DNA from: Thermoanaerobaculia bacterium
Lineage (GTDB): Bacteria; Acidobacteriota; Thermoanaerobaculia; Multivoradales; UBA5704
Assembly (NCBI GenBank): GCA_044226625.1
Contig: JBGAGQ010000019.1
Location: 1 to 64,000, forward strand
DNA length: 64,000 nt
Reading direction: 5' to 3'
Shown: piece by piece, positions 1 through 64,000 of the stretch
How the letters are laid out: every line of letters begins with the position of its first letter
How positions within the stretch are numbered: position 1 is the stretch's first letter
Notes under the pieces: generated by a model
The model's input: the letters and a program-made list of their open reading frames with translations, nothing else
Told to the model about the DNA's origin: nothing
Database searches by the model: none
Position numbers and translations under genes: made by a program

Positions 1-854
1 GACGAGGCCGAAGCCCTCCTGGCCGCCGTCGGTCGAGGGGAGCGCAAACAGGTGGCAGGCACGGAAGAAGTCGACCAACTCGGCGCGGGCATGAGCCGAG
101 GAAATCGACTCCGGTCGGCGATGCCCAGCCCGCGGCGAGCGCGCGATAGCGGGGAGCTCCCGCCTGTCCGTCGACCCGGAGGCGAATCGGCGGGCCGTTT
201 TCGCCCGAGCGTTTCAGGAGAGCCGCCCGGAGCAGCTCGTCGAGTCCTTTGTATCGATGGTGCCGATCGAGCAGCAAGGAGGGGGTTGACGATCCGCTCG
301 GGACCGTCCGGAAAGGGGGAGGGGGGAGAGATGGCGTCCACACCCCAGGGATGTGCTCGACCAGAGCGGAACGGCCGCAGGTGCGGCGAAAAGTCGCCGT
401 AGCCGGGGTTCGAGGTGACGATCCGGGTCGAGCGCCGGAGCAGGCGCGGCAGGAAGATCCGGTTGTAGGCCGCGCCGATCAGGCCTTTGATCCCCGGCCC
501 GACGAGGTCGTTGTTGTAGGAGAAGACGAGCGGGATCCGCTTTTCCTCGGCGACGATCCCCGCGGCGTCGGCAAACCAGGCGGTCGGCATGTGGGTGTGG
601 ATGACGTCGGCCTCCTCGCGCCGGAGCGCGTCGAGAAGGCCCCAGGAGAGGTTGGTATTGCCGATCTTTCCTCGATACGGCAGGCGGACGACCTCGATGC
701 CGTCCACCTCGGCCGGGCCGCCCGCCGGTTCGTCGGCGCAGACCACCCGGACGCGGTGCCCCTTCTTCACCAGCTCGCGGCTCAGGTGGAGGACGGTGTT
801 TTCCACCCCGCCGACGTAGGGGAAGAAGCGAACGACGACCTCCAGGATGCGCAG
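1..854 (-). CDS. Glycosyltransferase family 4 (GT-B), 3'-truncated at the window edge, with apparent frameshifts
   Basis: Manual minus-strand translation gives LRILEVVVRFFPYVGGVENTVLHLSRELVKKGHRVRVV...DVIHTH...HRYKGLDELL. In a shifted frame near 1-75 it reads FALPSTDGGQEGFGLV (GT4 E-x-FG motif). No canonical start codon in frame after the UbiA stop, so the start is uncertain. Not in the ORF track. Confidence 0.8.
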   Translation of the reverse strand, partial: MRILEVVVRFFPYVGGVENTVLHLSRELVKKGHRVRVVCADEPAGGPAEVDGIEVVRLPYRGKIGNTNLSWGLLDALRREEADVIHTHMPTAWFADAAGIVAEEKRIPLVFSYNNDLVGPGIKGLIGAAYNRIFLPRLLRRSTRIVTSNPGYGDFSPHLRPFRSGRAHPWGVDAISPPSPFPDGPERIVNPLLAARSAPSIQRTRRAAPGGSPETLGRKRPADSPPGRRTGGSSPLSRARRGLGIADRSRFPRLMPAPSWSTSSVPATCLRSPRPTAARRASAS

Positions 855-923
855 CGGCGATCGGGGCGCGAATGAGCTCCGCTCGGCTCCTTGGTGTGCG
901 CGCCTTTGGCAAGCGAGTCTTCC

Positions 924-1796
924 TCACCCGCCATAGACGATCCAGACGACCGCGAGCCCCCAGAGCGCGATGTTGATCAGGAAGGGCGGGTCGCGCAGGA
1001 TCGCGTCGGTCGGGCTCCGCCGGTCGGCGAGCTGGTACATCAGGTAGAGGTAGCGGAAGATCCCGAACAGCACCAGCGGCACGGTGTAGACCAGGTGCTC
1101 GGAGTGGTACTTCTCGACCGTCTCGGGCGCCACGGCATAGAGCGCGTAGGAGACGACGGTCGAGGCGGTGACCACGTTGATCATCTGATCGAGGAACGCC
1201 GGGCTGTACTGGTCGAGCACCTTGCGCTGCTCGGAGGCGCTCCCCTGGAGCAGGGTGATCTCGTGCCGGCGCTTGGAAAAGGCGAGGAACAGGGCGACGA
1301 AGATCGTGCAGAGGAGCAGCCAGGACGAGACCACCACCGGCACGGCGCGAGCGCCTGCCTCGACCCGCAGGACGAAGCCGAGGGCGATCGACATCACGTC
1401 GAGGATCACCATCCGCTTGAGCCAGCCGGTGTAGAGCACGTTGAGCAGCAGATAGGCGCCGAGGATCCAGGAGAACTCCGCGCCGAGCCGCCAGCCGATC
1501 GCCCCCGCGGCGAGCAGGAGCACGACGAGGGCGGCGACCGCCACCGGCGCCGCGAGGGCGCCCGAGGCGAGCGGCCGGTCTTTCTTGAGCGGGTGCTTCC
1601 GATCCTCCTCCCGGTCGCGGAGGTCGTTGCCGAGATAAACCGCGCTCGAAGCGAGACAGAACGCGATCAGCGCGAGCAGACCGTGCTCCACCGCGACCGG
1701 ATCGGCGAGGCGCCGGGCGAAGACGAGCGGCGCGAAGACGAACGAGTTCTTCGCCCATTGGGCCGGGCGCAGGGATTTGACCAGGGGCAGGATCAT
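924..1796 (-). CDS. UbiA-family decaprenyl-phosphate phosphoribosyltransferase-like protein
   Basis: LRPAQWAKN, YLGNDLRDREEDRKHPLKKDRPLASG and FLAFSKRRHE motifs; multiple TM helices. Confidence 0.9.
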   Translation of the reverse strand: MILPLVKSLRPAQWAKNSFVFAPLVFARRLADPVAVEHGLLALIAFCLASSAVYLGNDLRDREEDRKHPLKKDRPLASGALAAPVAVAALVVLLLAAGAIGWRLGAEFSWILGAYLLLNVLYTGWLKRMVILDVMSIALGFVLRVEAGARAVPVVVSSWLLLCTIFVALFLAFSKRRHEITLLQGSASEQRKVLDQYSPAFLDQMINVVTASTVVSYALYAVAPETVEKYHSEHLVYTVPLVLFGIFRYLYLMYQLADRRSPTDAILRDPPFLINIALWGLAVVWIVYGG

Positions 1797-1909
1797 GTTC
1801 GGTTCGGGGGCTCCGGGAGGAGAAGCGCATTCTATGGCCCGAGGCGGGGCTCGAACCAGGGCCGAAGCAAGCTATTCTCCGCCCCGAGCCCCGACCGGAA
1901 ACCAATCTC

Positions 1910-4423
1910 TTGAGACGATTCGTCCCGCTCTACGTCCTGCCCACGATGCTCTTGCTCGGGGCGATCTCGCTGCCGCTCGCCCGCGGGGAGCGGACGTTCT
2001 TCCTCCGCGACGTCCTGAACTCCCACCTCAACATGAAGTGGTCGCAGGCCGAGGCGCTGCGGGCGGGCTATCTGCCGCTGGTCGACATCTATCGGGCGGG
2101 GGGGCAGCCGCTCGCGGGCAACCCGAACGCCGTGCCGTTCTACCCGGACAACGTTCTCTACCTGTTCGGCTCGCCGCTCTGGGCCGAGAACGCCCATTTC
2201 TGGATTCACCTGCTGCTCGCGCCGTTCGCGTTCTACTGGATGGCGCGCGCGTTCGGGCTCGGCCGCGAGGCGTCCTGGGCGGGGGGAATCGCCTATACCT
2301 TCTCGGGCTTCTTTTTCTCGCACCTGAACTTCTTCAATCTGATCGCCGGGGCGGCGCTCGCTCCGGCGTTCGTCGCCGCCGCCCTGCGTCTCGGCCTGCC
2401 CGAGCGGCCGGCGGCCCGCGCCGTCCTTCCCGCCGTCCTCGCTCTGCTCTGGGCGCTCCTGCTGCTCGGTGGCGATCCCTTCTTCGCGGCGCTCGGCCTG
2501 GCGCTCGCGGGCACCGCGTTCCTGATGCGCAAGCCGCGCCCGAGCCTCGCCCTCTTCGGCCTGTTCGCCGGAGCGATCGCGCTCGGCACGGTGATCGCGC
2601 TGCCGCAGATCGTCGAGTTCCTCCGCATCTTGCCGCTCTCGTTCCGCGGCCACTACGGCTACGCCTCGAAGGTCGCGACCACGGCGAGCTGGGACCCGCG
2701 GCAGGCGATCGAGCAGATCATTCCCTTCTTCTTCGGTCGGCCGGATCGCCTGACCGGAGGTGGTTTTTGGGGGCACCGGTATTTCACCGACGTGCCGCCC
2801 TACTATTTCTCGCTCTACCCGGGGCTGCTCGTCCTGGCGCTCGCGGCCTCCTCGGGCAAGCCGCGCTCGCGCGCCGCGATCTGGGGGTGGGGCGCCGCCA
2901 TGGTCGGGATCTTCTTCGCCTTAGGCCGCTTCAACCCGGGCGTCGAGTGGTTCTTCGAGCTCGGCCGCGGCTCGTTCCGCTATCCGGTCAAGTTCTGGCC
3001 GCCGGTCGCGATCGGCCTTGCGCTGGTGGCGGCGATCGGCTTCGAGCGGCGCTTCGGGTCGGCCGTCCCGGGGCTCGCGGCCGGCACGGCCGAATCCGGC
3101 GCTCCGGCGAAACCGCCGAAAGGGCTCGCCATCGCGCTCTGGACGCTGTTCGCGGTCCTCTTCGGCGCCTGGATCTTCCTGAGCATCCTGACCGGGCCGG
3201 CGATCGCGATGGCCAAGTCGTTTCTCCCCCTGCGGCTCGCGTCGCTCGCGGAAAACGAGCGCCTTCGCTGGGCGGGGCTCTGCCTTTTCTCGTGGGTCGC
3301 GATCGCCCTGTTCGGCCTCGCGGTCCGGCTGTCACGCCGCCACGTCGTGCTCGGCGGAGCGCTCCTGCTCGCTCTCCACATCACGTTCCAGCTGTTTTTC
3401 TTGAAGCCTCTGTACGCGACCGACGAGACCGGGCCCTATCTCGAGAAACCGGCGGCGCTCGCCTACGTGCCGCCGGGGTCGCGGGTGGCCCACGGGTCGT
3501 TTTTGAACCTGATGCGCAACGCGCACATCGAGAAGGGTAAGTTCCCCCAGCCACTGACGTTCTTCATGGAACGTCGGGCGTTTTCCGAGCTCTATCCGTT
3601 CACCGGCCCGATGCACCGGCTGCGCTATGAGCTGAACGTCTCGCCCGAGGGGCTCGATTCGTTCCTCACCCGGATGTCTCAGGGGGGGATCAAGACGGCC
3701 AAAGACGTCGATCGCGTGCGCCTGCTTGCGGCCTGGGGGGTGAACCGCCTGCTGATCGGCGAGCCGCTGGCGCCCGAGGCGGAGAAGAAGGTCCGCCGCC
3801 TCGCGAAGTTGCCGAGCTATGGCTTCGACCTGCTGATCTACGAGATCCCGGACGCGGCGCCCGCCGCGTATCTCGCCACTCGGCTGGTGGGCGCGCCGCA
3901 CATGAACGCCGGCTACACCGCCCTGCTCGCTCCGGATTTCGACCCGCGCAGCGAGGTCGTCGTCGAGGGCGCGAAAGGGTCCGAGCGACGGCAAGGCGGG
4001 GTGGTCCGTATCCTTCGGGACGAACCGGAGCGATTCGAGGCCGAGGTCGATTCCCGCGGGCCGGGCTTCCTGGTGGTCCAGCGCGCGGACCTGTCGATTT
4101 ATCGCGCGACGATCGACGGCCTGCCCGCCGAGCGCCGGATCGCGAACCTTCACCGGATCGGCGTGCCGGTCCCCGCGGGTCGCCACCGGGTCGCGATCGA
4201 GACGGACCGCCGTCCGCTCCATCGGTCGCTCGCCGCGGCGCTCGCGGCGCTCCTGATCCTGCCGGGCTTCGCGTGGTTCGGCGGAAGGGTGCAAGTTTCG
4301 GAGCCGCTTCCTGAGGCGACCGATTCGACCGAATCGAGCGATTCGGGGACTGAGCCCGCGATGGGTTTAGAACAGGAAAATGCGGAGGCGTACGACGCCG
4401 CGCCCCCGGAGAACTCGCAGTAA
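1910..4423 (+). CDS. YfhO-like polytopic membrane protein (putative GT-C glycosyltransferase)
   Basis: GYLPL..Y..GGQPLAGNPNAVPFYP N-terminal motif, many TM helices, C-terminal ATIDG...IGVPVPAGRHRV typical of YfhO. Confidence 0.7.
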   Translation: MRRFVPLYVLPTMLLLGAISLPLARGERTFFLRDVLNSHLNMKWSQAEALRAGYLPLVDIYRAGGQPLAGNPNAVPFYPDNVLYLFGSPLWAENAHFWIHLLLAPFAFYWMARAFGLGREASWAGGIAYTFSGFFFSHLNFFNLIAGAALAPAFVAAALRLGLPERPAARAVLPAVLALLWALLLLGGDPFFAALGLALAGTAFLMRKPRPSLALFGLFAGAIALGTVIALPQIVEFLRILPLSFRGHYGYASKVATTASWDPRQAIEQIIPFFFGRPDRLTGGGFWGHRYFTDVPPYYFSLYPGLLVLALAASSGKPRSRAAIWGWGAAMVGIFFALGRFNPGVEWFFELGRGSFRYPVKFWPPVAIGLALVAAIGFERRFGSAVPGLAAGTAESGAPAKPPKGLAIALWTLFAVLFGAWIFLSILTGPAIAMAKSFLPLRLASLAENERLRWAGLCLFSWVAIALFGLAVRLSRRHVVLGGALLLALHITFQLFFLKPLYATDETGPYLEKPAALAYVPPGSRVAHGSFLNLMRNAHIEKGKFPQPLTFFMERRAFSELYPFTGPMHRLRYELNVSPEGLDSFLTRMSQGGIKTAKDVDRVRLLAAWGVNRLLIGEPLAPEAEKKVRRLAKLPSYGFDLLIYEIPDAAPAAYLATRLVGAPHMNAGYTALLAPDFDPRSEVVVEGAKGSERRQGGVVRILRDEPERFEAEVDSRGPGFLVVQRADLSIYRATIDGLPAERRIANLHRIGVPVPAGRHRVAIETDRRPLHRSLAAALAALLILPGFAWFGGRVQVSEPLPEATDSTESSDSGTEPAMGLEQENAEAYDAAPPENSQ

Positions 4424-4434
4424 GGAGACGCGCC

Positions 4435-4956
4435 ATGACCCGACGTTCCGCCGCCCTCTGGATCTCGCTCGGCCTGCTCGCCGGCTGCAAGGCCGAGGCC
4501 CCGAAAGCGCCGCCCGCGGAGCCCCCGGCCAGGTCGGAGCTGACGTCCGCCCCCGCGCCGGCCGAAACGGCCGCTCCCGAGGAGACGGTCAAGGGATCCC
4601 AGACGCTCTCCGGCACGTTCGTCGGGTTCGAGACGGGCGATTATCTCCATGGGGTGTTTGCCGTTCCCGGGGGAGAAAAGCGCTCGTTCTTCCTCGAGCG
4701 GGGCATGGAGATCTTCCTCGTCGACCACGCGAGCGAGCCGCTCGAGCTCGAGGTCCAGACGGTCGAGACCGACATCCCCGAGGCGGGAGGGCGGATGGAC
4801 ATCGAGCGGCTGCACTCGATCCGGGCGGGAACGGCGAGCTTCGCCGCTTGGTGGAAGACGGCCGAGCCGAGCTTCGGCAAGCTGCTCGACGAGCACCAGG
4901 CGCGGATCGACAAGGCGACGCTCGCGCCGGAGGACGCCCCGACCGAGGGGTCATAG
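4435..4956 (+). CDS. Hypothetical lipoprotein
   Basis: Lipobox LLAG-C, AAGGAG RBS, Pro/Ala linker. Confidence 0.7.
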   Translation: MTRRSAALWISLGLLAGCKAEAPKAPPAEPPARSELTSAPAPAETAAPEETVKGSQTLSGTFVGFETGDYLHGVFAVPGGEKRSFFLERGMEIFLVDHASEPLELEVQTVETDIPEAGGRMDIERLHSIRAGTASFAAWWKTAEPSFGKLLDEHQARIDKATLAPEDAPTEGS

Positions 4957-4959
4957 CCC

Positions 4960-6000
4960 ATGCTCGGAGACATGCTCGGGAAGCTCTTCGGCCGCAAAGA
5001 GGATCCGGCGAGCCCGCTCGATCGGCGGGGGTTGCTCAAGAGCGATCTTTGGCTCGACCAGGAGGACGCTCCGGCGCGCATCGCGGAGCGCGAGCGGCGC
5101 GGCGAGATCACGGCGGCGGAAGCCGAAAAGCTGCGCCATTTCGTCGATCGCGGCTACCTCACCTTCGAGATCGACCTGCCGGAAGCGACCGCCGGACAGG
5201 TCGACGCGGACGTCGACCGGCTCTGGCGCGAGAAGCCCTGGGACGTGGCGTTCGCCTACCAGAGCCGGCTGAAGCTCTTTCCGCTCGCCGACGAGCCGGC
5301 GGACCGGCGTCCCTCGGTACGGATCGCCGACCTGCATTCGGCGAGCGCGGCGGCGCTCGGTCTCTATCTTCATGAGGAGATCCACGCCTGGGTCGACCGG
5401 ATCTTCGGCCGGCCGGGGGTGGCCACCCAGTCGCTCCATTTCGAATACGGCAGCCAGCAGGCGTTGCACCGCGATCCGATCCACGTCCACACCTCGCCGC
5501 CGAGCCATCTGCTCGCGGCATGGGTGGCGCTCGAAGAGATCGGTCCGGACTGCGGGCCGCTCACCTACGTTCCGGGCTCGCACCGGCTGCCGTATTTCGA
5601 GTTCGAGCCGGGGGACCATCGGTTCGACCATGGCCGCCACGCTCCCGAGAGGCTGGAGGCGTCCCTCGCCCACGACCTCGAGCAGGCGGGCAAGAAACGT
5701 CTCGCCGCGGAACCGTTCCTCTGCCGCCGAGGGGGGGTGCTGCTCTGGCACCATTCGCTGCTTCATGGCGGCTCGACGCCGAACGATCCGCGCCTCACCC
5801 GCAGGAGCTTCGTGATCCATTTTTCGACCCTCGGCAACTATCGCCGTGCGCGCCAGACGGTGCTCGTGCCGGGTCCCGGCGACGCGCCGATGAGTCGATC
5901 GTTCGGTACGGATAAAATCTTGACCTCGGCGGGGCCACCGGAGACGAGCAGAGCGCGGGGTTTCGACAACCCGCTCGCCGGTCAGGTCCGGCCGGATTGA
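4960..6000 (+). CDS. Phytanoyl-CoA dioxygenase (PhyH) family Fe(II)/2OG oxygenase
   Basis: QALHRD (HxD), AAWVALE, GPLTYVPGSH, LWHHSLLHGG. Confidence 0.85.
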   Translation: MLGDMLGKLFGRKEDPASPLDRRGLLKSDLWLDQEDAPARIAERERRGEITAAEAEKLRHFVDRGYLTFEIDLPEATAGQVDADVDRLWREKPWDVAFAYQSRLKLFPLADEPADRRPSVRIADLHSASAAALGLYLHEEIHAWVDRIFGRPGVATQSLHFEYGSQQALHRDPIHVHTSPPSHLLAAWVALEEIGPDCGPLTYVPGSHRLPYFEFEPGDHRFDHGRHAPERLEASLAHDLEQAGKKRLAAEPFLCRRGGVLLWHHSLLHGGSTPNDPRLTRRSFVIHFSTLGNYRRARQTVLVPGPGDAPMSRSFGTDKILTSAGPPETSRARGFDNPLAGQVRPD

Positions 6001-6022
6001 GACCGAGGAAGGAGGTTCGGCC

Positions 6023-6499
6023 ATGAGCGACAAGCGCGAGCTTCTCCGCCATACCCTAGCGACGCTCGCCTATCGCGGCGGCAAGGCGCTGCGGGGCGCG
6101 CCGGCCGGGTTTTCGTCGTTTCGCGCCGCTCCCGATTCGCGGAGCGCGGGCGAGATCCTCGCCCACGTCTGCGACCTGTTCGATTGGGCCATCCTGCTCG
6201 CGGCGGGTCAGCGGGTCTGGACCGACGGTCCGGTGCTGCCGTGGGAGGAAGGGTGCGCCCGATTCTTCACCGGGCTCGAAGCGTTCGAGCGGACGCTCGG
6301 CGGCGAAGGCCCCCTTGCCTGCCCGGAGGAGAAGCTCTTCCAGGGGCCGATCGCCGACGCGTTCACCCACATCGGCCAGATCGCCCTGCTGCGCCGGCTC
6401 GCGGGAGCTCCCGTGCGGGGCGAAAACTACTTCAAGGCGGAGATCGTGGCCGGCCGGGTGGGACCCGAGCAGGCGGCCCCCAAGAGGGAGCTCGACTGA
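6023..6499 (+). CDS. DinB-like protein
   Basis: RSAGEILAHV and DAFTHIGQIALLRRLAG DinB-type His motifs; GGAGG RBS. Confidence 0.7.
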   Translation: MSDKRELLRHTLATLAYRGGKALRGAPAGFSSFRAAPDSRSAGEILAHVCDLFDWAILLAAGQRVWTDGPVLPWEEGCARFFTGLEAFERTLGGEGPLACPEEKLFQGPIADAFTHIGQIALLRRLAGAPVRGENYFKAEIVAGRVGPEQAAPKRELD

Positions 6500-6510
6500 G
6501 CTTCCGAGGG

Positions 6511-7290
6511 TTACTCCGGCCGCCTCGCGGCGTCCGCCGGGGAGCGCTTCGACGCGACGAAGACGGCGGAGAGCCCTCCCGCGTCGTCGAGGTGGGCGAG
6601 CGGGATCTCCTCGTAGAGAAACGCCCCGGGAGAGAGGCGCGACGGCCGCGGATCGGAGAAATCGGGGTCCGAACCCTCCGGGGGGAGAGCGCGAAACAGC
6701 CGCACGCTCGCGTATCGCCCCGCAAGCATCTCTTGCCAATCCCAGAGGAAGAGCGGCGAGCGCGTGCCGAGCGCGCGGTGCCTTTCGCGCGTTTGACCGT
6801 CCAGGATCGGCGGGACCGAGGCGATCAACAGGGAGTCCTCGCCCTCGGTCGACGTGAGCAACTCTTCCGCCGCGGTGAGCGCCGCCTCCGGATCGGCGAG
6901 ATGGGAGAGCACGTTGCCCATCACGATGCGATCGAACGTGCCCAGGGAGGCCGAGAGCGGCCCGGGCAGTCGTTCCGCCTCCGCCCGATGGAATGCCAGT
7001 TTGGGGGTTCGGAAATGACGACGTGCGTAGCGGATCGAGCGCTCGTCGGCGTCGATTCCCACGGCCCGCCGAGCCCCCGCCGCCGCCAGGTCCGCCGTGC
7101 CATACCCCGTGCCGCAGCCGAGATCGAGCACGTCGAGCCCCGCGGCGAACGACGCCGCGAACGCGTAAAAGGAGCGATGCGCCTGAAACAGGTCGTTCGG
7201 AACTTCCGGGGAGATCACCGCCCCGCGAGGCGGCAGGCCGGCACGCAGGCGGGCCCAGGCGTTCTTGAGGCGCTGCGCGTCGAGGCTCAC
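6511..7290 (-). CDS. Class I SAM-dependent methyltransferase
   Basis: VLDLGCGTGYG motif I and GIDAD; start taken at GTG 7290 rather than the long ORF start. Confidence 0.8.
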   Translation of the reverse strand: MSLDAQRLKNAWARLRAGLPPRGAVISPEVPNDLFQAHRSFYAFAASFAAGLDVLDLGCGTGYGTADLAAAGARRAVGIDADERSIRYARRHFRTPKLAFHRAEAERLPGPLSASLGTFDRIVMGNVLSHLADPEAALTAAEELLTSTEGEDSLLIASVPPILDGQTRERHRALGTRSPLFLWDWQEMLAGRYASVRLFRALPPEGSDPDFSDPRPSRLSPGAFLYEEIPLAHLDDAGGLSAVFVASKRSPADAARRPE

Positions 7291-7364
7291 GAGATCGGAC
7301 GATACCGCAGGCGGCGCGCGCAGCCGGCAGGAGCGAATCGAGATCGGATTCCGGGAGCCCTCGC

Positions 7365-9644
7365 GTGACCCGGCGCGCAATGGGCGAGCTGGCGATCGGA
7401 GCGGCGGGTCTCGCGGCGAGCGGGTTGTTCTGGATCGGCCTGCCGCTTCCCGCCGCGGATCCCCTGCGCGGCACCCTGGTGCTCCTCCCGGCACTGGTCG
7501 CGGGTTTCGCGCTCGTCGAGCGGGGCGCCGTCCGGCTCGGTGCGCGTCGGATCGCGCCCGCCGCCGCGCGGGGGGAAGCCGTCGCCGTGGGGCTCTTGGC
7601 GCTCCTTTCCCTCGGCCGCGGGCACCTCGGGATCGCGGGATCCGAGCCGGTGATCGCCGCGGCGTTCGCCTTGGTGCTCGCCCACCGGCTCCTGCGCCAG
7701 ACCCTGGCGTTCCGACCGCTCCTCGGGCCCGAAGCGCGGGAGAGGGAAGAGGCCGCCAGCGAAGGGGCCGGCGGAGAATTCTCCGGCGGGCTTCCCGAGT
7801 TGCCCCCCTGGCCGTTCTTCGCGCTGCCCCTGCTCGCCTACCTGGCGATCCTGCCCTGGACCTCCGCCCAACGGCCACCGGACGGCGACGAGCCCTATTA
7901 CCTGCTGATCACCCACAGCTTGGCTTACGACTTCGACGCGGATCTGACCGACGACTACCGCGACGAGGAGTGGCGGCACTTCATGCCGCGGCCGATCGCT
8001 CCGCAGCCAGGGGATCCGGTGGGAGCGAAGGGAGAGCTCTACTCCCGCCACAACGAGATGCTGCCGCTCCTGCTCGCGCCGGCCTATCGGCTGGCGGGGC
8101 TTCCCGGGGCGCTCGCCGTCATGGCGGCGATGGCCGCCGCGCTCGCCTGGATGACCCTCCGCCTCGCCCGGCGGTACCCGGGCATCGGCTCGTCTGGCGC
8201 TCTGCTCGCCTACGCGCTCGCGGCGTTCACGCCGCCGCTCGTCCTCTATTCGGCGCAGGTCTGGGTGGAGGTGCCGGCGGCGCTGCTCGCCGCGATCGCG
8301 ATCGACCGGATCCGCGCTCCCTTCGCCGGAACCTGGGACGGCCGGCGCTGGCTCGCGATCGGGCTGCCGATCCTCGTGCTGCCGCTGCTCAAGATCCGCT
8401 TCCTCCTCCTCGCCGGCCCGCTCCTGGTCCTCACCTGGTGGTACGGCGGCCGGCCGAAGAAGCCGCTCCTCGTGCTCGCCCTGATGCTCGGCTTGCTCGC
8501 GGGCGCGATCGTGCTCCACAACCAATTGGTCTATGGCAACCCGCTCAAAATCCATACCTGGCACGAGGTGGAGCCCACCTCCTACGGTTGGGTCGATTAC
8601 GCGAAGGGGTTCGTGGGCATCTTCTGGGACGCGGGATTCGGCCTGCTCGGTGCGGCGCCGATCTGGCTGATCGCGTTGATCGGGCTCGGCGCCCTGGCGC
8701 TCCGGCGCCATCCCTTGCCGTTCGATCTCGCGGCTTTCGCCCTGCCCTATCTCGCCGTAGTGGCGCCTCGATCGGAGTGGTACGGGGGATGGTCGCCGCC
8801 TTTCCGCTACGCGCTGGTCATGCTGCCGTTTCTCGCGCTGGCCGTGGCACCGTACGCGGCGCATCGGAAGCGATTTGGAGTGGGAATGCTGATCGGGGGG
8901 CTGGGCCTCCTGACGCTCACGCTCTCGCTGCTCTGGATCGCGGTTCCGGGCTGGACCTACAACTTCGCCGATGGCCGCACCTACCTTCTCGATCACCTCG
9001 CCTCACGCCTCGGGCTCGACCTCGCGCGCCTGTTCCCGAGCTCGATCCGCCCGCGGCCGGCGACCTGGATCGTCCCCCTCGCGACCCTGCTCGTAGGTTC
9101 GCTGGTCGCGTTCGTCCGCGCACCGAGTCGGCTCCGCCGGAGGATCCCAGCCGGGTTCGTGGGAACGCTCGGCCTGGCGGCCGGTCTGGGCCTGCTCGCA
9201 GCGCTTCCATCCGTTGCGTTCCGGCTCCCGACCCGGGTGGTCGAGTTCGAGGACGAACAGGTGGTCAAGAAGGGCGGGCACCTCGAGCCGGAACGCTGGG
9301 TGGTCGACCGCACCCGCTTCCGCGGCACCTGGGTGCTGCGCGAAGGCGAGCGGCTGGAGGCGCCGGTTTCCCCTGGCGGCCACAAGCTTCGGCTGGTGCT
9401 CCACGGATACTTCGTGCGCCATCATCCAGGCGACCTCGCGGTCCAGATCCAGGCGGGCGAGCTACCGCTCCAGACGCTCCGGTTTCATACCGAGCGGATT
9501 TGGGAGACGCTCGAGGTCGGCCCGTTCGATTGGCCCGCCGGGGCGCCGCTTTCCATTTCTCTGCCTCCACCGAGCCCGCAGCTGCCACCCGGCGCGATGG
9601 CGAACGGAATGCTGTTCGACCGCGCCGAGCTCTCCTGGCAATGA
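7365..9644 (+). CDS. Polytopic membrane protein, putative GT-C glycosyltransferase
   Basis: PDGDEPYY acidic first-loop motif, WYGGWSPPFRY, more than 12 TM helices. Confidence 0.65.
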   Translation: MTRRAMGELAIGAAGLAASGLFWIGLPLPAADPLRGTLVLLPALVAGFALVERGAVRLGARRIAPAAARGEAVAVGLLALLSLGRGHLGIAGSEPVIAAAFALVLAHRLLRQTLAFRPLLGPEAREREEAASEGAGGEFSGGLPELPPWPFFALPLLAYLAILPWTSAQRPPDGDEPYYLLITHSLAYDFDADLTDDYRDEEWRHFMPRPIAPQPGDPVGAKGELYSRHNEMLPLLLAPAYRLAGLPGALAVMAAMAAALAWMTLRLARRYPGIGSSGALLAYALAAFTPPLVLYSAQVWVEVPAALLAAIAIDRIRAPFAGTWDGRRWLAIGLPILVLPLLKIRFLLLAGPLLVLTWWYGGRPKKPLLVLALMLGLLAGAIVLHNQLVYGNPLKIHTWHEVEPTSYGWVDYAKGFVGIFWDAGFGLLGAAPIWLIALIGLGALALRRHPLPFDLAAFALPYLAVVAPRSEWYGGWSPPFRYALVMLPFLALAVAPYAAHRKRFGVGMLIGGLGLLTLTLSLLWIAVPGWTYNFADGRTYLLDHLASRLGLDLARLFPSSIRPRPATWIVPLATLLVGSLVAFVRAPSRLRRRIPAGFVGTLGLAAGLGLLAALPSVAFRLPTRVVEFEDEQVVKKGGHLEPERWVVDRTRFRGTWVLREGERLEAPVSPGGHKLRLVLHGYFVRHHPGDLAVQIQAGELPLQTLRFHTERIWETLEVGPFDWPAGAPLSISLPPPSPQLPPGAMANGMLFDRAELSWQ

Positions 9645-10555
9645 CCGTCCAGAGCGACGGGCCGTCGCCGCCGGGTTCGACTCCCCGGGTCGCGGCGGTC
9701 GTTCCGACGCTCGGCCGCAGCCCTTACCTCGAAGACTCCCTGAAGGCGCTCCGCGCCCAAGGGGAACCGGTCGAGATCGTCGTCGTCGACCAAGGGGACC
9801 GGCCGGTCGATCTACCGCCGGGTCTCGCCGATTTAACGCTGCGGCCCGGCAGGAATCTCGGCTTCGCCGCCGGCACGAACCTGGGAATCGCGGCGACCGA
9901 GGCGGAGTTCGTGGCGACCGTCAACGACGACGCGATCCTCGAGCTGGACTGGCTCGCGGCGCTTCGAGAATCCCTGGAGCGCGACCCTCGACTCGCCGCC
10001 GCGCAGGGCGCAAACCTGCGTCTCGACGCGCCGGACCTCCTCGACGGCCTCGGAATCGAATGGAACCGGCGCTGGCAGGCGATCCAGATCGGCGCAGGAG
10101 AAAAAGCGCCGGCTCCGGGCGAGCCCGCACGGCCGGTCTGGGGCGTCTCGGCGACCGCCGCCCTCTACCGCCGAAGCGCTCTCGAAGCCGTCCGGCTTGG
10201 GAAAGGGGAGTATTTCGATTCCCGCCTCGGCTCCTACTACGAGGACGTCGAGCTCGCCGGCCGCCTCGCGAAAGCCGGTTTCGGAGCGCTCTGCGTCCCC
10301 GCCGCCCGGGCGCGTCACGCCGGCTCCACCACCGGAGGGGCCGACCGCTGGCGCCTGGTCTACGGCAACCGGCACCTGGCGCTCGCCCGGCATCTCGGCC
10401 TTGGCTACGGATGGCGCCTTCCGGCGCTAGTGGGAAGGGATCTGATCGACCTCGCCCGTGCGATGAAGGAAGGGGATCGGGCGCGGGCACGGGGCATCAT
10501 TCTTGGGTGGGGGCGGGCGGCGCGTCGGCTACCGCGTTTCATTCAAACGTCCTAG
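9641..10555 (+). CDS. Glycosyltransferase family 2
   Basis: VVVDQG, NLGFAAGTNLG, VNDDA (DxD), YYEDVEL; ATGA overlap with the upstream gene. Confidence 0.9.
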   Translation: MTVQSDGPSPPGSTPRVAAVVPTLGRSPYLEDSLKALRAQGEPVEIVVVDQGDRPVDLPPGLADLTLRPGRNLGFAAGTNLGIAATEAEFVATVNDDAILELDWLAALRESLERDPRLAAAQGANLRLDAPDLLDGLGIEWNRRWQAIQIGAGEKAPAPGEPARPVWGVSATAALYRRSALEAVRLGKGEYFDSRLGSYYEDVELAGRLAKAGFGALCVPAARARHAGSTTGGADRWRLVYGNRHLALARHLGLGYGWRLPALVGRDLIDLARAMKEGDRARARGIILGWGRAARRLPRFIQTS

Positions 10556-10606
10556 GGGACGATCCAGGCTGGAAGCTCGCCGATCGCAGCCGACCGGAGG
10601 GGAAAC

Positions 10607-11818
10607 CTACCGCCCGAGCACCGTCCCGCACAGCCAACGCCCGATCTCCCGCGCCGCTTCCTCATGCCCGCGGGCGTTCCAGTGCCCTTCACCCGGCGCG
10701 GTGTTGGGGAAGCCGTGGAGGTAGACCTTCTCGCGCTCAGCGATCTCGCGGAGCGGCGGGGTGAGCGCTAGGAAGTCGATCCCGTCGCGGGCGCTTGCCT
10801 CGGCGAGTCTTCGCTCCGGATAATCGAGGTCGGGGACTCCGAGGGCCTTCGCGAACGCTTCGCGCTTCTTGGCGTCGGGGTCGACCTGGATCGGCGTGGT
10901 GAGGGAAACGACGGCAAACCGGGCGCCTTTCGCTTCGGCCTCGCGCTTCGTTTCGGCGAGCAGGGCCTCGGTCACGGCCCAGGCTTTCTTCCAGGCGTCG
11001 TCGGCCGGCGGGGCGTAGACGGCGTTGTCGAGCCCTAGCTCCTGGAGCGCTTCACCCTTCTCGACCTTTCGGGCTTTGCGTGCTCCGAGCCAGCCGTCGA
11101 GGCGGCTCTTCGCGGCCTTCGCTCCCTGGAGAAGGCGCGATCGGTTGACCAGTCCGTAGAACGCGCGGGCGGGCCAGCTGCGGCGAAACTTGTAGCTCCC
11201 GTGGTCACGGAACGAAGCGTCGAGCACGAGGGACCCGTCCGGCCCGAGGTCGAAATAGGGGCGAAGCTCCTCCTGGTCGAGCGTCTTCTCGTTGTTCCGG
11301 ACGTCGTTGCCGGCGTAAAACGCGAGGAGGACGAGGTCGGGGTGGAACTTCGCGGCCGGGTCGCGGAGGGTGAGCAGCTCCTGCGCCGTGCCGTAGCCGG
11401 AGACGCCGAAGTTCAGGCTCTCGATCCGCCGCGGCATGCCGTCCGGGGCGCCGTCCGGAAAAACTGCGGGGCAGCTCGCCAGCTCTTTTTCGAGGAGCTT
11501 TGCGAAGGTCTGTTCTTCTGGGACCTGGAGAGACTCGACGCAGGAGTCGCCGAGGATGGCGATGCGGTAGGTCCCGGGCGGCTTCGCCGTCGGGACGTCG
11601 GGACCGCGAAAGCCGCTAGAGTTGACGCGGATCTCGGCCCGCCCCTCTTTGGTCCAAAGGCCGGTGGTCCCCGGGATCAGCACCCAGCCGCGATCGGGGT
11701 CCGGACCGTAGAAATTCGGGTTCGATACCCCCGCGACGCGAAACGCCAGCTCGCCGAGCCCGAGCGCGAGCGCGCTCGAGATCAGCAGGGCGAGAAGTTT
11801 CGCGCGGCGGGGCTTCAA
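10607..11818 (-). CDS. SGNH/GDSL hydrolase-family protein
   Basis: ILGDS, NFGVSGYGT, GND, GHWN blocks; N-terminal TM helix. Confidence 0.85.
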   Translation of the reverse strand: MKPRRAKLLALLISSALALGLGELAFRVAGVSNPNFYGPDPDRGWVLIPGTTGLWTKEGRAEIRVNSSGFRGPDVPTAKPPGTYRIAILGDSCVESLQVPEEQTFAKLLEKELASCPAVFPDGAPDGMPRRIESLNFGVSGYGTAQELLTLRDPAAKFHPDLVLLAFYAGNDVRNNEKTLDQEELRPYFDLGPDGSLVLDASFRDHGSYKFRRSWPARAFYGLVNRSRLLQGAKAAKSRLDGWLGARKARKVEKGEALQELGLDNAVYAPPADDAWKKAWAVTEALLAETKREAEAKGARFAVVSLTTPIQVDPDAKKREAFAKALGVPDLDYPERRLAEASARDGIDFLALTPPLREIAEREKVYLHGFPNTAPGEGHWNARGHEEAAREIGRWLCGTVLGR

Positions 11819-11831
11819 CGCCGCCCGCGCC

Positions 11832-11996
11832 CTAGAACAGGGTGTAGATGAACGGCGCGGTCGCCTGGCTGGTCACCACGAGGAGGATCACCAGACCGAG
11901 GATCAGCACGAACGGCACGATCCAGTAGACCTTGTTCTGCTTGGCGAACTGCCAGATCTCACCGAACAGCTTGCCGACGTATCCTGCCTTGCCCAT
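11832..11996 (-). CDS. Small membrane protein, DUF5989/SxtK-like
   Basis: K.YWIVP...APFIYTLF C-terminus; GGAG RBS before ATG 11996. Confidence 0.8.
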   Translation of the reverse strand: MGKAGYVGKLFGEIWQFAKQNKVYWIVPFVLILGLVILLVVTSQATAPFIYTLF

Positions 11997-12175
11997 CGTG
12001 TCTTCTCCTATCTCACTCATCCTAGCTCGACTCTGAGCGTGTGAAGCCATCGTAGCGAGCGGGTCAGCGGCAGGGCGCGGGAGGACCCGGAAACCGGAGC
12101 GTACACGGAAGTACGTAAGGATTTCCGGGAGGACCCGCAACGCCGCAGATGGCCCGCGCAGATGGATTCACAAGC

Positions 12176-14020
12176 TCAGTCGAGTTGGAATTCCTGCTTC
12201 CAATCGCCCGCCTCGGCGAACTTCGGCTGGGCGGTCTTGGCGAGCAGGAAGGGTCCGAGCACCAGATAGTCCATTTCGGTGCGCATGAAACAGCGGTAGG
12301 CGTCCTCGGGGGTGCATACGATCGGCTCGCCCCGGACGTTGAAACTGGTGTTCACGATCACGCCGTAGCCGGTGAGCTTTTCGAACTCCGAGATCAGCGC
12401 GTGATACCGCGGGTTGGTCTCGGAGTTGACCGACTGGATGCGGGCCGAGTCGTCGACGTGGGTGACCGCCGGAATGTCGGAACGGATCTCGTTCACCCAT
12501 TCGAGCAGGTTGTCGCTCCGCTCGGGCTCCCCCTCTGGTCGGGGCCTCCGGCGCTCGGCGCGGACCGGGGCGACCAGCAGCATGTACGGCGACGGGCGAT
12601 CGAGCTCGAAATAGTCGCCCACCCGCTCCTCGAGCACGCTCGGGGCGAACGGCCGGAAGCTCTCGCGGTACTTGATCTTCAGGTTCATCAACGACTGCAT
12701 CTTCGTCGACCGGGCGTCGCCGATGATCGACCGGGCGCCGAGCGCGCGGGGGCCGAACTCCATTCGACCCTGAAGTAGGCCGACGACGTTTTCGCCCGCG
12801 AGAACCTGGGCCACGCGGGGCGCCCACGCCTCATCGGAGAGTTCCTCGTGCGGTAGGTCGTTCTCGGCCAGGTACTCGCGGATCTGCTCACGCGTGAACT
12901 CGGGGCCGAGCAGCGCCGCGCTCATGCCGTCGCGGCCGGCTTTTCGCTGCGGCCGGGGCTTGCCCATCGCGTTGTGGTAGAGCGCGAGCGCGGCGCCGAG
13001 CGCACCGCCCGCGTCGCCCGCCGCAGGCTGGATCCAGAGGTCGTCGAAGATCCCTTCGCGGAGCAGCACGCCGTTGGCGACGCAGTTCAGGGCGACGCCG
13101 CCCGCGAGGCAGAGGTTCCTCTTGCCGGTGAGCTCGCGGGTGTGGCGCGCGAGCTTCAAGACGATCTCCTCGGTGACCTGCTGGATCGAGCGCGCGAGGT
13201 CCATCTCGCGGCGGGTGATCCGCGATTCGGGGCTGCGCGGCGGACCGCCGAACAGGCGCGCGAACTTGTCGTTCGTCATCGCGAGCCCGTCCAGGTAGCC
13301 GAAATAATCCATGTTCAGCCGGAACGAGCCGTCCTCGCGCAGGTCGATCAGCTCGCGTTTGATCAGGTCGGCGTATTTCGGCGCGCCGTACGGGGCGAGC
13401 CCCATCAGCTTGTACTCGCCCGAGTTGACCTTGAATCCGGTGAAGTAGGTGAACGCCGAGTAGAGCAGGCCGATCGAATGCGGAAAGCGGATCTCGCGGA
13501 TCAGCCGGAGCTTCTCGCCTTCACCCACGCCGATCGTGGTAGTCGCCCATTCGCCGACGCCGTCGAGCGTGAGCACCGCCGCCTCGGAAAACGGCGAGGG
13601 GTAGTAGGCGCTCGCGGCGTGCGATTCGTGGTGCTGGGCGAAACGGATCGGCACCTCCCCTTCGATGCCGCAGGCCTCGAGCGACTCCTGGATTTGTGGC
13701 GGAATCCAGAGTTTCTCCTTGAGCCAGATGGGGATTGCCTGGAGATAGGAGGCGAGACCGCGCGGGGCGACGGTGAGGTACGTCTCGAGGATCCGGTGGA
13801 ACTTGAGCAGCGGCTTGTCGTAGAAGACGACCGCGTCGAGCGGGCCGCCGTCGCGAACGGCGCCCTCCGCCAGGCAGTAGCGGACGGCGTTCGAGGGAAA
13901 TCCCTCGTCGTGTTTCTTGCGGGTGAAGCGTTCTTCCTGCGCGGCGGCGATGATGTCGCCGTCGAGGACCAGACAGGCGGCCGAGTCGTGGTAATAGCAG
14001 CTGATGCCGAGGATTTTCAT
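12176..14020 (-). CDS. O-carbamoyltransferase (NodU/CmcH family)
   Basis: ILGIS.YYHDSAA, QEERFTRKKH, HHESHAAS, GEYKLMGLAPYG, EFGPRALG, NTSFN. Confidence 0.95.
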   Translation of the reverse strand: MKILGISCYYHDSAACLVLDGDIIAAAQEERFTRKKHDEGFPSNAVRYCLAEGAVRDGGPLDAVVFYDKPLLKFHRILETYLTVAPRGLASYLQAIPIWLKEKLWIPPQIQESLEACGIEGEVPIRFAQHHESHAASAYYPSPFSEAAVLTLDGVGEWATTTIGVGEGEKLRLIREIRFPHSIGLLYSAFTYFTGFKVNSGEYKLMGLAPYGAPKYADLIKRELIDLREDGSFRLNMDYFGYLDGLAMTNDKFARLFGGPPRSPESRITRREMDLARSIQQVTEEIVLKLARHTRELTGKRNLCLAGGVALNCVANGVLLREGIFDDLWIQPAAGDAGGALGAALALYHNAMGKPRPQRKAGRDGMSAALLGPEFTREQIREYLAENDLPHEELSDEAWAPRVAQVLAGENVVGLLQGRMEFGPRALGARSIIGDARSTKMQSLMNLKIKYRESFRPFAPSVLEERVGDYFELDRPSPYMLLVAPVRAERRRPRPEGEPERSDNLLEWVNEIRSDIPAVTHVDDSARIQSVNSETNPRYHALISEFEKLTGYGVIVNTSFNVRGEPIVCTPEDAYRCFMRTEMDYLVLGPFLLAKTAQPKFAEAGDWKQEFQLD

Positions 14021-14035
14021 CGGTGCGGGCCGTCT

Positions 14036-14530
14036 CTAGAACTGCCGCTCGTAGGTCGCGGGACCGGAGGGGTGATCCTCGGTCGAGATCCAGTAGCTCG
14101 AGAGCTTCGGATCGGCGCCAAGGGTGATTCCGGTCTTGCCGCGAGAGCGCAGGAACAGGCCGACCGGCAGGAAGAACAGGAAGAAGATGATCGGCATCAG
14201 GATCCAGGTGACGACCAGTCCGATCGCCCGGCCGAGCTTCTCGACCCCCAGGGTGAGGATCCGGAAAGCCCCGAGGGGCGAAAGGAGGGCGAGCAGCGTG
14301 ACCAGGGCGGCGATCGAGGCGATCACCGAGCCGAGCGTCGGCCGGTGGAAGGCGAACGCCGCGACGAGCGCGGCGGCGAAACCGACGGCCCCTTGGATCG
14401 CTCCGCGCACGCGGGCGGCACGTGCCGCCTCGGCGCGGGCGCGCGTTTCGGCCCCGGGATCGCGGCGCCATTGCCAAACCCCTGCCGACGGGACGGAAAG
14501 GGCGGAGGGAGACAAGGAGCGGTCCGTCAT
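14036..14530 (-). CDS. SxtJ-family membrane protein
   Basis: TM helices and a SYW...YERQF C-terminus; lies directly upstream of the carbamoyltransferase. Confidence 0.7.
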   Translation of the reverse strand: MTDRSLSPSALSVPSAGVWQWRRDPGAETRARAEAARAARVRGAIQGAVGFAAALVAAFAFHRPTLGSVIASIAALVTLLALLSPLGAFRILTLGVEKLGRAIGLVVTWILMPIIFFLFFLPVGLFLRSRGKTGITLGADPKLSSYWISTEDHPSGPATYERQF

Positions 14531-14832
14531 CCTGGGAGAGTTCCTATTCGAGACTTTTTTCGAAGTTTGACGAGGAGTCGGAGCGCCGGTCCGAAAAGCC
14601 GAGTGCGCCCACAGAGCCTGCGGGCGGCGGATTTTAGCCGGGACCTCCGGGGGCTTGCAAGCGATATGGGTGGTACCCGAACCGTCGCGATCGACGCGGG
14701 CTCCACGAACTGCGCAGCGGAGTGCCGGCGCCTGAAACGTTTGCCCGTTCCGTCCCGCCGAAGAGAGAGGTTAAGATCGATGCCCAGCTATACAACCTGC
14801 TTTCAGATCTGGAGAAAAGGAGCTCTGGAGAA

Positions 14833-15903
14833 ATGATCTCGCTTTCTCGTACCTCGAAATCCATGCGGGCCGTTGTCGCCGTGGCGCTCTTCCTCGCGTC
14901 GGCGCTGGTGGCTTCGGCCCCCGCCGCGGCGCAGCCCTTTGGCGCCTGGTTCACCATGTCCGGCCAGCCGCAGCACGGTTACATCCGCATTCCGCACAAC
15001 GCGGCGCTCAATCCCACGAACCGGTTCACCTTCGAGGCTTGGGTGGCGGTTACCGATCCCGGCGGCTGCAGCTCGATCGCCGGGAAGGCTTTCACGCAGG
15101 CCTGGTGGGTCGGGATCTGCGGGACGACGCTCCGCTCGTACCTGAAAGGATCGGGCTCCTTGAGGGACGGCGGAACCCTCTCCTCCGGCTGGACCCACAT
15201 CGCGGTCGTGTTCAACGGGACCCGGCGGATGCACTACGTCGACGGCGAGCTGGTGCTGAACGTGCCGGAGACCGGTCCGCTCACGACCAGCACCTCGGAG
15301 ATGCGGATCGGCAGCGACGCCAACTACTCCCGTACCCCGCAAGGCGCGATCGACGAGGTCCGCCTGTGGAGCGTCGCGCGGACCCAGGCCCAGATTCGGC
15401 AGAACCTCAACCGGCGAATCAACACGGCGCAACCCGGCCTGATCGGCGTTTGGGCGCTCGACGGCAGCGGAAACGCCACGGTCGGTGGCCGCAACGGAAC
15501 GGTGATGGGCGACGGCGTCGGCTTCCTCACGTTCCCGGCGGGCGGAACCTGCGCGAACGCCGGCAAGTTCATCTGCTTCCACAATCGCTTCCTGGTGAAC
15601 GCCGAATACCGGACGGGTGCCCCGGGAACCCACACCTTCGCCCCCGCCGATCCCGTCGACAGCACGCAGAGCTCGGGCGTCTTCTCCTTCCCGAACGCCG
15701 ACATCTGGCAGGTGCTGGTCAACGTGATCGATTCCTGCTCGACGTCGGGCAAGTTCACGGTCGCCGTTTCGACCCCCTCGACGTTGTTCGAGCGGATCAA
15801 CGTGTTCGACACCGTCGGCTTTGAGAACAGGATCTACTACCACTACCCTGGAGCGCCCTCGGCGCCGATCGTCGACACGAACGCTTTCGCGACCTGCCCG
15901 TAA
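14833..15903 (+). CDS. Secreted LamG/concanavalin-like domain protein with a Cys-containing C-terminal domain
   Basis: Signal peptide; FTFEAWV, WTHIAVVFNG, YVDG, GAIDEVRLWS LamG motifs; GGAG RBS before ATG 14833. Confidence 0.8.
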   Translation: MISLSRTSKSMRAVVAVALFLASALVASAPAAAQPFGAWFTMSGQPQHGYIRIPHNAALNPTNRFTFEAWVAVTDPGGCSSIAGKAFTQAWWVGICGTTLRSYLKGSGSLRDGGTLSSGWTHIAVVFNGTRRMHYVDGELVLNVPETGPLTTSTSEMRIGSDANYSRTPQGAIDEVRLWSVARTQAQIRQNLNRRINTAQPGLIGVWALDGSGNATVGGRNGTVMGDGVGFLTFPAGGTCANAGKFICFHNRFLVNAEYRTGAPGTHTFAPADPVDSTQSSGVFSFPNADIWQVLVNVIDSCSTSGKFTVAVSTPSTLFERINVFDTVGFENRIYYHYPGAPSAPIVDTNAFATCP

Positions 15904-15913
15904 CGGAGGTTCG

Positions 15914-15948
15914 CTCGGGCTCCCGGCCTTTCGCGCCGGGAGCCCGAG
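15914..15948. terminator. GC-rich hairpin between convergent genes (probable bidirectional terminator)
   Basis: CTCGGGCTCCCGGC-ctttcgc-GCCGGGAGCCCGAG, a perfect 14-bp stem. Confidence 0.7.
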
Positions 15949-15954
15949 ATGCAG

Positions 15955-17289
15955 TCACCGGAGCGCGCGCCCTTTCGTCTCGACCGCCCAAGGGAGCAGG
16001 GCGAGGCCGACCAGCGGGACGAAGCCGACGTAGAACAGGGCACGTAGGGCGCTCGTGAGCGAGTTCGCCCCCTGCGCCGCGATGGTGCCGACGAGGATCG
16101 GCCCCGCCGCCGCGAGGATGCGCCCGACGTTGTAGCAGAAGCCGGCGCCGGTACCCCGCAGGCGGGTGGGGAACAGCTCCGGCAGGTAGTAAGTGAAGCT
16201 GCCGAAGACGCCGAAGACGGTGAGCCCGATCAGGAAATACATCGCGAGGCGCGTGGTCGGCTCGAGGTCGAGCCCGAACGTCGCGAGAATCGCCGCCCCC
16301 GAGCCGAGGAAATAGATCGCGAACATCGTCCGCCGGCCGAAGAATTTGGCGAACGGGATCGTGGCGAGCGTGCCGATCAGGCCGCCCAGGTTGAAATAGT
16401 TGGTCGCGAGGCGCTTCCAACCCTCGACGAGCGCGAGCGTACCTTCCTTGGCGAGACCCTGCGCAGCGGCCGAAGCCTGGGCGAGGCCGGTCGCCACCAC
16501 GGGGATGAACGCGTTGGAGCTCCACCACATGATCAGCGCGACCAAGGCCATCAGAAATCCGGAGAGCGTGAGCCGCCGGTGCTCGGCGTCGAACAGCTCG
16601 GCGAGGCGCGGCGGCTTGGCTTTGGACGCCTCGCTCTTCCATAGCTCGGGTTCCTTCACGAAGGCGCGCACGACGAACGCCGCGCCCGCCGGGATCAGCC
16701 CGCAGAGGAAGACATAGCGCCACGAGGTTTCGGGCACCGAGCGGAAGAGATCGCCCGCGATCTGGTAGTTGACGAACGTGGCGAGGAACAAGCCCATCGG
16801 CGCGGAGGTGTAAAGGAGTGCGCCCGCTTCCACCCGCCGAGATTCCGGGACCACCTCGGCGACCATCGACGCGCCGGCCGCCCATTCCCCGCCGATGCCG
16901 AAGCTCGAGATCAGGCGGAACAGGAGGAGCACCCAAAGGTTCGGCGCGAAGGCGCACGCCGCCGTGCCGAGCGCGTAGAGCAGCATGGTGAGCAGGAGGG
17001 TCCGCGTCCGGCCGATCCGGTCGGCGACTTGGCCGAAGACGATGCCACCGATCGCCCAACCGACGAGGAGGACCGAGGTGAGCAGGCCGGTCCAGCGCAG
17101 CGTCGCCGCCTTCGCCTCGGGCGATCCGATCGTGAGGCCGAGAAGGGTCGGCACGCAGTTCGGCGCCACGAAGTTGAACAGTAGGCCGTCGAAGACGTCG
17201 AAACCCCAGCCGAGCCAGGCGGCGAAGAGGACCGTCCATTGGTAGCCGTTCATTCCCCAGACGGTGCGGCCGGGCGCTGCGCTGGTCAT
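15955..17289 (-). CDS. MFS transporter
   Basis: GQVADRIGRTR motif A, GIGGEW, PELFPTRLRG, about 12 TM helices. Confidence 0.9.
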   Translation of the reverse strand: MTSAAPGRTVWGMNGYQWTVLFAAWLGWGFDVFDGLLFNFVAPNCVPTLLGLTIGSPEAKAATLRWTGLLTSVLLVGWAIGGIVFGQVADRIGRTRTLLLTMLLYALGTAACAFAPNLWVLLLFRLISSFGIGGEWAAGASMVAEVVPESRRVEAGALLYTSAPMGLFLATFVNYQIAGDLFRSVPETSWRYVFLCGLIPAGAAFVVRAFVKEPELWKSEASKAKPPRLAELFDAEHRRLTLSGFLMALVALIMWWSSNAFIPVVATGLAQASAAAQGLAKEGTLALVEGWKRLATNYFNLGGLIGTLATIPFAKFFGRRTMFAIYFLGSGAAILATFGLDLEPTTRLAMYFLIGLTVFGVFGSFTYYLPELFPTRLRGTGAGFCYNVGRILAAAGPILVGTIAAQGANSLTSALRALFYVGFVPLVGLALLPWAVETKGRALR

Positions 17290-17405
17290 GGTTTGAAGCC
17301 TCCCGAGGTGGCGGCGCGAGTCTAACGGATCGGCCGATCGGATCGGTTCGGCCCGCCCGGAGCCCGTACCCGGCGGCTCGGAAGCCGGCTGCTACACTGG
17401 CCGAC

Positions 17406-18491
17406 GTGAGCGAACGCGACGCCAGCGACCTTTTTCTCTCCCTCACCCCAGAGCGGGTGCTCGCCGCGGTCGAGGCGGCGGGCCACGAGACGACCGGTCT
17501 TTGCTACCCGCTCAACTCGTTCGAAAACCGGGTCTACGAGGTGGAGCTCGTCGATCGTTCTCGGGTGATCGCCAAGTTCTACCGCCCGGGGCGCTGGAGC
17601 GCGGAGCAGATCCTCGCCGAGCACCGGTTCCTTGACGATCTGGTGGAAGAGGAAATCCCGGTGGTCCCGATGCGCCGGTTCGGCGACGGCTCGACGCTCG
17701 GACGGATCGAGGGAATCTGGTACGCGCTCGCCGATCGGCGCGGCGGACGAGCTCCCGGCGAGCTGTCGGAAGAGCTGGCCGCCCGGCTCGGACGGCTGGT
17801 CGGTCGAATGCACAACGTCGGCGCGCGTCGGCCCGCCGCGCCTCGCCTCGCGATGACGGCGGACGCGTTCATCCGCGACGCCCTCGCTTGGCTCGCCGAG
17901 CACGGCACCCTGCCGGGACACCTCGCCCCGCGTTACCGGGCGGCCGCCGTCGGCATCGCCGAGGCGGTCGACGTGGCGCTCGAGGGGATGCCGACGCACC
18001 GCATCCACGGCGATCTCCATCTGGGAAACCTGCTGGAACGGGACGGCCGGCTCCACCTGATCGATTTCGACGACATGGTCGACGGGCCGGCGGCGCAAGA
18101 CCTGTGGCTCGCCCTGCCAGGGCGCGACGCCGAAACGCTGGAGCTACGCGAGGTGTTCCTCGACGGGTATCGCCAGTTCCGCGACTTCGACCGCGCCTGG
18201 CTCGCCGGCATCGAGCCGCTGCGCGGTTTGCGCCTCATCCATTACGCGACCTGGATCGCGCGCCGGTGGCATGATCCGGCGTTTCCCGCCGCCTGGCCTT
18301 GGTTCGGCACGGTCGAGTACTGGACCCGGGAAACCGAGGATCTGGAAGAGCAGCTCGCGGTGATCCGGGGCGAGATCGAAGCGGCGCGCCGCGAGGAGGA
18401 CAGAGCCGCGGGGCGCGAGGTTGCGGCGGTCCGAGACGACACCCCGGAGCTCACCAATAAGGACTTCTTTTGGGATTGGGAAGGGAACTAA
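17406..18491 (+). CDS. srkA: Stress-response Ser/Thr kinase, SrkA/RdoA (YihE) family
   Basis: LNSFENRVY, KFYRPGRWS, IHGDLHLGN, IDFDD, RWHDPAFP. Confidence 0.85.
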   Translation: MSERDASDLFLSLTPERVLAAVEAAGHETTGLCYPLNSFENRVYEVELVDRSRVIAKFYRPGRWSAEQILAEHRFLDDLVEEEIPVVPMRRFGDGSTLGRIEGIWYALADRRGGRAPGELSEELAARLGRLVGRMHNVGARRPAAPRLAMTADAFIRDALAWLAEHGTLPGHLAPRYRAAAVGIAEAVDVALEGMPTHRIHGDLHLGNLLERDGRLHLIDFDDMVDGPAAQDLWLALPGRDAETLELREVFLDGYRQFRDFDRAWLAGIEPLRGLRLIHYATWIARRWHDPAFPAAWPWFGTVEYWTRETEDLEEQLAVIRGEIEAARREEDRAAGREVAAVRDDTPELTNKDFFWDWEGN

Positions 18492-18613
18492 GTCGTCCCG
18501 GTTCGCGCGGGGCGCCTTTAGCACTCAGGCCCTTTTCGGGCCAAAAACGGGCCAAATCTGGTAGGTTCCCGCACCGTTTCGTGAAGGCGGGTGAAAACCT
18601 CAAAGGGGCGGGA

Positions 18614-19588
18614 ATGGAAATTTACGAGAACATCCTCGAAACGCTCGGCAACACGCCGTTGGTCAAGCTCGGGCGTTTCTCTCCGACCGGCGCGACGCTC
18701 GCGGCCAAGGTCGAGTCGTTCAATCCCGGGTCGAGCGTCAAGGACCGGATCGGCATCGCGATGATCGAGGCCGGCGAGAAGGCTGGGCTCTTGAAACCCG
18801 GCGGGACGATCGTCGAGCCCACCTCGGGCAACACCGGCGTGGGGCTCGCGATGGCGGCGAACCTCAAGGGCTACAAGCTGGTCTGTACCTGCGCGGACAA
18901 GATTCCAAAGGAGAAGGTGGCGTTGCTCGAGGCCTTCGGCGCCCGGGTGCTGACCTGCCCGACGAACGTCGAGGCGACCGATCCGCGCTCCTACTACAAG
19001 GTGGCCGAGCGGATTCGGGACGAAGAGGGGGCGTACCTTCCCTATCAGTATTACAACCAGGCGAACCCGGAAGCGCACTATCGGACCACCGGGCCGGAGA
19101 TCTGGCGCCAGACCGACGGCAAGATCACCCATTGGGTCGCGGGTGTGGGCACCGGCGGCACGATCAGCGGTGCGGCGAAGTTCCTGAAGGAGCAGAATCC
19201 GGAGATCCGGGTGATCGGGGTCGATCCGATCGGCAGCGTCTACGAGTACTACATCGAGCATCGCGAGCTGCCGCCGCAGGAGCAGATCCATCAGTACCTG
19301 ATCGACGGCATCGGCGAGGACTTCATGCCCTCGACCGTCTGGTGGGATTACATCGACGAGATCGTCAAGGTCGATGACAAGAGCGCCTACCGGGCGACCT
19401 GGGACCTCGCTCGAATGGAATCGATCTTCACCGGCTCGTCCGGCGGCGCCGCCGCCGAGGGCGCCCGGCGCGTCGCCCGGGATTTGCCGGAAGAAGCGCT
19501 CGTGGTCACGCTGTTCCCCGACGCGGGCGACCGCTACCTCTCGAAGTTCAATGAGGAGTGGATGCGCGACAAGGGCCTTTTGGACTGA
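18614..19588 (+). CDS. PLP-dependent cysteine synthase / cystathionine beta-synthase family
   Basis: GNTPLV, NPGSSVKDR, EPTSGNTG, GTGGT, GIGEDF; ATG at 18614. Confidence 0.9.
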   Translation: MEIYENILETLGNTPLVKLGRFSPTGATLAAKVESFNPGSSVKDRIGIAMIEAGEKAGLLKPGGTIVEPTSGNTGVGLAMAANLKGYKLVCTCADKIPKEKVALLEAFGARVLTCPTNVEATDPRSYYKVAERIRDEEGAYLPYQYYNQANPEAHYRTTGPEIWRQTDGKITHWVAGVGTGGTISGAAKFLKEQNPEIRVIGVDPIGSVYEYYIEHRELPPQEQIHQYLIDGIGEDFMPSTVWWDYIDEIVKVDDKSAYRATWDLARMESIFTGSSGGAAAEGARRVARDLPEEALVVTLFPDAGDRYLSKFNEEWMRDKGLLD

Positions 19589-19627
19589 CCCCGTAGCGCC
19601 CGCCGCGGGAGTGGCGACCGGCCCGTT

Positions 19628-19657
19628 TTGACAGGACGGGCCGCTAGGTTCTATCTT
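19628..19657 (+). promoter_or_regulatory. Putative sigma70 promoter
   Basis: TTGACA-18-TATCTT upstream of ATG 19700 and a GGAG RBS. Confidence 0.5.
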
Positions 19658-19699
19658 TCCGGTCAATTATCCAGATTTCTCCCTTGAAGGAGACTTTCG

Positions 19700-22600
19700 A
19701 TGAAGACCGGACGATTCGCCATCGGCCTGTTTGCCGCCTGCTTTTTGTCATTTGTTTCGGGAGCGTTCGGGGTGGAAGGACCGCCCCAGAGCGCCATCAA
19801 ACCCACCGTTCGGGTGATGCAGGCGGTACGCACGGGGGTGACCCCGCGGGTTAGCGATCTCGTGCTCGAGATCCAGCACCCGAACCCGAAGGTCGTCCGG
19901 CAGGTCCCCTTCGTCGAGACGCCCGGCGAAGATGAGATGGGAGTGCGCAAACCGTTCGGCGATGCCACGCCGGACGAGGCGCTTCAGACCCACTACCCCA
20001 CGACCCGGGCGCTGACGCTCGGCGCCAATTTTCAGGGCGTGAGCCAGGCGACGCAGGGCGCGGTCTCCGGGTCGTTCGTCTCGCCGCCGGACACGGTGGG
20101 CGACGTCGGCCCCAACCACTACGTCCAGTGCGTGAACCTGGCCTGCCAAGTCTTCAATAAGAACGGCACGACCGCGAGCGCGGTGTTCACCTTGCGCGCG
20201 CTCTTCGTGGGCGCCGGCGGCACGGGCGATTGCTCGACGCTCAATGACGGCGATCCGATCGTCAACTACGATCCGCTCGCCGACCGCTGGGTGTTGAGCC
20301 AGTTCGCGGTCGGCAACCGCGCGGGCGCCGGCAAGGCCCACCAGTGCATGCTGGTCTCGCAGACGAACGATCCGACCGGCGCCTACTTTGCCTACGATCT
20401 GGTCGTTCCCGAGCCCTATTTCAACGACTATCCGAAAGTCGGAGTCTGGCCCGACGCCTATGTGATCACGGCGCCGCTTTTCGAAGGGCCGGTGTTCGGC
20501 CAGGGTATCTTCGCAATGAACCGGGCGAAGATGGTCGCCGGCGATCCGACCGCCGAAGCGGTCTTCCTCGATCTCACCGTCTCGCACCCCGGGCTCAGCC
20601 GCATCCTTCCCGCCGACGTGGACGGGGTGCCTCCGCCGGCCGGCGAGGGGAACGTCCTGATGGGTATCACGGCGAACGAGATGGGCGACCCGCAGGACGG
20701 CATCCGGATCCTCGAGCTCAAGCCGAACTTCACGAACCCGGCCGCGACGACCCTCACCGAGGTTTCGTTCTCGGGCGGCAGCCTCGCGGTCGCGAACTTC
20801 GACCCGACGTTCACCCAGGTCTCGGGCAACTGCGGCTTCGCCTTCACCAACCGCGACGACCTCGAGCAGCCCGCTCCGGCGAACTGCGGCATGCGTCTGG
20901 ACGCGCTTTCGGACCGGCCGCTCCACCGCTTGGCCTACCGGAACTTCGGCAGCTACGAGTCGTTCGTCTTCACCCACACGGTCGACGTCAACGCGACGGC
21001 CGCGAGCGCCACGAGCGGCCATCGCGCGGGCATCCGGTACTACGAGCTGCGCAGGAGCCTGCCGGGCGGCGCCTGGACGGTCCACGAGCAGGCGACCTTC
21101 TCGCCCGACGCCACCCATCGCTTCATGGGGAGCGCGGCGATCGACGGCAACGGCAATGTCGCGGTCGGCTATTCGGTCACCGACAGCGCGACCTTCCCGG
21201 GCGTCCGGGCGGCGGGTCGTCTAGCGACCGATCCCGCGGGCGGGCTGTTTCAGGGCGAGCTGACGCTCGCGGCGGGCGGCCGCTCGCAGACCAGCACCGG
21301 CTCTCGGTGGGGGGACTACAGCGCCCTTTCGGTCGATCCGGCAGACGAGTGCACCTTCTGGTTCACCCAGGAGTACTACGATCCGGTCGCGCCCCCTTCG
21401 TGTTCGGCCACGGCCTGCTGGACCACCCGAATCTCCAGCTTCACGATGCCGGGCTGCACCAACGCGGCTCCGGCGACCGGCATGCTGATGGGTACGGTGA
21501 CCGACGCCAACACCGCGACCGGCATCGTGGGAGCCCTGGTCCAGACCGCCAACGGCTACTCGGCGGTAACGGGCGTTGGGGGCGCCTATGTGATCAAGGT
21601 GCCGGCAGGGACCTATTCGGCCACGGCTTCGAAGCCCACCTACGGGCCGGAAAGCGCGACGGGCCTCGTCGTCACCGCCGGCGGGTCGACGGTGCAGGAT
21701 TTTGCCCTTTCGACCGGCATCCTGAGCGGCACCGTGACGGACTCCGCGACCACCAACGCCTTGGCGGGCGCCCTGGTCGAGCTTTCCAACGGCGCCTCCC
21801 AGCTCACCGACATGTCGGGCAACTACTCCTTCGCGGTGGAGCCGGGTAGCTACACGGTCAACTTCTCGCGGTCGGGTTACTTCCCGGAGAGCCAGAGCGG
21901 AGCGGTGGTCGGCACCTCGGGGGTGACCGACGTCGACGCGGCGCTCGATCCGACCCCGGGCCTCACCGTATCCTCGACCACCGCCGACGACTCGACCGGC
22001 AATGTCAACGGCATCGTCGACTACAACGAGTGCTTCTTCCTGAACGTCACCTTGACCAACGGCGGAACGGTCGCCGCGACGGGGATCAGCGCCGTGCTCA
22101 CCACGACGGAGCCCCAGGTGCAGATTCTCCAGGGCGCCTCGGCCTATCCGGACATCGCCGGCGGTGGTGGCATGGGAACCAACACCACGCAGTTCAAGGT
22201 GCGCACCACGCCAACCTATCCGGCGGGCAAGCCGATGAATCTGGTGCTCAACCTGACGACCGCGCAGGGACCGCTTTCGATTCCGTTCTCGATCGTCACG
22301 GCGGGCGGTGTTCCGACCTCCATGGCGGCGACCGGGCCGGTTGCGATCCCGGACAACGACGGCATCGGCGCCTCGATCACGATCCCGGTGGCCGGGTTCA
22401 GCCAGGTTCTGTCCAAGGTGGCGGTCCGCGTACGCATTACCCATACGTTCGACGGCGATCTGGTCCTCCGACTGCGCGGCCCGGACAACACGGTCGTCCT
22501 CCTTTCCTACCAGTTGGGCGCCAACGGCGCGGGCTTCGGCACCGACTGCCCGGCCGATGGCAACGACACGACCTTCGACGACGAGGCGGCGACCTCGATC

Positions 22601-23506
22601 CTCACCGCCACCGCGCCGTTCGCCGGGTCGTTCCGCCCCCAGAATCCGCTCTCGGCCTTCGCGGGCAAATCCGGTGCGCAGGTTAACGGTAACTGGACCT
22701 TCGAGGCGGCCGATCTCGGCGCGGTCGACATCGGCAACATCGAATGCGTCACCCTGTTGTTGAACGGCGCCGCCGCCGGCCCGGGCTGTAACGCCCTGCC
22801 TTCGGCGATTCCGGGAGGACCGTATTCGGCGAACGAAGGCGGCACGACGGCTTTGTCCGGGAGCGGATCGGACCTCGACGGTCAGCCGGTTACCTTCACC
22901 TGGGACCTCGACGGAGACGCGATCTTCGGAGAAACCGGGGCCGGCGCCACCCGCGGTGATGAGACCGGTCCTTCGCCGACCTTCTCGGCGGCCGGGCTCG
23001 ACGGCCCGTCGGCCTTCATGGTCACGCTTCGGACGTCCGACGGCATCGGCTCGACCGACGCGCCGGTGTCGATCGCGATCCAGAACGTCAACCCGACGGT
23101 CGTGGCGGGCGGGCCGTACACCGTTTCGCTCAACGGCACGGTCGGCTTGCTCGCGGTCGGCAGCGACGCGGGCGGCTCCGGCGATCCGCTCACCTACAGC
23201 TGGGACCTCGACGGGGACGCGATCTTCGGCGAGACCGGCGGTGCGGCGACCCGAGGTGATGAGGTCGGCGCCAATCCGACCTTCAACGCGACCGGGCTTG
23301 CCGCGGGTGCGGTGGTGCCGGTGAGCGTCCAGGTGGCCGACGGCGACGGTGGTACCGCGACAGCCAACGGTACGGTGACGGTGCGCGGCGGGGCGGTGAT
23401 CGACATCCCGACGCTGTCGGGAGTCGGCGTCGCACTCCTGGCGATCGCCCTCGCGGCCGTCGCCGTGATGCTCGCCCGCAGGCGCCGGAGCTCGCTGATC
23501 GGCTGA
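19700..23506 (+). CDS. Large secreted/surface protein: carboxypeptidase-regulatory-like repeats, proprotein-convertase P domain, two PKD-like repeats, IPTL-CTERM anchor
   Basis: Signal peptide; PPD..GDVGPNH, RWGDYS; ITHTFDGDL...GNWTF P-domain; two WDLDGD repeats; C-terminal IPTLSGVG-TM-RRRR. Confidence 0.8.
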   Translation: MKTGRFAIGLFAACFLSFVSGAFGVEGPPQSAIKPTVRVMQAVRTGVTPRVSDLVLEIQHPNPKVVRQVPFVETPGEDEMGVRKPFGDATPDEALQTHYPTTRALTLGANFQGVSQATQGAVSGSFVSPPDTVGDVGPNHYVQCVNLACQVFNKNGTTASAVFTLRALFVGAGGTGDCSTLNDGDPIVNYDPLADRWVLSQFAVGNRAGAGKAHQCMLVSQTNDPTGAYFAYDLVVPEPYFNDYPKVGVWPDAYVITAPLFEGPVFGQGIFAMNRAKMVAGDPTAEAVFLDLTVSHPGLSRILPADVDGVPPPAGEGNVLMGITANEMGDPQDGIRILELKPNFTNPAATTLTEVSFSGGSLAVANFDPTFTQVSGNCGFAFTNRDDLEQPAPANCGMRLDALSDRPLHRLAYRNFGSYESFVFTHTVDVNATAASATSGHRAGIRYYELRRSLPGGAWTVHEQATFSPDATHRFMGSAAIDGNGNVAVGYSVTDSATFPGVRAAGRLATDPAGGLFQGELTLAAGGRSQTSTGSRWGDYSALSVDPADECTFWFTQEYYDPVAPPSCSATACWTTRISSFTMPGCTNAAPATGMLMGTVTDANTATGIVGALVQTANGYSAVTGVGGAYVIKVPAGTYSATASKPTYGPESATGLVVTAGGSTVQDFALSTGILSGTVTDSATTNALAGALVELSNGASQLTDMSGNYSFAVEPGSYTVNFSRSGYFPESQSGAVVGTSGVTDVDAALDPTPGLTVSSTTADDSTGNVNGIVDYNECFFLNVTLTNGGTVAATGISAVLTTTEPQVQILQGASAYPDIAGGGGMGTNTTQFKVRTTPTYPAGKPMNLVLNLTTAQGPLSIPFSIVTAGGVPTSMAATGPVAIPDNDGIGASITIPVAGFSQVLSKVAVRVRITHTFDGDLVLRLRGPDNTVVLLSYQLGANGAGFGTDCPADGNDTTFDDEAATSILTATAPFAGSFRPQNPLSAFAGKSGAQVNGNWTFEAADLGAVDIGNIECVTLLLNGAAAGPGCNALPSAIPGGPYSANEGGTTALSGSGSDLDGQPVTFTWDLDGDAIFGETGAGATRGDETGPSPTFSAAGLDGPSAFMVTLRTSDGIGSTDAPVSIAIQNVNPTVVAGGPYTVSLNGTVGLLAVGSDAGGSGDPLTYSWDLDGDAIFGETGGAATRGDEVGANPTFNATGLAAGAVVPVSVQVADGDGGTATANGTVTVRGGAVIDIPTLSGVGVALLAIALAAVAVMLARRRRSSLIG
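22901..23300 (+). repeat. Intragenic duplicated PKD-like module with a 300-bp period
   Basis: TGGGACCTCGACGG.GACGCGATCTTCGG.GA.ACCGG at 22901 and 23201; WDLDGDAIFGETG..ATRGDE.G..PTF.A.GL twice. Confidence 0.85.
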
Positions 23507-23539
23507 GCGGGCTAGAAGGACAGCCGTAGAAGCTCGAAG

Positions 23540-23580
23540 CCCCCGGGCGGACCAGCGGTCCACCCGGGGGTTTTCCTTTT
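23540..23580 (+). terminator. Rho-independent terminator
   Basis: CCCCCGGGCGGACC-agc-GGTCCACCCGGGGG followed by TTTTCCTTTT; lies between convergent genes. Confidence 0.8.
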
Positions 23581-23591
23581 TATGGAGGCTC

Positions 23592-24995
23592 CTAGTTCCG
23601 TACGAACAGGGCTTCGCGGACGAGGGCGCGGCGCATTTCGTCCAAGCCGCCGAACCCGAGCTCGCGCGCCGCGCGTTCGAGCGCGTCCGGCCCGTCGGGG
23701 ACGGGACGTCCGAGGCGCGCTTCGAAATACCACCGCCAAAGCTCGTCCAGCGACAGACCGGTGTCACGAAGCTCGGGACGGGATAGGCCTTTGGCGGCGA
23801 GCGCCGCCGTCTTCGCCTCGGCGCGTGCGGCGAGTGGGGCGTAGGCATCTCGGAGTCGGAGGTCGTCGCGCAACGCCCCCTCGATCAGCGGCTCGATCCG
23901 CGCCAGCGCCCGCTCGATCCGTGCCTCGTCCACAGCGATCCGGGTGAGCCCCGGAACGTCCAGGCGCTGTTCGAAGAGGAACGCGGCGAGGGCGTCGTCG
24001 TCGGCGAGACCACGCCGCTGCCGGAATCGGTCCACCGCCCGCTCGCGCGCCGGGGCGTCGAGGTGCAGACCGCCGTAATCGGCGAGAACGAGCCCGAGCA
24101 CGCGGGTCAAAGCGGCGGCGCGGGCCTGAGCGTAGCGGGATTCGGCCGCGGGAGGCGACTCGCCGTTCGCCTCTGCGAAAGCGCCGAGCCGCAGCTCGTC
24201 CAAGGGATCGACCGCGGCCTCTTCGCCCGCCGCGGTCGCCGCGCGGGCCTCGGCGGCGACCCTCCCGGACTCCCACGCCTCCGTGCGCTGAAAGGTGAAC
24301 GTCGCGACGAACGGCCCCGGATGCTCGGCTCGGGTCTCGACCATCCGGCGAAGCATGGCGAGCGCGTCGAGCTTCTTCTGATCGATCCGGCCGCCGGGCA
24401 GCCAGGCTTCGAGCGCGTTGAGCTCGGTCGCCGACAGGTCGGCGCGGCGCGCTCTTTCGAGGATCAGCGGCAGACCGCGCTCCGGATAGCGCAACGCCTT
24501 GGCGAGGACGATCAGCTCGCTTCGAGTCGTTTCGCCGATCACGCCGGCCGCCCCGGCCGCGGCGAACGTCGCCCGCAGGTTCACCATCGCTTCCGAGCCC
24601 TTCGCGTAGCCGGTCGAGCCAGGACCGTGAAACACGGTGACCTCGTCGTCGTCCGAGAGCTCGCCGGCCTGAAACGACCGGTAGATCTCGCCCACACCCC
24701 GCATGCCGAAAGGCTCGCACTCGACGGCGCGTAACGCGCCGAGACTCGCGGCGCCGAAGACGTGGATTCCCTGCTCGAGCGCCCAGAGGATCTCCTTGTG
24801 CCAGACCGAGGCGAGCCGGTCGAAATAGCCATCGACGATCCCGAGTCCCCAGGGCCCCTCCCGAGCGGCCAGGTAGAGATCCCCTTGCGCCACCGGAGGC
24901 AACCAGGTGACGGGGGAGAGCTCAGGGACTTCCCGCCGCCCTTCCTCCTCGGAAAGCGTCGGGCCGGAAAAGACGACGATTCGCCCCGCGCTCAT
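23592..24995 (-). CDS. tfuA: TfuA-like protein with an extended C-terminal helical domain
   Basis: VVFSGPTL, PPVAQGDL, GIVDGYF, VWHKEIL, GAASLGALRAVE, GMRGVG, DDDEV, SEAMVNLR, DQKKLDA. Confidence 0.92.
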   Translation of the reverse strand: MSAGRIVVFSGPTLSEEEGRREVPELSPVTWLPPVAQGDLYLAAREGPWGLGIVDGYFDRLASVWHKEILWALEQGIHVFGAASLGALRAVECEPFGMRGVGEIYRSFQAGELSDDDEVTVFHGPGSTGYAKGSEAMVNLRATFAAAGAAGVIGETTRSELIVLAKALRYPERGLPLILERARRADLSATELNALEAWLPGGRIDQKKLDALAMLRRMVETRAEHPGPFVATFTFQRTEAWESGRVAAEARAATAAGEEAAVDPLDELRLGAFAEANGESPPAAESRYAQARAAALTRVLGLVLADYGGLHLDAPARERAVDRFRQRRGLADDDALAAFLFEQRLDVPGLTRIAVDEARIERALARIEPLIEGALRDDLRLRDAYAPLAARAEAKTAALAAKGLSRPELRDTGLSLDELWRWYFEARLGRPVPDGPDALERAARELGFGGLDEMRRALVREALFVRN

Positions 24996-26236
24996 CGCCC
25001 GGCCGCCTCGGCGAGCGCCGCCTGGGCTCGGGACCCAGGAATCCAGCCGGGGATCTCGCGTGAGGTCTCGAGGCCGGGAGCGATCACCCGGTGCACCGGC
25101 AGGCCGAGAACCGGATGGGTGAGGTCGACGTCGATGACCTCCGAGAATCCGGCCGACGCGAGGCGCGAGAGGATCGAGGAGAGGTCCTCGTCGAAGGTGT
25201 CCGCGGCGAAGTCCGGCGCGGCCCGAAAGTCGCCTCTCGGTCGAGAGTCGAGAACGCCGCGCCGGAGACTCTCAATCGCGTCGGGATCCCGCCACGACTC
25301 GTACCTCTTGAGCGGCATGTCGTCGCGCGCGCCGGCGATCGTCGTGAGCCGGCTCTGGGCCGCCTCGGTCAACGCGCGGAGGAGCGCCACCCCTCGGCTC
25401 GGATGGCAGCCCATACCGCCTCCCGCGCCGCGAACCTGGAAAGGATCTGCCTCGGCGTCGAGCACGAGGGACCGAAAGGCGGCGACGCCGACGTCCGAGG
25501 TGATGTCCCAGACGGCGACGGCGACGCCCGCCTGGGCATAGAGATCGAGCACCTCGCGGCAGAGGGGATCGTCGACCGTCGCGAGGTCAACCCGCGAAGG
25601 CCCGTCCCAGTCGTCGCCATGGCGCAGCTCGGAGAGCGTATTGGCGTCCCGCTCGATCACCTCGCACAGGCCATGGCCGATCGCCTCCAGCTCGTGGTTG
25701 CCGGAGGCGAGGCCGTTCGAAGAAAACGCGAAGCAGCCGCTGCCCGGCGGCATCGGCCGCGTCGTGTCCATGTGGACCAGCTCGTACGGAACCCACACGG
25801 GCTCCCGAGTGGGCAGGTCGATCCCATCGATCCAGAGCATCTTGAGCTCCGGATGAAAGGGGGTCGCGGCGCAGCGCGGCAAGCCGTCGAGCCGGGCCAC
25901 CCGATGGCTGAAGCGGAGTTGGTTGTACGTCGCGAGGCGAACCGGCCGCTCGATTCTCTCGGCGTGCCAGAGCTCGATCGCTTCCATCAGACCGGAGGCC
26001 CGGGCCGATTCGAGATCGAGGCCCTTGCCTTGCGACACCGCGAGCGAGCGGGAGTTCGGGCGGCAGACCATGACGACCGGCAGCCCGATCACGTCGAGGC
26101 CGGTGACGTTCGCCACCCGGGTGATGCCGAAGATGGGAGCGAGGCGGCTCGCCCGCTCGACCGTTTCGCGCGGATCAGTCGACCGGTGCGTTCCCCGCCG
26201 GTAGGTCTTGAGGATCGAGCCGGGCTCCCCGTTCAC
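24992..26236 (-). CDS. ycaO: YcaO-family ATP-dependent enzyme, TfuA-associated (thioamide-forming type)
   Basis: GITRVANVTGLD, SQGKG...MEAIE, SSNGLASG, EVIERD, TEAAQSR, VIAPGLE; no PxPxP C-terminus; ATGA overlap with tfuA. Confidence 0.92.
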   Translation of the reverse strand: MNGEPGSILKTYRRGTHRSTDPRETVERASRLAPIFGITRVANVTGLDVIGLPVVMVCRPNSRSLAVSQGKGLDLESARASGLMEAIELWHAERIERPVRLATYNQLRFSHRVARLDGLPRCAATPFHPELKMLWIDGIDLPTREPVWVPYELVHMDTTRPMPPGSGCFAFSSNGLASGNHELEAIGHGLCEVIERDANTLSELRHGDDWDGPSRVDLATVDDPLCREVLDLYAQAGVAVAVWDITSDVGVAAFRSLVLDAEADPFQVRGAGGGMGCHPSRGVALLRALTEAAQSRLTTIAGARDDMPLKRYESWRDPDAIESLRRGVLDSRPRGDFRAAPDFAADTFDEDLSSILSRLASAGFSEVIDVDLTHPVLGLPVHRVIAPGLETSREIPGWIPGSRAQAALAEAAGR

Positions 26237-26289
26237 GGAGTCCCGAGTTTAACGGATCGTCCGACTTCGACCGCGGTCCGAACCGAGTC

Positions 26290-26505
26290 CTAGGGGAGCT
26301 TGGCCATGATGATCGCGGCCACCGCGCCGCCGCAGCCGAGCTTGTTCGCGGTGTTCGGATCGACAGGAGCGACCGGGTTGTCGCCGGCCGCCGCCTTCTG
26401 CTGGTCGACGAACGCGTCGTTCTTGTCGAGCGAAGTGATCGTGCCGGCGGAGTCGACGCAGTAGAGCGCCCCAGAGTCGCTGATAAGGATCACACAGTTG
26501 GCCAT
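26290..26505 (-). CDS. Small protein B (71 aa), candidate YcaO/TfuA substrate or RiPP precursor
   Basis: GGGAGGAG RBS before ATG 26505; paralogous to 26584-26850; directly upstream of ycaO. Confidence 0.7.
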   Translation of the reverse strand: MANCVILISDSGALYCVDSAGTITSLDKNDAFVDQQKAAAGDNPVAPVDPNTANKLGCGGAVAAIIMAKLP

Positions 26506-26583
26506 CTTTGGACTCCTCCCAAAAAGCAAAACGAAGACGAGCGCCGCCCGGACCCTTTGGATCCCAACGGCGCCCGAGAGGGC

Positions 26584-26850
26584 TCAATACTTCGACGAAC
26601 CGCCGCCGTCTCCGATCAGGGAGAGGTTGACGAACGTTCCCATGATGATCGCCGCGACCTCGCCGCTGCCGGCCGATTTCTGCTCGACCGCGGGATCGAG
26701 CTCCGCGATCAGAACCCCTTCGGCGGCCTTCTGCCTCGCGGCGACGGCGGTCGGATCGTCCGGCTTGAGCTCCACGGACTGACTGGGGTCGCCCAACGTG
26801 ACGTGGTAGACCTTTCCGGTTTCGCTGACGATGACGAGATTGCTGGCCAT
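26584..26850 (-). CDS. Small protein A (88 aa), candidate YcaO/TfuA substrate or RiPP precursor
   Basis: GGAGGAG RBS; shares the N-terminal V.IS..G..Y.V, QKAA.G, DP and VAAIIM motifs with protein B. Confidence 0.7.
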   Translation of the reverse strand: MASNLVIVSETGKVYHVTLGDPSQSVELKPDDPTAVAARQKAAEGVLIAELDPAVEQKSAGSGEVAAIIMGTFVNLSLIGDGGGSSKY

Positions 26851-26907
26851 CTCTCAAACTCCTCCGAGTCGCATAGCGCTGGAAATCTTGGTGATAGTGC
26901 ACCTACC

Positions 26908-26965
26908 ACGGTAACACAGGCGCGAAGGGGCCTCAAGCTCAATGCTATCAATGCTTTCAACGCCA
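26908..26965 (-). promoter_or_regulatory. Putative sigma70 promoter of the small-protein-ycaO-tfuA operon with adjacent 9-bp direct repeats
   Basis: Minus strand TTGAGG-17-TACCGT with an extended TG; plus-strand repeats TCAATGCTA TCAATGCTT TCAACGCCA at 26939-26965. Confidence 0.5.
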
Positions 26966-27012
26966 TTTTGCTATGGAGGCATGACCCTCCTCTCGCGCGA
27001 GGAGGACCGCCT

Positions 27013-30000
27013 TCAAGCCCGCATTTCGAGCCGCGCCAAGCCGCTTTCGGCGCGCGCTGCGAGCCCTGGCGCCCCTTGGGCGCGGGCGACCTCGAGCGCC
27101 TCGCGGTAGAGCCATCCGGCCCGTTGCGGCTCGCTCTGGGCCAGCTCCGCCTCGAGGCAGAGGAGGTGGGCGCGCCAGAAGAAACGCGGCCCCAAAATCT
27201 CGGCGAGCGCTCGCGCCTCCGAGAACGCCTGGAGCGCCTCGTCTCGCCTCCCGAGGTGGACGTATGCGTCGATCAGGAGCGAAAGGAAATAGATCTCCGA
27301 CAGGCGGGCGCCGGAGATCCGGTACGCCGCGAGACCGTCGAGCATGCGGCGCATCCCTTCTTCCGCGTGCTCGGGCTCGCCGCTCTTGACCAGGGCCCAA
27401 CCGAGCTGAAGATTGCCGAGCCCGACCGAGTTGGTAAATCCCTTCTCGGTCGCGAGAGCGAGTAGCTCCCCGGCGAGCACCGCGACCTGCGCCGGCTCAT
27501 TGCACAGCTGGTGGACCCAGCCGGCCGAGGAGAGCGCGTCGGCGAGGCTGAACGGGTGGCCGATGACGTCGCGCGCCACCCGGATCGCCGAAGTGCAACG
27601 TTCGACCGCCTCCTCCGGCCGTCCGAGGTGCCAGAGGGCGACGCCCGAGATCGCAAGCGTGGTCACGGCGACGTCGAGCCCGGTGATGAAGGTCGGCGTG
27701 CGATCGCGGGCAGGGGAGTCGAGCGCAAGGCCGGCTTCGAACTCGGCGAGCGCCGCGGCGAACTCGCCCAGGAACAGCTGGGGCATGCCGGCGCAGAGGT
27801 GCGACTCGAATTGCAGCGCGCGGTCTTTGCGCCCGAGCGCGATCTCGTTCATCCGCCGGGCGAACTCGAGCGCCGTCTCGAAGGAACAGCGGACGAGATG
27901 GAAGGCCCAGAGGCCGCGCAGGACCCAGAACAACTGGGGCGCGTCGCCGACCTGGGTGCAGAGCACTCGGGCGCGGTCATAGTTCGCCTCGACCTCCGGC
28001 GCGGCGTAGCCGCGGGTGGCGATCAGCGCCGGTCCGAGCATCGTGCGCAGGTCCAGCTCCGAACGGTCGCGTGCCGGGCCGAGAGCGACCGCCTCGCACA
28101 GTCGGAGGGCCCGCTCGAGGTGAGCGATCGCCTCGAGGTTCGCGGAACGCTCGGCCGCCTTGCGTCCGGCCGAAAGCCAATAGGTGATCGCGCGTTCGGC
28201 GAGCCCCGCCTCCGTCCAATGTTGGGCGACCAGCTCGGGGCGGGTTTCGGCGACGTCCGGGAAACGCTCTTCGATCGCCCGCGCGATGCGCGAGTGGTAC
28301 TGCTGCCGCGTGCTCTTGAGCAGCGACTCGTATGCGGCGTCCTGGATCAACGCGTGGCGGAAGGAATAGGTGATCGCGCCGGCCACGCCACGCTTGTAGA
28401 GGATCTCGGCGTCGACCAATTGATCGAGCCCGCGCCGCAGCTCGGCGTCCGGCTGGCTCGAAACCGCGCGCATCATGTCGAAGCTGAACTCCCGGCCGAT
28501 CGCCGCGGCGAGCTGGACCAGCTCGCGCACCGACGCCAGCCGGTCGAGGCGGGCCATCAGCGAATCGTGGAGCGTCGCCGGAATCGCGAGCGGCGGCAGC
28601 GGCCCGTCGAGCTCGTACCGGCCGTCGATCGGGTGGAGGAGACCCGACTCGATGACCATCCGTGTGAGCTCCTCGACGAACAGGGGCACGCCGTCGGTCT
28701 TCGCGATCAGTTGGCGCAACACCTCCTGCGGCAGCGGGCGCCCCTCGGTCCTCTCGAGGATCAGCTCCTCGATCTCCTCGTCACTCAGCCGATCGAGCGT
28801 GATCTGGCTCGCGTAGGCGCGACCCGCCCAGGGGAGCGCCATGTCGGGCCGCAGCGTGAGCAGAATCAACAGGCGGGTGGTCGGCGCTTGGCTCACCAGC
28901 ATGCCGAGGAGCTCGAGCGTCGACGGGTCGACCCAATGGAGGTCCTCGAGGAAGAAGATGACCGGACCCTTGTCGGCCATCGCGAGGACGAGCGAGACGA
29001 GGGTCTCGAGCGTCCTCTCCTTCTGCCGTTGCGGGGACAGGTCGAGCGGCGGAAAGCGATCGGCGATCGGCAGGCCGATCATCGAGGCGATCAGCGGCAC
29101 CTCTTCGCCGACCAGCCCGAACGGCCGAAGCCCCTTCTCCAGACGGACGATCGAGGCGTCGATGGTCTCGTCGCCCCGGATCCCGAACAGGCCCTGGAGG
29201 AGCTCGACGATCGGCGCGAGCGCGCTATGGGTCTGGAACGGCGAGCAACGGCCATCGAGCCAGGAGCTGATTCGGCCGTTCGCCTGATCGCGGAGGTGCT
29301 GCACCAGCCGGGATTTGCCGATACCCGCCTCGCCCACGACGGCGACCACCTGCCCGCGCCCCTCGCAGGCGCGGTCCAGGCAGCGGGCGAGCGCCTCGGC
29401 GTCCCCGCGGCGTCCCACGAGCGGCCGGAGTCCCTTGTCGCGCTCGGCCTCGAACGGGCTCACGAATCCGCGCCAAGCGAGCACCCGGAAGACCTCGATC
29501 GGCTTGGCGATCCCCTTGAGCTCGTGCGGTCCGAGCGACTGGCAGTCGAACAGGCCGCGCAACAGAGGGTAGGTCTTGCCGCTGATCGCCACCGTCCCCG
29601 GCTCGGCGATCGCCTGGATTCGCGCGGCGATGTTGGAGACCTGCCCGACGACCAGGGTCTCGCGGGTGTCGACCATCGCCGTCGCGATCCCGCGCCCGGT
29701 GTGGATGCCCACCCTCACTTGGAGCCCGACGCCGTGCCGGGCTTCGACCTGCGCGCTCAACGCGGCGACCGCCGGGATGATGTCGAGGCCCGCACGCGCC
29801 GCCCGCTGGGGATCCTGCTCGAGCGCGGCGGGGTAGCCGAAATAGGCCATCAGCCCATCGCCGAGCAGCTGGGCGACATGGCCGCCGTACCGCTCGACCG
29901 CCTCGGCGCAGGCCCGCTGATAGCTCTGCACCACGTCGCGCAACTCTTCCGGATCGAGCCGGTCGGCGAGCGCCACCGAGCCCACCAGGTCGCAGAACAG

Positions 30001-30282
30001 GACGGTGACGGTCCGGAGCTGCTCGGTGAGGACGGAGAACGTACCGGTGATCGCTTCGACGGTCGTGGTGGGGATCGACGGGGGCGGAGGTGTCGGCGTC
30101 ACGGGGACGACCACGGCCGGCTCCCCCAGCAGGGCCCCGCCGCAATACCCGCAGAAGCGCAACGCGTACCCCGCGGGCAACTCCGCCTTGCAGTTGGGGC
30201 AGGGGAAGGGGAGCGGCTCGCGGCAATGTCCGCAGAAGCGGAAGCCGGGGGGGTTGTCGTTATGGCAGCTGGAACACTTCAT
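27013..30282 (-). CDS. Double zinc ribbon + class III nucleotide cyclase + STAND/AAA ATPase + TPR protein
   Basis: Four CxxC pairs; TVLFCDLVGS, LGDG, VRVGIHTG, NIAARIQ; Walker A GEAGIGKS; LEDLHWVD; FRHALIQDAAY. Confidence 0.92.
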   Translation of the reverse strand: MKCSSCHNDNPPGFRFCGHCREPLPFPCPNCKAELPAGYALRFCGYCGGALLGEPAVVVPVTPTPPPPSIPTTTVEAITGTFSVLTEQLRTVTVLFCDLVGSVALADRLDPEELRDVVQSYQRACAEAVERYGGHVAQLLGDGLMAYFGYPAALEQDPQRAARAGLDIIPAVAALSAQVEARHGVGLQVRVGIHTGRGIATAMVDTRETLVVGQVSNIAARIQAIAEPGTVAISGKTYPLLRGLFDCQSLGPHELKGIAKPIEVFRVLAWRGFVSPFEAERDKGLRPLVGRRGDAEALARCLDRACEGRGQVVAVVGEAGIGKSRLVQHLRDQANGRISSWLDGRCSPFQTHSALAPIVELLQGLFGIRGDETIDASIVRLEKGLRPFGLVGEEVPLIASMIGLPIADRFPPLDLSPQRQKERTLETLVSLVLAMADKGPVIFFLEDLHWVDPSTLELLGMLVSQAPTTRLLILLTLRPDMALPWAGRAYASQITLDRLSDEEIEELILERTEGRPLPQEVLRQLIAKTDGVPLFVEELTRMVIESGLLHPIDGRYELDGPLPPLAIPATLHDSLMARLDRLASVRELVQLAAAIGREFSFDMMRAVSSQPDAELRRGLDQLVDAEILYKRGVAGAITYSFRHALIQDAAYESLLKSTRQQYHSRIARAIEERFPDVAETRPELVAQHWTEAGLAERAITYWLSAGRKAAERSANLEAIAHLERALRLCEAVALGPARDRSELDLRTMLGPALIATRGYAAPEVEANYDRARVLCTQVGDAPQLFWVLRGLWAFHLVRCSFETALEFARRMNEIALGRKDRALQFESHLCAGMPQLFLGEFAAALAEFEAGLALDSPARDRTPTFITGLDVAVTTLAISGVALWHLGRPEEAVERCTSAIRVARDVIGHPFSLADALSSAGWVHQLCNEPAQVAVLAGELLALATEKGFTNSVGLGNLQLGWALVKSGEPEHAEEGMRRMLDGLAAYRISGARLSEIYFLSLLIDAYVHLGRRDEALQAFSEARALAEILGPRFFWRAHLLCLEAELAQSEPQRAGWLYREALEVARAQGAPGLAARAESGLARLEMRA

Positions 30283-30338
30283 CGCGGATCATCCTCGCCG
30301 TCGGGTTCCCTGGGTCGCGCTCGATCGAAAAGACCCGA

Positions 30339-32636
<2,298 letters not shown>

Positions 32637-32858
32637 GTGCGGTCACCACGGAGGAGGGCGACCGGGCCTCCCCTTGGGAAAGGACCTAGACCGGACCGCG
32701 ATCTCGCTTCCGAAGCTCTGGAGCTCCTTCTTGAGCGCGGATCATAGCAGCGGAACGAGCGCTCCCCGCAGTCGCAGAAGGGGGGCCTTCGGGGCGGAAC
32801 GGAGTCAACGCAGCCAGCTCAGGCAGCGCGGTCGGTCCGTCCGCCCCGGGGGGAAGGG

Positions 32859-33893
32859 TTACTGCACTTCGCCGGTGATCAGGATCTCGAGCTTCGGAAC
32901 TTTCTGGCTGTCGGTGTTGAGCACCAGGTTGGTCGCGAACGCCCCCTTCGGCGCGTTGGGCGACAGGGTGAGCCGGATCATGTACTCCCGGCCTTCCTGG
33001 ATCGGCTCGAACACGGCCTCGAGCCCTTTGGCGGCCAAGGGGTTGTCGATCGAGGTGAGCTTGATGTCCTCGCTCGCGAAGTTGCGGACGTTCATCGTCT
33101 TGGTCAGCTTCTCCTTGAGCGCGACCTTGCCGAAGTCGCCCGACGGGGGGGTGACCGCCACCACCGGCCGGACGAAGCCGGAGATCGGAATCTGCACCAA
33201 CTTCTGTTTCGGATGGGTCGTGTGGACCGTCAGGTAGTCCGCGAGGCTTCCCACCGGGGCCGCGAAATTGTCGAGCGTCATCTCGATCTGCCACTGCTTG
33301 CCCTTGGCGTCGGGCAGCCGCTCGGTGTCGGTCGCCGGGTGGAACGTCGCCTTGATGAAGGGGAACGGCGACGAGACGCTCTCGATCGCGAAATCCGAGC
33401 CGTCCGGCGCCCAGAGGCTCTGGACGATCACGCCCGCCTTCGCCTCGCCCTGCACGGTCAGATAGCGCGCGTAGCCGGGCTTGACCTGGATGTAGGGCTC
33501 GATTTTCGCCTGGATGGTCAGCTGGATCCGCGGGTTGTCGGTGTCGCTGGTGTAGACCGTGATCCCCTTCGAGATCGGACCGTTGAAGGTCGAAGTCTCG
33601 ACCACGGCATGGACCTTCCCGGTCTGGCCCGGAGCGATCGTCTTGTCGAACTGCGCGACCGTGCAGCCACAACCCGGTTCGACGCGCTGGATCTCGAGCG
33701 CCCCCTGCCCTTCGTTCTTGATCAGGAAGTCGTGAACGATTTGCTCGCCTTTGGCGACCGTGCCGGCGTCGAAGGTCGCCTCGACCACCGTCGCCTTCGG
33801 CTTCGTGGTCGGAGTGTCCTCCGCTCGGGCCGCGAGGGCGAACGGAAGGGCGAGACAGAGCGTCAAAATGGCGCGCTTTTCCAGACGATTCAT
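32859..33893 (-). CDS. Secreted DUF1573-domain (Ig-like) protein
   Basis: Signal peptide; FDAGTV...F.IKNEG..LEI..V.PGCGCT; AAGGAG RBS before ATG 33893. Confidence 0.8.
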   Translation of the reverse strand: MNRLEKRAILTLCLALPFALAARAEDTPTTKPKATVVEATFDAGTVAKGEQIVHDFLIKNEGQGALEIQRVEPGCGCTVAQFDKTIAPGQTGKVHAVVETSTFNGPISKGITVYTSDTDNPRIQLTIQAKIEPYIQVKPGYARYLTVQGEAKAGVIVQSLWAPDGSDFAIESVSSPFPFIKATFHPATDTERLPDAKGKQWQIEMTLDNFAAPVGSLADYLTVHTTHPKQKLVQIPISGFVRPVVAVTPPSGDFGKVALKEKLTKTMNVRNFASEDIKLTSIDNPLAAKGLEAVFEPIQEGREYMIRLTLSPNAPKGAFATNLVLNTDSQKVPKLEILITGEVQ

Positions 33894-34014
33894 AGTGGCC
33901 TGCTCCTTGGCTAAAGACGTCTCGCCCAAAGGTCGAATGGGCGGATGCTACACTCTGCGGTCCCGAATCAGACCTCGTCCGCTCCGGATCTTCGACTCCA
34001 CGACGACCCCGATC

Positions 34015-35412
34015 TTGAACATTCACCTCATCGCCATCGGTGGCACGGGCATGGCGCCGCTCGCGTGCTTGCTGCAAGAGAAGGGCCACCATGTCAGCGG
34101 CTCCGACGGGCCGCTCTATCCGCCGATGAGCACGCTGCTCGAAGGGGCCGGTCTCCGCCCTCTGGTCGGCTGGAATCCCGCGCATCTCGAACCACGTCCG
34201 GACCTGGTGATCGTCGGCAACGCCGTCCGCCGCGACAATCCGGAGGTGGTCGAGGCCGAGCGGCTCGGCATCGAGCGCCTGTCGATGCCGGAGGCGCTCG
34301 CGCGCTTCTTCCTTTCCTCCAGGCGTCCGCTCGTAATCGCGGGAACCCACGGCAAGACGACCACCACGGCGCTCGCGGCTTGGGTCTATACGCAGTGCGG
34401 CCGCGACCCCGGGTATCTCGTCGGGGGAGTACCCCGGGGGCTCCCGTCGAGCTTCCACATCGGGAGCGGCGAGCGCTTCGCGATCGAAGGCGACGAATAC
34501 AACGCCTCCTTCTTCGACCGCGGCGCGAAGTTCCTCCATTACCAGCCCGAGACGCTGATCTTGACCAGCGTCGAGTACGACCACGCCGACCTCTACCCCT
34601 CGCCCGAGGCGCTCCGCGACAGCTATCGAAGGCTGATCGCTTTGTTGCCCCCGAGCGGTTGCCTGATCGCCTGCGGCGACGACCCCGAGGTTCGGGCATT
34701 GGCCGAGCAGGCGCCCTGCCGGGTGGTCCTCTACGGACTGGGCCCGGAATGCACCCTGCGGCCGCTCGAGGAGGTCGAAGCGGCCGCCGAGGGGAGCCGC
34801 TTTCGAGTGGCCGATCCGTCCGAAGGGGAGATCGAGCTCCGCCTGCGCCTCGCCGGCGAGCACAACGTATCCAACGCCCTCGCCGTCTGGGCCGCGGCGC
34901 GGCGCGACGGATTGCCGGCCTCCGAGGTCGCCGCGGCGCTCACGAGCTTCGAAGGGGTGAAACGCCGGCTCGAGGAGCTTGGCACCTTCGGCGGCATCAC
35001 CGTGGTCGACGATTTCGCCCACCATCCGACGGCGGTCGAAAAGACGCTGGGCGGCCTGGCTCAGCGCTACCCCGGCCGCCGCCTCGTCGTGCTGTTCGAG
35101 CCGCGGAGCCTCACCGCCGGACGAAGCTTCTTCTACGACCTCTACCGCAAGGCGTTCGACGTGGCCGGCCGGGTCCTCTTCGCGCCGACCTTCCACGCCG
35201 GCCGCCTCGCCGAGGGCGAACGGCTCGACTTTTCCCGCCTCGCCGAAGAGCTGAATCGCCGCGGCGTGAGCGCCGCCGCCATTTCGACCAACGCCGAGCT
35301 GCTCGCCGCCGCGCTCGCCGAGGCGCGCCCGGGTGACGTGCTGATCACCATGTCGTCCGGCTCGTTCGAAGGAATGCCCCAAAAGCTCGCCCAGGCCCTG
35401 GGAGGGCGCTAG
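34015..35412 (+). CDS. mpl: Murein peptide ligase (Mpl/MurC family)
   Basis: IHLIAIGGTGM, GSD...YPPMS, AGTHGKTTT, EGDEY..SFFDR..KF, DDFAHHPT, FEPRS; TTG start inferred. Confidence 0.85.
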   Translation: MNIHLIAIGGTGMAPLACLLQEKGHHVSGSDGPLYPPMSTLLEGAGLRPLVGWNPAHLEPRPDLVIVGNAVRRDNPEVVEAERLGIERLSMPEALARFFLSSRRPLVIAGTHGKTTTTALAAWVYTQCGRDPGYLVGGVPRGLPSSFHIGSGERFAIEGDEYNASFFDRGAKFLHYQPETLILTSVEYDHADLYPSPEALRDSYRRLIALLPPSGCLIACGDDPEVRALAEQAPCRVVLYGLGPECTLRPLEEVEAAAEGSRFRVADPSEGEIELRLRLAGEHNVSNALAVWAAARRDGLPASEVAAALTSFEGVKRRLEELGTFGGITVVDDFAHHPTAVEKTLGGLAQRYPGRRLVVLFEPRSLTAGRSFFYDLYRKAFDVAGRVLFAPTFHAGRLAEGERLDFSRLAEELNRRGVSAAAISTNAELLAAALAEARPGDVLITMSSGSFEGMPQKLAQALGGR

Positions 35413-35489
35413 AGGGCGGGCCCCCCGGGCGGGCTCGGGCGCTTCCGCGCCGCTTGCCCCGCCCCTCCCCTTGGCGCACAATACCGGCC

Positions 35490-35963
35490 GTGCGTTTCCG
35501 TCCGATCCACGGGATCATCGCGGTGGTCCTGTTCGTCGCCGTGGGCATGATCGCCGAGCTCGCCTCGACCGGGCGGCTGGGACGTTCCTCCTTCGAGCAG
35601 GTAAGCGCCGGTCCGGACCAGTCCGTGTCGATCGACGTCTCGAAGCTGGCGCCGCTCGAGGTGCGGTTCTTTCGCTATCTCAACCCGGCGAACCAGGAGG
35701 TCAAGTTCTTCGTCGGCCGCGACGGCGGCGGAACGATCCAGGTGGCGTTCGACGCGAGCGAGGTCTGTTTCAAGTCGAAGCGGGGCTTCCACCCTCAAGG
35801 CGAATGGGTGGTCTGCAACAAGTGCGACAAGGCGTTCCGGCTCGCCGGAGTGAACAACGGGCACGGGGGGTGCGAGCCGGTGCAGCTCGCCCATCGCGTC
35901 GTCGGAGATCGGGTCTTGATCGCCGAGCAAGACGTCCTCACCGGTTGGCGCTATTTCCGCTAG
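35490..35963 (+). CDS. DUF2318-like putative Fe-S membrane-anchored protein
   Basis: N-terminal TM helix; AFDASEVC...VCNKC...GGCEP; start uncertain. Confidence 0.65.
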   Translation: MRFRPIHGIIAVVLFVAVGMIAELASTGRLGRSSFEQVSAGPDQSVSIDVSKLAPLEVRFFRYLNPANQEVKFFVGRDGGGTIQVAFDASEVCFKSKRGFHPQGEWVVCNKCDKAFRLAGVNNGHGGCEPVQLAHRVVGDRVLIAEQDVLTGWRYFR

Positions 35964-36004
35964 GCTCGAAAGAAGCCCGATACAAGTTATTTGGAATCAG
36001 CGTT

Positions 36005-36034
36005 TTGACCGGAGCGGGCCGGGTGGTGTATCTT
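36005..36034 (+). promoter_or_regulatory. Putative sigma70 promoter for the mglBA operon
   Basis: TTGACC-18-TATCTT, then a GAGG RBS and ATG 36063. Confidence 0.45.
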
Positions 36035-36062
36035 CCGGCCGATCCTTTGACGAGGTCAACCG

Positions 36063-36557
36063 ATGGCTTCAGCCGATTTCATCCTCTACGAAGAGGAATA
36101 CGCGAGCTTGGAGGAGGCTCTTCGGCGTCTGCGCCAAGAGGCCAACGCCAAGGCCGTCTTCCTGATCGACAAGAACGGCCAGCAGATCGCGGCTGCGGGG
36201 GAGATCGAGCAATTCGACGCGACCTCGCTCGCCTCCTTGACGGCGGGTAACGTCGCCGCGACCGACGGCCTTGCCAAGCTCATCGGTGAGCGCGAGTTTT
36301 CGGTCCTCTTCCACGAGGGCCAGCAGGACCACATCCACATCTCGATCGTCGCGCGGCGGGCGATCCTGGTCGTCATCTTCGACGAGCGCTCGTCGCTCGG
36401 CTTGGTGCGGCTCCGGGTCAAGCGCGCGAGCGTCGATCTGGAGCGAATTTTCGAAGTCATGCTGCAGAAAGGGGAGCGAGGGGATCCTTCGGCCGGCCCC
36501 ACGAGCCCGTTTTCCGAGATCACCGACGAGGATATCGACGCTCTGTTCAGCGAGTGA
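36063..36557 (+). CDS. mglB: Roadblock/LC7 GTPase-activating protein MglB
   Basis: LIDKNGQ, SLASLTAGNVAAT, LFHEG, SLGLVRLR, ITDEDIDALF. Confidence 0.92.
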   Translation: MASADFILYEEEYASLEEALRRLRQEANAKAVFLIDKNGQQIAAAGEIEQFDATSLASLTAGNVAATDGLAKLIGEREFSVLFHEGQQDHIHISIVARRAILVVIFDERSSLGLVRLRVKRASVDLERIFEVMLQKGERGDPSAGPTSPFSEITDEDIDALFSE

Positions 36558-36641
36558 CGGCCAGGGGTTTCGCCCGGTGTCTCGGTTCTCTCGCTCCTCC
36601 ATCCGTTCGCTGTCAACGTCGCCGACCGAGGTTGTTCGAAC

Positions 36642-37226
36642 ATGACGTTCATCAATTACGCGAGCAAGGAGATCAACTGCAAGATCGTTTACTACGGGCC
36701 TGGGCTCGGTGGGAAGACGACCAACTTGCAGTACATCTACAACAAGACCTCGCCCGACTCGAAGGGCAAGATGATCTCCCTGGCCACCGAGGCGGATCGA
36801 ACCCTGTTCTTCGACTTCCTGCCGCTCGACCTCGGCAGCATCCGGGGCTTCACCACCAGGTTCCATCTCTACACGGTACCCGGGCAGGTGTTCTACGACG
36901 CGAGCCGGAAGCTGATCCTCAAAGGGGTCGACGGCGTGGTCTTCGTCGCCGACAGCCAAGAGGAGCGGATGGAGGCGAACATCGAGTCGATCCGCAACCT
37001 CGAGGCGAACCTCAAGGAGCACGGGTACGACCTGCCCACGATCCCCTACGCCCTCCAGTTCAACAAGCGGGACCTGCCCGGGGCGTTGGCGGTCGACCAG
37101 ATGTACCGGGTCCTGAACTACAAGCGCGAGCCGACGTTCGAAGCGGTGGCGACGACCGGGATCGGCGTCTTCGACACCTTGAAGTCGGTCGCCAAGCAGA
37201 TCCTGATCGAGCTGCGTAAACGATAG
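36642..37226 (+). CDS. mglA: Small Ras-like GTPase MglA
   Basis: [32 protein letters not shown]. Confidence 0.95.
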
Positions 37227-37248
37227 CCCGAGGAGACCGCCGAAGAAG

Positions 37249-37965
37249 ATGGCCAAGCGTTGGCAGAAGGAAGACCTTGCGTACCTGAAGCGCTACGGCA
37301 AGACCAAGAGCCTCGACGAGCTTGCCGAACGGTTCAAGACCGATGAAAAAACCGTGCGGGCCGCCCTGATCGAGCTGGGCGTCTTGGACGCCAAAGAGAG
37401 CGCGAAAGGGGCGAAGGAGGCCAAAGAACCGGCCAAGGAGCCGAAGGACAAGCCGGCCGCCGTCTCCGCCCCGCCGAGCGGGCCGCGCCCCGGGGCCGAT
37501 CCGTTGGTCGAGCAGCTGACCAAGGGGCTCGCCCATCTTCAGAAGCAGGAATGGTCCAAGGCCGCAGCCCAGCTCGAGAAGGTCGTCGCCGGCGATGAGC
37601 CCTCGCTCGCGGCGCGCGCGCGCCAGTTCCTGGCGATCTGCCGGCAGCGGCTGGCCGAAACCGATGGGGCTCCGGCGGCCGAGCCGGGCGATCCGTTCAT
37701 CGAAGCGGTGATGCTGCGCAACCAGGGCGACGGCCACGGAGCTCTCGAGCTCGCGCGGCGCGGTGGGCGGGACAAGAAGGACGACCGGTTCGCTTTCCTC
37801 GTGGCCTCGATCCACGCCGCCGAGGGGCGGCTCGACGAGGCGGCCAAGGCGCTCTCCCAGGCGATCGAACTGAACCCCAAGAACCGAGTCCATGCGTTCC
37901 ACGACGCCGATTTCATCGAGCTTCGCCGACACGCCGAACACCGTCAGCTCTTCGAGCTCCCCTAA
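37249..37965 (+). CDS. TPR protein with an N-terminal HTH-like segment
   Basis: W..ED.AYLK...KSLDELAERF N-terminus; TPR helices ending AIELNPKNR. Confidence 0.65.
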   Translation: MAKRWQKEDLAYLKRYGKTKSLDELAERFKTDEKTVRAALIELGVLDAKESAKGAKEAKEPAKEPKDKPAAVSAPPSGPRPGADPLVEQLTKGLAHLQKQEWSKAAAQLEKVVAGDEPSLAARARQFLAICRQRLAETDGAPAAEPGDPFIEAVMLRNQGDGHGALELARRGGRDKKDDRFAFLVASIHAAEGRLDEAAKALSQAIELNPKNRVHAFHDADFIELRRHAEHRQLFELP

Positions 37966-38986
37966 GCGCTCGCAGCACGCCGGCGGCCTCTCGCTGGTCG
38001 CCGTGGGTGGCGGTACCGGGCTTTCCGTCCTCCTGCGCGGCCTGAAGCACCACGTCGGTTCCCGGCAGCTCCGGCAGCTGACCGGGGTGGTGACGGTGAC
38101 CGACGACGGCGGCTCGTCCGGGCGGCTGCGTCGCGAGCTCGGCGTCCTGCCGCCCGGCGACATCCGCAACTGTCTGGTGGCTTTGGCCGACGACGAGGCG
38201 CTGCTCGCCCGCCTGTTCCAATATCGCTTCCCGGCGGGCGACGGTTTGCTCGGGCACTCGTTCGGCAACCTGTTCCTCACCGCGCTCACCGGCATCACGG
38301 GCGACTTCCACCAGGCGATCCTCACCGCCGAGTCGATCCTCTCGGTGCGCGGAAAGGTCTATCCGGCGACCCTCACCGACGTCGTCTTGCGGGGCCGGGG
38401 CGTCTCCGGCGCGGTCTACCAGGGCGAGTCGGAGGTCGGCGGGTCGAACGAGCCCCTGGCCGGCATCGAGATCGATCCGCCCGCCCCTCCGGCATTTCCG
38501 CCCGCGTTCTCGGCGCTCGAGCGAGCCGACCTGATCCTCCTCGGTCCCGGCTCGCTCTACACCTCGATCCTGCCGAATCTTTTGATTCCGGGGATCCGCC
38601 AGGCGATCCAGCGTGGGCGAGCCCGGGTCTTCCTGCTGCTCAACCTGATGACCCAACCGGGAGAGACCGACCGCATGATGGGCGCCGATCACCTGCGCGA
38701 GACCCAACGCTACCTCGGAGCCGGCCTGGTCCACGGCGTGCTCGCGAGCGCCACGCCGATTCCCCAACGTTGGGTCGACCATTACGCCGAGGTCGGGTCG
38801 GAGCCGGTGCGCTACGTGCGCGAGGAGCTCGAGGCGATGGGGGTCGAGGTGGTGGAAGCCGACCTGCTCGCCGACTCGGCGGGCGAGGAGTTGGTGCGCC
38901 ACGACTCGAAGAAGCTCGCCCGGGCCGCGCTCGAACTCGCGGCCCGCGGTCCCCGCCCCCAGGGCGAGGCGGGAGAGCGCCGATGA
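37892..38986 (+). CDS. yvcK: YvcK/GlmR (CofD-like) UDP-GlcNAc-binding gluconeogenesis factor
   Basis: GGGTGLS, DDGGSSGRLR, PPGDIRNC, GHSFGNL, GPGSLYTS, TQPGET, RHD; true start uncertain. Confidence 0.88.
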   Translation: MRSTTPISSSFADTPNTVSSSSSPKRSQHAGGLSLVAVGGGTGLSVLLRGLKHHVGSRQLRQLTGVVTVTDDGGSSGRLRRELGVLPPGDIRNCLVALADDEALLARLFQYRFPAGDGLLGHSFGNLFLTALTGITGDFHQAILTAESILSVRGKVYPATLTDVVLRGRGVSGAVYQGESEVGGSNEPLAGIEIDPPAPPAFPPAFSALERADLILLGPGSLYTSILPNLLIPGIRQAIQRGRARVFLLLNLMTQPGETDRMMGADHLRETQRYLGAGLVHGVLASATPIPQRWVDHYAEVGSEPVRYVREELEAMGVEVVEADLLADSAGEELVRHDSKKLARAALELAARGPRPQGEAGERR

Positions 38987-40416
38987 GCCGAGAGAATCAG
39001 GGCACCCGCGCCCGGATCGCGGTGGTCCTCGCCGCGGGGCAGGGGACGCGCATGCGCTCGGACCTGCCCAAGGTGCTCCACCGGGCGGCGGGCAAGACGC
39101 TCCTCGCCTGGGTGCTCGACGCCGCCCGGGCCGCCGACTGCGAGCGGATTCTAGTGGTCGTCGGCCATGGCGCCGATCGTGTGCGCGAGGAGCTTCAAGC
39201 CCCCGACGTCGAATGGGTGCTCCAGGCCGAGCAGCGTGGCACCGGCCATGCGCTGCAACAGATCGAGCCCTACGTCCGCTCGGACCCGGGCCACGAGGCG
39301 ACGCTGCTCGTTCTTTCGGGCGACGCGCCGCTGATCCGCCCGGCCACCTTGAATGCCCTCGCCGAGCGGTCCGAGAGCGGCGCCGCCTGGGGGGGGCTCG
39401 CGACCGCCGACCTCGCCGACCCGGGCTCGCTCGGCCGCGTGTTCGGGACGCCGGACGGCGCCCTTCACTCGATCGTCGAGGCGCGCGACGCCACTCTCGA
39501 GCAGCGCCTGGTGACGCGGGTGAACGCGGGCCTCTACGCCCTGCCGGCGCCGGAGATCTTCGAATTTCTGAAGCGGCTGCGCGCGACCAACGCCCAGGGC
39601 GAGCTCTATCTGACCGACGCCGTCACCGATGCCGCCCGCGCGGGGCACCGGGTCGAGCTCCACACGCTCGAAGACCCCTCCGAGAGCTGGGGGATCAACG
39701 ACCGACGGGAGCTCGCCCAGGCGCATCGGCGTCTGATCGACCGGCACCTCGACGACCTAATGCGCGCGGGGGTGACGATCCTCGAGCCGTCGCGCACGTC
39801 GATCGAGCCGGGGGTCGCGGTCGGTCGCGACACGGTGATCCACCCCGAGGTGTCGTTGTCCGGGGCGACGGAGGTGGGCCCGGGCTGCGAGCTACGCCAG
39901 GGCGCCTGCCTCGCCGATACGGTCCTCGCCGAAGGGGTCACGGTCGAGGCGTACAGCGTGCTCGCCGGGGCGCGGATCGAGACCGGCTGCCGCGTCGGCC
40001 CGTTCGCCCGCCTGCGGCCCGGAACGGTGCTCGGTCGCGGCGCGCGGGTCGGCAACTTCGTCGAGGTGAAGGCCTCCGATCTGGGCGCGGGCGCCAAAGC
40101 CGGGCACCTCGCCTACCTGGGCGACGCGATCGTCGGGGCCGACGTAAACATCGGGGCCGGCGTCATCACCTGCAATTACGACGGGACGTCGAAGCACCGG
40201 ACCGAGATCGGCGAGGGAAGCTTCGTCGGCAGCGACACGTTGCTCGTGGCGCCGGTCAAGATCGGCTCGAACGCCCAGACCGGCGCCGGGACCGTGGTGA
40301 CGCAGGACGTCCCCGACGGCGCGCTCGCGGTGACGCGCGTCCGCCAGAAGAATTTGGCGGGGGCGGTCGAACGTTTGAAGGGGCAGCGCCGGGCTCGGGC
40401 GGACGGCGAAGCGTAA
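38983..40416 (+). CDS. glmU: Bifunctional UDP-GlcNAc pyrophosphorylase / GlcN-1-P acetyltransferase
   Basis: LAAGQGTRMRSDLPKVLH, NAQGELYLTD, GPFARLRPG, GNFVEVK, TCNYDG; ATG 38983. Confidence 0.95.
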   Translation: MSRENQGTRARIAVVLAAGQGTRMRSDLPKVLHRAAGKTLLAWVLDAARAADCERILVVVGHGADRVREELQAPDVEWVLQAEQRGTGHALQQIEPYVRSDPGHEATLLVLSGDAPLIRPATLNALAERSESGAAWGGLATADLADPGSLGRVFGTPDGALHSIVEARDATLEQRLVTRVNAGLYALPAPEIFEFLKRLRATNAQGELYLTDAVTDAARAGHRVELHTLEDPSESWGINDRRELAQAHRRLIDRHLDDLMRAGVTILEPSRTSIEPGVAVGRDTVIHPEVSLSGATEVGPGCELRQGACLADTVLAEGVTVEAYSVLAGARIETGCRVGPFARLRPGTVLGRGARVGNFVEVKASDLGAGAKAGHLAYLGDAIVGADVNIGAGVITCNYDGTSKHRTEIGEGSFVGSDTLLVAPVKIGSNAQTGAGTVVTQDVPDGALAVTRVRQKNLAGAVERLKGQRRARADGEA

Positions 40417-40432
40417 GCAAGGAGCGGGAACC

Positions 40433-42280
40433 ATGTGTGGCATCGTCGGATATGTCGGGCACCGGGACGTGGTGCCCCTTTTGATGGACGGCCTGGGCCG
40501 GATGGAATACCGCGGTTACGACTCCGCGGGGATCGTCGCCGTCGCGGACGGGGCGTTCCAGACCGCGCGGGCGGAAGGCAAGCTCGAAAACCTTCGCAAC
40601 AAATTGGCGGTGTCGCCGGTCACCGGTGTCTACGGCCTCGGCCATACCCGCTGGGCGACGCACGGACCGCCGAGCGAGCGCAACGCCCACCCGATGGTCG
40701 ACTCCAAGGGGCGGGTGGCGCTGATCCACAACGGCATCATCGAGAACTTCCTGCCGCTCAAGAAGCGGCTGCTAGCGGAGGGCTGGACGTTCTCCTCCGA
40801 CACCGACACCGAGGTGGTGGCGAACCTCATCTCCTCCTATCTCGACGGCAGCACCCTACGCGACGCGGTCGCGCGCGCGATCTCCGAGGTCGAGGGGATG
40901 TACGCCTTCGCCGCCGTCACCACGGAAGGGGAGGGCCAGGAGATCGTCGCCACGCGGATGGGGCCGCCGCTCGTCCTGGGCCTCGGAGGCGAAGGGCAGA
41001 ACGAGCAGTTCCTCGCCTCGGATCCGGGGGCGCTGCTCGCCTATACCCGCAACGTGATCTTCCTCGAGAACGGCGACCTCGCCGAGCTGACGCCGGGCAA
41101 GATCGACATCTACGATCGCTCCGGGCGGCTCCTCGCGCCCGCTGAACGGCCCGTGCAGCGGCTCAACTGGGACCCGGTCCAGGCGGAAAAGGGGGGCTAC
41201 AAGCACTTCATGGCGAAGGAGATCCATGAGCAGCCCCAGGCGGTTCAGGACACCTTCGCCGGCCGGGTGGATTTCGAGACCGGCGAGATCCTGTTCGACA
41301 CCGTATCGCTGCCGGCCGAGGAGATCCGCAAGATCGAGCGGCTCCACCTGCTCGCCTGCGGCACCTCGTGGCATTCGGCGCTGGTCGGCAAGTTCCTGAT
41401 CGAGACCATCGCCCGGCTCCCCGTCGAGGTCGACTACGGCTCGGAGTATCGCTATCGCGATCCGATCGTCGACTCCCGGGTGCTCGCCGTCGGGATCTCG
41501 CAGTCGGGCGAGACGGCCGACACGCTGTCGGCCATGGAAGCCGCCAAAGAGCGGGGCGCGCGGCTCTTTTCGGTCTGCAACGTTGTCGGCTCGCAGGCGA
41601 CCCGCATCAGCCAGGGGGTCATCTACACGCACGCGGGACCGGAGATCGGCGTCGCCTCGACCAAGGCGTTCACCACCCAGCTGGTCGCCCTCTACTTGCT
41701 CGCGCTCTATTTGAAACAGCAGCGCGAGGGGAGCATCGACCGGTTCTATCTGGAAGATCTCGCCCATCTGCCGTCGGCGGTCGACCAGGTCATCCGCCGC
41801 CAGGAGGCGCATCTCGAAGATCTCGCGCGCCGGTACCACAAGGCCTCGAACTTCCTCTACCTAGGGCGTGGCATCAACTACCCGATCGCGCTCGAGGGGG
41901 CGCTCAAGCTCAAGGAGATCTCCTACATCCACGCCGAGGGGTACCCCGCGGGCGAGATGAAACATGGACCGATCGCCCTGATCGACGAGAACCTACCGGT
42001 CGTGGCGGTGGCGACCGGCGACGGCGTCTACGAGAAGGTCCGCTCGAACCTCCAGGAGGTCCGGGCGCGCGACGGTCACCTCCTGGTCGTCACCGACGGC
42101 GCCGCGGAAGATTTCGAGTCGCTCGCCCACGAGATCATCGAAGTCCCTCGCGTCTCGCCGCTCCTCCAGCCGATCGTGAACGTCATCCCGCTCCAGCTAC
42201 TCGCCTACTTCATCGGCGTGCGCCGCGGCGCCGACGTCGACCAGCCGCGGAACCTGGCGAAGAGCGTCACGGTGGAGTAG
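40433..42280 (+). CDS. glmS: Glutamine-fructose-6-phosphate transaminase
   Basis: MCGIVG, EYRGYDSAG, GHTRWATHG, SQSGET, PRNLAKSVTVE. Confidence 0.97.
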   Translation: MCGIVGYVGHRDVVPLLMDGLGRMEYRGYDSAGIVAVADGAFQTARAEGKLENLRNKLAVSPVTGVYGLGHTRWATHGPPSERNAHPMVDSKGRVALIHNGIIENFLPLKKRLLAEGWTFSSDTDTEVVANLISSYLDGSTLRDAVARAISEVEGMYAFAAVTTEGEGQEIVATRMGPPLVLGLGGEGQNEQFLASDPGALLAYTRNVIFLENGDLAELTPGKIDIYDRSGRLLAPAERPVQRLNWDPVQAEKGGYKHFMAKEIHEQPQAVQDTFAGRVDFETGEILFDTVSLPAEEIRKIERLHLLACGTSWHSALVGKFLIETIARLPVEVDYGSEYRYRDPIVDSRVLAVGISQSGETADTLSAMEAAKERGARLFSVCNVVGSQATRISQGVIYTHAGPEIGVASTKAFTTQLVALYLLALYLKQQREGSIDRFYLEDLAHLPSAVDQVIRRQEAHLEDLARRYHKASNFLYLGRGINYPIALEGALKLKEISYIHAEGYPAGEMKHGPIALIDENLPVVAVATGDGVYEKVRSNLQEVRARDGHLLVVTDGAAEDFESLAHEIIEVPRVSPLLQPIVNVIPLQLLAYFIGVRRGADVDQPRNLAKSVTVE

Positions 42281-42288
42281 ACGCGATC

Positions 42289-42324
42289 CGGAGGGCGGTC
42301 CGCCCCACGGTCCGCCCTCCGTTT
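42289..42324 (+). terminator. Hairpin after glmS (putative terminator)
   Basis: CGGAGGGCGG...CCGCCCTCCG stem followed by TTT. Confidence 0.55.
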
Positions 42325-42340
42325 CGATTACACGGTCGAG

Positions 42341-42560
42341 GAATTCGATTTTCCGGTCCACGAATTCGTTCATCCGGTCCGGAAATTCGATTTTCCGGTC
42401 CACGAATTCGAATTTCCCGCCCCCGAAATCGTTCTCGCGGCTCCCGAATTCGAATTTCTCATCCCCAAATTCGATTTTCCGGGCCGCAAATTCGTTCACG
42501 CGGCCCAGAAATTCGATTTTTCGGCTCGCGAATTCCATTTTTTCTCTCAGGAATTGGATT
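42341..42560. repeat. Degenerate 21-bp tandem array of about 10 units (RAATTCGWTTTYC...)
   Basis: Units start at 42341, 42362, 42383, 42404, 42425, 42446, 42467, 42488, 42509 and 42530; the minus strand reads heptads K-I-E-F-x-D-R. Confidence 0.85.
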
Positions 42561-42610
42561 TCGGGAGATCTTTGGACATTTCCGGGAGGCTGCTCCTCAG
42601 CAACTCGCCC

Positions 42611-42991
42611 TTACGACGGAACCGCCTCGTCTTCAAAAGGAAGGTCGGCCAGAGCGGCGAGGATCTCGACTTCGAGCGCTGCCGTGATCTCCGTAGCAAG
42701 CTCTTCGCGTGCCGATGTCGGCGCGGTGGCGGCCGGCCTCGCGGCATCGGTGCAGATCCGGCCTAAGAGAGCGAGCAGCTGATCGACTCGCGCAGCGCCG
42801 ACACCCACGCTCGCCGCCATTCGGTCCAGCGTAGGGCGGGATGGGGTGGAATCTCCCGTCTCGTACCGACCGATCGTCCGCCGATCGAGGCCGGTTAGTT
42901 TTCCGAACTGGTCGCGAGATCGGCGGGATTTAGCCCGCAGAACGACTGCCACGAGGCGTACCGCTTCCCGTTCGGTTGAATTTCCTCTCAT
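42611..42991 (-). CDS. Small XRE-family HTH protein
   Basis: LRAKSRRSRDQFGKLTGLDRRTIGRYETGDSTPS; ATG 42991. Confidence 0.75.
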   Translation of the reverse strand: MRGNSTEREAVRLVAVVLRAKSRRSRDQFGKLTGLDRRTIGRYETGDSTPSRPTLDRMAASVGVGAARVDQLLALLGRICTDAARPAATAPTSAREELATEITAALEVEILAALADLPFEDEAVPS

Positions 42992-43033
42992 CAAAACGCT
43001 CCCCGACGCGCGTAGCATCCTGCGCCATGCCGC

Positions 43034-43047
43034 GTCGAAAATTCGAC
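43034..43047. promoter_or_regulatory. Operator-like palindrome, copy 1 (GTCGAAAATTCGAC)
   Basis: Lies between the divergent HTH and peptide genes; matches the copies at 44997 and 45051. Confidence 0.55.
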
Positions 43048-43141
43048 ACCCTTGAAGCCTTCGGGCTCACAGTCAATTTCGGAGGGGCACACACGGCCCT
43101 AACGGCCGTGTCGGCTGGCGCCCTCCTTAGAGGATCCTCAA

Positions 43142-43417
43142 ATGGCCACTCGACGTCGCGTTCTTCAGGTTCAGGTGTTGTGCACTTGTCTTCTCGCTAT
43201 CGTCCTCGTTTTTCCCTCGCCCGCTGGAGCGCTTTCGTTGGGAACCGGAGGGGTACTCCATCGCCTGGCCATCTATTTGTCGTCTGCTTGGGGCACCAGC
43301 TTTCTCTCCGAACGGGATGTTCGGAGCGATGGACCTGCTCGTCCCGGAGCGTCCGCGCCGTTGATCTCCCGCGAGAATGGCTGCATGGTCGATCCAATGG
43401 GTCTCTGTAGCAACTGA
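43142..43417 (+). CDS. Small secreted pre-peptide ending in GCMVDPMGLCSN
   Basis: GAGG RBS; basic N-region, hydrophobic stretch and an AGA cleavage-like site; C-terminal Cys pair. Confidence 0.6.
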   Translation: MATRRRVLQVQVLCTCLLAIVLVFPSPAGALSLGTGGVLHRLAIYLSSAWGTSFLSERDVRSDGPARPGASAPLISRENGCMVDPMGLCSN

Positions 43418-43430
43418 GCTCGCGGAGCGC

Positions 43431-44906
43431 TCATCGCGTCCCGACCGAGCGCTCCCCGCGTTGACCCGACCAGCGGTCCAGCTCTCGCAGGAGGCGGTGA
43501 GCTCCGTCTGCTGTCGCCTCCTCCTGCAAAACGGCTTGCCAGAAGAGACGGAGGCTGGCCAGGAGCTGGTTTGGGATCTCCTGCGAGGCGAAAATGAAAG
43601 CCGTCGTCGACGCGAGGGCTTTGACCTCCTGAACCCGCCCTCGCTCCAGCTCGAGGGCAGCGAGCTCAAGCGCAGCGAGCGCCGCATCGAAGGGAATTCT
43701 CTCTCGAGCGAATGAATTTAAGACAGTGCTGATTCCCTCGGCTGCCCGGTCCCGATCACCCAAGCCGGCGGCCACTCGCGCTTCGAGCCACTGACAACGC
43801 AATTCGTCGAGAGCGTATCCCTGGTCGAAGGCGATCTCCCGCAGCTTTTCGAGGTGCTCCGCAGCTTCACCAAAACGGCCGGCGCGACAACAGTGATCGA
43901 TTCTCTGAAACCAAAGACTACATCGCCAGCGAGGTTCAGCATTCGACTCAATCCACGGGGCCGCCAGTGACAGTGAGGCGAGCGCGTCTTCGTAACGATC
44001 GAGGCTTGCAAGCGTAATCGAGCGACTCAGCAATACTCGAGCTCGCCCCGCCTCCGTTGCCGAAGCGGCAAGCGCGCGATCTTGAAGCAGCAACGCTTCT
44101 TGAGGTTGGCCCTGATTGAATCGGAGAGTTGCTTTGCAAAGAAGGAAGAATCCCTCATCGAGAGGGAACGCCGGTACAGCTGCTCCGGCGGACCAGAGTT
44201 CATCCGACTTTCGGATTGCGTCTTCAGCTCTTGGCAGGTCCCCACCCACGCGCAACGCATTGCCGACAAAGGCCCACGCAAAGCCTTGAAGCCTAAACTT
44301 CCAGCATTGACTGCCCGACGTTTTCTCGGCGATCAACAGCGCCAACCGAGCCGTTTGAAGAGCTTTGCCGACACTGTGCCCTGAGAGGTTGACACTTGCT
44401 TCGCAGATCCGTTCGCAGAGCGCCCAGTTGTGAAATCTCGCGTCATCGACAGCCCGCCTGCGCCTAGCCACCTCTGGGAGGCCTCGAAGTTGAAGCCAAA
44501 GCTCATCCGCCAGGTTCCTCTCCCTTCGGAGGCGCTCGGTAACCAGTTTTGAACCTGCTTTGGCCCGAACTACAGCGGCCGAGTATTGGGCTGCTCGACC
44601 AGCGGCAGCTTCGACCGCCCGGCGCTCAGCGGGCAAAAGGCTCGCTGGAGAGACGACTTCGATCGCCTCACTCGCCGGTAGCTGCGCCTCAGCCACGAGG
44701 GCCCGATCCACTGCGCCGGAGTCGTGCCCCAAGAGACGCGCAAACCGATCAAGTTGCCTCCTGTCGAACGTTCGCTTTCCCTTCTCGTACAGCGAAACCG
44801 TTCCCCGACCGATGTGAGCCGCGGCTTCCAGCTTCCCCTGGGTCCAGCCCGCGGCCTGGCGTAAACGGCGCAGGCCGATGGCGAAGATCGGTATCGGTTC
44901 TCGCAC
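43431..44906 (-). CDS. XRE-HTH + TPR transcriptional regulator
   Basis: LRRLRQAAGWTQGKL...GTVSLYEKG HTH followed by TPR-like helical repeats; GGAG RBS. Confidence 0.8.
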   Translation of the reverse strand: MREPIPIFAIGLRRLRQAAGWTQGKLEAAAHIGRGTVSLYEKGKRTFDRRQLDRFARLLGHDSGAVDRALVAEAQLPASEAIEVVSPASLLPAERRAVEAAAGRAAQYSAAVVRAKAGSKLVTERLRRERNLADELWLQLRGLPEVARRRRAVDDARFHNWALCERICEASVNLSGHSVGKALQTARLALLIAEKTSGSQCWKFRLQGFAWAFVGNALRVGGDLPRAEDAIRKSDELWSAGAAVPAFPLDEGFFLLCKATLRFNQGQPQEALLLQDRALAASATEAGRARVLLSRSITLASLDRYEDALASLSLAAPWIESNAEPRWRCSLWFQRIDHCCRAGRFGEAAEHLEKLREIAFDQGYALDELRCQWLEARVAAGLGDRDRAAEGISTVLNSFARERIPFDAALAALELAALELERGRVQEVKALASTTAFIFASQEIPNQLLASLRLFWQAVLQEEATADGAHRLLRELDRWSGQRGERSVGTR

Positions 44907-44996
44907 CCAGTGCTCTCCTCTGTTTGGGCGGTCTCTGGAATGTTACGTGTTTGAGCGTCAGTTGGTGTGACAGCCCGACCCATAAGAGGTCCGATT

Positions 44997-45064
44997 GTCG
45001 AAATTTCGACGGTCGATCTGCCTACAAGGCATGTTCATACGAAGGTGACCGTCGAAAAAACGAC
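44997..45064. promoter_or_regulatory. Operator-like palindrome, copies 2 and 3 (GTCGAAATTTCGAC at 44997-45010; GTCGAAAAAACGAC at 45051-45064)
   Basis: Both lie in the divergent intergenic region between the XRE-TPR gene and the rhs operon; the first is a perfect 14-bp palindrome. Confidence 0.55.
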
Positions 45065-45311
45065 GCCGCGTCGAGCGTGACGTGATCTTTCAAGGATCTT
45101 GCGTTCGACCCGCTTACGTTGATTCTAAGGTTCTCGCATGGATTTTCGGCGCTCCCGCAGTACGGTTTCGCGATCCGAAGGTGTTGGCCGACCCGCCCGA
45201 TCGCATTCCAGCCCGAAACGCCAGAGCCGCAAACAGGTGTTGGCCACTCCGCGATTCAAAGGAACCCAGCGGCTTGTGACGGTGTTATACGAAAGCAACC
45301 TGGAGAATCCG

Positions 45312-46031
45312 ATGCCCGAGAACCACCCAACCAAGGCCTCTCCGCTCACCCCCTGGGCGCTTGTTTCCCTCTCGATCCTCATCGCCTGCCCGGTTTTGGC
45401 GGCGCCGTCGATCACCCAGGTCCCGAAAGGCCTTTCCGCACAAGGGATCACCCCGGGAGGGAGAGCGATCTGGTGGAGCGTCGCCTACGAGCATCCGGAT
45501 TCGTTCGTGACGGTCGTACAACGCCTCGAAGAGAAGGTGGACGACGACCTCGACGGCACCGTGGCTTTCGGCTACGACGGAGAATTGCCGGACACGTCGC
45601 TCTGGCTCGTGGTCGACGTCGCGACGGGGACGTACGGCACGTTCGCTCCGGTCGATTTCGGCGTGACAGAAACGGCCCTCCCTCCCGAGGCGGCGCAGTC
45701 CACCGCGGGGCGCGGTCCAGTAGACGAGTTCCTCGAGGCGGCGCACCCGCTGATCGACGTGCTTCTGGTTCGCCCCGGCCAAGGCGCTTGGGAGTTACGG
45801 GCGGGCGATGGCGCAGATGCCGATCAGGACGGCGGCATCGAAGGGGAGATCCGGTTCGCGATCGACGGAATGTCCCCCGTCGGGGCGACGGCGGCGCCAC
45901 CGGCTCGCTACGCCGACGGCGACCGGCTGCTGTCGATCGACCTCGAGCATCTGGAGCTGTCGAGCCTGTTGGTTTCCCTCGCCCCGCCCCCTCCGGGTGC
46001 GGCCGCGGCCCAGGCGGGGGTGCGGCGATGA
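45312..46031 (+). CDS. Secreted hypothetical protein coupled to rhs
   Basis: GGAG RBS, signal peptide (VLA-A), ATGA overlap with the rhs start. Confidence 0.75.
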   Translation: MPENHPTKASPLTPWALVSLSILIACPVLAAPSITQVPKGLSAQGITPGGRAIWWSVAYEHPDSFVTVVQRLEEKVDDDLDGTVAFGYDGELPDTSLWLVVDVATGTYGTFAPVDFGVTETALPPEAAQSTAGRGPVDEFLEAAHPLIDVLLVRPGQGAWELRAGDGADADQDGGIEGEIRFAIDGMSPVGATAAPPARYADGDRLLSIDLEHLELSSLLVSLAPPPPGAAAAQAGVRR

Positions 46032-49000
46032 GAGCTCGCGCGATCCTCCTCGGTTCCCTGATCGCCGCTTCGGCCGCGAACGCCCAGCAGCACCCGAACG
46101 TCGCCAAGGGCTTCGCGCCGGACAAGATCTTCGCGGTGGGCGACGTCGACTCGGTAAACGCCTTCAACGGCAACCTTTTGCTGACCCTGGGAATCGGCGC
46201 CCGGTACCCCCTGCGGGAGGGTTTCTCCTACGGCCTCTCGGCGGTCTACAACTCGACCGTCTGGGATTTCCGCGATTTCAGCGCCGGCTCGACCTCGACC
46301 ACTCAGGCGCGGATCAGCCGGCGGTCGAACGTTGGCGCCGGCTGGCGCCTGTCGCTCGGGCAGTTGTATTCGCCCTCTCGGGAGGATCTGCCGTTCAACG
46401 ACACCCAAGCCTGGATCTACGTCGGCCCCGATGCGGCGGAGCACCGGTTCTTTCCCCGGCTGCACGACGAGGATCCGGAGGATCCGGGTGACGTCGGCGT
46501 CAAGGACACCCTGCAGAAGGTCCAGTACACCCGGGACGGCTCGTACCTGCGCCTTCGGCTGGACGGCCCGGGCGGCACGAAGACGATCGAGTTCCCGGAC
46601 GGCCAGATCCACACGTTCGATTCCAACCGTCGACTGATCGAGATCCGGGATCGCTTCGCGCCGGGGGGCGTCCCGGCGAATTTCCTCCATGTCGACTACA
46701 CGGACACCACCTGGACCCTCACGGATCATCCTCAAGGCCGCGTGCAGGTGCTCACGTTCTCGAACCTGATGCAGGACATGCAGCCGATCCAACGGCTCGA
46801 CAAGGTGGAAATGACCGCCTTTGCTCTCCCCGGTCAACAGCCGCCGCCGACGGCGACCTGGACGTTCGGCTATACCTCCGCGGTGATCCCGCGCGCCTGC
46901 CCGGACTGCAACAATCTGCAAACCGACGACCCGTTGACGCCGCCGACGCTCGCCGTTCAATTCCTCACCTCCATCACCCAGCCGGACGGCTCGGTCTGGT
47001 CGATGCCGCTCTCGGATTACGTCCTCGCCAATCCGCCCGGCTTCAACGACCTCGTCGGGCGGATCAAGGGACTGACCCTGCCGACGCTCGGCCGGTTGGA
47101 GTGGGATTACGGCTTCTATATCTTCCCGAGCTCCGCGACCGAACGCCGCCCGTGGGCGCAATCGTCGCGCGGCGTCGTGGTGCGCCGAAAGAAGACCGCG
47201 TCGGGAGCGGTCGAAGGGACCTGGACCTACTCGCCTCACCTTCAATTCGAAGGGACTTCGACCGAGTCGCAATCGCAGGAGCTGACCGTCACGGTGACGA
47301 CGCCGCTCGGCGACAAGACGGAGAACTTCTTCTCGGTCTACGCCTTCGGCAACAACCCGCCCGGCGTCTATCCGAACATCCTCGATTACGGCCGGCCCTT
47401 CACGCCGAAGGTCTCGGACGGCCAGGGGCGGTTTCTCTCGACGCGGGTCTACGACTGCCAGCCGAACGGCACGGGGTGCGTGCCCGTCCGTTCGACCTGG
47501 GTGCGCTACGAGCAGGACTATTCTCCTGGGGTCGGCAACGACGGCAGCGGCGAAGGGCAGCTGCTCGATCCTCGCGTAGCGCAAATGCGCACGGCGTTCG
47601 AGGACGACTGTCCGCCGGGCTCGACCACCTGCGGGATCACGACGCCGGTTCCGCCGCCGACCGGGAGCTACTACTCCGACGAGGATTTTTCGAGCTTCGA
47701 CGGGCTCGGCCACTACCGGACGCGCCGTCTGGGCGGCAACTTCCCCGACGTGACGTCGATCACCGAAACGACGAGCTACAACCCTTTGCGGGGGAATTAC
47801 GGCTCGCCCGGCTATTCGATGCTCCCTTCGAGCTCGCCCTGGCTCCTCGGGCTATATCAGGACATGACGCGTTCGAACAACTCCGGGGAAAACTCCACGG
47901 TCGAGAGCTGCTTCGACGGGACGACCGGCTTCCTCCAGAGGAAGAGGGTACGGAAGTTCGGTCGCACGGCGGACGACGTGCTGGTCGTCTATTCGCCGAA
48001 CGGCGACGGCACGGTGGCTCGGGAAGATTGGTCCGGGGGCGACGGCGGCAACGTGCCGCTTGCGGAGCTCTGCGGCCTGACGCCGCCGGGCGCCGGCTAC
48101 TCGCTCAAGCATTCCTACCAGCTGGGCATCCTGTCCAAGTCCGAATACCTGAAGGCGAGTGGCGGCGTGTTCGAATTTGCGGCGGTCGATCGAACGGTCG
48201 ATCCGCGAACGGGTTTGATCTCGGCGGAAAACGACGTCTCGAAGCTGCAGACGACCTACGAATACGACACGCTCGGCCGTCTCACCTGGGTGCAGCCGGC
48301 GACGGGGCATGGGGCCTGGACGGAATACGTCTACAACCGGGCACTCAACTCGGGCTCGCTCGCGAAGGTCACGATCAACCAGCATGGGAACGGTGCCAAA
48401 GGCAACGCGATCCTGACGACGAGCAGCCTGTTCTTCGACTCCTTCGGGCGCCTGATCAAAGAGCAACGGAAGATGCCCGGAGGCACGTTCTCGAACCGGG
48501 AAACGACCTACGACGCGATCGGCAACCGGGCGACACTCTCGGAGTGGGAGGCGGGCGTTCCTTCGCACCGGACTCAGTACCAGGACTACGATCCGTTCGG
48601 CCGTCCGCGGACGATCCAGCCGTCCGACGGCTCGGCGCACCAGGTGACGATCACCCGCTCGGGCGTGCGGAAGGTGACCACGGGGACGAAGATCTGGGGG
48701 CCGTGCGGTTCGGGCGGCGCGCTCCAGGAGTGCACGAGCGAGACGATCCAGCTCTTCGACCAAATCGGCCGCTTGTTCCGGATCGACCAGCCGGTCGTCT
48801 GGCCGACGACCGCGAACCCAAACCCGGCGCCGCTTCGGACCAGCTACGCCTACGACGTCGGCGACCGGTTGAAGACGGTCAAGCAGTTCGATGCGGTGAC
48901 CCAGGCGATCGTCCAGCAGAGAGATTTCACATACGACAACCGAGGCTTCCTCACTTCGGAGACGCATCCGGAGCTGGGAGGTGTCACCGGCAACGGCTCC

Positions 49001-51121
49001 GTGACCTATTCGAACTACGACGCCAAGGGGCACGCGCGCCAGAAGTTCGACGGGGTGTCGACTCTCACGTTCGAATACGACAAAGCCGAGCGCCTGACCC
49101 GAGTGCGGGAACCTGGGACCTTCATCGGCTGCGGCACCAACGCCCATCCCCGTTGTTTGAAGGAGTACACTTTCGGCACGGTCAATTCCGGCAACGACCT
49201 AAAACTCGGAAAAGTCCAGGTGGCGACGCGTTACAACTACCCCGTCCTCGGCACGACCGCCCACACGGTGGCGGTGGCGGAAACCTACGCCTATGCCGGT
49301 AAAGAAGGCCGCGCGTCGAAGCGGGACACCCAGGTCTATTTCAACGGCGCCGCCACGGAATCGTTCACCCAAGGATTCGTCTATGACGACCTGGGCAATC
49401 CATCCAGTTTGAGCTATCCCCTCTGCACCCACATGGGGTGCGCGCCGCCCCCGCCGCAAGTTCCGACACCGAAGATCGTGAGCTTTTCGTACTCCGAGGG
49501 CTTGCTGACCGGCGTGCCGGGCTACGCGAGCTCGATCACCTACAACTCGAACCAGACCATCGCCCAGGTGATCCACGTCAACAACGTGACCGACGTGATC
49601 GGTCTCGATCCGAACGCCCAGCAGCGTCCAGGCTCGATCCTGTCGAAGGTGACGACGACCTCGGCGAACCTGTGGAACGCCGGGAACTATCTTTACGACG
49701 GAGCGGGCAACGTGAAGTCGATCGGCGGCTCGGGCTTCGCCTACGATCCGGCGAGCCGGCTGGTGACCGCGAACCTCTGGGACGGCACGGGCGCGACGGG
49801 CACGCCGCTCAAGACGCAGACCTACGGCTACGACCTGTTCGGAAACCTATTGGCGATCGGCGGCCAGGGCGGGCGGAACACCCCGACGAACTCGACGACC
49901 AACCGGCTGAACGGCGCCGGGATGGCCTACGACGCGGCGGGGAACCTGACCGCCAACAACGGCGCCGTGCACGAATACGACCCGTTCCACTTGATGTGGC
50001 ACTTCCAGTCAGGGGCCGAAGACTGGCGTTACGTCTACACGGCGGACGACGAGCGGATCTGGTCGTTCAAGACGGGCGGTGTCTCCCGCTGGACGCTACG
50101 CGACCTGGGGAACCAGGTGCTGCGGGAGTACAAGAACGACGGCGGCACCTGGAGCGTGACGGAAGATTTCATCCATCGGGGCACGCAGCTCCTCGCGGCC
50201 GACACGACGACCGGGGTGAGCCACTTCCACCTGGATCATCTGGGAACGCCCCGGCTGATCACGGATCAGACGGGGAAGAAGATCGCGTACCACGTGTACT
50301 GGCCGTACGGGGAGGAGCTGACTTCCACGAGCCAGGATGTGGAGCGGATGAAGTTTACCGGCCACGAGCGGGATTTGAACGGGGCGGGCGGGGCGGGGGA
50401 TGATTTGGACTACATGCATGCTCGGTTTTGCTCGCCCGTGGTGGGGCGGTTTTTGGGGGTGGATCCTCTTGGAGCAAATCTAAGCAACGCCCAAAGCTGG
50501 AATCGCTTCGCCTATGTTAGGGGAAACCCACTACGGTTCATCGATCCTACTGGCGAGGTCCTGGCAATTGCCGGTACGGACTCCGATAAACGGAAGGCCG
50601 AAAGCATTGCGAATAGCGGATTGTATGGGCAGGAGCTGAAGATTTCCTCCTCAGGTAAGTCCTCTCTCTCGAGCTCGGGTGAAGTGGGCCCACCAACCAA
50701 GGAGCAAGCGGCCCTCTCCGGATTACTCTCAAAGGTCATCGATGACAAAAAATCGACGAGCATCAGCGCAACTTCCAATGATCCACAGGTGGTAGTGGGC
50801 AGTTTCAAGGCGAGCAGGATTGACGTATCCGACATGGCCGCTTTTGGCAATGGTCCTGGTGCATCGCAGGCCGGAGCGTTCGCCCATGAAGTTGCTGAAC
50901 AATATGAGAAGCAAGTTCATGGCTCCGACTTCCCTGCTGGACATATGAGCGCGATGAAAACTGAATCAGACGTCACGGGCTTCACGCGAGGCCAGGAAAG
51001 ACCGAGCAGGACACCTCAAGGGGATGTTAAGGTCTCGGTGCAGTATTCGAACGCATCAACTCAGGTAACCGTCGACGTGGTTCTAGACCAAAATGGAAGA
51101 CTCAGTGTCTCGAGGCATTGA
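46028..51121 (+). CDS. rhs: Rhs/YD-repeat polymorphic toxin with a Sec signal peptide (about 1697 aa)
   Basis: Signal MRARAILLGSLIAASAANA-QQ; YD repeats; core HLDHLGTPR, FTGHERD, YMHAR, WNRFAY..GNP..FIDPTG; lower-GC C-terminal domain from 50555. Confidence 0.93.
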   Translation: MRARAILLGSLIAASAANAQQHPNVAKGFAPDKIFAVGDVDSVNAFNGNLLLTLGIGARYPLREGFSYGLSAVYNSTVWDFRDFSAGSTSTTQARISRRSNVGAGWRLSLGQLYSPSREDLPFNDTQAWIYVGPDAAEHRFFPRLHDEDPEDPGDVGVKDTLQKVQYTRDGSYLRLRLDGPGGTKTIEFPDGQIHTFDSNRRLIEIRDRFAPGGVPANFLHVDYTDTTWTLTDHPQGRVQVLTFSNLMQDMQPIQRLDKVEMTAFALPGQQPPPTATWTFGYTSAVIPRACPDCNNLQTDDPLTPPTLAVQFLTSITQPDGSVWSMPLSDYVLANPPGFNDLVGRIKGLTLPTLGRLEWDYGFYIFPSSATERRPWAQSSRGVVVRRKKTASGAVEGTWTYSPHLQFEGTSTESQSQELTVTVTTPLGDKTENFFSVYAFGNNPPGVYPNILDYGRPFTPKVSDGQGRFLSTRVYDCQPNGTGCVPVRSTWVRYEQDYSPGVGNDGSGEGQLLDPRVAQMRTAFEDDCPPGSTTCGITTPVPPPTGSYYSDEDFSSFDGLGHYRTRRLGGNFPDVTSITETTSYNPLRGNYGSPGYSMLPSSSPWLLGLYQDMTRSNNSGENSTVESCFDGTTGFLQRKRVRKFGRTADDVLVVYSPNGDGTVAREDWSGGDGGNVPLAELCGLTPPGAGYSLKHSYQLGILSKSEYLKASGGVFEFAAVDRTVDPRTGLISAENDVSKLQTTYEYDTLGRLTWVQPATGHGAWTEYVYNRALNSGSLAKVTINQHGNGAKGNAILTTSSLFFDSFGRLIKEQRKMPGGTFSNRETTYDAIGNRATLSEWEAGVPSHRTQYQDYDPFGRPRTIQPSDGSAHQVTITRSGVRKVTTGTKIWGPCGSGGALQECTSETIQLFDQIGRLFRIDQPVVWPTTANPNPAPLRTSYAYDVGDRLKTVKQFDAVTQAIVQQRDFTYDNRGFLTSETHPELGGVTGNGSVTYSNYDAKGHARQKFDGVSTLTFEYDKAERLTRVREPGTFIGCGTNAHPRCLKEYTFGTVNSGNDLKLGKVQVATRYNYPVLGTTAHTVAVAETYAYAGKEGRASKRDTQVYFNGAATESFTQGFVYDDLGNPSSLSYPLCTHMGCAPPPPQVPTPKIVSFSYSEGLLTGVPGYASSITYNSNQTIAQVIHVNNVTDVIGLDPNAQQRPGSILSKVTTTSANLWNAGNYLYDGAGNVKSIGGSGFAYDPASRLVTANLWDGTGATGTPLKTQTYGYDLFGNLLAIGGQGGRNTPTNSTTNRLNGAGMAYDAAGNLTANNGAVHEYDPFHLMWHFQSGAEDWRYVYTADDERIWSFKTGGVSRWTLRDLGNQVLREYKNDGGTWSVTEDFIHRGTQLLAADTTTGVSHFHLDHLGTPRLITDQTGKKIAYHVYWPYGEELTSTSQDVERMKFTGHERDLNGAGGAGDDLDYMHARFCSPVVGRFLGVDPLGANLSNAQSWNRFAYVRGNPLRFIDPTGEVLAIAGTDSDKRKAESIANSGLYGQELKISSSGKSSLSSSGEVGPPTKEQAALSGLLSKVIDDKKSTSISATSNDPQVVVGSFKASRIDVSDMAAFGNGPGASQAGAFAHEVAEQYEKQVHGSDFPAGHMSAMKTESDVTGFTRGQERPSRTPQGDVKVSVQYSNASTQVTVDVVLDQNGRLSVSRH
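50045..50463 (+). repeat. Rhs core 3' segment, repeated at about 51629-51980, 52918-53337 and within 54536-55125
   Basis: Near-identical DNA, e.g. CACTTCCACCTGGATCATCTGGG...GACTACATGCATGC, in four copies. Confidence 0.93.
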
Positions 51122-51507
51122 TGAGAACTTACGGATTGCTGTTCCTTCTGCTCACGACAGGGTGTGCCCGTTCCATCAGATGCAATCAGTGTCAGCCAGC
51201 CTTGGCGGATATCGTCTGGGGGTTCCATGAAGCGAGGATGGAGGCATCGCTTCGTTCTTGGGAACGGGGCGAGGAAATTGATGGACCGATGTTCATGGAA
51301 GACGTGGAGTTTTTCGAAGGCGTGACAGGCCTCGAGCTGACAAATAAGAACTATTTTGGTGTATTGCCTTCGAGCGACGATAAGAAGTTCTTCGCCAAAT
51401 GGAGGTCTTGGTACAAGTCACACAAAGCGAGTCTCGAAATAGCATGCACTGCAGGGGGCAAGGTTTCCTTAAAAATTATCCAAAGCCGAGCGCCCGGCAC
51501 GCCTTGA
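51121..51507 (+). CDS. Cognate immunity lipoprotein for the main Rhs
   Basis: TGATG overlap with the rhs stop; lipobox LTTG-C; low GC. Confidence 0.7.
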   Translation: MRTYGLLFLLLTTGCARSIRCNQCQPALADIVWGFHEARMEASLRSWERGEEIDGPMFMEDVEFFEGVTGLELTNKNYFGVLPSSDDKKFFAKWRSWYKSHKASLEIACTAGGKVSLKIIQSRAPGTP

Positions 51508-51632
51508 GGGCGAGGGGACTACGTTTAGTTCCTCCCGCAACGATGGCTCTCTCGTCTCGCCTAACGGTCGCGTTTGGGGGCGATTCGTGACATTCTCCTT
51601 CTCCACATGTTCGAGCCGGCCAGGGTCGCCAG

Positions 51633-52586
51633 GTGCTGCGGGAGTACAAGAACGACGGTGGCAAGTGGAGCATGACAGTGGATTTCATCCACCGGGGTAG
51701 CCAGCTCCTCGCGGCGGACACCTCGGCCGGAGTGAGCCACTTCCACCTGGATCATCTGGGGACGCCCCGGCTGATCACGGATCAGACGGGGAAGAAGATC
51801 GCGTACCACGTGTACTGGCCGTACGGGGAGGAGCTGACTTCCACGAGCCAGGATGTGGAGCGGATGAAGTTTACCGGCCACGAGCGGGATTTGAACGGGG
51901 CGGGCGGGGCGGGGGATGATTTGGACTACATGCATGCTCGGTTTTGCTCGCCCGTGGTGGGGCGGTTTTTGGGGGTGGATCGTGTAGGTGGGACCCTAGG
52001 GATTCCTCAGAGCTGGAATCGGTACTCCTACTCGTATGGCAATCCGATCAAGCTAGTCGATCGGGATGGGAATCACCCGGTTGTGATCCTCTTGATTGTA
52101 GCCGGTGTCGCACTGTTTTCAGAGCCTGAGGCCGCCAACGCGCCAGGTTCAAAGGCTGAGCACGATGCGGGGATTCCGGACAAGAGCAACATGGGCGACC
52201 TGTCGGCCGCAGCGAAAGCCGCGGCGGTTTACGTTAGCTTGGTAAATCTGTTTAGCGGAGATGAGAGCCGATCTAATGAGCCGGAGGACGTTGAAAAACC
52301 TGCCACGGTTCAGGACAACAAGAAGAATGGCGACGAATATCGCGACCAAGTAGCAAAGGAGATTGAGGCACTGGGGAATTCGACAAAGACCGAAGTGACA
52401 AAGAAGACGCCGTTCGGACAGCGCAAGGTCGACATAGAGGTGACCAAGGAGGGTAAGGTTGTGGGAGGCGTTGAGACGAAAACCGGTGACTCTCGATACT
52501 TGCCATCTCAGCAGGCCAAAGATGAATACCTGAAATCAACGGGCTATGACGTGGTCGTTGTTCGGAAGCCACCTCCTGGAGAGTAA
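51633..52586 (+). CDS. Orphan Rhs-CT module 1, PD-(D/E)xK nuclease-like toxin
   Basis: Rhs core fragment and DRDG cleavage motif, then EVTKKTPFGQRKVDIEV...GVETKTG..Y...QQAKD. Confidence 0.75.
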   Translation: MLREYKNDGGKWSMTVDFIHRGSQLLAADTSAGVSHFHLDHLGTPRLITDQTGKKIAYHVYWPYGEELTSTSQDVERMKFTGHERDLNGAGGAGDDLDYMHARFCSPVVGRFLGVDRVGGTLGIPQSWNRYSYSYGNPIKLVDRDGNHPVVILLIVAGVALFSEPEAANAPGSKAEHDAGIPDKSNMGDLSAAAKAAAVYVSLVNLFSGDESRSNEPEDVEKPATVQDNKKNGDEYRDQVAKEIEALGNSTKTEVTKKTPFGQRKVDIEVTKEGKVVGGVETKTGDSRYLPSQQAKDEYLKSTGYDVVVVRKPPPGE

Positions 52587-52889
52587 ATGATAAATATGGG
52601 AGATCTTCTGGGTAAATGGGTTTCCGATCCTGCAGACAAGGTGGCGCGTGCAGAGTATGGCGACACCTCGCTTGAGTTCCGTGCGAACGGCGATCTCATC
52701 TACACCATCTATGGCGCCACGAAAGACGAGATTGCGATTCTGAGCTATAGAATCTGCGGTGATGAGATAGTCACCAGCCAGTTGTCCTACCCTAGGGAGG
52801 AGGTCAGCAAATTGGCAATCGATGATCAGGGTGCCATGACGATTGAATTCGGCAATGTCACCTCGCATTATGTGCGTGCCAAGGAGTAG
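52587..52889 (+). CDS. Putative immunity protein for orphan 1
   Basis: Starts immediately after the toxin stop; small, cytoplasmic, LLGKW beta-barrel-like start. Confidence 0.65.
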   Translation: MINMGDLLGKWVSDPADKVARAEYGDTSLEFRANGDLIYTIYGATKDEIAILSYRICGDEIVTSQLSYPREEVSKLAIDDQGAMTIEFGNVTSHYVRAKE

Positions 52890-52917
52890 TTGCACGCATG
52901 TGAGTTGAGATTCCCCG

Positions 52918-54044
52918 GATGACGAACAGATCTGGTCGTTCAAGACGGGCGGACTGTCCCGCTGGACGTTACGCGACCTGGGCAACCAGGTGCTGCGGGA
53001 GTACAAGAACGACGGCGGCACCTGGAGCGTGACGGAGGACTTCATCCATCGGGGCGCGCAGCTTCTGGCCGCCGACACCACGACCGGTGTGAGCCATTTC
53101 CACCTGGACCATTTGGGGACGCCGCGCCTGATCACCGACCAGACGGGCAAGAAGATCGCGTACCACGTGTACTGGCCGTACGGGGAGGAGCTGACTTCCA
53201 CGAGCCAGGATGTGGAGCGTAGGAAATTTACCGGGCACGAGCGCGACTTCAACGGCGCGGGCGGGCCGGGGGATGACCTGGACTACATGCATGCGCGGTT
53301 TCGCTCGCCGGTGGTGGGGCGGTTTTTGGGGGTGGATGAGGTTGAGGGCAGAGCAGATAGGCCCTAATCTTGGAACCGCTATGCCTATCGCATGGAAATC
53401 CGCTGAAAAGTATCGACCCGCACGGCAAGGATGAAATTTCAGCTCTGGCGAATGTCTATGCATCGGTCTCCCGCGCGATCGTCGGCGTAGGCTCGGCAAT
53501 ACAAGACGTCGTCGATTCATTAAACGAAGGTGGTGTCGTGGGCATTGCCGCCGACACAGCCCTTGGGACGGCGGGGTCAGCGGTGCAAGGAATCGGTGAC
53601 CTGTTCAACCTTGGTAGGTCAAGTGGCGACGCGATAGGCTCCGATGGGGACTCGTACGATGTCGGAAATGCGCTTGCTGCGGATCTTGGGCGGGCAAGCG
53701 GAATCGTGCTCACGATCGCAGGCACGGCTCAGTACAGCCTCGGAGCTAAGGCACCCCTGTACCGTGCCGTGTCGCAGGCAGAAATGTCTAGCCTTGCAGA
53801 GTCTGGGTCCTTCCAGCCCTCGCCGTCGGGGAGTATGTCGAAAGGTTTCTTCTTCTCGAAGGGTGATGCGGAAGCTTTTGCATCTCAAAAGTCGCGTATC
53901 GACGGGCCCCACTCCGTCGTTTCTGCTGAAGCTCCGACGCAGCTGGTAAGATCTTCTCCTCCCCATGTGGCTGGAGAAGGGCCCGGCGTCTATATACCGA
54001 ACAATCGACTAAGCAGTGTAACGCCGAAGGTAACCCCGAGATGA
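52918..54044 (+). pseudogene. Orphan Rhs-CT module 2 (nonsense + frameshift), putative ADP-ribosyltransferase-like toxin
   Basis: TAA at 53365-53367 where P-Q-SWNRY is expected, and a frameshift near 53390 before GNPLKSIDPHG; the CT contains LYRAVSQAE...GSF...KGFF. Confidence 0.7.
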
Positions 54045-54508
54045 ATCCCTTAGAGCTCATCATCTTCGACACCGATCCACATCTCGTAGAGACGTTTCGG
54101 CGAGGAATCGACCTTCCTTTCGTAAAGATTGTTCTAGGAAGCGGGCCGGAAGTCACCTCTTTCCAAAAGCTCGATGCGCTGTGGGGCAGCTGGATGATTG
54201 CCGAGCGTTTTGGAATTACACCGGACCCCGTACCCTATCGTGCAGAGGTCTTCCCGAACGCCGGTCCTTTAAGGGGCCTTCCTCCATTCATAGTCGCCGG
54301 TCCTAGTCTCGCACCGGGAGATAGTTTTTCGCCAAACAGAGGCCTTGAAATCAACCTGGACGGAATGCTGGATGCTGTTTCGCGATTTAACGCGAGCAGT
54401 GAGACTCCGATCCGGCGTTTGGGGACGATTCGTGAGAATCTCCTTCTCCACATGATCGAGCCGGACAGGGTCGCCGCTGCGATCGATGCAGCCTGGCGGA
54501 GACATTAG
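54041..54508 (+). CDS. Putative immunity protein for orphan 2, macrodomain-like
   Basis: ATGA overlap; LIIFDTDPHLVETFR...VKIVLG...DAL...PFIVAGP...LDAVSRFN...IRRLG resembles a macro-fold layout. Confidence 0.55.
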   Translation: MNPLELIIFDTDPHLVETFRRGIDLPFVKIVLGSGPEVTSFQKLDALWGSWMIAERFGITPDPVPYRAEVFPNAGPLRGLPPFIVAGPSLAPGDSFSPNRGLEINLDGMLDAVSRFNASSETPIRRLGTIRENLLLHMIEPDRVAAAIDAAWRRH

Positions 54509-54535
54509 CGATGCTATGAGAGTTCCCCAAACCTG

Positions 54536-55125
54536 TTGGAGATAGGCGGACTGGGTGGGCGGAATACGCCACCGAATTCGGCTACGAACCGCCCCGGGGA
54601 TGGCCTACGACGCGGCGGGGAACCTGACGGCCAACAACGGCGCGGTGCACGAGTACGACTCGTTCCAACTGATGTGGCACTTCCAGTCGGGGGCAGAAGA
54701 CTGGCGCTAGGTCTACACAGCTGACGATGAGCGGATCTGGTCGTTCAAGACGGGCGGTGTCTCCCGCTGGACGTTACGCGACCTGGGCAACCAGATGCTG
54801 CGGTAGGCCAAGAACGACGGTGGTATCTGGAGTGTGACGGAGGACTTCATCCATCGGGGTAACCAGCTCCTCGCGGCGGACACCACGACTGGGGTGAGCC
54901 ACTTCCACCTGGATCATGTGGGAACGCCGCGGCTCATCACGGATCAGACGGGTAAGAAGATCGCGTACCAAGTGTACTGGCCGTACGGCGAGGACCTAAC
55001 TTCATCAAGCCAGGATTTGGAGCGAATGAAGTCACCGGCCACGAGCGGGACTTGAACGGTGCGGGTGGGCCAGGGGACGATCTGGACTACATGCATGCTC
55101 GGTTCTGCTCGCCGGTGGTGGGAAG
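54536..55125 (+). pseudogene. Degenerate orphan Rhs core fragment 3 with no toxin tip
   Basis: Homologous to about 49850-50450, with TAG at 54708-54710 and 54804-54806 and a frameshift near 55030; ends before DPxG. Confidence 0.8.
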
Positions 55126-55245
55126 GTCACAATTTCGGCAAATCCTTCCCTTACCAAGGGTCTTCCGTACACAATTGGTGTTGCCGCCGTGAATAGGGAG
55201 CTAGTATCTGAATGTTGTGCCCTGGACTCGCACGAAGGAATAGGA

Positions 55246-55611
55246 ATGATCGAAAGGAAGCACCTGACCATCGGCCTCGAGTTTTATCGAGGCAACTCAT
55301 CTCCAGTCGAAGGCTACTTCGAAGAGGGCGTTCCAAATCCCCGGCACCTCGATGAGCTAGGGGTCTCTGTGGATGCGGAGGAGGTATTCGACGAGGTAGC
55401 TGACTCGTTCAAACAATCCGGCCGCCTACAGGTCACTTTCAGCGGCACCCGAAGGGCATATGCAGAGCTAGGACGCTATTTCCTGGCAATGTCGGAGTTC
55501 CAAGCGCTCAACCCCCAATACCACGACCACCTTGACCGGCTAGCTAAGGTTGAAGGAAAGAGGGAGGTCGAGCTCATCGTGCGGCTACCGGGACCGCAGC
55601 GAGTAGAATGA
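55246..55611 (+). CDS. Orphan immunity-like protein (Imm32-like)
   Basis: FSGTRRAYAELGRYFLAM...YHDHLD motif; low GC; position within the rhs array. Confidence 0.5.
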   Translation: MIERKHLTIGLEFYRGNSSPVEGYFEEGVPNPRHLDELGVSVDAEEVFDEVADSFKQSGRLQVTFSGTRRAYAELGRYFLAMSEFQALNPQYHDHLDRLAKVEGKREVELIVRLPGPQRVE

Positions 55612-56084
55612 GGTCCACTCCCCTCCTTGGAGTTGGGATTGGCGTTTTGCTGGTCCTGGCCTCTTGTGCGAGCGACGGTGGGCGAGCCAGAGAACCAAGC
55701 ATCATCGAAGCATTGCGAACTTCCGCCCAGCCAGCCATTGACACTTTCACGGAGGACTTTCTGGCCGGAAAGTTGAAGCTAGAACCTCGGTGGCTGGCCG
55801 ATCGGTCCATCCAACACGTTTACATTCGGATTGGTGGTTCGCGCGAAGAGGGAATCAACCACCTCGGCGTCGAGCGGCTCGGCGACTATTTCCTTTGCCT
55901 GTTGGAGATTCGTTTCAACAAGTCGACCGCGGAGATTCTGAACGACCGGAGGCTCCCCGTAGCGGATGCCTGCGCGCAAGGAGGTTGTGGACCCTGCTAT
56001 TCGGAAGCATGGCCGATGAGTGACGATGCGCGTAAGGCCCTGGTTGCCTTTTGGCTCGAACGAGCGAGCGATTGGGCTAGGTAG
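55608..56084 (+). CDS. Orphan immunity-like lipoprotein
   Basis: ATGA overlap; lipobox VLAS-C; Cys-rich C-terminus. Confidence 0.55.
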   Translation: MRSTPLLGVGIGVLLVLASCASDGGRAREPSIIEALRTSAQPAIDTFTEDFLAGKLKLEPRWLADRSIQHVYIRIGGSREEGINHLGVERLGDYFLCLLEIRFNKSTAEILNDRRLPVADACAQGGCGPCYSEAWPMSDDARKALVAFWLERASDWAR

Positions 56085-57662
56085 ACGCTGACTGTCGAAC
56101 CCGCCACACCATGATCCCCCGCCCGCGCGCGACGGGCCGTAGCCAGGGCGCGAGGGGTTTACTTTCGAGCAGCGCCTTCGGCCGGTCGCGGAGGTCGATC
56201 TCTCCGACCACGAGATAGCCGACGTTCTGTTCGCGGAGCAGCCGTTCCAGCCGGTCGAGGTAGAGGCGCGGATTGTTTACTTCCGGTCCGAAGGCGTCGG
56301 GGATCGCGAGGTAAGGCCGTGAAAGATAGCGGCCGAGAAAGGGCGACGTCCCGGCGAAGCGGGTGTCGGCCGGTAGCTGTCTTTCGAGATTCAGGAGGGT
56401 TGCGATCTCCCACTCCGGGTGGCGCTCGATGAAGGCAGGGAGCCGGCGGAAGGCGGTTTTCGCTCCGAGGGAGAGGACGAGCGCCGTGGCGGTGAGGAGC
56501 GCGATCGTTCGCGCGGCGGAGCGGAGGGTTCGCACGGCCGGTTCGCGGAGGGGGGCGGCGAACAGGATGGCGTTCGCGGCGGGGAGGAGGCAGAGCAGGA
56601 ATCGGCCCCAGGTGAAGAACGAAAAGGCGACCGCGGCGAGAAAGATGGCCCCGGACGCGAGGAGCCAGGTGGCGCTGCGATCCCTTCGGAAGATCAACCA
56701 GGCGCCGGCCGTGAGGAAGAGCGCGGCGTGAAGTGGGGTTCCGACGAGCTGGGCGAGCCCTCCCTCGGTGAAGCGCCAGAGCTCGGAAAGGCCGCCGCGG
56801 AGGATTCCGACCGGGTCGGCGCGGACGATCTCGCCCAGACCTTTGAACGGCACCCGGTCGAGGTATGACCAGTCGGGGTAGCCGTAGAGCTTCCAGGCGA
56901 CGTTCTTCCAGTTCTCGTCGTGGAACGGGTCTCCGAAGGCGGCGAAGCGCCAGGCCCAGAGGGCGACGAAACCCGGTAGCGCGGCGAGTCCGGCGTAGAG
57001 GAGGTGGCGCCATCGCGCCCCCGGAGCGTCTCGTCCGCCGAACCAGAGCGCGAGAAGCAGCCCGGGGACGAGGAAGATCGCGTTGCCCCGGGTGAACGCG
57101 CCGAGGCCGAGGAGGGCACCCGCGACGAGCGCCGGTCGCGGACCGGGGCGCCGGAGGTAGATCAGTCCGGAGAGCAGAACGCCCGCCGCGAGGGCGGCGA
57201 ACGTCATGTCGGTCGTCGTGTGCTGGCCGAGGATCCAGAGGTTCGGGTTGACCGCGGTCGCGGCAAACGCCCAGGCGCCGACGGACTCGCCGGCGTCCGA
57301 TCCCGCGGAGCCGAGGCCCCCCTCTCCCAGCTCGCGCCCGGTGCGCCAGGCGATCCAGGCGAGCGCGGCCGCGGCGAGGTTCGAGAGGAGGCGCGCCGCC
57401 GCGAACGGATCGCCGATCGCGCCGCCGAGCGCCGCCGTGAGCAGCGGGTAGAGCGGTGGCCGGTAGGGGTCCCGCGGCAGCTCGCCCGCGAGGAGGGCTT
57501 CGGCCTGGGCGACGTAGCCGTCGCGCTCCGCAGAGCCCGCCTCTTCGACGCAGTGGTAGCGCGCTCCGAACAGCGCGAGGTTGACGAACAGGAGCCCCGC
57601 GGCGAGCGCCGCGCGGCGTGAAGCACCCGGATCTCGGTCTCGGAGCCGGGCGAGGAGGGACA

Positions 57663-57663
<1 letters not shown>
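56077..57663 (-). CDS. GT-C (ArnT/PMT-like) membrane glycosyltransferase
   Basis: ERDGY, YRPPLYPLL, TTDM.FAAL, TR.N motifs; more than 11 TM helices. Confidence 0.7.
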
Positions 57664-59530
<1,867 letters not shown>

Positions 59531-59584
59531 TCAAGCTTTTTCACGCTGAAACGAGATCTGCCGCGGTGCTAGAGTCCGCCGGCG

Positions 59585-61156
59585 ATGTCGGAGACGGCGG
59601 ACGGCGGCCCGGCGAGGGAGAAACAGGCGGCGCGCGAGGACGGCGCCGCGGGAGCTCCCGCCGCCGCGTCGGGCCCCGGGCCGGCGGGCTCCGAGCTTCG
59701 CGTCGCTCGGTTCTTCGCCGTCCTCGCGATGACCGGGCTCGCCGCGGCTGCGATCTGCGGCGCGGGATGGTGGCGCGCCTCGCGCGGGCGCTCGGATCTC
59801 GCGTCGCTCTCTCCGGCCGCGCGGCAGGCGCTGTTCGAGGAGGCGCTCCACGACAACCCGGGAGCCTTCGTCCCGACCTGGTATGCCCCGGCGATCGCCT
59901 ACACGCTCCGCCCGGGGCAGCGCATCTCGGCCTGGGACGACACGTTCACGGCGAACGTTCTGGGCTATCGCACCGGCCCGCCCGCCAAAGCGCCGGGGAC
60001 GTTCCGCGTCGTCTTCGTTGGCGACTCCTGGACCTTCGGCATGGGGATTAAGGAAGAGGAGTCGTTTCCCCGCCAGTTCCAGGCGCTCGCCGAACAGCTC
60101 GGCGCCTCGCCCGGTCGCCCGGTCGAGGCCTGGACCTTGGCGTTGCCGGGATACAACACGCTGAACGAGGTGGCGGCGCTCGAGTACTTCTATCCTCGCC
60201 TCCAGCCGGACGCGGTGGTCCTCGCGCCGTGCAGCAACGACATGGACACCTCGGCCGTGGTGCTGCCGAACGGCTCGCTCGCCCGATCGCAGGCCGAGAG
60301 CGACGAGTTCGGCGACGACCACTCCCGCGTCTACCGGAATCATCAGGTCGCTTCCTACACGTTCCTCGAGCGTTGGCGCGCCTGTTTTCGCGCGATCCAT
60401 GCCGAGGAGGAGCGCCTCGCGGCGCGCAAGGTCCCCCTTCTTCTCTTCTTCACCGCGATCTGGGAGGAGCCGTTCGTCCACCGGTTGATCGGCGAGGGAG
60501 GGGTGCGTGCGCCGTATGTGATCACGCCCAAGGCCTTCACCACCGGGCGCTGGCGCAACCCGCCCCCCTATCGCCACGGCACGCCCGAGGCGAATCGAGT
60601 CTTCGGCCGGATGGTCTATCGCGGCGTCGCCCAGACTCTGGGCTGGCCGCCGCCTCCGCCGGCGGGCGATGCGAGCGACGTCCGGGTCTTCACGGCCGTG
60701 CCGGCCGGCGACTGGCGGACGGCGAGCGACCGCCTGCTCGAATCCGAGACGGCGAAGGCGATCCCGGAAGCTTACGAGCCTGGGCCGGGACGAGACGATC
60801 AGTGTGTCGGGCCGATGGACTGCGCGAGCGGTCTTATCGGCCGGGCGACCACGGTCCTGGTCCGACGCCGCGCCGGAGCGCGGCGGCTGGTGGTCGAGCT
60901 ACGCCGGCTTCCTGAAGTCGGCCATCTTTATCCCTTGGCCGTCTCGCTCGGCATCCCCTCGCCCTCCGGGGGGACCCGGGCCGAGCTCACGTTCGAGGCG
61001 ACCGGGGCCGAGACGCGCAGCATCGCGATCGACCTGCCCGCGGACCTCCCCGTCGGCGCGGCGGTCGATCTGGTGGTTCGAGCATCGGCGTCGGCGATCG
61101 CGCCGGACGGCTTTTCGAGCCGTTCGGCACGCATCGTGCAAATCCGTCAGGAGTGA
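59585..61156 (+). CDS. Membrane-anchored SGNH hydrolase-family protein
   Basis: VFVGDSWTFG, PGYNT, ND and HG blocks; N-terminal TM helix. Confidence 0.7.
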   Translation: MSETADGGPAREKQAAREDGAAGAPAAASGPGPAGSELRVARFFAVLAMTGLAAAAICGAGWWRASRGRSDLASLSPAARQALFEEALHDNPGAFVPTWYAPAIAYTLRPGQRISAWDDTFTANVLGYRTGPPAKAPGTFRVVFVGDSWTFGMGIKEEESFPRQFQALAEQLGASPGRPVEAWTLALPGYNTLNEVAALEYFYPRLQPDAVVLAPCSNDMDTSAVVLPNGSLARSQAESDEFGDDHSRVYRNHQVASYTFLERWRACFRAIHAEEERLAARKVPLLLFFTAIWEEPFVHRLIGEGGVRAPYVITPKAFTTGRWRNPPPYRHGTPEANRVFGRMVYRGVAQTLGWPPPPPAGDASDVRVFTAVPAGDWRTASDRLLESETAKAIPEAYEPGPGRDDQCVGPMDCASGLIGRATTVLVRRRAGARRLVVELRRLPEVGHLYPLAVSLGIPSPSGGTRAELTFEATGAETRSIAIDLPADLPVGAAVDLVVRASASAIAPDGFSSRSARIVQIRQE

Positions 61157-61176
61157 GATCTAGGAAGGGGGTCGGT

Positions 61177-61548
61177 TCAACGGCCGAGCGCTTGCTCGAT
61201 CGCGATGCGGATGCGCGCCTCGAGGTCCGCCTCGGTCGGGACGGGGATCTCGGGCGTCGCCCCCTGCGTCTCGCCCCCGCGGGCCTGGAGCCGCTCGACG
61301 AGGTCCCGGCTCCGGTCCCCGTAGCTCGGCGCGGGAAACAGGGCGCCGAAATACAAATGGTCGGGCACCTCGAGGTGATGGAGCGCCTCGAGCAACAGGC
61401 GGAGGGTGAGCTCCTCTCGCTCCTCGAGCACCGCCTCGAGACCGCGGAGGCGGGGCGAGCGAGCCTGGAGCGACGCCACCGTCTGGCCGGAGGATCGGAT
61501 CAGGGCGTCGAGCAGGCGGAGCGCCTGGGCGGCTTGATCGTCGGGCAT
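61177..61548 (-). CDS. Small helical protein, possibly a degenerate XRE-like HTH
   Basis: LLDALIRSSG...ELTLRLLLEALHHLEV; GGAGG RBS. Confidence 0.45.
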   Translation of the reverse strand: MPDDQAAQALRLLDALIRSSGQTVASLQARSPRLRGLEAVLEEREELTLRLLLEALHHLEVPDHLYFGALFPAPSYGDRSRDLVERLQARGGETQGATPEIPVPTEADLEARIRIAIEQALGR

Positions 61549-61729
61549 GGGCGAAGTGTACCAGCCCTCCTGCTGCCCGGTTCGACGAATCCGGGGGAGG
61601 GAGGGGGCCGAGGCGGTGGAAGTCGGACGCGGTGGGGCGCCGGAACAGGGGCTAAAGCGCCTTGCCGAAAGAGGTATCCGAGTGTAGAGTCAGGTAACGA
61701 TTTCATATATCAATAGGCGTATCTCCGCC

Positions 61730-61758
61730 TTGACATCGGTGTTTTTTGCTGGTAGCTT
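61730..61758 (+). promoter_or_regulatory. Putative sigma70 promoter of the pilMNO operon
   Basis: TTGACA-17-TAGCTT in an AT-rich intergenic region. Confidence 0.6.
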
Positions 61759-61824
61759 CCAGTGAAGCTTTAACCCTTTCTCTGTAACCGGCCTTGTACA
61801 AAGGGCTTTTGGGGGCAAACCGCG

Positions 61825-62883
61825 GTGTTCTTCTCGCGCTCGAAGGGTGTCGTGGGGCTCGACATAGGGAGCTCGGCCATCAAACTGGTCGAGTTGAAGG
61901 AACGAAAGGCCGGTGAGTTCCACCTCCAGCGCCTGGGCGTCGAGCCGCTGTCGCCCGAGGCGATCGTGGACGGGTCGGTCATGGACTCGGCGTTGGTGGT
62001 CGACGCCATCCACCGCCTGAACGACCAGACCAAGGTCAAGAACACCAACTACGCCACCTCGCTGTCGGGTCACTCCGTCATCATCAAGAAGATCCAGCTC
62101 CCGGCGATGCCGCGCGAGGAGCTGGCCGAGTCGATCCAGTGGGAGGCGGAGCAGTACATCCCGTTCGACATCAACGACGTCCGTCTCGACTACGTCGTCC
62201 TCTCCGACGGCGAGCCGGGGCGCGACCAGATGGACGTGCTGCTCGTCGCGGTCAAGCTCGACAAGATCAACGACTACGTTTCGGTCGTGCGCCAGACGGG
62301 CAAGGTGCCGTCGCTGATCGACGTCGACGCCTTCGCGGTGCAGAACTGCTACGAGGTCAACTATGACCTCGACACGAGGAAGACCGTCGCCCTGATCAAC
62401 ATGGGCGCCGCGGTCACCAACATCAACATCCTGTCGCGGGGAACGACCGTCTTCTGGCGCGACATCTCGTTCGGCGGCAACCAGTTCACGGAGTCCCTGC
62501 AGCGCGACCTGAACCTCTCCTTCGACCAGTCCGAGACGCTCAAGCGCGGCCAGCCGGTCGATCGCTACTCGCCGAACGACGCGCGCAACGTGCTCGACGC
62601 GGTGTCGGGCGACATGGCGAGCGAAATTCGAAAGACCTTCGACTTCTTCTCCGCCACCTCTTCCGAGGGGCCGGTCGACGAGCTGATGCTGTCGGGCGGG
62701 TGCGCGCTCACGCCGAACCTCGCGCAGGTCCTGCGCGAGCGGTTCGGGATTCCGGTCGAGATCCTGAATCCCTTCCGGCGTGTGCGGTTCAACGAGAAGG
62801 ACTTCGACGCCGCATGGCTGCAGTCGGTGGCGCCGATGATGGCCATCGCGGTCGGGTTGGCGATCCGCAAGCTGGGAGACTAG
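61825..62883 (+). CDS. pilM: Type IV pilus assembly protein PilM
   Basis: VGLDIGSSAIKLVEL, EAEQYIPF, LSGG, VGLAIR. Confidence 0.95.
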   Translation: MFFSRSKGVVGLDIGSSAIKLVELKERKAGEFHLQRLGVEPLSPEAIVDGSVMDSALVVDAIHRLNDQTKVKNTNYATSLSGHSVIIKKIQLPAMPREELAESIQWEAEQYIPFDINDVRLDYVVLSDGEPGRDQMDVLLVAVKLDKINDYVSVVRQTGKVPSLIDVDAFAVQNCYEVNYDLDTRKTVALINMGAAVTNINILSRGTTVFWRDISFGGNQFTESLQRDLNLSFDQSETLKRGQPVDRYSPNDARNVLDAVSGDMASEIRKTFDFFSATSSEGPVDELMLSGGCALTPNLAQVLRERFGIPVEILNPFRRVRFNEKDFDAAWLQSVAPMMAIAVGLAIRKLGD

Positions 62884-62887
62884 CGCG

Positions 62888-63541
62888 ATGATCAAGATCA
62901 ACCTGATCGCCGAGGGGAAGCGGCCGACCTCGGTACGCAAGATCAAGCCGGTTCTGGAGGGCAAGGACCTCGCCCAATGGGCGCTCGGCGTTTCGATCCT
63001 CCTCTGCCTCATCGGCTTCGGCATCTGGTGGTGGCTCTTGAACCGTCAGATCGCGACCAAGGATGCCGAGATCGCCGAGGCCCAGCGGAAGGTCGAAGAG
63101 CTCGCGCCGGTGATCCGGCAAGTCGAGGATTTCAAGCGGAAGAAAGAGGAGATCGAGCGCAAGCTCGGCGTGATCGACAGCCTGAAGAGCGCGCAGCGCG
63201 GGCCCGTCCACGTGATGGACGACATCTCGCGCGCGCTGCCCGAGCTGCTTTGGCTCGACCGGCTGCGGATGACCTCCTCCAACATCGAGCTCGAAGGGCA
63301 CGCCTTCAACACCAACGCGGTGGCGAACTTCATCGAGAACCTCGACAAGATGCCGGCCTTCGAAGAGCCGACGCTCCGCTCGACCGAGGAACAGGCGGGC
63401 GGCGTCTACCACTTCGTCCTCGACTTCAACTACTCGTTCGCGCAGAAGCCGGCGGCCACGGCGGAGACCGCCCCCGCCGCCGGTGGTCCGGCGGCCGCTC
63501 CGCCCATTCCGCCCGCGCCGGCCGCGGCGCCCGCGAGCTAA
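62888..63541 (+). CDS. pilN: Type IV pilus assembly protein PilN
   Basis: MIKINL, TM helix, coiled coil, LPELLWL. Confidence 0.9.
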   Translation: MIKINLIAEGKRPTSVRKIKPVLEGKDLAQWALGVSILLCLIGFGIWWWLLNRQIATKDAEIAEAQRKVEELAPVIRQVEDFKRKKEEIERKLGVIDSLKSAQRGPVHVMDDISRALPELLWLDRLRMTSSNIELEGHAFNTNAVANFIENLDKMPAFEEPTLRSTEEQAGGVYHFVLDFNYSFAQKPAATAETAPAAGGPAAAPPIPPAPAAAPAS

Positions 63542-63551
63542 AGGAAGAACC

Positions 63552-64000
63552 GTGAAGACCGGACTCGAAGGCAAGCCCTGGTACTACGGCTTTGGCGTCG
63601 GCCTCCTGGTCGGCGCCGTCCTGCTGCTCGCCGGCTACTTCTTGAAGCTCGCGCCGATGAAGGAAGAGATCGAATCGAAGGCGTCGCAGCTCGCGGAGCT
63701 GCAGCGGAAGATCCAAGAGGGTCTGACCTTCCAGGCCGATCTGCCGCGCCTGCAGGAGGACGTCCGCAACCTCGAGCTGAAGCTCGACAAGTCGTTGCGC
63801 ATCCTGCCGACCCGCCGCAACACGCCCGACCTCCTGCGCAAGATCCGTTCGCTCGCCGAAGCGGGCGATTTCGACCTCAAGCGCTTCACCCCGGGCGGGC
63901 TCTCGGACAAGGATTTCTACAGCGAATGGCCGATTGCGGTAGGCGTCGAAGGCGGATACCACAGCCTGGCGCTGTTCTTCGACAAGATCAGCAACTTCTC
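63552..64000 (+). CDS. pilO: Type IV pilus assembly protein PilO (3'-partial)
   Basis: GTG 63552; TM helix, coiled coil, ILPTRRNTPDLL, FYSEWPI.V.VEGGYH; follows pilN. Confidence 0.88.
   Translation, partial: MKTGLEGKPWYYGFGVGLLVGAVLLLAGYFLKLAPMKEEIESKASQLAELQRKIQEGLTFQADLPRLQEDVRNLELKLDKSLRILPTRRNTPDLLRKIRSLAEAGDFDLKRFTPGGLSDKDFYSEWPIAVGVEGGYHSLALFFDKISNF

Follow-up and report, generated by a model that had tools for sequence, protein, structure and literature searches.

Introduction

What do the two small genes directly upstream of a YcaO/TfuA enzyme pair in an acidobacterial genome encode, and are their products the substrates on which these two enzymes act? The question is raised by a 64,000-nt stretch of DNA from a Thermoanaerobaculia bacterium (GenBank assembly GCA_044226625.1, contig JBGAGQ010000019.1, positions 1–64,000 of the forward strand; hereafter, the window). 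A preliminary description of this stretch had noted two paralogous precursor-like proteins (here A and B) with a shared Ala/Val/Ile/Met-rich block, and had proposed for them an N-terminal beta-hairpin leader followed by a modified, thioamitide-like C-terminal core. Here we ask whether A and B are real genes, what accompanies them in the window and in related genomes, which of their parts are conserved, and which modification, if any, they are likely to carry.

Results

Reality and paralogy of genes A and B

Both open reading frames are found on the minus strand as originally placed, the residues quoted for them are correct on re-reading of the translations, and the strong GGAGGAG ribosome-binding sites claimed for them are indeed present at a short distance from the two ATG codons (Table 1). 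A longer, TTG-started version of B, listed up to position 26529, is unnecessary. Sites of the GGAGG type precede seven of the eight homologue ORFs read, the exception being the third copy of locus L006. The claimed paralogy also stands, A and B being 34% identical over 74 columns (BLASTP, E 3e-8). Comparison with orthologues yielded dN/dS values of 0.18–0.43 for A (5 pairs) and 0.40–0.64 for B (4 pairs), all nine of them below 1. A and B are real paralogous genes under purifying selection. Spurious ORFs are abundant in high-GC DNA, and a 217-aa frame on the same strand (26249–26902), a usual by-product of DNA of ~65–70% G+C, does overlap both A and B; nevertheless, a reading of A and B themselves as chance open frames, against which speak their protein-level conservation and dN/dS values, their ribosome-binding sites and the similar small size of 10 of 18 homologue matches among 1.84 billion representatives, has a negligible probability and, on the sequence evidence, is refuted.

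Table 1. Features of the A/B locus in the window, in order of position
Feature	Position	Strand	Size	Description and basis
Long TfuA	23592–24995	minus	467 aa	PF07812, E 5.7e-42, residues 55–173; predicted parts (AlphaFold2): TfuA domain 1–225, disordered linker 237–282, all-helical C-terminal domain 284–466
YcaO	24992–26236	minus	414 aa	Thioamide-forming type; PF02624, E 2e-81
Gene B	26290–26505	minus	71 aa	ATG start; B-type paralogue, C-terminal end ...GCGGAVAAIIMAKLP
RBS of B	26513–26519	minus		GGAGGAG, 7 nt before ATG; read from sequence
GC-rich hairpin	26538–26576	minus		Just past the A stop, then a U-rich tract (26520–26537); MFE -40.7 kcal/mol, z -2.62
Gene A	26584–26850	minus	88 aa	ATG start; A-type precursor-like protein: N-terminal hairpin (predicted), variable stretch, IMGTFVNL, Gly-rich tail ending KY; ORF list and translation
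Intergenic region before A	26851–27012	minus	162 nt	Holds a block conserved in 7/7 loci (alignment A7)
RBS of A	26859–26865	minus		GGAGGAG, 8 nt before ATG; read from sequence
Zinc-ribbon/adenylate-cyclase/AAA_16/TPR protein	27013–30282	minus	1089 aa	Pfam; upstream neighbour
Ser/Thr kinase with TPR	30339–32636	minus	765 aa	Pfam

Enzymes and neighbourhood of the operon

Genes A and B immediately precede YcaO, and all four genes, TfuA included, share one direction, the start of TfuA overlapping the stop of YcaO by 4 nt. The YcaO, which is the sole one in this 6.6-Mb genome, has as its best NCBIfam model TIGR03266, the YcaO of McrA-glycine thioamidation (219.8 bits vs. a cut-off of 365), and the best model for TfuA is the TfuA partner of the same modification (181.5 bits vs. 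a cut-off of 235.2); since both cut-offs are missed, the two proteins are of the same enzyme type and not the McrA enzymes themselves. The closest solved chain to the YcaO is M. jannaschii MJ1094 (6pe3; E 1.7e-34, nearly full length), as compared with E values of 1e-12 to 1e-14 only for the azoline-forming TruD, MusD and LynD. The AlphaFold2 model of TfuA (mean pLDDT 81.5) superimposes residues 4–225 on M. acetivorans TfuA 6xp8 (Z 29.5, rmsd 1.7 A over 216 residues, 32% identity), a comparison that effectively covered the N-terminal domain (residues 1–227).

The C-terminal part of TfuA (residues 231–467) has no Pfam match; a search of a 5.8-billion-protein collection returned 33 matches including the query, 31 of them with PF07812 (the sources named being Thermoanaerobaculia and Kofleriaceae), and a look-up in an atlas, which gave other long TfuA proteins at scores of 0.75, agrees with this search. 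As judged by these comparisons, the C-terminal domain is a recurrent, unnamed extension on a subset of TfuA proteins. Pfam searches, including one with TfuA residues 231–467, found no RRE or other known leader-binding domain. Four ThiS-family genes are present elsewhere in the genome. A prediction of the complex of YcaO, TfuA and A with alignments, run without controls, gave a score of 0.01, which counts neither for nor against such a complex.

On the upstream side, the multidomain cyclase-AAA-TPR protein is probably a regulator, and the Ser/Thr kinase next to it may be its functional partner. The 3' limit of the operon is set by a convergent gene for a 1268-aa secreted protein (19700–23506). 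A scan of 20 ORFs between 12176 and 35481 (overlapping alternative frames among them) further included an APH-family protein (17406–18491, on the other strand and beyond the 3.8-kb convergent gene), a PALP enzyme, an MFS transporter, a lectin-fold protein and a carbamoyltransferase. The operon itself contains no gene for a protease, an exporter or immunity, and neither a protease nor an exporter is found among the 20 neighbouring ORFs scanned.

A genus-restricted peptide family with conserved gene order

A word-indexed search with A yielded 10 non-self relatives (66–81% identity), and the sole match of B was B itself; B-type orthologues are present in four related loci (L005, L016, L017 and L018) and as P0016. 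A profile of the family, searched against 1.84 billion representatives, gave 18 matches at E <= 1e-3, of which 10 are proteins of 71–91 aa and the other 8 (396–1366 aa) show 3–6 repeated partial matches to profile positions 14–38. Distant members include P0018/P0033, P0020, P0023 and P0024, and some long TfuAs are 36–43% identical (e.g., P0054, from Kofleriaceae); the longest contigs of P0033 and of the long TfuA P0041 have the same length (17367), a hint that one contig may encode both. Genome and metagenome scans yielded 4 and 3 loci, respectively, the metagenome scan (alignment A4) comprising three close loci only. By whole-genome searches of a class sample, the peptide family is present in 4 of 401 genomes, all from one genus (the present genome and three of its three relatives), and was not found in the other 397; a close YcaO (78–80% identical) occurs in the same four genomes. 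The phylum sample adds only weak family matches inside long frames, at loci without YcaO or TfuA. Because of this setting, the matches to the profile seen in G123 and G289 (E 2.8e-4 to 4e-3, within open frames of 253–368 aa) were put down to a beta-hairpin segment that happens to resemble the family. Relatives are labelled as Thermoanaerobaculia and Holophagales bacteria.

Neither A nor B matches any Pfam family, ThiS (PF02597) included, and NCBIfam gave A two matches no better than chance (E 0.068 and 0.12) and B no match at all. In these two collections there is likewise no match of A or B to a double-glycine leader family, and both fail to match the Nif11/NHLP leader models. A true Nif11-like pair in the YcaO locus of another genome (L029) looks, by eye, quite different from A and B. 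A search of solved structures (PDB) with the family profile had a best E of 0.012 (SlpX), and in the literature we found no description of the peptide family or of the strings GTFVNL, IMGTFV and IIMGTF in such a context.

Every locus contains 2–3 diverged tandem peptide copies: A-type together with B-type copies in the window, L005, L016/L017 and L018; an A-type copy together with a different short type in L003; and three peptide types each in L006 and G266. The preliminary description had staked its proposal on homologues lying near ycaO/tfuA genes, and every relative with a readable flank does adjoin the same genes. Thus, a YcaO 78–81% identical to that of the window lies downstream of the peptides in all seven distinct readable loci (window, L003, L005, L006, G266, L016/L017 and L018), and a long TfuA (66–71% identical) comes next in all six that reach that far; L004, which ends at the peptide gene, is left out of both counts. 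The cyclase-AAA-TPR gene precedes the peptides in all loci. It is directly upstream and 84–88% identical in L003, L004, L006, L016 and L017, and its C-terminal part only falls within the available DNA in L005 (84%), L018 (80% over 157 residues) and L008/G266 (86%). Since all close loci come from one genus, their synteny amounts to one observation, not seven, and is weak as independent evidence.

A more distant locus (G755), from another family of the same order, has the gene order kinase-cyclase-AAA-TPR fusion, 126-aa small ORF, YcaO and long TfuA. The kinase domain, which is encoded by a separate gene in the window, is fused here to the cyclase-AAA-TPR protein; this fusion is 37% identical to the window regulator over 655 residues (E 2e-112), and the YcaO and TfuA are 49–51% and 35% identical, respectively, to those of the window. 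The small ORF contains a similar N-terminal hairpin segment (IIHADDGHFYHFT), the hydrophobic motif F-I-V-T-C-H-F-F-N at the place equivalent to the conserved C-terminal motif, and a Gly-rich tail. Its match to the family profile reaches 6.8 bits only (E 7e-4 in a one-sequence search); by these similarities, it is probably a distant relative of A and B.

Conservation pattern and predicted structure of the peptides

Column entropy, averaged over 25 family members, delineates two conserved islands: residues 1–19 (M-A-x-x-L-I-I-V-S-E-S-G-K-V-Y-x-V), with a mean of 1.04 bit, and residues 69–76 (I-M-G-T-F-V-N-L), with a mean of 0.53 bit. The most variable part (residues 59–68; 2.17 bit) is a Gly-containing linker with a short hydrophobic stretch, which reads 'VAA' in A and B, and the remaining parts of the protein have entropies between these extremes. 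Of the block G-x-G-x-V-A-A-I-I-M singled out earlier, its sharing by A and B is borne out by BLASTP and the alignment, but as the conserved block of the family it does not hold: I-M is kept, and 'VAA' belongs to the most variable part. The dipeptide I-M is common across the 25 members, G-T-F-V-N-L being added in A-type copies (with Thr72 nearly invariant), and B-type copies end soon past I-M (..IIMAKLP, ..VIMVKL). A Cys is found in B-type copies 9–10 residues before I-M, and the B of the window has no Ser, Thr or Cys beyond I-I-M. The C-terminal ends are ...SSKY in A and ...AKLP in B.

An AlphaFold2 model of A (25-row alignment) contains strands at residues 4–8, 14–18 and 24–28 and a helix at 33–43 (pLDDT 71–79), that is, a moderately confident beta-beta-beta-alpha N-terminus, and residues 61–88 are modelled as disordered (pLDDT <50). 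The originally claimed N-terminal hairpin thus reappears in the prediction, extended by a third strand and a helix, ahead of a disordered C-terminus. The latter part nonetheless holds the best-conserved motif, which suggests conservation for interaction rather than for fold. In the model, a conserved unstructured C-terminus behind a small structured N-terminus fits what is expected of a substrate tail and a recognition part. Foldseek with this low-confidence model against the PDB gave a best E of 0.5 and no fold match.

Expression signals

The hairpin between A and B is listed as terminator-like, and 3 of 200 shuffles folded as well. GC-rich stems occur at the same place in four of the five other loci folded (L003, L005, L016 and L018, not L006), where they are individually weak (z -0.6 to -1.9). 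Peptide operons commonly have hairpins downstream of their structural gene, and the one observed here is possibly an attenuator or an mRNA-stabilising structure; an attenuating hairpin after A would yield more A than enzyme transcript. The conserved block before A contains a palindrome (AATGC-N8-GCATT) and TTGAGC/TTGAGG ... TACCGT, and the intergenic region as a whole is, from its sequence, probably a promoter and operator of the operon's own. A scan for sigma-70 consensus promoters gave no promoter-like site, and an Rfam search of 23000–27600 gave no match. One 234-nt contig of a metatranscriptome library matches 26208–26441 exactly, which is a weak hint of transcription, as such libraries can hold DNA; it is on conservation and on this contig that the translation and transcription of A and B rest. 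Sequencing runs beyond the likely source sample contributed small shares only, and the parts left uncovered carry no meaning.

Discussion

Candidate substrates of backbone thioamidation

Taken together, these data make it probable that A and B are made by the ribosome as substrates for backbone thioamidation by the adjacent YcaO and TfuA. We favor this interpretation because of (i) the co-directional operon with its overlapping enzyme genes and the only YcaO of the genome; (ii) the thioamide-forming type of both enzymes (MJ1094, NCBIfam, 6xp8); (iii) the strict co-occurrence of the peptides with YcaO/TfuA and their genus-restricted distribution; (iv) the multiple diverged copies per locus, as is common for precursor genes; (v) the two conserved islands flanking the most variable stretch, with the C-terminal motif placed in a tail predicted to be disordered; (vi) the precedents of the thiovarsolin minimal gene set and of the Met thioamide in uL16; and (vii) the four genes for ThiS-family sulfur carriers.

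In the mechanism that we propose, the conserved N-terminal hairpin region (residues 1–30) would serve as the recognition part, and the flexible C-terminal region as the part to be modified. YcaO would activate a backbone carbonyl with ATP, sulfide would be delivered by TfuA, probably out of a ThiS-type thiocarboxylate, and at least one amide of the variable hydrophobic stretch, of the invariant Ile-Met or of their immediate surroundings would become a thioamide. The best-guess site would be the carbonyl of Met70 before Gly71, possibly with neighbouring residues. It is a reasonable guess, and only a guess, taken from E. coli uL16, where Met82 is reported to be thioamidated by YcaO in the context R-M-G-K (PMC13063428), that is, on a Met before a Gly, as in the invariant I-M-G of A-type peptides. 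As the operon contains no protease or exporter, the product may be freed by housekeeping proteases (as for thiovarsolins) or be kept as a modified mini-protein. Its expression would probably be controlled by the cyclase-AAA-TPR protein encoded upstream.

Several observations were counted against A and B as substrates. At 71–92 aa, and with an N-terminus predicted to fold, the proteins would be unusually long RiPP precursors; conservation runs through the whole of A (63–81%) at about the level of the enzymes (YcaO 78–81%), and leader and core are not sharply set apart; the operon contains neither protease, exporter and immunity genes nor an RRE that could be found; and the close loci represent one genus, with just 6.8 bits for the distant ORF of G755.

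Alternative interpretations

The same features may be read in a way that keeps thioamidation and drops the cleavage: the end product would be an uncleaved thioamidated mini-protein with a tail used intracellularly, perhaps in signalling through the kinase and the cyclase-AAA-TPR protein. The predicted folding of the N-terminus, the conservation of the full length under purifying selection, the absence of a protease or exporter from the operon and the retention of the cyclase-AAA-TPR neighbour even in the distant G755 are all in line with such protein-type thioamidation, for which two YcaO precedents have been reported, the thioglycine of McrA (methanogen YcaO/TfuA) and uL16 (PMC13063428). The methanogen pair is also the closest to the enzymes of the window. 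However, McrA and uL16 are large housekeeping substrates encoded elsewhere, whereas A and B belong to a small, genus-restricted, multi-copy family encoded in the operon. Moreover, 2–3 diverged copies with a hypervariable stretch next to the conserved motif are typical of secreted peptides that diversify, not of housekeeping proteins; the B-type copies are fast-evolving (pN 0.32–0.37); and the absence of a protease gene is, per the thiovarsolin case, no argument. We therefore regard the mini-protein as an unlikely end product. A comparably low likelihood is assigned to its more specific version, in which folded mini-proteins, recognised via the helical C-terminal domain of TfuA and thioamidated at Ile-Met-Gly in the disordered tail, would act intracellularly, wired to the kinase and cyclase-AAA-TPR (STAND-type) genes; if true, McrA and uL16 would be joined by a third example of thioamidation in a protein backbone, and by the first in which the substrates form a dedicated family that diversifies.

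It appears improbable that A and B are not substrates at all and serve as accessory or regulatory proteins (e.g., ligands of the STAND-like regulator or sulfur carriers), with YcaO and TfuA modifying something encoded elsewhere. Such a role would be in keeping with the regulator being the best-conserved neighbour (84–88%) and with the Gly-rich tails of A-type copies. Yet the C-terminal Gly-Gly of ThiS-like carriers is absent (A ends in K-Y and B in L-P), no Pfam or NCBIfam family is matched, the best Foldseek E of 0.5 was obtained with a low-confidence model, and multiple diverged copies would be odd for a carrier. A resemblance between I-M-G-T-F-V-N-L of A and I-T-G-T-F-S-V-L, located in the regulator just before its cyclase domain, would also fit a ligand; this shared-motif idea was dropped, as the G755 regulator has, by eye, no counterpart of the motif of its own small ORF. 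The regulators within the genus are too alike to inform on it.

Other YcaO-dependent modifications of A and B as substrates, with or without thioamides, are highly improbable in our estimate, even though azolines, amidines and thioamides are reported to arise by one YcaO mechanism (PMC13063428). An azoline could form at the nearly invariant Thr72 of A-type copies or at the Cys that precedes I-M in B-type copies. Against this (and against an amidine) speak the partner, which is TfuA and not an E1-like or RRE cyclodehydratase partner, the far closer relation of the YcaO to MJ1094 than to TruD or LynD, and the lack of Ser, Thr and Cys after I-I-M in the B of the window.

Comparison with known systems

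Returning to A and B as thioamidated precursors, their nearest analogue in architecture appears to be the minimal thiovarsolin system, not the thioamitides. In Streptomyces varsoviensis, varA, varY and varT alone are reported to suffice for thiovarsolin B, a linear, thioamidated product (PMC6511847). The two systems would thus share a minimal unit of precursor, YcaO and TfuA for which, going by that report, no dedicated protease is needed. VarA is described as a repeat precursor with the product derived from APR (GPR in the first repeat) (PMC6511847), whereas A and B have no repeats, have a predicted folded N-terminus, are encoded by 2–3 separate genes and show no similarity to annotated families (Pfam, NCBIfam). 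The locus also differs in its long TfuA, its cyclase-AAA-TPR neighbour and its phylum.

The core of thioviridamide is rich in Val, Ala and Met, and A and B share such a composition in the putative target stretch. The thioamitide likeness proposed earlier turned out to be compositional only: the precursors are unrelated, and a C-terminal Cys is absent from A, B and every member of the family alignment (A3), so that no Avi(Me)Cys ring could be formed. None of the thioamitide tailoring genes looked for (a TsaC/TsaD-type phosphotransferase and HopA1-like dehydratase pair, TsaE/F, a methyltransferase and an oxygenase) adjoins the operon, and the 20 ORFs between 12176 and 35481 offer only the APH-family protein on the other strand beyond the convergent gene. 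Thioamitides (thioviridamide, thiostreptamide S4) are described as being defined by this ring together with a set of tailoring enzymes, YcaO/TfuA (TsaH/TsaI) thioamidating aliphatic residues iteratively as the first step (PMC8153245).

Both the chemistry of these enzymes and clusters of this general kind are well known, and genome mining has yielded such clusters by the hundreds: a global survey (Malit et al., 2021) reported 613 TfuA gene-cluster families and 797 predicted precursor families, some of them in Acidobacteria (PMC8120280), and the A/B locus belongs to this landscape. A family with the features of A and B is not found in the text of that survey; its supplementary precursor tables, a possible prior listing, lie outside this comparison. 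Two features of the present locus are noteworthy: the candidate precursors, which are long, partly structured (as predicted) and present in several copies, and the long TfuA, accompanied by a conserved STAND-type gene nearby.

Significance

Characterised thioamidated ribosomal products are few, and none from Acidobacteriota was found in the literature searched. The four-gene unit (two substrates, if our interpretation holds, YcaO and TfuA) is compact enough for expression in E. coli, and the locus could reveal which amides of a long substrate are selected by a YcaO of the TfuA type, as well as the role of the C-terminal domain of TfuA. The conserved link to the cyclase-AAA-TPR protein, which holds in two loci with YcaOs only 49–51% identical, hints at regulated production. 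Overall, the locus is a well-founded lead for natural products and introduces no new principle. Its two small genes most likely supply the starting peptides for a sulfur-modified product, as yet undescribed, of an uncultured bacterium from soil or sludge.

Signalling genes upstream of the precursor-like genes

In the distant locus of G755, a genome from another family of the same order, a Ser/Thr kinase domain and the cyclase-AAA-TPR architecture are fused in one protein (L036:1191-5276), and this fusion suggests that the kinase-TPR gene of the window and the cyclase-AAA-TPR regulator gene just downstream of it, which are separate genes here, work together. Just ahead of its cyclase domain, at residues about 79-86, the window regulator carries the motif I-T-G-T-F-S-V-L, similar to I-M-G-T-F-V-N-L of the A/B peptide family, and the orthologous regulator of the close locus L003 also has this motif (as ITGTFTV). 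Because no analogous regulator/peptide motif pairing is found in the G755 locus, the likeness is probably due to chance.

Flanking genes

The large secreted protein encoded convergently to the operon is kept at 80-84% identity in the close loci L003 and L016-L018, and Pfam gives no match to its N-terminal 670 residues. The APH-family phosphotransferase and PALP enzyme genes lie 5 kb away from the operon. In thioamitide clusters, according to PMC8153245, a phosphotransferase is used together with a HopA1-like partner; among the window ORFs scanned, no such partner was detected.

Features of the window surrounding or overlapping the A and B genes
Feature	Positions	Strand	Details
APH-family phosphotransferase	17406-18491	+	
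PALP enzyme	18470-19588	+	
Secreted protein, 1268 aa	19700-23506	+	CarboxypepD_reg, P_proprotein and PKD domains; IPTL-CTERM sorting signal
Arg-rich open frame, 217 aa	26249-26902	-	different reading frame; spans A and B
Cyclase-AAA-TPR regulator	27013-30282	-	
Kinase-TPR protein	30339-32636		

Other YcaO loci of the class and weak profile matches

Another locus of the class, L029 (G622:C94), contains two tandem precursor genes upstream of a tandem pair of YcaO genes and a gene for a long TfuA. Its precursor pair looks Nif11-like by eye: in each member a Thr-rich core follows a leader with a Gly-Gly end (..TTTTTTTTVTASASAAAAT). The locus is a different peptide cluster, thioamide or azoline, within the same class as the window. 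Directly upstream of YcaO and a short TfuA, a conserved protein of ~200 aa is observed in L030, L031, L033 and L035, and a 404-aa form of it in L032; in these five further YcaO-TfuA loci from the class it stands at the place expected for a precursor. This protein (searched as the L031 copy) has no Pfam match and may serve as a substrate protein or as a partner.

Weak matches (E 2.8e-4 to 4e-3) to the peptide profile, in its N-terminal hairpin part, also come from 253-368-aa proteins of genomes G289 and G123 (L009, L010, L013, L015) through the segment ..ITD(K/H)G(T/S)VYSF(T/V)LDD... By eye, these look like putative conjugation proteins of the VirB9/TrbG type, and neither YcaO nor TfuA is found near them.

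Overlapping open frame

The Arg-rich frame across A and B is of the kind that GC-rich DNA commonly yields outside the true reading frame, and an annotation pipeline could pick it in place of the real A and B genes.
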